DNA of 64,000 bases from the human T2T-CHM13v2.0 reference genome, Homo sapiens, in assembly GCF_009914755.1 (NCBI RefSeq), contig NC_060937.1, one strand, 5' to 3'. Position 1 is the first letter of the stretch. Every line of letters begins with the position of its first letter. A program made the translations under genes and the position numbers. The notes beneath the pieces were generated by a model. That model was not told the DNA's origin. It saw only the letters and a list, made by a program, of their open reading frames with translations, and made no database searches. Below are positions 1-64,000 of this stretch, in pieces.

Positions 1-371
1 GGCACTGGCTTCCTGGCTTCAGAGCCCAGAGGGAAACGCAGCAGCTGGGACTCCCACTTAGTTGTATTAAACATGCTACCTCCAGTGTCCTGGAGACTGT
101 GGCTGCATGCCTGCTTTCTCACCAGATGCAAAGAACTAAGACAAAACAACTCCTTAATGTTCACCGTGTCCCCTGATGAATTTTGGGCTACTCTCCCGAG
201 CATAGAATCCTCTAACAGCACCAGGCATCAAGTTTGGCTGAGATCTGTTCCTGTAGAGTCCAAGTCTTAGATGGAGGCTTGAGCTGGAACAGCTTGGTAT
301 TACTATTCCCTTTGTGAATAGTGACAATGTTAATAGCTGTGTCTGCTGATGTGTGTTCAGTGTTCATCACT

Positions 372-575
372 CCAGAGCTGTGCTATCCACTAGGGAGCCA
401 CTGGTCCCATGTAACTATTTACATTACAATTAAAATAATTAAATTAAGAATTTAATTATTCAGTCACAGTTGCCACATTGCAAGTGTTCAGTGGCTGCAT
501 ATACCTGGTGGCTTCTGTATTGGACACCACAGATGTGGGACATTTTCATCCTCACAGAAAGTTGGCTGGACAGCC
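372..575. mobile_element. MER3-like hAT-Charlie DNA transposon fossil
   Basis: Sequence ctgtgctatccactagggagccact...aaataattaaattaagaattt...gtattggacaccacag...ggacagc resembles the recalled MER3 consensus. Boundaries approximate. Confidence 0.6.
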
Positions 576-2443
576 ATGCTCTAGTCCAGAGCTTTGTGTA
601 CATTGTTATATACTCCCATGGTGTTTTGGAGTGGGAATTATTATCCCCAGTTTGTAGATGAAGATGTTGGGGCTTAGGCTGAATAATTGACCCCAAATCA
701 CAGTTTTAAGTGACAAAGCTGGGAACTCAAAGCTGGACCCCTCGGACTCTCCTGGAGCTCTGGACTCGTCCACTGGATCTGGACTTGTCAGCCTACAGGT
801 GGTAGTGAGCCTTGAGTGTGCAGGAAATCTTCCCTCCCTGTGGCAAGAGGCAACCCTGGGTGAAAAGATGGAGAAGAGTGGAGACACACAGAGGGTGTGG
901 ACAGAGGCTCCAGAAGGATGCAGCACATCTAGTGCAGCACAGAGAGATCGAGTCGCATTGCACAGTGGCACCATGAGGTCATTGGTCTTTGCGAGGGCTG
1001 TTTCAGCCTACTAGAGGGGGAGAAAGCTGGATATCACGGCTTTGAGGAGTAAATGAGAGATGAGGGAGAGGAAGGAGATGGGGGTTGGGCAGCTAGAAAG
1101 AGACATGAAATGAAAAGACAGGACACTTTTAGGCTTGAGGAAGCTCGACCCTATTAATAGACTAAGGTAAAGACTGTGTGGGAACCAGGCTGGAAGCAAC
1201 TTTGGGGTGGGGGCCGTCCCTGAGACACATGCCCTGCCTGGAGGGGGCCACCACCATCCTGTCCCAGCTGATTGCTGCTGGGAGACCATATTAGCTTTCT
1301 GTTGCCAGAGTCCACACATCTGGATTTTTATGTGAAATGTGCCAAATTCTAAACACGTTTAAAATAACATGTGTTTCCATAAAAAGCACACATCCCGTTG
1401 CAGAACAATGTGAATGTCTTTAATGCTGCACAACTGTACACTTAAGAATGGTTAAAATGGTACAATTTTTGTGTTTTTTACCAAAAAACAAAAAGCACAT
1501 ACCACTGGGCCACTTTGGCACACAAGCTGTGAGTTTGTGACTTCTGGGCTAGGGGAATAGATCCTGCATTACTCTCTGCCTTGGCTGTGCAATAGAATCC
1601 TAAACCCCAGGCCATACCTTGGAACAATGAAGTCAGAATGTCTGGAGGAGGGACCCAGGTAGCAGAATTGTTTAAAATGAAAAAGTGATCTCATTTTACA
1701 GCCAATGTTGAAAAGGTGAAATAATTAGCAATTAGGATAGAGACAGGAAGAAACAGCATAAGAATCCATGTGTAGGGAACTTCTGTTTCTGGGACTGGAG
1801 GGACAAAAGTGAGGATGTATATGGATTATGCTAAATTAGGGGTGTGAGGATACCACAGCAAGATTAATGGAGAATTTCATGATGTCCAAGACTTGAGCTC
1901 AGCTATTCTTTAACTTTTCTAGTTGCAAAGTGGGAATGATATATGCACCTACCTGGCTATGTCATCATGTCTTTGTGCTTCTGAAAATCTGTTTGTTCCC
2001 GGGGAATTCATTTTGTACAGATGTGTTGTAAAGCAAAAGAGTCATACTCATTAGTGATAATCTTCTAGGAATTACTTTACTTTTCAATTTCTATCCCTAC
2101 TGTTCTACTAGAGAAGTTATTAATTCATTTTGGAGAAAACAGAAAATTAGAGAAATGGATTTGTGAGCAAACAAATCAGGAAAAACAATGAAATCTAAAT
2201 GTATACAGCCACTAACAAAGCTTTTAGTAAACTGAATGTACAAAGTGTTCACTGAGTATAGACAGTTATTTCAGAAAATGTAATTATCCCTTTTAACACG
2301 AAAATGTTAAAAGTCCATTAATTATCAAATATTCAAAGAGTTGCCTTTGGAGTAGACAAAGACCTGAGGCATTCTTCAGAGGAAGCATTTTTATTAAAGA
2401 AGAGATTATTTATGTATACTAAAAACTAGAGAAGGCTTTGAAT

Positions 2444-2483
2444 AATTCAGGGGGGAAATAAAGTTCTATTTCCCCCCTGAATT
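2444..2483. repeat. Perfect 17-bp inverted repeat with 6-nt spacer
   Basis: aattcaggggggaaata (2444-2460), spacer aagttc, tatttcccccctgaatt (2467-2483); the arms are exact reverse complements. Confidence 0.95.
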
Positions 2484-3967
2484 TAATGTAGCTTGAAGTG
2501 ATGTAAGCTCATGTCTAAAATATTAGTTTAATATGAGAACAAGCCTCTTTCCAGTAGGAAGATGTTGCTCATTTAGCTTTCCTTGTAAGCAAAAGCAATT
2601 GTTTGTAAACCAGCTTGGCTGCACTTTGAGTCAATTGGTTTTGGACTAGCTTCTAATCAAGAGATGCAAATGCTTTCTTGTCAGCAGTTTCATTGGCTTA
2701 GACCTGTCTGCTGAGGGAGATTTATATTGATTCCTGATAACTTAAGATGCTCTGTTGGGCATGCTTTATAAAATTTGTGAAGCTAGTGGAGTGCTGGGAG
2801 CTGAGAATCTGTTGATATGTGAAAGAGCCACAGAGTCCAGGCAGGCTCAGGAAAATGGTTGCTTAGTAATTTGGGCATTTGCAGATGAATTCTCATCTTA
2901 CCCAAGACCCAACCAGTGAAAGGAGCTTATGAAAATGAGGCCAAGATAGTGACACCTTTTTCGATAAGGGATACATGTATGAGGAAATTTTAGGGGAGCA
3001 TATGTAGTTCAGACATACAGCTAAGACACTGAATACAAAATTGGCCTCATTAACAAAGTCCCTTGCCAGCTTCCCAAGCCCAGAAAAATATCCCTCAGCA
3101 ATCTCTAAGAAGGAGGAGGTCGCAGGTTTGAAGAGGCTTAGATTTGACTTGTTGGGGATGGGAATGGAGGAGTCTATGAATCTGGGTCACAGTTTGGTGA
3201 GGGTTGGGTCTTCTGCTCCAGCAGTCCTCTCTACAGGTGTCCACAGGGCCCACAGGAGGCTGGATGGGGAGGATGAGGGTGGACGGCAGCCACCTCACTC
3301 CTTCTGCTGGGGAGACAGTATGAGGGGTGAGGATGGGGTGAACAGGGAAGCACATGCGAATCTTAAAGAGAGCCAGCTGCTGCATGGGACTGCAGGGCCA
3401 TGTATGCCAGGGTGTCTCATTCTCTAACAAGTCAGGCTTTGGGCCTTTTTTTTGTTTTGTTTTGTTTTTTTTTTTTTTTGCAGAATTGCCTGATTTGTGC
3501 ATGTTGATAATGAGTTCAAATCATGACATTGTGAGGGGCAAATAAAACACCTATGAGGGTCAGATTTGGCCTGTGTGCCTGGCCCCTCTGCCCCCTACCC
3601 TACTTTCCTAACCAGGGCTTATATGGAAGGAGGTAGTGGAATCTTCGGCTGCCTGGGAGGTGTTGTGAACTGGCAGGAGGATGTCTTGTGGATTGGGGCT
3701 TCACTGAGTGAGTCACTCATTCAACATGTATCTATGAATTGCTCTGTGCCAGGCACAAGATGTTTTGGAGGTGTGGGGAATTACAGGCCAGGGAGATGTT
3801 GGAGGCCTGGGACTTCGGAAGGAGCTGTGTTTGTGGAGTGACTCTTTTCTATGCAATTAGGGACAGAGTCTATGTGAGAGGATGGGGGATGGTATTGGCA
3901 AGTTCAGTCCTGGTTGGAGAGTGAAGGACTTTACAGTTGCTCAGGAGTGTGGATTTTGCTCTAAGAG

Positions 3968-4644
3968 TGAGAGGTGAAGCCAGCTGGACTTACTGGGTGT
4001 AGTGGGGGCATGAGAACTTTTCTGTCTAGCAGAAGGATTGTAAATGCACCAATCAGCACTCTGTAAAACCACACCAATCATCAGTCTGTGTCTAAAGGAT
4101 TGTAAATGCACCAATCAGCACTCTGTAAAAATGTACCAATCAGCAATCTGTGTCTAGCTAAAGGATTGTAAATGCACCAGTCAGCACTCTGTAAAAACGC
4201 ACCAATCAGTGCTCAGTGTCTAGCTAAAGGATTGTAAATGCACCAATCAGCACTCTGTAAAATGGACCAATCAACACTCTGTAAAATAGACCAATCAGCA
4301 GGACATGGGCGGGGACAAATAAGGGAATAAAAGCTGGCCACCCCAGCCAACAGCGGCAACCCACTTGGGTCCCCTTCCAGGCTGTGGAAGGTTTGTTCTT
4401 TCGCTCTTCAAATCTTGCTGCTGCTCACTGTTTGGGTCAGCACTACTTTTATAAGCTGTACCACTCACTGCGAGGGTCTGCGGCTTCATTCCAGAAGTCA
4501 GCGAGACCACGAACCCACTGGGAAGAACAAACAACTCCGGATGCGCCACCTTTAAGAGCTGTAGCACTCACCACGAGGTCTGCGGCTTCATTCTTGAAGT
4601 CAGCGAGACCAACAACCCACCAGAAGGAATAAATTCCGGACACA
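3968..4644 (+). mobile_element. ERV9/LTR12-family solo LTR
   Basis: Starts tgagaggtgaagccagc, ends ccggacaca (TG...CA). 4-bp TSD agag (3964-3967 / 4645-4648). Tandem accaatcagcactctg units, GC box gggcgggg, AATAAAA TATA-like box, and U5 repeats ggtctgcggcttcattc...gaagtcagcgagacc. Confidence 0.9.
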
Positions 4645-4939
4645 AGAGCAAGAGGGAACCACTTAGCAGAGAACTGTCGTGATCACATTCGCATATTTAC
4701 AAGCTGCTGCTGCTGGGCAGAGAAACAACATGAGGCAGGGGACCCAGTGCATGCTTGAGGGCTAGACTTTTAAGAATTTTTGCTCATTTAAGACTGCTGC
4801 TATGTTAAGGTATGCAGTTAGGGTCCCTGCTGCTCTTGATCATGTGGGATAGAATGTGAATAAACATCACAGAGTCAAATGTGTGTAGGTTAGACTTGTC
4901 TTCCCTGTCCAGCTGTTTTCTTTATTTTCTTTCCATTGA

Positions 4940-5258
<319 letters not shown>

Positions 5259-6334
5259 CGTGAGCCACTGCGCCCGGGTGTTTCTTCAATGTCTTTAAAA
5301 TTTAATTTAATTTAGACTGTGAGCCTTTTTCCTGCTCTGGGCCGGCAGGAGCTTTAAACCTGGCTACTTCTTATCCTTTTTCCCTCCTTCCCCTTTGTTT
5401 AAAGGTCCTGGGTTGGAGGCAGCACCCAGGTAGTAGAGACATCCCTCTGATCCTGTGTCTCAGGTCCACAGCAGTTACCTCTGAGATGTCAAGGGTTTCT
5501 TAGGATCAGCCAGTGTGATTCTGTCTCTGTACCTGGGAACTTGTGCAATCCTGGAGCCCAGCCTAGGCTTGGCTGAAGCTGCTCCTCCCTTTCTAGGCTC
5601 AGCTGGCTTTGAGAGCAGCCAGCACAGAGCCTGCCTACCTCTAGGAACTACAGTCTGCTCCTTTGTGGGCCTGGGAAATTTACTTTGGGGGACTCTCTCA
5701 ATCTCCCTTCTCTTCTCTGTAGTTCCCACAGTGACACCTCTTCTGGCCTGAAACTTTTTTTCCCCTCCATGGGCTGAAGCATTTGGAAACCAAAACCAGG
5801 AAGGGAAGTGTCTTAGCAGCAACTCCTCCTCTGCAGTCACAAAGCTCCCCAGGGAATCATGGAGCCTGCCTGGGGGAGGTAGATGGAGAAAGGGAAAACA
5901 GAAGAAAGACATTGCTATTTCAACAAATGTTTTTTCCATGGTGGCAAGTTGATATTAGTGTTTGGTTTCAGAGCCAAAAGACAGCAGATAAGAGGACTGC
6001 CGGAGGGAGGAGGAGGTGAAGGAGGGAACGAGCACTTGCCTAGTCTGAGCAGCCTTTTCCAGCTGGTGGGGGGTAAGAAGAGATGGTTTTGACGGCTGCA
6101 CATGGACTAGAAGCAGGGAGATTTACAGCATTGCATACTGTGAGCATATCCCACACTTGCATACTTCCAGGAAGGTACTATTGACTATTTCCTTAATAAT
6201 TGTATTTTCAGTGGTTCATGGCCACTTCCAACAGCTTGGGTTATGCCTGACCATTTCTAAGACTCAGTTTGGCCATCCCTCGCATGCTCCCCTGGGCCCT
6301 TGGATAATGAGTCCTAGTTGCTCATATTTAAAAT

Positions 6335-7490
6335 TTTCTTTTTATTGTGGTAAAATATACACAACATACAATTTTCTGTCTTACCCATTTTTAAGTGTAC
6401 AGTTTAGTGGCATTAACTACATTGAACCATCACCACCATCCGTCTCCAGAAGTCTTTCATCTTGCAAGACTGAAACCGTCCCCGTTAAAAAACTTTCCAT
6501 CTCTCCCCACAGCCCCTGGCAATGACCATTTTACTTTCAGTGAATTTGGTGACTCTAGGTACCTTATGTGAGTGGAATCATACAGTATTTGTTGTCACCA
6601 CCAGTATGTGTTTTTTCATTGATCTTTTTCTCTTAGCAACATGTCCTCAAGGTTCCATGTTGCAGGATGTGTCAGAATTTTCTTCTTTTTAAAGGCTGAA
6701 TAATATTTCATTGTATGTATATATCACATTTGTTTATCCATTTATCCATAGGGGGATATTTGGGTTGATTTCACATTTTAGCTATTGTGACTAATGCTGC
6801 TGTAAACACAAGTATACCAATATCTCTTTGAAACTCTGATTTCAATTCTTTTTGTGTATACCTAGAAGTGGGATTGCTGGATCATGTGGTGATTCTAATT
6901 TTATTTTATTTTTTGAGGAATTGCCGTACTGTTTTCTCTAGCAGCTGTACCATTTTATAATCCTACCAACAATGCACAAGTGTTTCAGTTTCTTTACATC
7001 TTAGCCAATACCTGTTATTTTGTTATTCTCCTGTGCATTGTCTGTTTACTCTATTGATAGTTTCTATTGCTGTGCAGAAGCTCTTTAGTTTAATTAGGTC
7101 CCTCTTGAGGGAAGGGTGTGTCCTAGGTTTTCTTTTAGGATTCTTATATTTGAGGTCTTATGTTTAAATCTTTAATCCATCTTGAGTTAATTTTTTTATC
7201 TAGAGAAAGGTAGGGGTCCAGTTTCATTCTTTTGCATATGGCTAGCCAGCTATCCCAGCACCATTTATTGAATAGAGACTCCTTTCCCTGTTATCTTTGT
7301 TGACTTTATTGAAGATGAGATGGCTGTACATGTGTGGCTTTATTTCTGGGTTCTCTATTCCATTCCATTGGTTTGTGTGTCTATTTTTGTACCATATGTT
7401 ACTGTCTTCTTTTTTGCTTGGTTGATTTTCTTTGTAGTGAAATATTTTAGTTTCATTTCTTCTCATTTTCATTTATGTATATTCTATAGT
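6335..7490 (-). mobile_element. Old L1 (L1M-type) 3' fragments
   Basis: L1M 3'-end-like text (ttttattgtggtaaaatatac...aagtgtacagtttagtggcattaa, gggattgctggatcatgtggt) plus ORF2 C-terminal remnant ORF 7242-7472 (QWNGIENPEIKPH). Confidence 0.75.
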
Positions 7491-7504
7491 TTATTTTAAT
7501 GTTT

Positions 7505-13043
<5,539 letters not shown>

Positions 13044-13084
13044 AGTTTGTTTCTTTGTGGTTTTCATAGGGCTTACATTTATTT

Positions 13085-13830
13085 ATTTAATTCTTGAAAG
13101 TTTTACTTGTAATTGACAAATAATATACATATTTATGGGGTACCATGTGATATTTCAATATGTGCATAATTGTGTAATGATCAAATCAGGACAGTTAGCA
13201 AATCAGTCACAAACATTTGTCATTCCTTTGTAGTGAGAAGATTCAAAATTCTCTCTTCTAGCTATTTTGTAATATAGATTGTATTATTGTTAACTGTAGT
13301 CACCCTACTGTGCAATAGAAATCAGAACTTATTCCTCCTAACTGTAACTTTGTACCCATTGACTAGCTTCTCCTCATCCTCTTCTGCCCCATCCCCCACC
13401 AGCCTCTGGTAACCACTATTTTACTCTCTATTGCTATGAGACCAACTTTTTTAGATTCCATATATGAGTGACATAATGTGGTATCTGTCTTTATGTGTTT
13501 GGCTTACTTCACTTAACATAATGTCCTCCAGGTTCATTCATGTTGTTGCAAATGACAGTATTTCATTCTTTTTAATAGCTGAATAGTATTCCATTGTGTA
13601 TATCTACCACATTTTCTGTATCCATTTATCTGTTGATGGATACTTAGGTCGATTTCATGCCTTGGTTACTGTGAATAGCACTGCAGTAAACTTGGGAGAG
13701 TAGATATGTTTTTGACGTATTGCTTTCATCCTTTGGGTGTATACCCAGTAGTAGGATTGGAGGATCATATGGTAATTCTATTTTTAGTTTTTTGAGAAAT
13801 CTCCATACTGGTTTCCATAGCAGTTATACT
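13085..13830 (-). mobile_element. L1MA-like 3' fragment
   Basis: tttatggggtaccatgtgatattt...ttctagctattttg...gtcaccctactgtgcaataga, typical of an L1MA 3'UTR. Confidence 0.7.
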
Positions 13831-13946
13831 ACTTTTAGCATTTCTTGCACGGCAGGTATAGTGGTAATGAAATTCTTTGACTTTTGTTTATCTGGGAATG
13901 TCTTAATTTTCTTCTCACTTTTGAAGGACAGTTTTGCTGCCCATAG

Positions 13947-14292
<346 letters not shown>

Positions 14293-14329
14293 TAGCGCTT
14301 TAAATATATCAGGTCCATTCACTTAAGTT

Positions 14330-15240
14330 AGGACCTGGATGTCACCCTTGACCTCACATCTGAGCCATCACCAAGTTTTGCCACTTCTCCCTCCTAAATA
14401 GCCACAAATATTTTTACTCTCCTTTCCGTCTGCTGCCATTGTCTTCTCTTTACTGCATACCTCTGATAGCCTCCCAGTCCTTCTCCTTCCTTCTACGCAG
14501 CCCACTCTAACCTGTCCTCAGGCTGCAGCCAGAGCTCTGTTCCCAAAGTGCAGAGATGGTTGTTCCCCAGTTCCGCTGAACACTTGTCAGCAGCGTTCTA
14601 CAGTCCTTAGGGTAGGATCAGGCTATTTAATGTAGGGAGGGTGCCAGCCCTTGCCCATATGCACATGCTTATCTCTCATTCCCTCTCACAGTCATTATTC
14701 AGGCCACACTGAGCAGCATTCAGTTCCTGGAAAACTGCTCTTCTTGCCCTTTTTGCTGGGATGCTTCTCATAAGAACTTTGGCTTTTATTCTCAGTGAGC
14801 TGAAGAGCCACTGGAGGGTCTTGAAGAGAGGAGTGATATGATCTAATTTCCAGTTTTAAAAAGATCCTTCTGGCTATAGGGTTCATCATAAACCACAGGA
14901 TGGGATCTGGGACATTGTTCCAGGGATCTCACTGAGGAAAGATGGTGGCTTTGATGGTGGTGGCTATGGAGGTTGGGAGAAGTAGTCAGATGCTGGATCT
15001 ATTTTTAAAAAGATACCTGACAGAACTAGATGACAGGTTGCACGTGGAATGCGAGAGAAAGGAGGAGTCAGGGGTGACTCCAGGCTGTTTGCCCTGAGCA
15101 AATGGAAGGATGAGCTTGACATCAACTGAAACGCAGGCAGATATGGGTAGAGCAGCTTTGGACAGAGGTGGTGGGAGTGAGCAGAAATATCAGCAGTTTA
15201 GCTTTGTGCAAGTTAAGCTTGAGATCTGTTCAACATCTGT
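14330..15240. mobile_element. L2 fragments
   Basis: L2-like phrases (gagccactggagggtcttgaagagaggagtgatatgatc; ggagtcaggggtgactccagg...cctgagcaaatggaaggatg). Highly diverged. Confidence 0.6.
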
Positions 15241-15245
15241 GCTGA

Positions 15246-15770
15246 TGTGGCAGGCAGAACAGTGGCCCCCCCAAAATGTCCATATCCCAGTCCCTGGAAC
15301 CTGTGAATATGTTCCCTCATGTGGCAAAAGGGACTTTGCACATGTGATTAAGGTAAGGATATTGAGTTGGAGAGATTATCCTGGATGATCTGAGTAGGTC
15401 CAATGAAATCTCTAGGGTCCTTGTAAGAGGGAGGCAGGAGTGTCAAAGTCAGAGGAGGAGATGTGATGATCAAAACAGAAGCTGGACTGATGTGCTTTGA
15501 AATAGAAGGAAGGGGCTACAGCTAAGCATTCAGGTCGCCTCTGTATCTCACATTTTGTGAGATACATTTCTCCAGCTTTTTGATGGAAGAGGTATGGAAA
15601 TGGATTCTTCCTGGAGTGTCCAGAAAGAATGCGGCCCTGCCAGTGCCATGACTTTTGTTTTTTAAGACCCATCTTGAACTTCTGACCTCCAGAACTGCAA
15701 GATAATAAATTTGTGTTGTCTTGAGCCAGTAAGTTGTAATTTGTTACAGCAGTTATAGGAAATGAATGCA
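15246..15770 (+). mobile_element. MLT1D-like MaLR solo LTR
   Basis: Starts tgtggcaggcagaac...gccccccaaaatgtcc; contains gggactttgcacatgtgattaagg; ends ttgttacagcagttataggaaatgaatgca. Confidence 0.8.
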
Positions 15771-16789
15771 GTGAAGATATTGAGTGGGCTGTATTATACA
15801 TACGTCTGGGGCTTAGGGAGAGCCTACCTTCCTTCACTTCAGCTGTCACTCATCACTCAGCAAAATGACCGTGTTCTTTTGGCAGCCTCAGCTGTCTTAA
15901 TAGTAAACATCTGGGAACAGTTTTTAGAAGGTAGGCTAAGTGGATTTCCCAAAATGTACAGTATATGTTTTCTGCTCTTGGCTGGTGTTTCCTGCTTATA
16001 CCACAATTGATACACTATATACCCATATATACTATATACTATATGCTTTTCAATTTATACAGAATTTGATTATCTATTACAAAGTGGTTTCAGATGATAT
16101 GAAAATAGGAAAAGTTCTATTCTGAAGCAGAAATAGTGATAGTTGCAGGATGTAACAGTTAATAGCAGGGACAGATGCAGGGAAAATTAAAGTAAAAAGT
16201 GAGATGCAAGGGCTTTCATACAGTCATATTTGAGCAAATAGTTTAGGAGCAAACAGATCTTTAAATCTAGCAGTTAATCCCTCCATTAGATCGTCATGCT
16301 GAGTTCAGTGACCAATGTTCAAAATGATCACCTTAAGTCACTGTGAAAATATTAGATTACTTTTGATGCACTCTTTCAGAAACTAGAAAATTCTACAGTA
16401 CATTTTACAAGCTCCCTCTTGACATAATTCAAACTTTAAAGTGCATTGGCTCTTAAATATGCTTCAGTTGCTAGAAAATCAGTTTATCTGGTACACTTAG
16501 TTCCCCAGTGATGCTAGGTAATAGAGCACCATTGAACTTTAGCAGTGGATAAATTCATGAATAAGAATGTAAGATATTCAAAGATTAGACTCCAATTGCG
16601 CACCAACCCTATTGTGAAAGCCTTTCCCTATAGAACTATAAACAACTAAAAGTACAGTTAAAATAGTTCAAGAAGAGCAACACACTGAGAGTTCACGCCT
16701 CAAGTTAGACCCGAAGCAACAGCTTTGCTATAGAGATTGGAATGGATGGGACTTTTTTTGTTTTAATGTTTTAATTTAAGAAACAGTTA

Positions 16790-16995
16790 CATGCCGCTTA
16801 CTGTGTGCCTAACACTTCTAAGCCTTTTGCATAAATTAATGATTTAGTTTTCATGAAGCAACTCTGAGTAAAGTACTATCATTGTTCCCATTTTACAGAT
16901 GGCAGAACTGAGGCACAGATAGATCAAGTAACCAGCTCAAGTGCATCCAGCTGGCAAGTCTGGATTCAAGTCCAGGGAGTCCATGCCCTTAGCCA
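16790..16995 (-). mobile_element. MIR
   Basis: MIR core cccattttacagatggcagaactgaggcacaga...aagtaacc. Confidence 0.7.
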
Positions 16996-19900
16996 TGCTC
17001 TGTGCTAGCCTCACTGGATCTTTTCAGCTTATAGTCTTGAATTCCCTCTCCTATATGCTTCTTCCACTTTTAAATGTAGTTCAAGCATGTTAGTGGGATT
17101 CCTCTGGAACACTTCGTGTCCTAATTCAAGTCCTGGTCTGGGCCAGCTATTTATTCTGCCCCAACTGTTTCTGGTCTCTAATTCGACATATCTAGTACTG
17201 TATCACCAGATGTCATTCTTCTTGTTTAAAAATATGCAGTGTTTTCCCATTTCCTGCAGAATAGGGGCCAGACTCCTTAGCATGATATTTTTGGTTGTGA
17301 GCAAGAGAAGTCTTCTCAGGTCACTTTGTGCAGAAAAGGAAGGCCATGGATGATACCCGGGTGATAGACAAGAGCAAGGGAGTGCTGGGCATGGGCAGTG
17401 GGAACAAACTAGGCAGAGTGCTCCTGCGGCCCTGGCACAGCCTCCGTGGATGGCTCTTCTGCCACTCTTTGTTGCAGCTGCTGCTCACAGGTGCTGTCTC
17501 TCATCTAGTCTCACCATCATCATAGTCTTCATGTCATGTGTTTCAGATTCAAAGGCTCAAGTAAGAGCACCTATTTAGCCAACACTGGCTCACTTTCCCA
17601 GGGGAAAGAAAGGGTGAGGAGCTCCCTCATTTTGCTACTTTTATGGAGTGTAGGTTTCTTGCCTCCACCAGGACTGACCACACAGAATTACCCAAAAGTA
17701 GGAAGTTGGTTTGGTTCCTGCCAGCCCGAAACAATGACAAATAATTCTACAATGTGGCTTTGACATTTTCTGTCTGCAACTCAGAAAGGATATATGGGCA
17801 CGCACATGTATTGTGCATGCATGCATGCATGTACATGCATTAACTGAAAAAGATTTCAGAAAACAATTCTTATCCATGTAAATGTAATAAATTGATGGTT
17901 TGTATATATTCTCATTTAAAAAAATGCTGGCCGTGACTCACTAAATTGATTTGAGTTTGAAAGTCTTGTCCTACAGCATTCTCTATATAGTATTATATAT
18001 TCAAAATAACTCCCAATGCGTAGTTGTAGTCATGAAATGCTTATTTATATAGTAGACAAACCTTTTTACAATTCTGGTCTTTAAGTGAATGTTTGTAAGA
18101 TAGATTCTTGAAGTATGGGATTTATTACCTTGACAACAAAGCAGGCAAAAATGAGAAGAAAACATGGATCTTTTGTGTAATGAAAAGCAACACTTGGTAG
18201 TTTCCAGACTATGTGTATCATCAGAAGTTGCCCAATATAATATTTTAGCATGTTAGTTTAGCTTGCCAGAAAAACAGTTTGCTAGAATGTGATGGGTTTT
18301 AATTTCTGATGCCTACTAAACAAGCATGTTTCTTTCAGCAAATACAAACTGAGAACCTGCCATGGGTGAGGCCCTTTGCTGGGTGTTATGAAGGATATGG
18401 AGGTAAACTGGGCTGGGATCCTCGTCTGAAGGAGCTGGAAGCCTAGTACAGAAGAAGAGACAAGCCTATAGCAAATAGTTGTACAAGGTAGAAAGTGATG
18501 AGGATCATGGGAAGGGAATAAATAAAATGCATAGGAATTCAGAGGAGTGCAGTTGTCGAGTGCTTGATGAGCAGGTTCTGCAGAGTAAAGGAGGACTTCA
18601 GGGCTGCTCTCTAGAGGGACTTCACCAACACCTCGTGCCTGCCATGGTGCAGCCAATGAGGCCATGGAGATCAGCATGGGCTCACAGACCCCTTTCTGCA
18701 GTAGGATTCTTGTCTTAGCATGTCTTTGTTCCTACAACCCCGGCCACTTCTGCCATCAGGTCAATGCTTAATGTACGTAGGGTGAGTGAGTGGACCTAGT
18801 TTTGGCAGCAGAGCTCCTGTGGACAGTGATGAGTACTCAGCCACCAGCATTATGGTCGAGGGCCCCACACAGGTTTCTGTGGGCCAGAGAGGGGCTTGGG
18901 AGTTCTTAGGGGAAGTAGTGCTGGCCCAGCAGCTGGAGAGGGGCAAGAACTCACAAATAGGGCTTTGATCCCAGTGTTTGCCCATCTCCAAATTGTAAAT
19001 GGTGATTTATCTATGAACTTGGCAAAGTTCTGTTGAGTGTCTGTTACATGAAAGTTCTGGTACAGAAAGGGATCTGCAGATGCTGAATGACAAGGACCCT
19101 GCCCTCTAGAGAAGCCAAGTCCTGGGAACAAAGCAGGGTGGAGAGGAGTCGGGAGGAAGCATATACAGAAATAACCAATGGCAGTAAGCATGGAAAGGCA
19201 TTAAGTGCTGTAAGCGAGGCACAGGCAGAGAAAGTGCAGCCGTCGTCTTGGACACAAGGAAGCAGGGAACTCTGTACTGACTTTAGCACATGTGAACCAG
19301 GCACATTTTTGTCTGTTGTTATTCTTTAGTAATGATACGAATATCTTGCAAACCTGCTTCTTCCTCACAAAAAGTAACCTGGTATTGTTAACCTAGGACA
19401 TAGTCTGCGCCAAAGTACTTCTGTGTCTTGTAAGGCTCTGCTGAACACAGAATCTGCTCTCTAGGAATATGCTCCATGGATGTAATGTTGAAAAGGAATA
19501 GTATTGCCGTTTGAGTTTTGAAGATGAAACTATTTCCATGTTCTGGCAGATGGCCCATTGTAACAATTCTTTTCTTATCTGATTGTAGCTAGCTCTTTTA
19601 AAGATGCAGTTCTGACTCAGACACTTTCACCAGTCCCTTACTATGTAGGGATTTGGTTTCTAGAACAGAGACTAAATATTTCTCTTGTATGGAGGGGCTG
19701 TGCAAGTTCCTGGAGAGGGGAGTAGGGCAAAACCAGAAGGTAGGTGGACGTGGAGCAGCTGTAAGCTGGGGTTGAGAGTGGGTAGATGAAGGGTGAGGTA
19801 CCAGTGGAGGATCTTCCCAGGTGCTGCAAAAGTTTAGTTGTGGGCACAGAGCACTCTGCACCAGATGCTGTTAGGAACACATAAAAACAAACAGCAACAA

Positions 19901-21169
19901 AACTCCTTCTTACATCTCTGGGCATTACTCCTTTCTGTGGCCCAATCAACAAGGTACATAGCAATGAATCTGAACATATAGTTTTTTAATGCAGTGACAT
20001 AATATATACTCCGTTTATTTAGTAACCCCCCTATGGAATAAGTGTGTTATATACATTTTTTCCTAGTCCTCCAAACAAAGCTACAAGCCTCTATTTTTAG
20101 GTCCATTCGAATGCTGATAAGGACACAGGATGAGATTAGTGAGTTACCACATAGCCACAGGATGACAGAACCATGATCCAAAGCAGAGGGTGCCACATTC
20201 CAGCACCTCCTTTACCTCTGCTTTGTATGGATGGTGGCCATTTTGAAGGCATCCTGAGAGGCCTGACAATAGGCAGGTTTTTGTTTGTTCATTTGTTTGT
20301 TTGTTTTTGTATCTCTTTATGACAGGAGGGCTGTGTCTTCTAGGGAGCACACTACCTGATAGAACATGCTGGATAATTCAGAAACATCCTGAGTTGCCAT
20401 TCCACAGGCAACTGGACAATCTTTAAATCTGTGACTCTCTTCTGATGCTGCAATTTAAAGTAGCTCAGCTTTTCTTGGAAATCCTTCATCCATTGAACTC
20501 AGGGACAGGTGGGGATGTGGTCTCATCTGCCTGCTCAGCCCCTGGTGAATCTGGGGTCTGCTGGTCTCTGAACACACAAGAAATATGTGTCTTTCCTCCC
20601 ACTGATTCAGCTTCAAGTTCAGATGTCCTGTTATTTCAGCAAGAACGTCCAATCTGTTGTGTTCCTAGACATCCAATACAGTGATCCTCTTAGATTCCTT
20701 AAATTTAAAATTTCAATTTAAACTTGGAAAATCACAAGGTAGATTTTTTTAATGGGTTTGTAGCTTTAATCCTTCATTAAAATTATCTAAACCTTCACAC
20801 TTTGCTATAGTTTCCTTTAATTGTATCATAAGAAAACAGTTGTTTTAAATTTTTAAATTTTTATTATAGTGATAAAAGGCTTATTATAAGAAATTGCAGT
20901 CCTCTGTCTGCCCACCCCTCCCATTTCAACTCCTACTCCCCAGAGGCAACAGATATCAAATAACTTCACTGATTCTTCTGATACCCAGGTCCACCATTCT
21001 AAGAAGATGCTCTGTCTTTTGATTTCATCAATTTTGGATATTTATCTTTACAGCAGGGGAGAATTCAGATGTCTTACTGCGTATTCTTACTGAACATATC
21101 CCTTTCTTCAGACTTCCAAAATTTGGGTAAATTAGCAGTAACTATTTACTTTAACTGTGTGAGTCTACT

Positions 21170-21567
21170 TACATTTGTTTGCATTTTCTTCTGCCTCCGC
21201 CACTCCTGAGACAGCAAGACCAACCCCTCCTCTTTCTCCTCCTCCTCAGCCTACTCAACGTGAAGATGACAAGGATGAAGACCTTTGTGATGATCCACTT
21301 CCATTTAATGAATAGTAAACATATTTTTTCTTCCTTGGGGTTTTCTTAATAACATTTTCTTTCCCTCTCGCTTTACTTTATTGTAATAACATAATATATA
21401 ACGCACATACAAAATATATGGTAATCAACTGTTTATGTTATCCATAAGGCTTCTGCTCAGCAGCAGGCTATTAATAGTTAAGTTTTGGGGGAATCAAAAG
21501 TTATTTGTGGATTTTCAACAGCACAGGGTTGGTGCCCCTAACTCCCACGTTGTTCAGGCGTCAACCA
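21170..21567 (+). mobile_element. Tigger2-family (Tigger2a/MER28-like) DNA transposon remnant
   Basis: cctgagacagcaagaccaacccctcct...cctactcaacgtgaagatgac...; degenerate terminal repeat cccctaactcccacgttgttcaggcgtcaac. Confidence 0.75.
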
Positions 21568-22139
21568 TATATGATTATTATTTGTAATTTGTTGATATTC
21601 TTATTAGTGTACCATGATGATCGGTTTCTTTTGTCATGAAACATCCCCCCCACTGGAGTTAGTAAATGCCGCATGAGGCTGGTATTGCTAATTGCTGCCC
21701 AATAGCCATTTCCTCTTTCTCATTGCTGGCTGAACTCTGATTTTGTTGTGATGTTCGCCCCTTTGCCACTTGATTCAGTAACTCCTGATTGTGCCAAGTC
21801 AGTCAACAGAGCCCCATCTCCTGCCCTGAGGGGAAAAGCCTGCAGGGCTTTCCTCTGGAAGGTTTCTTTATCTTAGAGAGACAAACAAGGAAGAAACATC
21901 CTCTCTGTCACTCAGAGAAGAGTTCCAAAACCCCTTGGAACACTTAATAAATGCAATCAACCAAGCACCTCAGGACCATCAGTCACATTTTTCTCGCTGG
22001 ATCTACTTTCCACCGCCTTCTGTCTTTCTGTTCCAATCTGAACTGGTTCATCTCTGGGCCTGGCCACCACCCATTTCCTTTTGGTTCATCTGTCCTGGCT
22101 CCCCTGTCTTCTTCATTTACATAGTCATTTTGCAGAAGC

Positions 22140-23480
22140 ATATTCTTTAGAGGTTTGGGGAATATACATATGTTTGAATTTTTGCATGTTTGAAAATGTA
22201 TTTATTCTGTATTCAGCCTTGATTTGATAGTTTAGCAAGATATAGAGTTCTAGGTGGAAATCGTTTTTTCTTGTGGTGTTACCAAATACTCGCTTTTACT
22301 GTTCAGAAATCCGTTGCCAGTGTGATTCCTTTTATATGTGATTTATTTTAAGTCTTTTGAGGATTTAGGGCTTTCCATTTGTTCCTAGGACACTGGAATT
22401 ACTTGATGCTGTGCTTTGCATATTGTAATTTTTTTTCTAGACTTTTGGTGGGCCCTTTTAATTGGGAGACTTGTGTTTTTCAGTGTTGAGAATTTTCTTC
22501 TTTTGTTTCCCTGGTAATTTTCTCCTTTTGTTTTCTCCATTCTTCTTCTTCTTTTTTTTTCTGTGTATCTGTTAGAATTTAGAGCTCCTAGGTTGATCAT
22601 CTAATTATTTTATCTTTTCTCTCTTAGTTTCTTTTTTTTGGTGGGGAGTTCTAATTTCTGAGAGATTTCCTTGACTTTAATGCCTTCTTTGATTTTTACA
22701 TTTTAATTGTCATATTTTTTATTTCTATAAGAACCTATTTATTCCCTGTCTCTTTCTATAGCACCCTATACTTGTTTTATGGACACTCTTATCTCTCTGA
22801 AAAAATTACTTAGAATTTAAAAATATTTTCTCCTGTCTTTCAAGTGGGGAATACACAATCTATGGTACAGCCATATAATGGAATACTACTCAGCAATAAA
22901 GAGGAACAAACTATTGGTACATGTGACAATATGGATGAACCTTGAATGCAATATGTATTGTACACTATTACTATTAACTATAATAAATATATCCAACTAC
23001 TTTTATTAATGATATATCAAAAATATTAATAATATAGTATAATATAATCTAGGTTTATCCATATTAAAAATGAAAGAAGCCAGACTTGAAAGGCTGCTTG
23101 TTGTTTGGTTATATTGATATGACATTCTGGAAAAGACAAAACTATAAGGATGGAGAATAGGTCATATTTGCTAGTGGCTCGGGGAGAATAGCTGATTACA
23201 AAGCGGTAACATGAGAGAAGTTTTTGGGGTTATCAACTGTTCTGTATCTTAACTGTGTTCATGGTTTCTCTGTGTATATGTCAAAACTTACAGAACTATA
23301 AACCAAAATGAATGAATATATTGTTGTGAATGAAAATCTTTTTAAAAGGTTTTCTTATGTTTTCTTAATTTTTTAGTGCCTTTTTTCATTTCAAGTCTTT
23401 CTTACATATTTGGTCATTTTTTGCTACTCATTCATATTTAAGAATCAGGCATTAAAAAGCTGATTGAAATCTAGGGCCAC
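22140..23480. mobile_element. Old L1M fragments in both orientations
   Basis: T-rich ORF1-like remnant 22385-22600 on minus (LPIKRAHQ) and a plus-strand L1M 3' piece (atggaatactactcagcaataaagaggaac...). Confidence 0.6.
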
Positions 23481-23545
23481 ATATTATGTGTTGTATGCCT
23501 TTGCTCTAATAGGTGTTGAGAGTGTGGAGGATAAAAAGCTATAAA

Positions 23546-23855
<310 letters not shown>

Positions 23856-26208
23856 TTACTGACACACACATGCACACTTACAGTCACACGCAGAATGCTT
23901 CCTCTTTCCTAAATACATTATCTTTTTCTACTTTAATACCTCTTGAGTTCTGCTCTTCTTTTTCTTCTCTCTTTTCCTCCAGCCTCCTTGGAACCAAAAT
24001 CTGGCTTTTGGTGGGGAATGGAGTCTTGGGATAATTTGTCCAGCATTACTTTATTCTTTTCACATTAATCAGAGGACTTACCATCTCAAGGGTCCCCCTT
24101 TCCTTGCCACTTTCCTAACACGTCCTTGGCCTACAGGGCTCTGGCCTTTTCTAGGCTAGGACCCCTTTCCTTCTTTCCTTTGGGGTTGAGAAGGCCGCCA
24201 CATGCGGACCACACTCTCAGCCTGTCCGTCTGCTTGGGAAGTTCTGTCCCCCTGCTGTGGGGAGGTTTTCTTCCTATTTACTTGCTCTATCACAATCCCT
24301 GTCGACATCAGTGAGTGCTCCCATTGAGAGCTGAAAACTGTGTTGATCAGAAGTCCTGGTTTCTCCTACCCCGTCAGAACTGTCCTCACACTTTAGTTAG
24401 AAAGACCACCTAACAGTAGACTTGAAACAGATTTATCTGGTCAGGAGAAGGGGAGTCAGTGTATAGCTATGCTAGTCCCAGCAGTCAGATGGTGGAGGAC
24501 TATGTGGGCTGCTGCTGCAGTCCTGGAGAGCTGCCCCTGGGAGAGGTGCCCCTGGAGTCAGGAGCCTCCCTGGAAGCTGTCAGGACCACCTGCCAGAGAG
24601 GACGCGTTAGCATCATTGCTTCCCTTCCCATGCCAAACACTTATGCATACATGTTGTACATGTAAGAGGATGTGACTGAATCACTAAACCGAATTGACCA
24701 ATAAGCTTTTTAACTATTTTATTTAAAAAATAAGAAGCATGAGACCTATGGAATTTCTTTGAGCGTCTTTGATTAAAATGGATGTGTTTGGGTATTTAAC
24801 AGTGAATTTCTAAAGCGATTTTTATATATTTAAAACATGCCCGTGAAAATTCATACTTACTCAGGTTTGTGCTTTTGAGAATGTTTGATTTTTGTTGCTT
24901 TGAGAAATTGTCTATTCTGATAATGAAGATGTGTGAAGCCTAAACGCCATCCTGAAAATGCTAGCAAGACAGTTTTCCCCCCTTGCATTATAGATTGGGT
25001 GCTATTCAAACACACATCAACATGCTACTCTTTTAAAAAATACTCTTAAATTTTGTTGGGAATATAAATATCTTTTACTATTTTTCTTCAATCTTTGGTG
25101 AAATATTGGAGGATTACTACAAGTTATCCAAAGCAATCTTACTCATTTATCTCAGTTGAACAGAAAAACCAGTCATTCTCCCCAGCATATATCATTTATT
25201 TTTCCTTCATGTTTCTGGGCTGAGTTGGTTCCTAACTGAATAATATGGTTTTTCCTTTTTAATTTATTTTCATTTCCTTATCTCTTCCTTTAATATATTC
25301 CAAGCCTGCTGATCCAAAATGCTTTCTTCATTACAAAGTCTAACTAATGAAAATACAGAGTCTTTCCAGACGGGCCCTGGAACATGAAAGTGTATACCTT
25401 TCCATTTAGTTGGAAGGTTTTGCACTCACCTGTGCAGTTTATTTAATTGCTTTCTGGTTGCATCATGGTGTCACATATTCAGCTTCATCCTTCTAGGGAT
25501 CTAGTTCATTTGACAGAAGAAAGGATATGAGCTTCTGATGAAAGATAAAAGAAATTCACCTTCAGGATAAAAAGGAATTTGAAGGAGCCCTGTGTAAAGT
25601 GACCTGGTGCAGGCTTTTGAGCTGTAAGTGAACCTCACTTCACTCCTGATGATGTTAGAATGATGTATTTCTTCCTTTCAGATAGCAAACAACCCCTGAG
25701 GTTTATAGCCTGCAGTCCTGTAGATAAGGGAGGGTCCTGTGCCACCTCCATCCATTCCGTGAGTCTAAGGCGTATGGAAGAGAGTCAAGGACGTGCAGCT
25801 CAAGCGTGCCTCCTGCTCTGAAGTAAACCCATGTGGCGAAGCTTGGTGGAGAGTGGCCTAGCAGAGGAGCTTGAGTAACTGTCCGTGCTGCCCTTTCAGT
25901 TTGCACCAACCCGACTCACGCCCACTCCCGGGAATCAGCTGCCCTCCCTGGAATTAGCTTTTCTCCCCACCTACTCAGGTGGATTTTGGGATTCTCCGGC
26001 AGCTACTCAGTCCAGCGTGTCCACATTGCAGAGGAGAATGAGGCCATCGGATTTGTGGTAGGAAGGAAGAAGTGGAGAGGGTTTGTTGGGAATATTCATA
26101 TAAGGCGTTTGTGGTTAGAAATTAGGAAGGGAATAAATTAGTGAAATATTACAGTGCTATATTAATAGGTGACTACTTAGAAAGAGATATGCTAAAAGAG
26201 TGGGTCCA

Positions 26209-26525
<317 letters not shown>

Positions 26526-27387
26526 TCAGGTGCCAGGCAGGTAGCAGAGGCTATGAAGCAACCAGGTGTGAGTTACTAGGCCAAGTAGCCACTGCAGAAG
26601 GGAAAAGTGTGTGCCCTGCAAACATACACTTGAATTCCATTTTTAAAAGCACTGTTGCCTACTCCTGTGACAAGACAACAAAAACCTTGTGTGATTCAGC
26701 TCTTGAGGTGCCAGTTGAAATGCCTATAGGAAAAATACATTGTCTTTTCTGTGATTCGGGGTGTTTCCTTTTCTCTTCGTTTGGAGTCCGTGTCTCCTTT
26801 TTTCAGTCTTCTGTTAATGAGCACAAGCACATAACATTGGTATTGGAGCAGTTTGGATCTTATCTGTTATTTTGTAGATGGCATGTTAATCTTCAGTATG
26901 TTGGCTTTTCAAACCTGTCTCATGAAGCAATGGCAGAGAATTTGTCACCGACTCTTGGTGGTCAAAGCCAGTGTTCTTGTTGCCATTTGAAGCTGCCAGT
27001 GTTTTAAACTAAATTTAAAAAAATTGCCTTCCTTCACCAGAACAGATAACGCTCAGTTTTTCTGGTAAGCAGATAGGGTTGCAGATAATTAAAGTCCATA
27101 GATCAATCCCATGCTTTATTTTAGGTATTATTTTACCCTCTTTCCTTATGAAATCATTTTTTTAGAGCAAACAGTGTTTGACAGATTTGAGTTTCCCAGT
27201 GGCTTCTTTTCTTTAAGACTTCACCACCGGGCAATAACAAGGAACTAAAAAGGAAATGGGTAGCTAGGGTTAAAGGGGACATGTAACTCTGGCATCACTT
27301 ACAAATCCTGTACTCAGACCTTGAATGATACAGACCTTCCATGTGTGTGAGTGGCCGCAGGCCAGCCTGATACTTTGTTAAACTATC

Positions 27388-27426
27388 CACACACACACAC
27401 ACACATACGTGCACAGGCACACGCAT
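27388..27426. repeat. (CA)n-like microsatellite
   Basis: cacacacacacacacacatacgtgcacaggcacacgcat. Confidence 0.8.
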
Positions 27427-29527
27427 ACCTACATTGCAGGAAGACGCAAAGATCTCATTTCCCCACCCCTTCAATTGGAATTTCTGTCTTTTTCTTACCA
27501 TTACATGGTACTTCATATTTCTATTCAATGGCATATTTTATTATATCCTGTCTAGCTTTTATTAGTGATTAACTATATGTACGTCATATCATTTTCCCTC
27601 AGGAGATAGCAATTTCTCCAAGGATTAGGACCCTTCTCTTTGTCTTTCATTTCCTATTGCTCCTTACACTGTGTGTTTTAAGCCATTCGATGCTCAGTAA
27701 ATCAGGTCCATCTCAGAGCCGTTGTGTTGCTTTTCTCGCCTCCCTAACCCAGGAGGCCTTGTTCCACACAGGCTGCAGTCTGTGAAGGGGAATAAGCAGC
27801 AGACTGGGGCTGAGGAGCCAGGCCCCACCCTGCTGTGACAGGGCCTACCTGTGGGACTTTGAGTAATTCACACAGTTGCTCAAGACTGTGGTTTCCTCAT
27901 TTATAAAACAAGAGGGCTGAACTAATAATATCTGTTTCTTCTCACTTCTAACATTCAGTGATTAATATACTCTTAGCAAGACATGACCCAGAAAGCTAAA
28001 TAAATTAGGAAAGCTTAATGATGACACCATACTAATTCATTCAACGGATATTTATTGAGTGCCTGCAGTGCATGGAGTACTAGCCTGGTCACTGGGATCT
28101 GTGGTGAGCAGGACTTACCATCCTTACCTTTATTCTATTGGGAGAGGAAGACAATGAACCAATAAACAAACACATAAAATAGCTGTTAAAGGCTGGGAAA
28201 GAAATGACAAGGGGCTTTGACTGAGGGTAGAGGAGGACCATCCAGGAAAGCCCCTCCTCAGAAGGGCTAAAATGTTAGAGTGGGGGGAGTCAGGCATGGC
28301 ACATGCAGAGCTGTGTCGACAGCAAGGCAAAGGTGGCTAGAGCTGAGAGTGAGGGAAGTTTCACAGTGCCATGCAGGCCAGGTTAAGGCTGCCAGTGGGG
28401 ATTTTGTAGCCAAAACATAACCTGATCTGATTAACCTGTCAAGATGTTCCCCTCGCTGCCACGTACAGGGAGAATGGCTCGTTAGAGAAGCAAGAGCAAA
28501 GTCCGGGAGCATGGTAGGAGATGTGTGGCTTCCATGGGAGATGCATTCTGCATGGACTCTTCTTCCTCCATAGAAAGGAACAAACCACTGATGGACACAG
28601 TGCCCGGGATGACTCCCAGGTGCACTGTGCTAGGGGAAAGAAGCTAGACCTAGAGGCCACCCACTTGCTGTATGGTTACATTTAAGCGACATTCTGGAAA
28701 AGCAATGTTGGAGGAACAGAAATCAGATCATTGGTTGCCGTGGGTTGGAGGACTGTTTGGAGATGATAGAACTATAATTGAGGTGGTGGGAGTTGCAAGA
28801 CTGTGTGCCAAAACTCGCAAAACTGTACAGTAAAAATGGTGATAACTGTGTGTAAATTATACTTTAGTAAAAAGCAGAATAACATCCTGAGCAAGAAAAA
28901 AGTGTTCCAATTTGAATGATGGTCATTCTAATTAGGTGCTCTGATCATTCTAATTAGGAAGAGTTTTTCAAGAAAAGGGATGGAGCGGGAAGTGGGGAAA
29001 TGGAGGGATAGAATGAAGAGTGGCATGTTTTTCTCTTGAGGGTAGTAGGTATTTATTCAACAAATAATTACAGAGTACTCATTCTGTGCCAGGCGCTGCT
29101 AGGCACTGGAAAAGTACTTGCAAATGAAACAAAAACCCATGCTGGAGCTTAAGAGTTCTGTATAAAGATGCAAATGTGCATACCCGTTAACACAGGGATT
29201 TTGCCTTTAGGAATTTATCTGAAGGAAGTAAAAGGTGTCATAAAGTTGTGCATTCACTGATTTTCTGTGAAAAGTTATTTAACAAGACAAAAACTGAAGA
29301 CAACCTAAACTCTAACAATAAGGGGAACTGGTGAATAGATTATAGTGTAATTGATTATTAAACATGATGAAGTATTTATTATATTACATGTATTTATATG
29401 GGAGGAAGAACATGACATGCAAAGTGAAAAATTGGGGTTATAGAACTCATTCCATGTGTATAAAAACAAAAAAACAAAAATACTATATTTTTACTTTTTC
29501 TTTTTTTTATAGCTAATGAAGATTCGT

Positions 29528-29823
<296 letters not shown>

Positions 29824-30188
29824 AATTCATTTCTTTTATAATTGGCAATGTAAGTAGTTCCACTTTGGAAAAATATCATCCAAGACAAAAACAAAACAAA
29901 ATAAACATTAAGCACAATAGGCAAGGAATGAATGCTCTTTATTTTCTGGGTGGAATTCTCCCCTGGAAAGGACTTTTTTTTTTTTTTAAGGGTATGCTTG
30001 AAATGCTTTTTGTTGGCAAATGTGAATGAAACTTCTTTTGGAGAAATATGCAGCATTTTTATTGGGGGAGATTTTAAATATCAATGAACATAATATTTTG
30101 TTTAAATATCACCTTGGTCTAAACTAAGAAAAACCATTACCCCCTTTCCTGGTCCTCTGTAGAGGGGAAATAGCAGCATATATCATTT

Positions 30189-30276
30189 ATGTATATATTC
30201 TTCTTTATTCTTTCTACTCATGTATATATTCTTCTTTACTCTTTCTACCCTACTCTTCTTTACTACTTTCTACTCA
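30189..30276. repeat. Short tandem duplication (about 31-bp unit, 2 copies plus degenerate partial)
   Basis: atgtatatattcttcttta(t/c)tctttctac repeated. Confidence 0.8.
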
Positions 30277-32113
30277 TTTTATGTAAAATAAAAATAAAAT
30301 AGCCTCTGCTACCTCAATAAAAAAGATATTCTGAACACAGTCCTGTTTATATATTAGAATAAAATGCGATATGCTACCCATGTTAGGTACATAAGATAAA
30401 GAGAACAAAGCAGGCTCCAGAGAGCTATTATATTTTGTGTTATGTGACACCATACATAGCTGCAGAGTCCCTGAATATGTATTTTAGCATCTCCCAAAGA
30501 ATAATTCAGTTTTTAACCATATTGTAAGGACACTGTACTTGTAAGTTTCATTTAGTGTGCAGAGCATCAAGTGTTAGATTATAATTGTGCCTGATGAGAA
30601 TAAACATACCCAACATTATGAAATAAGACCAAGAACCTGAATGTTCCTAAGTAATTATAACTGCAGAAAACATGGAGGTATTATTACCAGGAGACTTTCA
30701 GATGAATACATTGACTTGTACATAAATATGTAACTACATATACAATTATCCTATTAAATGTGGCAAAACACTATAGGCACCAAACACGTACCCAGTAGAG
30801 ATGCCAACTAAACTTTGAAAGCTAGGATTTTGGATTTTTTTGCATTGTTATATTTACCCTTGAATTTTGGGTTCATATTCTGTTCATTTTTCTGTATCCT
30901 AAAGTTCTACAGGGTAACTTATTGCATGGCAGGAGGTGTAGTTGGAGCTCCTTTGGCAAATAAGTTTTATGAAGTCAGATGAACTTGCATTTACATTCAG
31001 AGGCATGGTGGTTGAATGTACATATGAAAATTCACAACTGATAAAGCATTACACAGCAGACCTGGCAGCTAAGGAGAGCTGTACAACCGTACTTCTCAAT
31101 CTTTCGAAACCCATGCCTCCTTTTAATAACTTAAACATCCCCCAAATTTTCTTCAGTTTATTTTCAAAGTAAAGTATTATGACAAATACAAATCAAACTG
31201 ATGATCAGAATATACTTTTCTATCTACTCTTACTTGGATATTCTGATATGGCCCTCTTGGGAGGACGTCTAACCAGTTGCTCAGTTGGGAAGGGTGGCTT
31301 TACAATTTTCATCTTGAAAGATTGAAAAAAAAAAAAACTCACATTGTAGTGAACATTTCACCTTTTTGAGCTGAGGTTAGGATGAGATTACCTCATCTGG
31401 AGTGCCTACTATGTGCAAAGTGCTGTCCCAGAAATTACATAGCAAACAGAAGTGCCTGTGGCATTAACCTTCAGCCTAGCGAGCTCATAATTTCATAAAG
31501 GGAATAAGACACATGTAACGATAATAATGAGTCACATATAACTGTAATAAAAAGACACACTTAACTATTTTAGATGTACGTGGCTATGATTAAAAAGCAT
31601 GATATGACAGTTCCAAAAGGAAAGATCTGTGGATTCAGGACACAGAGAGAAAATACCTAGTTCCACCTCTACCTGTTTGGTGGGGGAAGGGAGGAGAGGA
31701 GAGAATTTACGAAAGGTTTCATGAAGTAGGTGGGCTTTGAGCTGGACTTTGATGCTTAGAGTCTGCAGCTCTTGGGTAGGAGGATGATTTTACAGGGCAA
31801 ATGTACTTTAAGTAGAAGAGTAAAGGGGATTAAATCTGGAAACATGTAGGCCCAGTGCTCATTGGACCCTGAATGTCAAGCCGAGAGGTGTCACTTTAGC
31901 CTGTCATTGGGCTGGGCCACTCAGGGTGATATTCTTGGATGGCACCGTGGTGGATCCAGTGAGTTTCCCTTCATTCAGGAATGCCTTTCATGCTGTATTG
32001 CACCAAAAAAACATGGGTCACTGGAAATCAAAGCCTAAAATGGATGAAGAAATTCTATATGAGTGTGTAGATGCTATCATTTCACTTCATGATTTAGAAA
32101 TGTATGTGCATTT

Positions 32114-32430
32114 GGCCGGGCCCAGTGGCTCATGCCTGTAATCCCAGCACTTTGGGAGGCCAAGGTGGATGGATCACCTGTGGTCAGCCTGGCCATCATG
32201 GTGAAACCCCGTCTCTACTAAAATACAAAAATTAGCTGGGCGTGGTGGCGTGCGCCTGTAATCCCAGCTACTCAGGAGGTTGAGGCAGGATAACTGCTTG
32301 AGCCCAGGAGGCGGAGGTTACAGTGAGCTGAGCTCACACCACTGCACTCCAGCCTGGGTGACAGAGTGAGATTCGGTCTCCAGCCCCTCCCCCCGCCCCC
32401 GCCCCCTGCAAAAAAAAAAAAAGAAAAAGA
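32114..32430 (+). mobile_element. Alu (AluS-like) with short internal deletion and C-rich tract before the poly-A
   Basis: Alu body lacks the usual gagttcgagacc segment (ggtcagcctggcc). C-tract at 32384-32406. TSD agaaatgtatgtg(c/t)att. Confidence 0.9.
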
Positions 32431-34605
32431 AATGTATGTGTATTCACAAACCATTATCAGAGATTGTGAGCTCAGGAGAGCTGAAGATGTGCCTGATTAT
32501 GAAAGATGGGCAGATACAATTTTGTTTTGAGCAAGGAGAGCATGTGATACTCTGGCTTCATGCTAGCAACCCTGATGCTGAGCCTTAGGTTTTTTAAAGC
32601 ATTGATAATTGGTGAGTTATGAGTACTATGAAAAATAAACAATGGCCCTTACACAACTGTAGGTTACTGTGTAGGACCGGTCATGGTACTTCAGCCTCAT
32701 TTTCTTGTCTTTCTTCACTTTCATTTTCTTTATTTTTTCATGAGAGGCAACGTTACAATTACTAACATTTCAGCGTCATGATTGACAGAGTTTCTTATGA
32801 TGCTCTCGTGGACAAGATGGAGGCACACACAGTGGCTGCAGGGACTGGTGGGAAGAGGGGTGCCTGAGGAGTGCTGATCAGATGAGCATTGTGGAAGCAT
32901 TGCGGGATCACATCCTTTTGGCACCGGGGGCTGCTGTTTTGTCCCCTGCTGTGTTCTGCTAACATTGGTGTCGATGAATGACACCAGTGAGTGATTTATC
33001 AGTGGATTATCAATGAATGATAATGTAGAAGGAACTCTTAGCTTTTCCACGATAGTATGGGAACAAGAATGGATTGCAGATATTTTCGATGAAAAATTAA
33101 GGATGGGCTCCACAAGTTTTAAAAGGATAGAACGATGCATTGAGACCAGCAAGGTGATGTTTGAGAAGTATATTTTTATGATCCCACCCATGGGTGCTAA
33201 AACCAGTTACAAATGTCTCGGATTGGGTCAGTGGAGTTTAGGACAACTTATATGGTACTTTGGTGTTTTAATTAATGATGTGGAACTAGAGGGTGATTTA
33301 TATGTCCATGAGGAGGTCATTCTTAGAATGCGTGGTTAGAAGTAGAAGAGAATGGAAGGCTTGCTTTCTTATGACTCTAGATGGTGCAGTTAGAATTGAA
33401 GTATTGTGCATAGCTCTGGTCACCTTGTTTAGGAGGGACTTCAGGTTCCCTGGTGCTACACGGTGTACTTAGAGGAAAGCTGTTTGGATGGTGGGAGTTT
33501 TCAAAAGCTAATCCCACAGTTGGGAGAATCTGAGTTCTTTGACAAGGAGTAGAATAGGTTTTGGGAGGAAGGGAGCATATAGCTCTTTGTAAATACCTGA
33601 AAGGTCATCTGGTGGAAGAATTGCATCATTCTGCTGTAGAGAGGCAGAGCTTGCCAACAGAGACCCTGCCCAGATGTGTGGTGAGTTTTCTGGCCCTAGA
33701 ACCAGGGGAAGCCACTTAGAAGACTCTTAAGCATCAGGTAGGTTATAAGCCTAGATCTTTACATTCCTTTCAAACTAGTACTGAACTAATTGATTTTTTT
33801 CAAGATAAAATATCAATTACTTCTAAGGCCATTATTGTTAACTTTTTGTAATAATAGATCTGAGGCATATGAAAGTTACATGTCTCACTCTGGGAAAATG
33901 CACCTCAACTAGGGGTTTGTACCATTGGTTGACCTATTTGCATATTTTATTTAATCACACACAGTCTTGTATTATGTACAAGTTTGAACTTCTGTGATCA
34001 TGTTATATATTCTGTGAAAACGTTTATCTTAGTAGAAGGCCTTGGATTGAAATTTAGATCCGGACAGAAATTCGTGTTTGTGTTTACTTTGCCGCTGTCT
34101 TATGGCAGGATGAGGGAGCTGGAGTGAGGGAGACGCGTGAGGCCACATAAGGAGGAGGGAAGCTGACAGGAAACATGACTTCCTGTATATAATTTTGCCT
34201 GATAAAATTGAAGAAAGTTTTTAAATTTGCTTTTCCTGTCTTATGTGAACTTCCACGTGTTGGTTTCTGGTTTTGTTTTTCTATTCTTGTTCTTACAATA
34301 GTTTGTTTTCCTTTTGTTCTTCCTGTGTGGTGTATGATTCCATTCATGGGCAGCTTTTCTTCTTTACAGCTTCTGCTTTCTAAATGTGTCCCAGCTCTGC
34401 CACTCATGAGCTGTGTGACCTTGGGAATGTTACCTTCTCTGTGCTTTCATTTCCTTACCAGGACGTGGGAAAAAAAAAAAAGCAAGGGGATGTGAAGACC
34501 TGTCTCTGGAGGCCTGCTATAAATATTATTAAGTGTCCTAACTTAAATTAAAATTGAATATTAAAGACTTGTAATTGTGTAATTTTAATTTAAAATTAAA
34601 TTTTA

Positions 34606-34890
34606 GGCCAGGTGCTGTGACTCATGCCTGTAATCCTGGCACTTTGGGAGGCCAAGATAGGAGGATCACTTGAGGCCAGGAGTTTGAGACTAGTCTGGTC
34701 AATGTATCGAGACCCTATCTCTACAAAAAATTAAAAAATTAGCCAGATGTGGTGGTGTGCACCTGGAGTGCCAGCTGCTTGGGAGGCTGACCCAGGAGGA
34801 TCTCTTGAGCCCAGGAGCTCATGGTTGTGGTGAGCTATGAACGTGCTACTGCACTCCAGCCTCGGCAACAGAATGAGATACTGTCTCAAT
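34606..34890 (+). mobile_element. Alu (AluJ-like)
   Basis: Diverged Alu with ggaggatcacttgaggccaggagtttgag and gagccca...gtgagctatga, typical of AluJ. Confidence 0.88.
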
Positions 34891-36006
34891 TTTTTAAACA
34901 AATTTGTATAATGGCTGAGAAAATACTGGGCCCCTAGGAGGTTCCACCTTTCTTTCTGTCCCCTTACCAGTGAGTACCAGTTGTTTACTGACAAAGATAA
35001 AGAACATTTATGATGTAGTTCCTTAAAAATTAAAATACAACTCTTTCTAGCATGACATTGGTTTTATATTTCTTTGTCACTTTCTTGCAATCATGTTACA
35101 TGTTGTGGACTTTGGTACTTTGTTTTTGTTTGTCTCTGCTGAGCAAAGTTTCTTTCTTTCTCCCAGCTTCAACAATTCAAACCGAAGAGGGCTCTTGGCT
35201 GCATATTTATACTTCTGCCCACAGAAAATTAGAGGCAGTTCCCTTCTGTGGATGGCCTATATTTATGAACTTTCTTGCCCTTCTTGACTTTGCAAGATAC
35301 CCGTTTCTCATCCCAGAGAGCACAGCATTCTTTTAAACTGTGATCTTATTGATTTGCCTACATGCTTTTTGTATTTGTGCTTAGAGAACATGTGTATCTT
35401 CAAGGGAAACGCTTTTAAAATTGAATAAACAAAGACACAAGGGTTTGTTGAGAATCCCCTCTGTGTCAGGAAATGAAGACTGTGATCAGGGTATGAGCAA
35501 CTTGGTTGAGGGCTATATTGGGGTCAGGCTGCACCAGGGGGTGCTACTGGCTTAGTGGAGATAAGGCTGGTAGAAGATGGAGAAGGAGAAAAAGCATGAG
35601 AGCGGGGAGGATGAGGACAGTGAGGGAGTCGTGGAAAGAACAGAAGAGCAGTGTGGTACGGAAATGCAAGCGCACATGCACATGTATGACTCTGTATTTT
35701 CCCATGATCATGCAAACATGGGGAAAGAAATGGAAAGATCTAGATGTTAATGTGTCTTGGGGTATGGGCTAGAAGAGGCAAATTTTAAAAAATGGAACAA
35801 AAACCAGCTTATAGGAAATGATCTTATGTATGTAAAAAAGTTTACATGCTTATGTATAGACGCAAAAGAAAAGAGATCTCTAAGTTGGAAACACAGAGGG
35901 CTTCAGTGAGGAGGAGCATGAGGATGGCTGCAAGGTGTCCTTGGGTTGGGTGATGGGCTGTCACGTGTTATATTATTTTGCTTTGTAACATATACATTTT
36001 ATTAAA

Positions 36007-36110
36007 TAGAGATAGGGTTTTGCTGTGTTGCCAAGGCTGACCTCAAGTGATCCTCCCACCTCAGGCTCCCAAAGCGTTGGGATTACAGGTGTGAGCTACT
36101 GTGTCCAGCC
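36007..36110 (-). mobile_element. Partial Alu left arm (FLAM/AluJ-like)
   Basis: tagagatagggttttgctgtgttgccaaggctg...tcccaaagcgttgggattacaggtgtgagc. Confidence 0.8.
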
Positions 36111-36959
36111 CTCATATTCTTTTTAATATATGAAACAACATATTAACAGGGATAAAGGGAAAACAAGTGGGTGGCCACGTTGCCATGTAACCTGTTTCAG
36201 GAGAAACATAACAGTAGCCTCACATGTGGTGTGCACGTGTGCTTGCACATTCTTGATGAATGAGGAGGAAAGTGTGGAAGGCTTCAAGTCTCCATTGGGG
36301 GAATTGGTGACGGGGCAGAACCTTGTTGCTGTTAAAATCCCCTATCCCCAGTGCCTAATAAAATGCACTCATAATAGTGGATGAAACAATGTCAACCTTG
36401 AATAGAATGGTTTAGTGGTGATCTGTGAGTCTACTTTAACAGAAAAGCATATCCTGTGTAGATTTTAAACTCTTTGGGGGCAGAAATAACGCTGATCTTC
36501 CTCATCATTCATTTGGACATTTATTCATTCATTTGTGCTGCAAATACATAATACGTGCCTAATATGTATGCCAGGTATTAGACAATATTTATTTTCAGTG
36601 TCTAGCAAATCTGAAAGTCTTTTTTTAATTCTTCAAAGTGAAAATACAGGATACTACAAATCCATCATTATAGGATGACCTAGTGAGGAACGCTTCCTGG
36701 AGGAAGTGGTAGTTATGTTGCATATTGAAGGATGCAAAGGACTTGTAAGATGAGGTTGGGGGAGGATTCCACATTCCATGCAGATGGAAGAGTATGCGCA
36801 AAGGCCCTGAGGCAGAGAGTAATGAACATGGTACTGTGAGGAATGAGGCCAATGTGGCTGCAGCCTGCAGAGCAGAGGGTGAGGTGGGGTTGAGGCCAGA
36901 AAGGTGTTCAGGGCCTGATCATGCAGGCCTCGAAGGCCAGAGTAAAGCATTTCCCCCAA

Positions 36960-37930
36960 GTTTTTATTTTGGAAAATTTCAAACCTATAGAAAAGTTGCA
37001 GATGTAATAGAATTATTACCTAGATTTTCAAATGGTTGACTTTTGCCAGTTTCTCTCTTTTACTCTTTCTCCTTCTCATATGCACACACACATACATACA
37101 CGTTTTTCTTGGTCGAATCATTTGAGAATAAGTTAGAAAAATCATGACATACTACCTCTGAATTCTAAAGCATGTATATTTCAAGAACCAAATTAATCTC
37201 TGGCATAATTATAGCACGATTACACACCCAAGAAAATTAATTATAAAATACCTGTACCTTATATACAGTCCATATTTAAATCTCTAATTGTCCTAATAAT
37301 ATCCTTTGCTAACATGTTTTGAAAATCCAGGCTCCGCTGACATTTTTTGGGACCAGTTAGGCCAGTTATTTTGCAATACATACCTCAATTTAAATTTGCC
37401 AGATTATTGTCTCATGGTTAAATTCTGGTTGAACATTAACTACTGCATAGGTGATGTGTGGCCCTGAGAACTAACTAATATCAGGAGTCCGTAATGTCAG
37501 TTTCATTACTAGTGATGTTAAATTTGATCACGTGGTTAATGTGGTGTCTACCAGATCTCTCCATTGTAAAGATAAAATTTTCGTTTTGTAAGAAATGAAG
37601 TAGCCTGGGGGAAGATACTTTAAGCATCTATGAATATCTTGTTCCCCAACAATCTTTTACCCAATGTTTGTACCTTTGGCATCCCTTGTGTAAGATAATT
37701 ATGAATGTAGCGATTGCAAAATAGTGATTTTTCAAATTCTATAATTTTTTTCTACATTCGTTGATATTCTTCTGTAAAGAAGAGCCCTTACTTCTCCTCC
37801 ATCCTTTTAAATCAGTATCAGTATAGACTTGTGGATGTTTAAAATTTAGATTTAAGATCTCACATGCATTTATAATCCATTTCTAACATTAAACATTTTG
37901 ATGTTTAATTTTTGTATTTGGCCAGGAGGA
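36960..37930 (-). mobile_element. L1MC-like 3' fragment (preceded by an L2 piece at about 36590-36950)
   Basis: ttttattttggaaaatttcaaacctatagaaaagttg...tttgagaataagttag...gtgatgttaaatttgatcac. Confidence 0.6.
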
Positions 37931-38077
37931 GCCCTGATCAGAAAGGTTTTTTGAGAAAACTATTGATTGAATGAAATAATAATATAGAAATGACAAATAA
38001 ATCTGTGTTTACCACTTTTTTCTCCTGAGAAGTTCTATTTGTCAATCTAATGTGAATATATTTTTATTTCTCTCTAG

Positions 38078-38289
38078 GTCTCATGGACTGATTGGCTCTC
38101 ATTCAGCAGGAACCTAACAGATAAGTCTTCCTGCTGTATATCAAGACAATGCTTGGTTTTCAAGCTGTTCTGAGAATGATTAAAGCAGTGTCGCAAGGTG
38201 ACATTGTCAGGGGAGAACAAGCAGCTTGAGAATTTCCTCTTAATCTGATTGCAGCTTGAAGGCAGCCCATTTCCATTAAGTAGGACTGC
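38078..38289 (+). other. MTUS2: MTUS2 large exon, 5'UTR part (splice acceptor tttatttctctctag at 38076-38077)
   Basis: Strong polypyrimidine-AG acceptor 212 nt upstream of the first in-frame ATG; in-frame TAG just before the ATG at 38290. Confidence 0.85.
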
Positions 38290-40524
38290 ATGGCAAGCAG
38301 CCCCACCAAAGGGTTGACAATGAGCGTCCCAGTGGCTCCTAAGAAATCATGTTACACTCAGTTGCGGGACAACAGAAATGCAGCAAGAAATAATAATGAA
38401 AGCATCTTAAGTCTGGGAGATACGAATGCCAATCAAATCATGTTGGAGGTCAGCTCCTCTCATGACGAGTCCAAGACATGTGACCTGGGAGATGAAATTG
38501 GAAATACAAATTCAAGTGAGCCAGAAAACCGTACCCATTTCCATAAGGAATTTCACCAACTTCAGGGCTTTGGGAAAGGCTCTCAGGCTGGCTCTGCCAG
38601 CCTGAAAGATTTTAGACTTTCTTCAACCATTCAGAGGGAACTCAATGAAGAGCACACAGTGGAGAGAGGCACAGATAGCCTGCAGACCACGCGGAGTATT
38701 CAGGGACCAAGTCTGTCGAGTTGGAGGAATGTGATGAGTGAGGCCAGTCTAGACGTTTTGGCTAAAAGGGATGCTGAAATTCCCCGGCATGTTCCCAAGG
38801 ATAAACTGGCAAAGACCCTTGACAATGAGGAACTGAGGAGGCATTCTTTGGAAAGAGCAAGCAGCTCTGTAGCTGCAGTCGGGAGCCTGACTCCGCAGCA
38901 TCCACAGCCTCTATCCCTCGACTCCCGGGAAGCACGGGGTCAGATACCTGGGGGTGGGGAGGGGCCACAGAAGACATTGCCAGACCACGCTGTCCCGGCA
39001 GCTTTCCCTGCAACTGACAGTACCTCAGAGGGAAAGAGTGTGCGTCATCCTAAACCATCTACCTCAGAAAGCAAGCAGAGCACTCCCTCAGAGACCCAAA
39101 CAGTGGGGGCACATGTACTGCAGGTGTGCAGTGAGCACACATCACATTCCGCCCATCCAGAGCCTGCTCTGAATTTGACTTTGGCATCGAAGGAAATCCC
39201 AAGTAAACTGGAAGCACAATTAGGTCAGGGAAAGGGAGAGGCCAAGCTGGATCTGAAATATGTTCCTCCCAGGAGAGTTGAACAGGAGGGAAAGGCAGCC
39301 CAGGAAGGGTATCTGGGATGCCACAAGGAAGAGAATCTGTCAGCCTTGGAGGGAAGGGATCCATGTGGGGAAGCACACCCGGAAGCCACCGATGCACTTG
39401 GCCATCTGCTGAACAGTGACCTCCACCACCTTGGGGTGGGAAGAGGCAACTGTGAAGAGAAGAGAGGAGTCAACCCAGGGGAGCAGGATTCTCTCCACAC
39501 CACCCCCAAACAGGGCTCTGCTTCCTTAGGAGGGGCTGATAATCAGCCCACTGGCAAAATTTCACCATGTGCAGGTGAGAAGTTGGGTGAAAGGACATCC
39601 AGCAGCTTTTCACCAGGTGACAGTCATGTGGCTTTTATTCCTAATAATCTGACTGACAGCAAGCCCTTGGATGTCATTGAGGAGGAAAGGCGGTTGGGCA
39701 GTGGGAATAAGGACAGTGTTATGGTTTTGGTGTTCAATCCTTCTGTTGGAGAGAACAAGACGGAGGTGCCTGAGCCCCTGGACCCTCAAAGTGGCCGCTC
39801 AGAAGCACGGGAAAGCAAAGAGGTCACCACATCTGTTGCTGAAAACAGGAACCTTCTAGAGAATGCAGATAAGATTGAAAGCACCTCAGCAAGAGCAGAT
39901 TCAGTTCTCAATATTCCAGCACCCCTCCACCCAGAGACAACTGTGAACATGACCTACCAGCCTACAACACCCAGTAGCAGTTTTCAGGATGTTAGCGTGT
40001 TCGGTATGGATGCGGGGTCCCCCTTGGTAGTTCCACCCCCTACTGATAGTGCACGCTTGTTGAACACGTCCCCCAAAGTGCCTGACAAGAACACTTGCCC
40101 CAGTGGGATCCCCAAGCCTGTCTTCACACATTCCAAGGACACACCTTCCTCGCAGGAGGGAATGGAGAACTATCAGGTTGAAAAAACAGAGGAGAGGACA
40201 GAAACTAAGCCCATCATTATGCCCAAGCCCAAGCATGTGAGGCCCAAGATCATCACCTACATCAGGAGGAATCCCCAGGCCCTGGGCCAGGTGGACGCCT
40301 CGCTGGTTCCAGTGGGGCTTCCATATGCCCCGCCCACATGTACCATGCCTCTTCCCCACGAAGAGAAGGCAGCAGGTGGTGACCTGAAGCCATCTGCCAA
40401 CCTCTATGAGAAATTCAAGCCAGACCTGCAGAAGCCAAGGGTCTTCAGTTCCGGATTGATGGTGTCTGGAATCAAGCCCCCGGGACATCCTTTCAGTCAA
40501 ATGAGTGAAAAGTTTTTGCAGGAG
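38290..40524 (+). CDS. MTUS2: MTUS2 (TIP150/CAZIP) first coding exon, N-terminal 745 codons; alternative start ATG at 38320 (MSVPVAPKK)
   Basis: 767-aa ORF MASSPTKGLTMSVPVAPKKSCYTQLRDNRNAARNNNESIL..., recognised as the MTUS2 N-terminus. Donor CAG GAG|gtaaga at 40524/40525, phase 0, joins in frame to the exon at 47520. Confidence 0.93.
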
Positions 40525-41147
40525 GTAAGAGAATGTCATTATGATATGGTCTATAAGTTGACTGTCCCAATATCTGTGACATATTTTCAATGAGTTATGA
40601 AAGTAAAATGTCCTCTTTAAGTGAATTACAGATTTTCATGGATACACTTGTGAAGAAATGGAGTTTTTGACTAGAGGAGATTGTCTAGAGAAATGACCAT
40701 TTTTAACTAGAAGAGTCTGATTATCTTAATAAGATGTACCCAATATCTAAGGAGACCCATTTAAATTTCACTTGCTATAATTCATATGAAATTAGATGAG
40801 TATGCCTTAAATAGGCTTCCATGTTTAAATAAGTGAATATAATATAATATAAGCCAGGTTAAAGGAAGAAAGAATGCAAAATTACTGTGTTCTTCAAATA
40901 GATCAGACTCATTCCTCAATGGGGAGTATTTTCTACCTGGGAGTATCTCTTATTCGCATGCGTGAAGAACAGCAAATGAGCAGAAAACGGTGTGTTAGGC
41001 ATGGACTCTTTCTTTAAAATAAAAGTAATAATTACAACTAACATATAATTGAGGGCCAGCTCTACACTGGGCCCATATAATACAGCGTTTGATCTTTGTT
41101 AATCTTCACTAATCCTTGCAGTAATTCCCTGAGGGTTGGTATTGCAG

Positions 41148-41459
<312 letters not shown>

Positions 41460-41692
41460 GGTATTGCAGTTTTTATCACCGTATAGATACAGAGACAGAC
41501 AGAGAGCTTTAAGTCACCCACCACAAAGGAAGGAGAGCTCTGAGAGTCTCACTCAGGCCTGTGCAGTTTCAGACTGCACTGTGCTGTCCTTTTTAGCTAT
41601 GGTGAGTCATCCTTCGAGACCTCAGAACTAAGATTTGTCTCCTGAAGGAGTCTCTTCATGACAGCTGAGTGATCAGTTAAAAGTAAGGCAGG

Positions 41693-41991
<299 letters not shown>

Positions 41992-43181
41992 TCATCCTGT
42001 CTCTAACACCTTCCAGGGCTGCCCAGGTTGCTTGGAACACAAGCTGGAGCCTGTAGGATGGCTCTGCCTTTAGGATGGGATGTGCTCACTGGGGGTCCGT
42101 CAGCTACCTGCCCTCCTCTCCTTCCACTCTCCCTTTCTCACTCTGCTGCTTCAGGACCTTTGCACCTCCCTCTGCTTGGAATGTTCTCCCAGTTATCCAG
42201 ATGGCTCTCTCCCTCACTCCCTTTAGGTCTGTGTTCCAATGTTATCTCCTTGGGAAGGCCACCCATCTTCTCTCTGAATCCCTTTTCTCTGATTTATTTC
42301 TTCCTAGCACCTACCTCCACCTGCCATAAATACTTTTTTAGTTTTCCTGAATTGACTATAATGTAAACTCCATGAGGGAAGGGATTGTTTTCAATATTTT
42401 GTTCCCCGTGTTCCCAGAATTTAGAATGGTGCTTCTTATAAGTATGTGCTCAAAAAATGTTGAGTGATAACTGAATCATGAACTCCATATGTGTTGGAAC
42501 TAAACAAAAGTGTACCAAGGGTTTCTAGAGATAGGATGATTGAGTCCAAATTTGGACTCTAGCTTGGTTAGATATATTGGCATATTTAAAGAATGCATCA
42601 ATCACAACAGAAGTTGTCATATCTAGCACAAAGACAAAGTTGAATCCATTCTCGGCAGCAGACATTGACTTAGGCAATCACTGACGAGGTGCCCCAACAA
42701 GCCGACCAGCTGTGCTGCCTTGCCGCAGGTCCTTAGCAACCAAATCACACAGCTTGCTCCCTGTGTTCTGACTCTGGGCCTGCCAACAGGCCTCTGATTA
42801 TAACGGACTTCCTACCTCACATCTCTAGAGAGAGGATTCTGGCTGGAGAATTCAGGGGTCCAGTCAGCTTGGCAGGGGTTTGTCTTGCTGTGCGGGGCTG
42901 CATGGCATCTTGTTTATAAGTGGCTTCTTACTCTGTGCCCTGCAATGAGAACGTGTTCTGGCTAGAGGACACTTGAGTCTGGCTTTAGGCAGTGGTCTCC
43001 AATTAAAAGTGAACAAATTGCCCTTCTGGATTTTTACGTCAGTCTCTGAGTTTAGTTATAGTGAGTCATTTTCAAATTTCTAAACATTCATCCACCTGGG
43101 CCTCTGAGGCTCAGGGTCAGGCTCTGAAGCTTTGCTCTTCTATAAGGCAGGGAATCACTGCAGAGGTTCCATGAAGAGACC

Positions 43182-43610
43182 TGTCAGTCCATTTGTGTTG
43201 CTATGAAAGAATACCTGAGGCTGGGTAAATTATAAGGAAAAGAGGTTTATTTGGCTCATGGTTCTGCAGGCTGGAGAGGAAGCATGGCACCAGCATCTGC
43301 CTATGGTGAGGCCTCAGGCTGCTTCCACTCAAGGGGGAAGAAGAAGGGGAACCACGTGTGCATTGATCACGTGGTGAGAGATGAGCAAGAGGGGAGTGGA
43401 GGAGGTGCCAGGCCTCTCTTTAAGGACCAGCTCTCATGGGAACTAATAGAGCAAGAACTTGCTCATTACCAAAAGGAGGGCACCAAGCCATTCATGAGGC
43501 ATCTGCCCCCATGGCCCACACACCTCCCACTAGACCCCACCTCCAACATTGGAGATCACATTTCAACATAAGAGTTGGCACAGACAAGCCAACCATATCC
43601 AAACCATAGC
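43182..43610 (-). mobile_element. MST-family (MSTB-like) MaLR solo LTR
   Basis: agtccatttgtgttgctatgaaagaatacctgaggctggg...cacctcccactagaccccacctccaacattgg...atccaaaccatagc. Confidence 0.85.
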
Positions 43611-44819
43611 CAGAGCCTAGATTTTTCTCTATAAAAACAAACTCATGAGGGAAATTGATTTGGATATGTAGGCCCAAACCCCACATTGTCTGTAATTCTT
43701 TCTTTGTGCCCTTCTATATTTTCGTGTATATTTCTTTTCTGTGTTGTTCTGCTTCCTCCAAGAATAGTTTATATATTACATGCATAGTTTTCCCCAAACT
43801 ATTTTCTCTACTTCATTATCTAGGCACCACGTCAAGACTCAAGGAAATGGGATTGTATGGACATTGTGTGGCTTTGGCGGTTCTGAGGGGTTCAGAGAGA
43901 CCCCACTGGTGTGGAGAGAGCATCATGGCCTCGCACCTCGAGCATCCCAAAGTCTTCTTCAAAGAATTTATTTGTTTTTGGGCCTCGACTTTACAAGTTC
44001 GTTTGAAATGTCAGTTTCCCTCCCTGTATCTGGGGACCATTTTCTGCCATCATCAGAACGAGACCCAGGCCTCTTCTCAGGTTGCGCTGGGCTCATTTCT
44101 GTGGTAACCTTCTTTACTCAAAAGTGGGGAACAGGCTGGTCCTTGGCCACCTGCTACAGCTATGACATGATGTAACCCAGCGAGTCCCCCTCTTGTGTTT
44201 GAGCTCAGTGCAGGGAGATAAAACAGCCGACTTCTTCTGCCAGTGTGCCCCAAGCTCATCATGGGGTGGCTGCAGTCTGGTCTCTAGGAAAAGAACACAT
44301 TTTTGATAATGTGTTGCAATGGAAGTATTTTTCAGTTATAGAAGCCAGATTTTTTTTTAAATAAAATGAGAACCTCTTAAAAATAAAAACTCAAACCAGC
44401 TTCAGACTCTTCCATCCTTATCGACAGATCCCTGCTGGTTACATAGCATGGGTAGAAGTGGAAAAATCAAGAGTAAGCACTCTTCTGAGAGAGGAACTCT
44501 TTTCCCAATTGGCAGGAACAGCACAGGCATTTAAAACTTCCAGAAGTGGCTTCCAAGATCATCTGGGATCTAGTCATGTCCAGGTATTAAATATGTTTAC
44601 CTAAACAGGTGCCTTCTGCCACTGGCTCTCCTGAGGTCTCAGGGACACTCCCTCCCTCCAACAACTTGGGAGCCCTTTTTATTTTTGGTAAAGGGAGGTG
44701 GGAAGAAAGGGGCTTGGCTGAGAGGATGGAGTGAGGCGATGTGCGTGCAGTGTACAGAGGTGTGATCCAGGGCTGCTCTCCTTCCTCACTGTCTGCTGCC
44801 ACTCATCTCTGGGGGGCAC

Positions 44820-44855
44820 TGCATCGATTGGGGTTTGCCAGACAAATAGAACTAA

Positions 44856-44908
<53 letters not shown>

Positions 44909-45425
44909 TTCACAGGTCTATATTCATCTATACTTATGTCTCTCTCTCAATATATATTATCTATATATGTTTCAATATATATATCTCATATGTAGAGACA
45001 GATATAGATGTATATATAGAGAGGGTACATCACATAATCTCTATATATATAGAGAGAGAGAGATTGATTGACTGATTGATTTTAAGAAATTGGCTCATGA
45101 TTGTAGAGGCTGGCAAGTCAAAAATCTGCAGGGCAGGACAGCAGCCTGGAGACTTAGGGTAGAGTTGGTGCTGCAGCTTGGGTCTGAAGGTGATCTACTA
45201 GCAGAATCCCCTTTTCTTTAGGAGGAGTCAGTCTGTTTTTATTAAACCCTGCAACTGATTAGATGAGACTCACCTACATGCTGAAGGGTCTGCTGCTTTA
45301 TTCAAGGTCTGCTGATTTAAATGTTAATCTAATATAAGAAATACTTTCATGGCAGCATCTAGAATGCTTGACCAAATATCTGGGTATTGCAACCCCACCA
45401 AGTTGACACATAAAATTAACCATCC
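44820..45425 (-). mobile_element. MLT2-family (ERVL) LTR with embedded simple repeats
   Basis: aagaaattggctcatgattgtagaggctggcaagtc...aagttgacacataaaattaaccatc. Confidence 0.8.
44859..44900. repeat. (GT)21 microsatellite followed by TA/GA-rich low complexity to about 45065
   Basis: Perfect GT run seen directly. Confidence 0.95.
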
Positions 45426-47519
45426 CAGACACCCTTCCCCCACCACTATCCCAGTGGCTTGTTAACAAAGCCTTCACCTGTACCCTCTGTCTCCACGGCA
45501 CACTATCCCATTGAGGACAGTGCAGGGCAAATAGGAAGAGGGACAGCCTGGTAAGAACGTATTTGTTCATATGCCTTGACTTAACGAGTTTGTTTGAAAT
45601 CATAGGGTTCTTTTGTTTGCTTTCAAAGTGAGTTCTCTAAAAACCCTCCATTGGGATGGAGGGAGGGGAACAGCAACGTTTGGGGTTTCCAAACGTTGTT
45701 TTATGACTGTGCAGCATCACCTGCTGTATTCTGTCAGTAAAGATGAAGGAAAAGAGTATGAAGCTTTCTGTAGATTCCCTTGTTTAATTAAAAATGCACA
45801 GACTAGACATCAAAGGCGCAGTTTTCCCCCTTTTAAAGAATTTGCGATCTCACCAGAAACAAATTACCCAACAAAATGACAGGCATTGAAGTTACTGAAA
45901 TCCTTAAGATCATTGTTGAGTGAGAATGTGGTGAATTTTAATCCCTAAAAACAACTCAGTTTCAAGGCACTGAGTAACTACTAAGATCAGCATATTGCAA
46001 TCCTAAAACCTGACAGATGTAGTTTGGAAATGATATTAATTTCTTCATAAGAGCACCTGCTCAAAGCAATGTGCAATGGGACCCAAAATTTAGAAACTAA
46101 AATTAAAAAAAGGTATATATGAGAAAAACCAGAGATTGATAGTGAGAGTAAGTAGAGAATGGTAAAAAATTTATCAGAGTGCAGATGTAGAATGTTCTTT
46201 CATAGGAATATAATTTGCTATAGCCAAGGACTATCTACTATAACAGTCATGCATATTTTACAGTGTGATTATGATAAAACTTTAAAGGCCTAATCTTTTG
46301 TTTCTACAATGTCAATTTGAAGGAGGACTTTGTATCTATTTCAACATTAAATGAGTATCAATTTAAGGGTTTATCTCTTCAACAGCTTGGATCAAAGCTT
46401 TTATAGCCCCTATTAAAGAATACTGTTAAATGCTTATGATTCCTGAGATATAAGTTTGACACATAAAATGTGCTGTGATTTAGAACAGAGTTAATTAACA
46501 GATGTATCTTTTCATGCATGGCCCTTAGCACTATTTTTTATTGTAACTTAAAGGAATAGTTTATTTAGTTCTCTCTCTTTTTTTCCTGTTTAATATTAAT
46601 AAAACACTGATAATATGAACAGACTTAGTGAGTACAGAATTGCATATATAAAAGGTACTGCCCACAGGTTGTATTCTAGGCCAAACTGCTAGCTACAGGA
46701 GAAAGTGACAGTAACGTTATGTTATTATTAAACTTAGGAAAAAATGGAAACATGATTCTTCAATAAATATTTATTGACTTTAGCTATGTGCTAGACATTG
46801 TTTTTGGTGCTATGAAGTCAGCGGTTGATGAGATTGTGCCCTAGAACTTCCATTCTGGTGAAACTTGCTCAAACCTTCCTGGGAGCATCGCCTCACTCGA
46901 GCAGACGACCAGAGGAGATAACTCAGGCTCAGGTTTTTAACTAGGTAAACACATAGTACAGATCTGAAAATACATTTTCCATTAACTTCCCTATTTTTCT
47001 GGAAAATGTTTCCTCCTTTATTAACAATGCAATTTTTTGCTTCCTAAGTAGCCCAGTAAAGATCTAATATAAATGGACACAGTTTACCTAGTGAGTCTAA
47101 GACTAGGTTATCATACAACTTACAGCTTTTTTCCCACAGGTATAATAAAACTTTCATAATTTTATGAACATTTGCTAAATGCTTTCTTTGCTTTATTGAC
47201 ATTTATAGTTTGGCTACTCACTCAGATTCTAGTGATTTTGTAACAATGGAATTAAAAAAATCTTATCCAGTGAGTTCTTTTTAACTCCAGTGAACTATAG
47301 ATTCTAGAGTAGTAGAACTGGAAGAGACCTGAGAGATCATCCAGTGTGTTATCAATCAGGAGACGAAGACACTGTGGCCCGGGGAAGGTAGGGGACTTGT
47401 GATCAAGCAGCTAAGTGGTACCAGAGTGGTCATTGGTTCAGCCTCGGTCTCGTGGTCCTGTATAGAACTCACACTATGATGTGAAGGTCTCTGATTGAGT
47501 TTTTGTTCATTTATCATAG

Positions 47520-47760
47520 GTTACAGACCACCCTGGAAAAGAAGAGTTTTGTTCTCCTCCCTATGCTCATTATGAAGTCCCTCCAACTTTCTATCGGTCA
47601 GCCATGCTCCTTAAGCCCCAGCTAGGATTGGGTGCAATGTCCCGTTTACCATCTGCAAAGAGCAGGATTCTGATTGCAAGTCAGAGGTCTTCAGCGAGCG
47701 CCATCCACCCACCAGGACCCATAACAACAGCCACCAGTCTCTACAGTTCCGATCCTTCAG
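47520..47760 (+). CDS. MTUS2: MTUS2 internal coding exon (241 bp), [20 protein letters not shown]...[10 protein letters not shown]...YSSDPS
   Basis: Acceptor ttgttcatttatcatag|G at 47519/47520; donor TTCAG|gtaacc at 47760/47761. Open in phase 0 from the previous exon and in the frame of ORF 47604. Confidence 0.92.
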
Positions 47761-49496
47761 GTAACCGATCCAACAGTTTCTGCCTTTTCCTGCTGTACGT
47801 TTAGATAGTCATCATGTAAGATGGTGATAATTGTCTAAAATATGAATGCCTTTCATCCTTTAAGGAGAGCCTTTTTCTGTTCTTCCATATGTCTGTAGAT
47901 GCAGACATTTGTGAAACTCATCTGTGTGCAACTGTCATCCTTCATGTCACCTTTAAACTGATGGCCCTTGTTACTACCATCCAGCTTTTCATAATTTCTT
48001 GCTTCTCTAATATGCCCTATAAAACAAGGCTCAGAAGTTGTTTTCTGTCAAGGGCCAAAGAGTAAATATTTTGGAGTATGTAGGTCCTAAGGGGTTAATG
48101 TCATAACTGTTTAGGGCCTTGGTCCATTTGGTGTCGAGACAGAGAGAAGGTAGAGCCAAAGAAGTTCCAGACTCACTGGGCATGGGCTGCAAGAGAGAAA
48201 GCCATGGAGGAGAACTCCGGGTTTCTGGCCTGAGCAACTGGAAGAATGGAGTTGCCACATAGAGAAGTGCGTTTAGAAAGGCAGATAAGAGTCAAGCAAG
48301 GACATGAGAAGTTTGAAATGTCTTTGGTCATCCGGCAGGATACAGCATGGGATTTATGGGACTGGAGTTTAGAGGACAGGACCTGGCTAGAGATGTAAAA
48401 GCATTATCTGTAGGCAGAGAGATGATATTCAAAGCTGTGATGCTGTCCTTCACCAAGCTACCATTGCTGTCCCCCACCACTGCACCTTCATCAGGATGTT
48501 ATAAATTTGATGTGAACTTGAATTATGCACCTTTGAAATAGTATGATGTGACAAATGTTCACAGTTTTACTTTATGCACAAAATATGGAAAAACTTCAAA
48601 GTTATAAAAATAATCTTAGTTGAGTTTGTTTTGCAACAGTCAAGGTTTTAAGACTATACTACTGCATAAAAATACCACCGTGATACAGACAGGCAGATCA
48701 AATTCTTCTGAGGCTGGCTCATTCATATTTACACATTTTTGTAATAAGGGTGTCACTTCTTCAAACTCAGTTCAGTCCTAGAAGTACACATATGAGGGGC
48801 TGCCTCCATCCTACTCCTTCAGGACTCAAACACTTTTCCTTGGGTTTGTGGGTGTCTTAATTTAGAGAACAATGTATGTTCCCATGGTTGATCATTGGAC
48901 ACCCAGCAAAACTAGTAACACTGATGGGTATCACTCCTACAGGGCATGGAAGATGTCACATGCCTTCTTAGCGCTGCTTGGGGGATCACCTGCCAGAGGC
49001 TCTGGGACAATGAGAGGTTCTTAATTTGGAGACCAGGGAGCTTTAGAGGGCAAGGACTCAGCTCCCTTGGCCCCTGAGCCCTTGAGCCAGGCCAGTAGCT
49101 CTTGGCTTGGCCTGGTCACTTGGCCGATTGCAGGCAGCAGGCCCTTTCCCTTGTCAGACAGCTTTGCTAGAATCCCTGGTGCCTCCATCTTCAACTTTGG
49201 CAATATGCCTTATTAATTCTCTTCTTTTCTTTCTGCTGAAACCTTTCCATTTTTCTTCATGTTGTCCTCAGAGATATTCCCTTGCTCCTCAATCCCTGTT
49301 TTCTTTTTATTTCACAAGAGACTTAGATGGTTCACTGAACACAGAGCCAAAGCCATTATCCACCAAACACTATTGATAGTTTCCCTTAACTTGAGATCTA
49401 GGAGGCTTAACTTTCAGACTGTCCCAGGAAATGAAGAGAAATACCTGGAATAAAAAATAACTTCTGGAATAACAAAGAAAAAGAAAAAGAAAAACC

Positions 49497-49810
<314 letters not shown>

Positions 49811-50059
49811 AACCCAACAGCTAAGATTCCACATGGAGGCACTGTGAGTACCTTCCCAAGGCCACTCTCAGTTTGTTCCTCCATTACAAAAAGTCCTCTG
49901 ACGGAAGGGAGTGAGAGTCACCTAAGACTCAAATTCAGAAAGCTGTGGCGAAGAAGAAACAGTTGGCACTTTTTGATAATTATGTATTGTACATTTACCA
50001 TGTTTTAGCCCAAATCTCAAAGGTAAACAAGGACAGATTTGTTTACATCTAACCTCCTT

Positions 50060-52540
50060 ACAATTATGTGGTCAATTTTAGAGTAAGTGTGACATGGTGC
50101 TGAGGAGAATGTATATTCTATCAGATTGGGGTGGAGAGTTCTGTAGATGTCTATTAAGTTGGCTTGGTCCAGAGCTGAGTTCAAATCCTGAATATCCTTG
50201 TTAATTTTGTCTCGTTGATCTGTCTAATATTGACAGTGGGGTGTTAAAGTGTCCCACTATTATTGTGTGGGAGTCTAAGTCTCTTTGTAGGTCTCTAAGA
50301 ACTTGCTTTATGAATCTGGGTGCTCCTGTATTAGGTGCATATATATTTAGGATAGTTAGCTCTTCTTGTTGCATTGATCCCTTTACCATTATATAATGCC
50401 CTTTTTTATCTTTTTTGATCTTTGTTGGTTTAAAGTCTGTTTTATCAGAGATTAGGATTGCAACCCTTGTCTTTTTTTTTTTTGGTTTCCATTTGCTTGG
50501 TAAATATTCCTCCGTCCCTTTATTTTGGGCCTATGTGTGTCTTTACACGTGAGATGGGTCTCCTGAATACAGCACACTGATGGGTCTTGATTCTTTATCG
50601 AATTTGCCAGTCTGTGTCTTTTAAGTGGGGTGTTTACCCCGTTTACATTTAAGGTTAATATTGTTATGTGTGAATTTGACCCTGTCATTATGATGCTGGC
50701 TGGTTATTTTGCCTGTTAGTTGATGGAGTTTCTTCATAGTGTTGATGGTAATTACAATTTGGTATGTTTTTGAAGTGACTGGTTACTGATTATTCCTTTC
50801 CAAATTTAGTGCTTCCTTCAGGAGCTCTTGTAAGGCAGGCCTGGTGGTGACACAATCTCTCAGCATTTGCTTGTCTGTCAAGGATTTTATTTCTCCTTCG
50901 CTTATGAAGTTTAGTTTGGCTGGATATGAAATTCTGGGTTGAAAATCCTTTTCTTTAAGAATGTTGAATATTGGCTCCCACTCTCTTCTGGCTTGTAGAG
51001 TTTCTGCTGAGAGATCCACTGTTAAGCTGATGGACTTCCCTTTGTGGCTAACCCAACCTTTCTCTCTTGTCTGCCCTTAACATTTTTTCCTTCATTTCAA
51101 CCTTGGTGAATCATATAATTATGTGTCTTGGGGTTGCTCTTCTTGAGGAGTATCTTTGTGATGTTCTGAGTATTTCCTGAAATTGAATATTGGCCTGTCT
51201 TGCTAGGTTGGGGAAGTTCTCCTGGATAATATCCTGAAGTGTGTTTTCCAACTCGGTTCCATTCTCCCCGTCATTTTCAGGTACACCAATCAAATGTAGG
51301 TTTGGTCTTTTCACATGGTCCCATATTTCTTGGAGGCTTTGTTCATTCCTTTTCATTCTTTTTTCTCTAATGTTGTCTTCATGCTTTATTTCATTAAGTT
51401 GGTCTTCAATCTCTGATATCCTTTCTTCCACTTGATCGATTCAGCTATTGATACTTGTGTATTCTTCACGAAGTTTTCATGCTGTGTTTTCAGCTCCATC
51501 AGGTCATTTATGTTCTTCTCTAGACTGGTTATTCTAGTTAGCAATTCATCTAACCTTTTTTCAAGGTGCTTAGCTTCCTTGCATTGGGTTAGAACATGCT
51601 CCTTTAGCTCAGAAGAGTTTGTTGTTACCCACGTTTTGAAGCCTACTTCTGTCAATTCATCAAATTCATTCTCCATCCAGTTTTGCTCCCTTGCTGGCAA
51701 GGAGTTATGATCCTTTGGAGGACAAGAGGCGTTCTGGTGTTTGGAATTTTCAGCCTTTTTGTGCTGGTTTTCCCTCATCTTCATGGATTTATCTACCTTT
51801 GTTATTTGATGTTGGTGATCTTCAGATGGGACATCTTTTTTGTTGATGTTGATGTTACTGCTTTTGCATGGGCGTCCTTTTTGTTGATGTTGATATTATT
51901 GCATTCTGTTAGTTTTCCTTTTATCAGTCAGGCTCCTCCTCTGCAGGTCTGCTGGAGTTTGCTGGAGGTCCACTCCAGACCCTATTAGCCTGGGTATCAC
52001 CAGTGGAGGCAGCAGAACAGCAAAGATTGCTGCCTGCTCCTTCCTCTGGAAGCTTTGTCCCAGAGGGTCACCCTCCAGATACCAGCCGGAGCTCTCCTGT
52101 ATGAGGTGTCTGTCTGCCCCTGCTGGGAGGTGTCTCCCAGTCAGGAGGCATGGAGTTCAGGGACCCACTTGAGGAGGCAGTCTGACCCTTAGCAGAGCTC
52201 CAGCGCTGTGCTGGGAGATCCACTGCTCTCTTCAGAGCCGACAGGCAGGAATGTTTAAGTCTGCTGAAGCTGCACCCACAGCTGCCCCATCCCCCAGGGT
52301 GCCCTGTCCCAGGGAGATGGGAGTTTTATCTATAAGCCCCTTACTGGGGCTGCTGCCTTTCTTTCAGAGATGCCCTGCCCAGACGGGAGGAATCTAGAGA
52401 GGCAGTCTGGTTACAGCCACTTTGGGGTGCTGCGGTGGGCTCCGCCCAGCTCGAACTTTCCGGTGGCTTTGTTTACACTGTAAGGGGAAAACCACCTACT
52501 CAAGCCTCAGGAATTGCCCCTCCCTCACCAAGCTCGACCA
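50060..52540 (-). mobile_element. L1PA (L1PA7/8-like), 5' half only: partial 5'UTR, frameshifted ORF1, start of ORF2 endonuclease
   Basis: ORF1 pieces 51386-51784, 51111-51431, 50783-51019. ORF2 EN pieces 50452-50688 (MTGSNSHITILTLNVNG) and 50201-50389. 5'UTR ends at cctactcaagcctcag...ccaagctcgacc (52540). No 3'UTR or poly-A. Confidence 0.9.
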
Positions 52541-52894
52541 CCAGGCTGCGGGCGGGCCTGGGGTGCCGGGCCTTCCAAAGCCACCACTTCATGTAGGCCA
52601 GGTGAGCCTCGGAAAAGTCTGGCCCGGTGATGCTCAGGAGTGGTGGGCTGTTGGGAAAGCGCCTCCAGGCCTTGGGGACCATCTCTCTCTGGATGCTGGA
52701 TAGACCCAGCCAGGAGGAGCCTTGGGGAGGGGCCAGGTGCGGACCCAGTGCTTCCCATTGACATAGAGGACTTTGTAGCGGTCCTTGACCTTGGAGCGGA
52801 GGACGGGCCTGGACCGCATATCCTGGTGCTTCTGGGCTCGGGGCAGCACCCTGGCCCGGGGCTAGCCCAGGAGCCAGCTCAGGTAGCTGCCCAT
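52541..52894 (-). pseudogene. POM121-like (POM121L2-type) gene fragment, disrupted and 3'-truncated
   Basis: ATG at 52894 in good Kozak context (gtcATGg). Translation MGSYLSWLLG*PRARVLPRAQKHQDMRSRPVLRSKVKDRYKVLYVNGKHWVRTWPLPKAPPGW, frameshift, then QREMVPKAWRRFPNSPPLLSITGPDFSEAHLAYMKWWLWKARHPRPARSLV. Resembles the recalled POM121L2 N-terminus (MGSFLSK...EAWRRFP...YLKRTIWSLRHPRPIWSPV). Confidence 0.7.
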
Positions 52895-53160
52895 GACAAC
52901 AGTGCAGTGGTAGGGACCTTCCCTTAGAAATTCGGCTTCCAGAAGTTTCCGAAGTCTGCGGCTGGGGCCAAGTGTGCAGAGCTTGGTGACCATTGGAATC
53001 AGGACGCCAGAAACTGTGCAAAGCATCGCGCGCCGGGCACCCTCTGGCCATAGGGTCCCGCAAGGGCTAGGCCGGCGCGTCACGGAATCAGGGATGTCAC
53101 AGGGCGCAGCTGCAGCGGGGGAGGGCAGCACCCAGACCATCTGGGGGACCGGGGAAGCTC
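52895..53160 (-). promoter_or_regulatory. CpG-rich putative promoter/5'UTR of the POM121-like fragment
   Basis: High GC and CpG density compared with the surrounding intron. On the minus strand TGACATC (53093-53099) and TGACG (53078-53082) are CRE-like half sites about 190 nt upstream of the ATG. Confidence 0.45.
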
Positions 53161-53599
53161 AAGCTTCTATCCTTCCCACTGATGGTCCCAGTCACTTGGC
53201 TCTGGGCAGAGGGGGCCTAGCAGCTGCCTCTACTTTTGTGCCTGACCTTTAAAGGTAGAAGATAGAATTTCTGCCAGGTCCTGAAAACTGCAGATGCCTG
53301 TTGACAGAAGGGTGCTGTCTTTGATCAGTGTGAAAATGAACACAATACACTTGGATACTCTTTCAAGGAAAAACAAATCATTTACTCATATCAGTAAAGG
53401 TGATGTGTGTTTCATTCTTCTAGGATGGATGTTAATGTCACTTTTTGCAATTTTGCTGTTAAGAAAATGGAGTCATCAAGTTTTGTTTTAGCACAGGCAA
53501 TGTTGATTTTACGTGGATTTCCCATAATTTCCAGCCTTCCTACATCCATGAATAGATTGTCTGTCTCTGAACACTACTGTCATTTCTCTCGTTTAATTT

Positions 53600-56500
53600 C
53601 TCTTTATTTTTGAAATATTATTTCAGTAGTTTTTGGGGGAAAGGTGATGTTTGGTTATATGTATAAGTTATTTAGTTGTGATTTCTGAGGTCTTGGTGCA
53701 CCCATTATTCAAGCAGTGTACACTGCACCTGATGTGTAATCTTTTATCCCTCACTCACCTCCCACCCATTCCCCAAGTCCCCAAAGTCCATTGTATCATT
53801 CTTATGCCTTTGCATCCTCATAGCTTAGCTCCCACTTATGCGTGAGAACATATGATGTTTACTTTTCCATTCCTGAGTTACTTCGCTTAGAATAATGGTC
53901 TCCAACTTCATCCAGGTTGCTGCGAATGCCATTATTTCATTCCTTTTTAAGGCTCATTAGTATTTCATAGTACATTTGTACCACATTGTCTTTATTCACT
54001 CGTTAATTGATGGGCATTTGGGCTGATTCCATATTTTTGCAATTGCGAATTCTGCTATTATAAACGTGTGTGCAAGTATCTTGTATAATGATTTCTTTTC
54101 CTCTGGGTAGATACCCAGTAGGGTATTGCTGGATCAAATGGTAGTTCTACTTTTAGTTCTTTAAGGAGTCTCCACACTGCTTTCTATAGTGATTTGTACT
54201 AGTTTACATTCCCACCAGCAGTATATAAGTGTTCCCTTTTCACCACATCCACACCAACATCTATTATTTTTTGATTTTTTGATTATGGCATTCTTGCAGG
54301 AGTAAGGTGGTATCACATTGTGGTTTTGATTTGCATCTCCCTGATAATTAGTAATGATGATCATTTTTTCATATGTTTGTTGGCTATTTGTATATTTGAG
54401 AATTGTCTATTCATTTCTTTAGTCTACTTTTTGATGGGATTATTTGTTTTTTTCTTGCTTATTGGTTTGAGTTGCTCATAGATTCTGGATATTAGTCCTT
54501 TGTCAGATGCATAGTTTGCAAAGATTTTCTCCCACTCTGTGGGTTGTCTGTTTACTCTGCTGATTATTGCTTTTACTGTGCAGAAGCTTTTTAGTTGAAT
54601 TAAGTCCCAGCTATTTATCTCTGTTTTTTTTCCATTTGCTTTTGGGTTCGTGGTCATAAAATCCTTGCCTACGATAATGTCTAGAAGGGTTTTTCCGATG
54701 TTATCTTCTAGAATTTTTGTGGTTTCAGGTCTTAGATTTAAGTCTTTGATCCATCTTGAGTTAATTTTTGTATAATGTGAGAGATGAAGGTCCAATTTCA
54801 TTATTCTTGCCAATTATCCCAGCACCATTTGTTGAATATGGTGTGCTTTCTCCAGTTTATGTTTTTGTTTGCGTTATTAAAGATCAGTTGGTTGTAGGTA
54901 TTTGGCTTTATTTCTGGGTTCTTTATTCTGTTCCATTGGTCTGTGAGCCTATTTTCATACCAGCACCATACTGTTTTGGTAACTTTAGCCTTATGGTATA
55001 GTTTGAAGTCAGGTAATGTGATGCCTCCAGATTTGTTCTTTTTGCTTAGCCTTACTTTGGGTATGTGGATTCTTTTTTGGTTCTATATGAATTTTAGAAT
55101 TGTTCTAGTTCTGTGAAGAATGATGGTGGTATATTGATGGAAATTGCCTTGAATTTGTAGATTGCTTTTGGCAGTGTGGTCATTTTTACAATATTGATTC
55201 TACCCATCCATGAGCATGGCATATGTTTCCATTTGTTTGTGTCATCTGTGATTTTTTTTGGCAGTGTTTTGTAATTTTCCTGGTAGAGGTCTTTCCCCTC
55301 TTTGGTTAGGTGTAATATACTCCTGAATGTTCTGTTGTGTTTATTTGTTTGTTTGTTTTGCAGCTGTTGTAAAAGGGGTTGAGTTCTTGATTTTATTTTC
55401 AGCTTGGTTGCTGTTGGTGTATAGCAGTGCTACTGATCTGTGTATATTGATTTTGTATCCTGAAACATTGCTGAATTCATTTATCAGTTCTAAGAGCTTT
55501 GAGGATGAGGCTTTAGGGTTTTCTAGGTACACCATTATATCATTGGTGAACAGTGACAGTTTGACTTCGTCTTTACTGATTTGGATGCCTTTTATTTCTT
55601 TCACTTGTCTGATTGCTCTGGTTTGGACTTCCAGTACTATGTTGAAGAGAAGTGGTGAAAGTGGGCATCCTTGACTTGTTCCAGTTCTCAGAGGGAATGC
55701 TTTTAGCTTTTCCCCATTCAGTATAATGTTGGCTGTGGCGTTGTCATAGATGGCTTTTATTACCTTAAAGTATGTCCTTTCTGTGCTGATTTTGCTGAGG
55801 GTTTTAATCATAAAGGGATGGTGGATTTTGTCAAATGCTTTTTCTGTGTCTATTGAGATGATCATGTTATTTTTGTTTTTAATTCTGTTTATGTCATATA
55901 TCACATTTATTAACTTGCTTATGTTAAACCACCCCTGCATCCCTACTATGAAACGCACTTGATCATGGAGGATTACCTTTTTTGTATGCTGTTTGATTCC
56001 ATTAGCTAGTATTTTGTTGAGGATTTTTGTATCTACGTTCATCAGGAAGATTGGTCTGTAATGTTTCTTTTTTGTGATGTTCTTTCCTGGTTTTAGTATT
56101 AGGGTGATACTGGCTTCATAGAATGATTTAGGGAGGATTCCCTCTTTGTCTGTCTTTTGAATTAGTGTCAATAGGATTTGTACCAGTTCTTCTTTGAAGG
56201 TCTCATAGAATTCAACTGTGAACTCGTCTGGTCCTGGACTTTTTCTTGTTGGCAATTTTTTTTATTATCATTTCAATCTTGCTGCTTATTACTGGTCTGT
56301 TCGGAATTTAATTTCATTGTGGTTTAATCTAGGAATGTTGTATATTTCCAGGAACTTATTTATCTCCTCTAGATTTTCTACTATGTGCATGCAAAGGTGT
56401 TCATAGTAGCCTGGAATGATCTTTTGTATTTCTGTGGTAGCAGTTATAATATCCCCTGTTTTGTTTCTAATCTAGTTTATTTGGATCTTCCCTCCTCTTT

Positions 56501-57380
56501 TCTTGGCTAATCTTGCTAATGGTCTATCAATTTTGTCTATCTTTTCAAAGACCTAGCTTTTGTTTCATTTATCTTTTGTATAATTTTTTCTTACAATTGT
56601 ATTTAGTTCTGCTCTGATCTTTGTTAGTTCTTTTCTTCTCTGGGTTTGGGTTTGGTTTGTTCTTGTTTCTCTAGTTTCTTGAGGTGTGACCTTAGATTGT
56701 CTGTTTGTCCTTTTTCCAATTTTTTGATGCAGGCACTGCTTTTGCTGTATCCCAAAGCTTTTCATAGGTTGTGTCACTGTTATTCAGTTGAAACAATTTT
56801 TTAATTTCTATCTTGATTTCATTATTGATGCAACAATCTTTCAAGAGCAGGTTGTTTAATTTCCATGTATTTGCCTGCTTTTGAGGGTTCCTTTTCAAAT
56901 TGATTTCCAGTTTTATTCCACTGTAGTTTGAGAGAGTACTTGATATAATTTCAATTTTCTGAAGTTTATCGAGACTTCTTTTGTGGCCTATCATATGCTC
57001 TATTTTGAAGAATGTTCCATGTGCTGATGAATGTACATTCTGTAGTTGTTGGGTAGAATGTTCTGTAAATATCTGTTAAGTCCATTTGTTCTAGGGTATA
57101 GTTTAAGTCCATTGTTGTTTTGTTGACTTTCTGTCTTCATGACCTGTCTAGTGCTGTCAGTGGGGTACTGAAGTCTCCCACTATTATTTTATTGCAGTCT
57201 ATGTCATATGTCATTTTTTTTAGTTTTAGTAGTAATTATTTTATAAATTTGGGAGCTCCAGTGTTAGAGATATATATATATATATTTAGGGTTGTGATAT
57301 TTTCCTGTTGGACTAGTCCTTTTATCATTATATAATCTTCCTGTTTGTCTTTTTTAACTGCTTTTGTTTTAAAGTCTGTT
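53600..57380 (-). mobile_element. L1PB1-like 5'-truncated LINE-1 (ORF2 remnant plus 3'UTR)
   Basis: L1PB-type 3' end (gtttttgggggaaaggtgatgtttggtta...ccccaagtccccaaagtccattgtatcattc). RT ORF 55341-56255 and other ORF2 pieces. Ends within the EN region at about 57380. Confidence 0.88.
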
Positions 57381-57459
57381 TCTCTAGACTTTAAACAATA
57401 AAGTCTGATTGTTTAAAGTCTGATATAACAGACTTTATATCAGATAAACAATTAGCTAG

Positions 57460-58330
57460 AATTAACATTCTAGCTTCAAGTGATATTATATCACTTTGTA
57501 TATGGTGTAAGAATCTTACAAAAGCATATTTCTATGTCTCTCCTGGCATTTGTGCTATTGTTATTAGATATTTTACTTCTAGATATATTATGAATCTATA
57601 CTACATTGTTATTGATTGTCAACACTCAGTTTTCTTTTAAATAAATTTAAATAAGAAAAAGTCTTTTGAGTTACTCATTTAATTGCCATTTTTAATATTC
57701 TTTATTTCTTTGTGCAGATCCTCATTTTAATCTGGTATCCTTTTTCTTCTGCCTGAAGGACTTCTTTTAACATTTATTGTAGTGGAGGTTTGCTGGTTGT
57801 GAATTCTTTTGGTTTTTGTTCACCTATACTTTTGATAAATATTTTTGCTTTGTTCAGAATCCAAGCTGGCATTTTTTTTTCTTTAAATATTTAAAGATGC
57901 TGTTTTAGTAATTTCTAGCTTGAATGGTTTCTAGTGGAAAAATCTACTGTTCTTATCTTTGGGTCTTTGTACATAATGTGTCGGTTTTCTCTGGCCGCCT
58001 TAAAGATGTTCTCTTTTTCATGGGTTTTGAACAGTTTGTTTACAATATGCCTTGATGTTGTTTTCTTCATGTTTTTGTGCTTGAAGTTTGTTGAGATTTT
58101 TGGATCTGTTTTATATGGTTTTCATCAAATTTAGGGTGTTTTGCCCATTGTTTCTTGAAATATTTTCAGTCCTAATTCTTCCTCTTCAGGGACTCCAATT
58201 ACACATATATTAGGCCTCTTGGAGTTGCCCTACAGCTCCTGTTCAAAGTGTTACTCTGTTCATTTCTTTGAGTATTTCTTCTGGTTTTCATTGTGAATAG
58301 TTTCTCTTGCTATGTCTTCACTACTTTCTG
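57460..58330 (-). mobile_element. Old L1M fragment
   Basis: T-rich diverged L1 text (ttcctcttcagggactccaattacacatatattaggcc). Confidence 0.55.
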
Positions 58331-58344
58331 TTTCCCTTTCTTTT

Positions 58345-58830
58345 TCTTAAAATAACATTTATTTACTAACTCACAATTCTGTGTGTTAGACATCCAGATG
58401 TGGCTTAACTTGAATTCTCTGCTCAAATTATCACAAGGCTGATATGAAGATATCAGCCAGGCTGAGTTCTTGACTGGAGGCTCTGGAGAAATATTTGCTT
58501 TTAAAGTCATTTAGGTTGTTGGTAGAGTCTATCTCATGTGCTTGTGGTACTAGAGTCCTTGTTTCCTTGCTGGCTATCAGTCAGGGACCACCTTCAGCTC
58601 ATAGGGCCACCCACATTCCTTGCCATGTGTCCCCCTTTATCTTCAAAGCAGTAATGGTGTGTTGAATCCTTCTCAGACTTCAAATCTCTGACATGCTCCT
58701 CTATGACCAGCTGGAGAAAACTCTGCTTTTAATAAACTTACTTTATTAGGCCAGGCTCTCCCAAGATAATCTTCCTCTTAATACGTAATATAAGATAGTC
58801 ATGAGAATGGTATCTCATGATGTTCCTGGT
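58345..58830 (-). mobile_element. MLT1-family LTR fragment
   Basis: caaggctgatatgaagatatcagccaggctg...tggaggctctggagaaat...caggctctcccaagataatc. Confidence 0.6.
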
Positions 58831-58841
58831 TGTTATGCAGT

Positions 58842-59166
58842 TGTTTTAGTCTGCTTTGGCTGCTATAACAAATACCATAGATTGGGTGAGGCTGAGAAAT
58901 CCAAGATCAAGGTGCTGGCTGATTTGGCTTCTGGTGAGGGCCCTCTTCTTTGTTTGCAGATGGATGCATTTTTGCCATAGCCTTACATGGGGGAGAGATA
59001 GATTATTGCTGTCTTATTTCCTCTAAGAGCACTAATCCCATTCATGAGGGCCCCACTCTCAGGACCTAATCACCTCTCAAAGGCCCCACTTACAGATGTC
59101 ATCCCATTGGGAATTAGGGCTTCCATATATAAATCTTGAGAGGACACAAACATTCAGTTCATAGCA
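58842..59166 (-). mobile_element. MLT1A/MSTD-like MaLR LTR
   Basis: tgttttagtctgctttggctgctataacaaataccatag...acacaaacattcagttcatagca. Confidence 0.75.
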
Positions 59167-59761
59167 GCAGGGTATGTACATGAAGGGGCAATCATTGAGG
59201 GCAAGTGTAGGGTCTTGCCACCACAGGTGGAGGTGGATTTCAAGTCCTAAAGAATGGCAACCTGGAAATGCTACATAACCATGGTGGAGAGATCTGGGAG
59301 GGACAGTTTTGCTTTTTCCAAGATCTTCATTTCTTTTTGATGATGATGCTTCTTTTTTCAGATTACTGAATATCAAAGAAAATCAACTGAAATGGTTAGT
59401 GCCTCCATCGGGCCTTTGGGCCTTCAAATGACATCTGGCCTAGGAGAGAAGCTTTCTGGGTGGCTCATTTAAGGAGGATTTCTCTCCCCTCCTGGGCTGT
59501 AAATTGAATCATGGCAGGAACTATATTTTCTGTAATCTTTCCCATCCCCAAAACAAAACAAGCCATAACAGCAAACATCCCCTGACACATTTTTTTATAT
59601 TTCTGACACATGTTTCTCCCCATCTGGACACCCAGGCTTGAGAAAGAATTGTTTATGTTCCCCATCCCAGTCCCCGTGCTTACAAATGACTCTACCTGCT
59701 GCCATCTAGACACCCCACTATTCTACTACAAAGGCCACTACTGATTTCTTGGTTAGTAAGT

Positions 59762-60065
59762 ATTTTTTTTTTTTTTTTGAGCCAGGGTCTTGCTCTGTCA
59801 CCCAGGCTGGAGTGCAGTGCGTGATGTCAGCTCACTTCAGCCTCGACCTCCCAGGCTTGAGCAATCCTCTCACCTCAGCCTTCCAAGCAGCTGGGACTAT
59901 AGGCGTGTACCACCGTACCTGGCTAATTTTGTTTATTTTTTTGTAGAGATGAGGTCTCTGTATGTTGCCCAGGCTGGTCTCGAACTCCTGAGCTCAAGCT
60001 GTTATCCTGCCTTGGCCTCTCAAAGCGTTGGGATCACAGGCATGAATGAGCTGCTGTGTCTGGCC
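59762..60065 (-). mobile_element. Alu (AluJ-like)
   Basis: Poly-T then gagccagggtcttgctctgtcacccaggctgg...ctcctgagctcaagc; approximate TSD tt(g/a)gttagt. Confidence 0.88.
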
Positions 60066-60297
60066 TTAGTTAGTCTTAACAGTTATGTTCTGTTCCTTAT
60101 CTTAGCACTGGCATTTGACATTATTGATTACTCCTTTCTTTCTGAAACTTGTTCCTTCGTTTGCTTCTTTGAACAAACCCATCTGCCTGTTCTCTTTTTG
60201 CCTGCATGTGCAAGTGTTGATTCTTAGTTGCCTTCACTAGAAACCCTTCCCCTGCATTTTCTAAATCTTGCCAGCTGATACTGGCAGAAAATAGACT

Positions 60298-60792
60298 TGT
60301 GGGATATGGTGAGGTTTCTCTTCAAATAACTGGATCAATCTTTTATTCTTTGATTCATAGTACCCCCTCCCCCACCTCCTTTTGTCCTTTTCCCTTTTTG
60401 CCTTTGTTAGATGCCTAGGCACGCCGCAGTACCAGGCATTATCAGTACCAGCTCACATTCCTTTCCTTATTTGGAAAGAGGACTAACTTTCTACAGACAC
60501 CCCTTCCCCTTTCCTCTCCACTTTCTTTTACGTGCCCACCTTATCTAAAAAAATCAAATGTTTAGCCAACTGGGATTAGTTTAGATTGTATGACCTGACC
60601 CCAGCCAATGGGGAAAGGGTACAGAGGCAGGACTTGCGTCAGGAATAAAGGCTCTCGTGCCCCCTTGTTCAGGTGTGCTCTCACGGTGACTGGCCAAGGA
60701 GGCACCCCTCTGCGCAGAAGTAAAATTGCTTTGTTAAGAATCCTTTGTTTGAGTGTTCAATTTCCTTAGGATTTTGAGCATCATTCGTAACA
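60298..60792 (+). mobile_element. ERV1 solo LTR (LTR10A-like)
   Basis: TG...CA ends (tgtgggatatggtgaggtttctcttcaaat ... cattcgtaaca). 4-bp TSD gact (60294-60297 / 60793-60796). CCAAT and AATAAA motifs inside. Confidence 0.8.
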
Positions 60793-61158
60793 GACTGAAC
60801 TGAGTTAAATCCTGATTTGGTGAATGTTGTGTAACCTTGCAGAAATTATACAACTTCTCTCTCAGTTTCTTCTTCTGTGAAATGGAAGTTTTACCCATGC
60901 TGCAGGGTTATGGTGAAAGTGAGTGATGATGCATGTAAAGCACCAACACATCAGAGCTCTCAGTCTTCTATAGCTCCAGCCTTCGTGATAGCAGAGACCA
61001 TATTTTAAAGATAGGACATTCTGATGCAGCTGTTTTGATGCCGGCATTTTGATAAAATGCCAGCCAAATATCCCCATGTCTAAATTGGCCTATCAAAATA
61101 TCCTTATTGAGTGTTTTTTATTAGTTGAGCTATAGTTCACATACCATAAAATTTACTC

Positions 61159-61455
61159 TTTTTTTTTTTTTTTTCTGAGACAGAGTCTTGCTGTGTCGCT
61201 CAGGCTGGAGTGCAGTGGCGCAATCTCGGCTCACTGCAAGCTCTGCCTCCCGGGTTCATGCCATTCTCCTGCCTCAGCCTCCTGAGTAGCTGGAACTACA
61301 GGCACCCGCCACCTCGCCTGGCTAATTTTTTGTGTTTTTAGTAGAGATGGGATTTCACTGTGTTAGCCAGGATGGTCTCGATCTCCTGACGTGATGCGCC
61401 CACCTTGGCCTCCCAAAGTGCTGGGATTACAGGCGTGAGCCACCACGCCTGGCCA
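61159..61455 (-). mobile_element. Alu (AluY-like) inserted in an L1M fragment (about 61115-61760)
   Basis: Full Alu in reverse; degenerate TSD aattt(a/g)c(t/c)cttt; flanks are L1M 3'UTR. Confidence 0.9.
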
Positions 61456-62125
61456 GAATTTGCCCTTTCAAAGTGTACATTTCAGTGATCCCTGGCAACC
61501 ACTAGTCTTTTTTTGTTTTATGGACTTAAACTCTGGAAGTTTCATATAAATGGAATCATATGCTTTAAGCCTTTTTGTGTCTCTTTCACTTAGTATGTTT
61601 TTAACGTTCATCTATGAATCAGTATTTTATTTCTTTTGATGGCTGAATAATATTCTATTGTATGGATTTAAAACAATTTGTTTATCCATACATTAGTTGG
61701 TGGACATTTTGGTTGTTTCACTTTTTGCCTACTATCATTAATGCTGCTATGAAAATTTGTGTCACTAATCTTTTCTTATGCAGTATCTAATCTACTCTTC
61801 ATCCTTTCAGTGTATTTTTCATCTCAAACATTGACATTTTTTTCTCTACAGTTCTTATTTAGGTCCTTTTTATGTTCCTTGTCTTACTTGACATGTTAAG
61901 TTATTCCTCTAGCTTCTTAAACATATGAAATATAATACCTGTTTAACTGTCCCTGTGTAGTAATTCTATCAACTGTGTCATTTCTTGGTCAGTTTCAATT
62001 GATTGCATCTTCTCATTATGGGTTGTATAACCCTGCTTGTTTGCATCCCAGAGGATGTTTTTTTAGATGACAGGCATTGTGAATTTTTCCTTTATGAGTA
62101 TTGGATGTATTTGTATTGCCATGTA

Positions 62126-62558
62126 ATTTTTTGAGATAGGGTCTCACTCTCTTGCCCGTCACTGCAGTGGCAAGATAATGGCTCACTGCAGCCTCAACTT
62201 CCCTGGCTCAAACGATCCTCCCACATCAGTCTCCCAAGTAACTAGGACTATAGGCATGTACCACCACCCTTGGCTAATTTTTTTAGGTTTTTGTAGAGAC
62301 AAGGTCTTACTGTATTGCCCAGGCTGATCTCAAACCCCTGGGCTCAAGCAGTCCTCTTGCCTCAGCCTTCCAAAGTTCTGGGATTACAGGCACACACCCC
62401 TGCACACAGCTAATTTTTGTATTTTTTATAGTGGTGGGGTCTTGCTGTGTTGCTCAGACTGTCTTGCTGTGATGCTGTAAATCCTGGGCTCAAGCATTCC
62501 ACGTGCCTCAGCCTCCCAAAGTGCTGGGATTACAGGCATGAGCCACCATGCTTAGCCC
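62126..62558 (-). mobile_element. Composite AluJ-like element (one dimer plus an extra left arm)
   Basis: Three Alu arms in tandem, with two copies of cctgggctcaagc...cccaaagt..tgggattacaggc. Confidence 0.75.
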
Positions 62559-64000
62559 CCATAGTATTCTTGAGCTTTTTTCTGGAGTAAAGTTATATCA
62601 CTGGGGAAGAGTCTGATCATTCTGGGTTTTGCTTTTCAGCCTTATTAGGCGTGTACTGATCAGCAATTCTTTCAAAAACATGTACTGTCTGACCCGTTAA
62701 GAAAAAGAGTGTTGACCCTCTCTTTGCATATTGTCAGGTTACTATTCAGAATGGTGCCATTTAGGCTGAAAAAGCAAATGGCAGATTTTGCAACTCTTTG
62801 GCCAGTGAGAGTCTAAGTATGGAAGACAAGGTGAATTTAAATGTTATTAATGGATTCTTCTGAAATCTATTCACAAGGACATCCTTTTGTTTGCTTGCTA
62901 TTTTTATGAAGAGCTGTCCCATCATAAGGCATTGGGGACCATGCTGGAGTACTAGTGCCAGGGAGGCTCCCATGAGGCCCTTAGGATAGCGGGGGGCTGT
63001 AGAGCTTAGGGAGGCTGAAGTTTACCCATCTCTGACAGGCTGGCAGGATCACAGCTGTGGAGCTGTCAGTCATATGCCAAACATCATCTGGACAAACTCA
63101 GCCCTTTGGCTGAGAGGTTTAGCAATGAAGCTAGAGACTGACCATTAAAGGAATGTCGAGGACTGTTCTCCTCTCTCGTTCCAAAACCCCTTAAGGTTTT
63201 CTCTTGAGATGATTTTAAGAGAGTGGACCTAAGAAGTCTGTCAAATGCAGAAAACACCTAAAGAGGATGCCTTCAGCTGTGGGTCTCAGGACAGATCAGT
63301 GGAGCCCACAGAGCAGGAGGCTCGCCCTGCAGGCCAGGACTGGGAATCCCACGTTAGAGCAATGGGGCCGAGTAGATGCACAGGAGGCAGGAGTATCCAC
63401 AGCCCTTGTGCTCCCTACCACAGAGCAGCAGGGAGGCAGCAGAATGACATAACCTGCATCTTTACAATAGTCAACCAGTGAGTGTGGTGTCAAGAGACTC
63501 TAAAATACAAGCAGCTCCGCAGCTGCCAACTTCATTTGTCTGGAGATAAGCCCAGGTTGAAAAAGAGCCTGCGCCCCTCACACATACCTCAGGTCCTAAG
63601 GAGCTTCCCTGTGAGTAGCGAGATTTCCCGCCAACATGGAACCCGGCTCTAGCCCTTCCTGCATGAACCTCATGCAAACAGCTGGACAGGAAGAACTGCC
63701 CTCTGAGAAGATGAGTAAGGGTCAGAGTCTCCACCTCCCTATTCCCCTTTCTCTCCTTACCTACACACAACTGCTAGGCCCCAGATTCAAGAGCCTGGGT
63801 CCCTAGGAAACCCAAAAAGTGTTTTCTTTTTCTGTTTCTCTCCTTTTCTCTTATATACTTTTATTACCATAAAATGTTAGGGAACTAGATACCCAATCAG
63901 TTTTACCTGTTATGGTCAAAATGAAGTACAGAGACTGGAACTCCCCCTTATGCAAGTCCTGGGGCCTGCATGGACTCATTTCAACAGAGACATTTAAGAA

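What the first reader, a model, noticed from the sequence alone, without database searches (positions are those of the whole stretch)
52541..53160. CpG-rich POM121-like gene relic hidden antisense in a MTUS2 intron
Seen: a ~620-bp GC/CpG-rich island between two AT-rich L1s. Stitching the minus-strand frames gives MGSYLS (an MGxxxS myristoylation-type start in good Kozak context), a TAG at codon 11, a frameshift near 52690-52700, then AWRRFP...YMKWWLWKARHPRPARSLV. Knowledge: this motif order matches my recollection of the N-terminus of POM121L2-type intronless POM121 paralogues, which lack the transmembrane segment and are often testis-expressed. Inference: this is a decayed member of that family, possibly unannotated. 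Its retained CpGs suggest germline hypomethylation or recent activity, and it may be intact in other mammals.
Basis: partly seen in the sequence, partly recalled or inferred. Interest (0 to 1): 0.8.

Follow-up and report, generated by a model that had tools for sequence, protein, structure and literature searches.

The report
Dead POM121-like gene copy in MTUS2
A broken and truncated copy of a gene derived from the nuclear-pore protein POM121 lies backwards inside an MTUS2 intron; it is an ordinary duplicated pseudogene, although a sister copy 260 kb away still has an open reading frame.

Summary
Window 52541-52894 (minus strand) keeps the first ~119 codons of an intronless POM121-derived gene that lacks the transmembrane part. 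Three lesions kill it:
- TGG>TAG at codon 11 (52864-52862)
- a 1-bp deletion between 52700 and 52699
- a 1.74-kb deletion, joined near 52541, that removed the rest of the ORF, including the only part the Pfam POM121 model recognises

A family profile built without any close relative hits exactly these two frames (E=8e-18 and 5e-5) among 2149 window ORFs.

The relic is not a lone insertion. It is one of four chr13 copies (83-87% identical over the 620 bp) of a block of at least 7 kb that also carries both flanking L1 fragments. Two older copies lie on Xp22.

On a 41-row tree the chr13 and X copies form a sister lineage of POM121L12 found across placental mammals. POM121L2 is the next relative out.

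CpG observed/expected is 0.46 overall and 0.62 in the 5' 266 bp. The window copy kept only 12 of 28 inferred ancestral CpGs, so protection from germline methylation is not supported.

Outside the window, the copy at chr13:28,001,353-28,002,096 has an intact 247-codon ORF. RefSeq lists nothing at the relic; GENCODE could not be checked.

The parts
52541..52894 (-). Retained N-terminal ~119 codons of the POM121L12/POM121L2-like ORF (MGSYLS...RHPRPARSLV), disabled
   Evidence: Family profile E=8.2e-18 and 4.6e-5. tblastn with POM121L2 gives E=1e-5.
52862..52864 (-). Premature TAG at codon 11. The other chr13 copies and one X copy read TGG here.
   Evidence: Alignment of the six copies; coordinates.
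52699..52700 (-). Site of a 1-bp deletion (frameshift at about codon 66)
52536..52545 (-). Junction of a 1744-bp deletion relative to paralogue L008 (its bases 3997-5741). The deletion joins the ORF directly to the interior of the L1 5'UTR. A shared CCTGG lies at the junction.
52895..53160 (-). GC-rich leader upstream of the conserved Met (GC 63%, CpG o/e 0.62). Its in-frame translation still resembles the POM121 sequence just before MGSYLGK (KLLEAEFLREGP... against NLLEPRTLLEGP...).
   Evidence: The pairwise match is weak (E=0.64). Shared by all six copies.
53161..53594 (-). AT-rich upstream block belonging to the same ancestral unit. It is shared with the chr13 and X copies, and 53283-53562 is shared with the region about 1 kb upstream of the human POM121L12 ATG.
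   Evidence: Only 7 loci in the genome hold it.
50057..52535 (-). Downstream L1 fragment: the 3' part of the 5'UTR, ORF1, and ORF2 up to about residue 211. Part of the duplicated block.
   Evidence: Pfam Tnp_22_trimer, Transposase_22, Tnp_22_dsRBD and Exo_endo_phos. ORF2p residues 157-211. Shared with the paralogues.
53595..57381 (-). Upstream L1 fragment: ORF2 from about residue 77 to the 3' end, whose A-rich tail abuts the unit. Part of the duplicated block.
   Evidence: RVT_1 E=1.5e-33. ORF2p residues 77-126 at 57239-57412. L1 3' end read. Shared with the paralogues.

Best explanation
The feature is a non-functional duplicated pseudogene.

**Origin (inferred).** An ancestral retrogene was made from spliced POM121 mRNA. 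It lacked the transmembrane exon and started at the internal Met of MGSY(L)S/G. It gave rise to the POM121L12-type genes. One sister lineage of POM121L12 is represented in humans only by two copies on Xp22 and four copies in and beside MTUS2 on chr13.

**Spread on chr13 (shown).** The chr13 copies spread as DNA, not as RNA, because they share a block of at least 7 kb that includes the two flanking L1 fragments.

**Timing (inferred).** The duplications date to early catarrhine evolution, about 30-45 million years ago. This rests on K2P distances of 0.08-0.09 between copies and a substitution rate I recalled rather than measured.

**Decay of the window copy (shown).**
- a nonsense change at codon 11
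- a 1-bp frameshift
- a 1.74-kb deletion that removed the C-terminal ~128 codons and the start of the neighbouring L1 5'UTR

**GC and CpG richness (inferred).** It is inherited from the GC-rich parental coding sequence and is fading. It is not maintained.

**Present role (inferred).** The copy cannot make a POM121-like protein. It most likely does nothing beyond being intron sequence of MTUS2.
For: **Family.**
- The profile search hits only the two window frames.
- tblastn with POM121L2 matches the window at E=1e-5.
- PF15229 scores above its cut-off in paralogue L009.
- Named homologues ('POM121-like protein 12/2') exist in many mammals.

**Retrogene origin.** The intact paralogue ORF is colinear with five separate POM121 exons on chr7 without introns. 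The window part spans the first of those exon junctions.

**Copy number.** Exactly six loci hold the 620 bp.

**DNA-level duplication.** Window 50057-57381 aligns with L008, L009 and L010 at 81-90% identity, including both L1 fragments.

**Lesions.**

**Tree.** The window copy lies inside a catarrhine chr13 clade (99/93), next to L009 and L010 (93/95). That clade lies inside a sister clade of POM121L12 (99/94).

**Neutral decay.**
- dN/dS against the intact copy is 1.01.
- 12 of 28 ancestral CpGs are kept. CpG loss runs 4.3 times the non-CpG rate, against 4.9-12.3 times in the flanks, where only 4-7 ancestral CpGs per copy could be counted.

**Annotation.** The hub's RefSeq table lists no gene here other than MTUS2.
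Against: - The window's own frames give no Pfam hit. The region the model covers is deleted, so Pfam membership rests on the paralogues.
- A genome search with the 224-aa L009 frame did not reach POM121L2 or POM121L12. The N-terminal similarity is therefore weak at single-sequence level.
- The 5' 266 bp still has CpG o/e 0.62, and the upstream block is 89-95% identical to its chr13 sisters. Residual promoter activity is not excluded.
- No expression or methylation data could be consulted.
- The dating uses a substitution rate recalled from memory, not measured here.
Confidence: 0.9

Rival explanations
1. The relic is dead as a coding gene but still works as a promoter or transcription start. 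Its 5' CpG-richer stretch and the upstream block it shares with POM121L12 would drive an antisense, probably testis-biased, non-coding transcript inside MTUS2.
For: - CpG o/e is 0.62 over 52895-53160.
- The upstream block 53161-53620 is 89-95% identical to the chr13 sisters, 80-83% to the X copies, and 71% to the POM121L12 upstream region.
- Mouse Pom121l12 and Pom121l2 are described as genes enriched in male reproductive organs (PMC13253961, passages read).
Against: - The window copy kept only 7 of 16 ancestral CpGs in the 5' part, against 11 of 16 (L008) and 10 of 14 (L009) in the better-kept sisters.
- RefSeq lists no transcript or functional element here (hub table).
- The identity of the AT-rich block is compatible with slow neutral decay of CpG-poor DNA. 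This is my estimate, not a test.
- No expression data were seen.
Confidence: 0.08
2. The GC-rich stretch is simply the 5' end of the adjoining L1, either an old 5'UTR variant or an L1 5' transduction. The POM121-like motifs would then be chance.
For: - It abuts a minus-strand L1 5'UTR in the same orientation with no gap.
- That L1 5'UTR is also GC-rich, at 55-60%.
Against: - Only six loci in the genome hold the 620 bp, whereas an L1 5'UTR type would be present in many more.
- In the sister copies 975-2566 bp separate it from the L1 part that abuts it here.
- The X copies have it with no L1 next to it.
- The profile E-value is 8e-18.
Confidence: 0.01
3. It is an independent processed pseudogene, retrotransposed straight into this MTUS2 intron from POM121, POM121L2 or POM121L12 mRNA, rather than a DNA-level duplicate.
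For: It is intronless, and it lies between L1s in AT-rich DNA, a typical landing site.
Against: - Homology with the other chr13 copies runs several kb beyond the gene on both sides, through two L1 fragments.
- No poly(A) tail marks the end of the X-to-chr13 homology.
- The tree places it among the chr13 copies, not with POM121, POM121L2 or POM121L12.
Confidence: 0.01

Closest known systems
POM121L12 (human 7p12, single-exon gene; its chr7 ORF read here is 296 aa)
   Same: - It is the sister lineage on the tree: the joint group has 100/100 support.
- Both share the ...PDPC.RET.L.ALSQC.KG...F.GPLWFE... block in the sister copies.
- The loci share a 288-bp upstream non-coding block at 71% identity. 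They therefore descend from one ancestral locus by DNA duplication.
   Different: - Human POM121L12 is intact and annotated; this copy is dead.
- Anthropoid POM121L12 has lost the MGSYLS-type start (MSRSPS), and its N-terminus barely aligns with the window (a 15-aa match, E=0.44).
- Pteropus, Equus asinus, Marmota, Sapajus, Saguinus and Homo each have members of both clades, so the two are paralogues, not orthologues.
POM121L2 (human 6p22, single-exon ORF)
   Same: - It is the best named human match for the part retained in the window: MGSFLSK...EAWRRFP...LRHPRPIWSPV, 31.5% over 162 aa, E=1e-5.
- It has no transmembrane segment and the same Met start.
   Different: - It falls outside the POM121L12-like group on the tree.
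- It is far longer: its stop-to-stop frame on chr6 is 1140 aa.
- It lacks the shared upstream block; only a 21-bp match was found, inside the ORF.
NPAP1 / NPAP1L / UPF0607 retrogenes derived from POM121 (Neumann et al. 2014, PMC3942032; abstract, background, methods and term-matched passages read)
   Same: They have the same kind of origin: intronless copies of POM121 that lost the transmembrane exon, some of them pseudogenised in primates. NPAP1 also starts with an MGNLLS-type Met.
   Different: They form a different branch of the family. The paper does not contain 'chromosome 13', 'MTUS2', 'X chromosome', 'POM121L2' or 'POM121L12' (term searches). The chr13 and X copies were not found by the NPAP1-type matches of PF15229, except for the weak L009 hit.
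POM121L1P-type copies on chr22, chr5 and chr6 (PF15229 hits of 190-203 bits)
   Same: They belong to the same Pfam family, and many copies were spread by segmental duplication.
   Different: Their open frames do not contain the N-terminal MGSYLS...AWRRFP...RHPR part that is all the window copy retains. They score about 200 bits on PF15229, against 29-32 bits for the chr13 lineage.

Membership tests
POM121 family (Pfam PF15229) | Match to the Pfam model above its gathering score (27 bits) | tested here: not met
   The four window frames gave no POM121 hit. The part the model covers lies in the 1744 bp deleted from this copy. Paralogue L009:5531-5827(-) scores 31.9 bits, E=1.5e-7, and 29.1 bits in the whole-genome scan.
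POM121 family (POM121L2/POM121L12-type N-terminus) | Significant similarity of the retained part to the N-terminal region of family members that the Pfam model does not cover | tested here: met
   A profile of 26 family rows, with no anthropoid chr13-type or X-type rows, scores E=8.2e-18 on 52503-53066(-) and 4.6e-5 on 52637-52861(-). The next best of 2149 ORFs is 0.67. tblastn with POM121L2 gives E=1e-5.
POM121-derived retrogenes | Colinear with spliced parental exons, with no introns | tested here: met
   The POM121 exons on chr7 were read. The intact paralogue ORF covers five of them without interruption. The window part runs from MGSYLS (first of these exons) to RHPRP..SLV (second) without an intron.
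POM121-derived retrogenes | No transmembrane segment | tested here: inconclusive
   Only a Kyte-Doolittle scan was run. The maximum 19-residue mean is 1.70 in the window's in-frame stretch upstream of the conserved Met (MLCTVSGVLIPMVTKLCTL) and 1.26 in L008. That stretch lies outside the conserved ORF and is not conserved. No dedicated predictor was used.
Sister lineage of POM121L12 (chr13/X type) | Falls inside that clade on a family tree | tested here: met
   Tree of 41 rows and 258 columns: clade support 99/94, catarrhine chr13 subclade 99/93, window with L009 and L010 93/95. The window row fills only 43% of the columns.
CpG island (length >200 bp, GC >50%, observed/expected >0.6; criteria recalled from memory) | All three criteria over the stated interval | tested here: not met
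   52541-53160: GC 64%, o/e 0.46. Only 52895-53160 (266 bp) passes, with GC 63% and o/e 0.62.
Segmental-duplication copy (duplicated pseudogene) | Homology with paralogous loci extends beyond the gene into unrelated flanking sequence | tested here: met
   Window 50057-57381 aligns with L008, L009 and L010, including two L1 fragments.

The most novel reading that the evidence does not exclude
The chr13 and X copies belong to an unnamed paralogue lineage of POM121L12 found across placental mammals. Its surviving human member, the intact 247-codon ORF at T2T chr13:28,001,353-28,002,096 (minus strand, 260 kb from the relic and just upstream of MTUS2), would be a real but unrecognised protein-coding gene. 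Its product would be a short POM121 derivative that lacks the transmembrane part and has an MGxxxS N-terminus of the N-myristoylation type.

The dead window copy keeps the family's upstream block at 89-95% identity to its chr13 sisters. It might therefore still start antisense transcripts inside MTUS2.
Probability: 0.15. Interest if true: 0.5.

Novelty: new member of a known kind. Interest (0 to 1): 0.25.

Why it matters
**For the window.** This removes a candidate 'hidden gene'. The interval is a dead duplicate, and its CpG content is a fading inheritance rather than a sign of activity.

**For annotation.** Four chr13 loci and two X loci are POM121L12-like copies that the RefSeq table for this window does not list.

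**For gene-family history.** Species that carry both types show a second lineage of POM121L12-type genes in placental mammals, which automated pipelines label 'POM121-like protein 12' or '2' without distinction. In humans only one copy of this lineage keeps an open frame. That copy is worth checking in testis transcript and ribosome-profiling data.

**Limit on expectations.** Mouse knockouts of Pom121l12 and Pom121l2 are fertile (PMC13253961, passages read), so a strong phenotype is not expected.

Tried and rejected
- **Pfam on the window frames.** Four frames gave no POM121 hit; the only match was a sub-threshold Synthase_beta at E=0.12. The deletion explains this.
- **Whole-genome search with the 224-aa L009 frame.** It found only the six loci at E<1e-4. 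The remaining hits had E>=0.48, and POM121L2 and POM121L12 were not reached.
- **L1 5'UTR idea.** My own first suspicion, from recalled L1 sequence, was that the stretch is part of the L1 5'UTR. Rejected.
- **Single 'circularly permuted' L1.** I considered that the duplicated block is one L1 with matching end points. Rejected: the upstream piece starts near ORF2p residue 77 and the downstream piece ends near residue 211. In L008 and L010 the downstream L1 runs on past the window's low end, and in L009 and L010 the upstream L1 runs on past its high end.
- **Poly(A) tail or target-site duplications at the end of the X-to-chr13 homology.** None is convincing; similarity continues past a short A-run.
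- **dN/dS between copies.** Values of 0.4-1.0 do not settle whether the intact sister copy is constrained.
- **Rfam on 51500-54500.** No match at E<=0.1.
- **Literature.**
  - 'POM121L13P': 0 papers.
  - 'MTUS2' with 'POM121': 12 papers hold both terms. I saw only the titles and abstract starts of the 10 listed, and none of those titles concerns this locus.
  - POM121L14P is listed among chr6 genes in one paper's table. POM121L15P appears in two papers on the 22q11.2 deletion region (listing only).
  - No paper combined POM121L2 or POM121L12 with myristoylation; one paper holds NPAP1 and myristoylation and was not read.
- **Further flanks of the paralogues.** As a result the full extent of the duplicated blocks at the other loci is not mapped.

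Full report
**What is in the sequence**

The window is T2T chr13:28,210,001-28,274,000 (hub note, confirmed). On the minus strand an ATG sits at 52894-52892 in the context GTCATGG. It opens MGSYLSWLLG, followed by a TAG at 52864-52862.
- A second frame (52634-52861) continues PRARVLPRAQKHQDMRSRPVLRSKVKDRYKVLYVNGKHWVRTWPLPKAPPGW.
- A third frame (52500-53066) holds REMVPKAWRRFPNSPPLLSITGPDFSEAHLAYMKWWLWKARHPRPARSLV.

GC is 64%, with 29 CpGs in 620 bp. Observed/expected CpG is 0.46 overall, 0.62 in 52895-53160 and 0.35 in the ORF part. The GC-rich zone actually runs from about 51900 to 53250, but its lower half is CpG-poor (0.06-0.32).

**The flanks**

The lower half of the GC-rich zone is the 5'UTR of a minus-strand L1.
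- An ORF1-like frame starts near 51783.
- Pfam finds Tnp_22_trimer, Transposase_22 and Tnp_22_dsRBD at 50786-51440 and the start of the endonuclease at 50455-50703.
- PDB L1 ORF2p chains place 50217-50055 at residues 157-211.

On the high side there is a minus-strand L1 3' part.
- RVT_1 lies at 55344-56261 (E=1.5e-33).
- ORF2p residues 77-126 lie at about 57394-57239.
- Its A-rich 3' end abuts the unit near 53595.

So 'between two L1s' is correct. In all, 4 of the 20 flank ORFs scanned carried L1 domains.

**Copy number and the duplicated block**

The 620 bp occurs at six loci only:
- chr13 28.00 Mb (87% identical), 28.26 Mb (the window), 28.43 Mb (83%) and 28.56 Mb (85%), all on the minus strand
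- chrX 15.229 Mb and 15.286 Mb (68-70% identical)

Homology among the chr13 loci is not confined to the gene-like part. Window 50057-52535 and 52539-57381 align with the others at 81-90% identity, including both L1 fragments. The window's two ends are specific to this copy: in L008 and L010 the downstream L1 runs on past 50057, and in L009 and L010 the upstream L1 runs on past 57381.

Between 52535 and 52539 the other copies hold 975 bp (L010), 1744 bp (L008) and 2566 bp (L009, with Alu-like inserts). The window copy therefore carries a deletion of 1744 bp relative to L008. Its junction lies next to a CCTGG found on both sides.

The X copies share only 52540-53594 plus the part deleted from the window.

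**Family identity**

The window's own frames give no Pfam POM121 hit, and there is a reason for that. The model covers the part from ...PDPC.KET... onward, which lies in the deleted 1744 bp.

In paralogue L009 that part scores 31.9 bits (E=1.5e-7, cut-off 27). It is the only member of this cluster among the 129 genome matches of PF15229.

The human POM121L2 and POM121L12 ORFs were read from the same assembly. By tblastn they match L008 and L009 at E=2e-25 to 2e-22. POM121L2 matches the window itself at 31.5% over 162 aa (E=1e-5). POM121L12 matches the window over only 15 aa.

I then built a profile from 26 family rows: POM121, POM121L2, POM121L12 and non-anthropoid relatives. All anthropoid chr13-type and X-type rows were left out. 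Searched against all 2149 window ORFs of 20 aa or more, it hits 52503-53066(-) at E=8.2e-18 and 52637-52861(-) at E=4.6e-5. The next best is E=0.67.

The POM121 exons on chr7 are separate, yet the L008 ORF is colinear with five of them. The lineage is therefore a processed retrogene that begins at the internal Met of POM121 (...LLLMGSYLGK).

**State of the six copies**

| Copy | State |
|---|---|
| L008 (chr13:28,001,353-28,002,096, minus) | Intact: 247 codons, MGNYLS...PPREL |
| Window | TGG>TAG at codon 11; 1-bp deletion at about codon 66; truncated after about codon 119 |
| L010 | TGA at codon 19; its own 1113-bp deletion, starting 12 bp from the window's |
| L009 | A +1 and a -1 frameshift, plus a TAG |
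| Both X copies | Several frameshifts; a shared 132-bp gap removing the PDPC...PLWFE block |

**Placement in the family**

A database search with the L008 ORF returned 36 proteins at E<=0.001.
- They are named 'POM121-like protein 12' or '2' in orangutan (89% identical) and macaque (87%).
- Marmoset, tamarin and capuchin have several per chromosome (64-68%).
- Further hits come from lemurs, a bat, armadillo, carnivores and rabbit.

The database is clustered at 90% identity, so the absence of a 100% human entry is not proof that none exists. A search with human POM121L12 returned 69 proteins at E<=1e-5.

A 41-row tree with 258 columns, rooted on POM121, gives the following:
- POM121L2 rows fall outside a 100/100 group.
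- That group splits into a POM121L12 clade (84/81; human chr7, gibbon, New World monkeys, tree shrew, rodents, carnivores, whale, donkey, bats).
- Its sister clade (99/94) holds armadillo, Pteropus, a second donkey protein, lemurs, rabbit, marmot, and the anthropoid X-type and chr13-type rows.
- Pteropus, Equus asinus, Marmota, Sapajus, Saguinus and Homo appear in both clades, so the two are paralogues.
- All four human chr13 copies sit in a catarrhine clade (99/93), apart from the platyrrhine copies. The window groups with L009 and L010 (93/95).
- The window row fills only 43% of the columns, so its exact position among the three is soft.

**Age**

In 3.2 kb of non-coding flank the chr13 copies differ by K2P 0.078-0.094, in a star-like pattern. 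In the 620-bp region X against chr13 is 0.32-0.41, or 0.25-0.36 without CpG sites. X against X is 0.09.

With a rate of about 1.0-1.2e-9 per site per year, which I recalled rather than measured, the chr13 burst falls at roughly 33-47 million years ago. This fits the tree, where the duplications come after the split from platyrrhines.

**CpG decay**

I took a CpG as ancestral when at least two of the other three chr13 copies have it.

| Copy | Ancestral CpGs kept |
|---|---|
| Window | 12 of 28 (10 of the 16 losses are TG/CA) |
| L008 | 16 of 25 |
| L009 | 14 of 21 |
| L010 | 10 of 32 |

The window's CpG loss is 4.3 times its non-CpG change rate. In the flanks the ratio is 4.9-12.3, where only 4-7 ancestral CpGs per copy could be counted. 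This does not support protection from germline methylation. The richness is better read as inheritance from GC-rich parental coding sequence.

**Selection**

Pairwise dN/dS over the shared 119 codons is 1.01 for window against L008 and 0.4-0.73 for other pairs. L008 against L009 over 244 codons is 0.70. These values indicate relaxed or no constraint.

By my own rough count the three dead sisters carry 6 small disabling lesions in 1467 bp. That predicts about 3 in 741 bp, so an intact L008 has a chance of a few per cent per copy. With four copies this is not compelling.

**Upstream block**

Window 53283-53562(-) matches chr7:53,196,290-53,196,570, about 1 kb upstream of the POM121L12 ATG, at 71% over 288 bp. 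The 460 bp at 53161-53620 occurs at only seven loci: four on chr13 (89-95% to the sister copies), two on X (80-83%) and chr7. Conserved blocks are visible in the alignment.

This shows that the POM121L12 locus and the chr13/X loci descend from one ancestral locus by DNA duplication. Whether the block is a promoter is not tested. Its identity levels are compatible with slow neutral decay of AT-rich, CpG-poor DNA, by my estimate.

**Start motif**

At the conserved Met, 35 of 41 family rows fit a permissive N-myristoylation-type pattern recalled from PROSITE. The exceptions are anthropoid POM121L12, one cat protein and the 5'-deleted X copy. I cut the rows at that Met myself, and several predicted proteins are annotated with upstream starts, so this is a lead and not a test.

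**Known biology and print**

Neumann et al. 2014 (PMC3942032; abstract, background, methods and term-matched passages read) describe the POM121-derived retrogenes NPAP1, NPAP1L and UPF0607. Term searches of its text found no 'chromosome 13', 'MTUS2', 'X chromosome', 'POM121L2' or 'POM121L12'. Its supplementary tables were not opened.

Mouse Pom121l12 and Pom121l2 knockout males are fertile (PMC13253961, passages read).

Searches for 'POM121L13P' (0 papers), for 'MTUS2' with 'POM121' (12 papers; only the 10 listed titles and abstract starts seen) and for other POM121L pseudogene names turned up nothing that describes these loci. Rfam finds nothing in 51500-54500.

**Verdict**

This is a correctly spotted, correctly named, but ordinary pseudogene. 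It is one dead copy in a small family, spread by segmental duplication, of a POM121L12-sister retrogene.

Two things are worth a note beyond the window: the intact sister ORF at chr13:28.00 Mb, and the fact that this lineage is distinct from POM121L12.

Noticed in passing
outside the window: T2T chr13:28,001,353-28,002,096 (-) = L008:5357-6097: A sister copy keeps an intact 247-codon ORF (MGNYLS...PPREL) with ATG context GTCATGG. Predicted orangutan and macaque proteins are 89% and 87% identical. No 100% human protein appeared in the search, but the database is clustered at 90%, so this proves nothing. dN/dS against the dead sisters is 0.6-1.0, so constraint is unproven.
   Followed up: partly
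window 53283-53562 (-), and L055:1291-1571 (chr7:53,196,290-53,196,570): An AT-rich non-coding block upstream of the relic is shared with the region about 1 kb upstream of POM121L12 (71% over 288 bp). Only seven loci in the genome hold it. It may be a promoter or a 5' exon common to the family.
   Followed up: partly
L011 (chrX:15,225,000-15,234,999) and L012 (chrX:15,281,000-15,290,999): Two Xp22 copies lie 56 kb apart and are 9% diverged from each other. They share a 132-bp gap that removes the PDPC...PLWFE block. A predicted 228-aa tamarin protein (P0015) lacks the same block and groups with them on the tree (99/97).
   Followed up: partly
L010:6030-6051 against window 52536-52545: The 28.43-Mb copy has its own 1113-bp deletion, starting only 12 bp from the start of the window's 1744-bp deletion. 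It ends just before the very 5' end of the neighbouring L1 (a GGCAAGATGGCCGAATAG-type start). This could be recurrent breakage or nested events; it is unresolved.
   Followed up: partly
window 57381-57441: At the high end of the shared block the window shows short local repeats (TTATATCAGAC / AAACAGACTTTAAA-type words in both orientations) where L009 and L010 simply continue the L1 ORF2. It looks like a rearrangement scar at the duplication breakpoint.
   Followed up: no
G000 chr5 (21.49-21.59, 34.31-34.43, 70.46-71.71, 100.0-100.9 Mb) and chr22 (18.95-25.12 Mb): The PF15229 scan gave 129 matches. Most lie in large tandem or segmentally duplicated arrays on chr5 and chr22, with open frames of up to 1606 aa.
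   Followed up: no
window 52865-53158 (-): The in-frame stretch upstream of the conserved Met holds another ATG (MLCTVSGVLIPMVTKLCTL...) with a Kyte-Doolittle 19-residue mean of 1.70. Macaque and marmoset gene models start at the homologous Met. SPAAAAP in this stretch faintly recalls the POM121 membrane segment, which I know only from memory and did not test.
   Followed up: no
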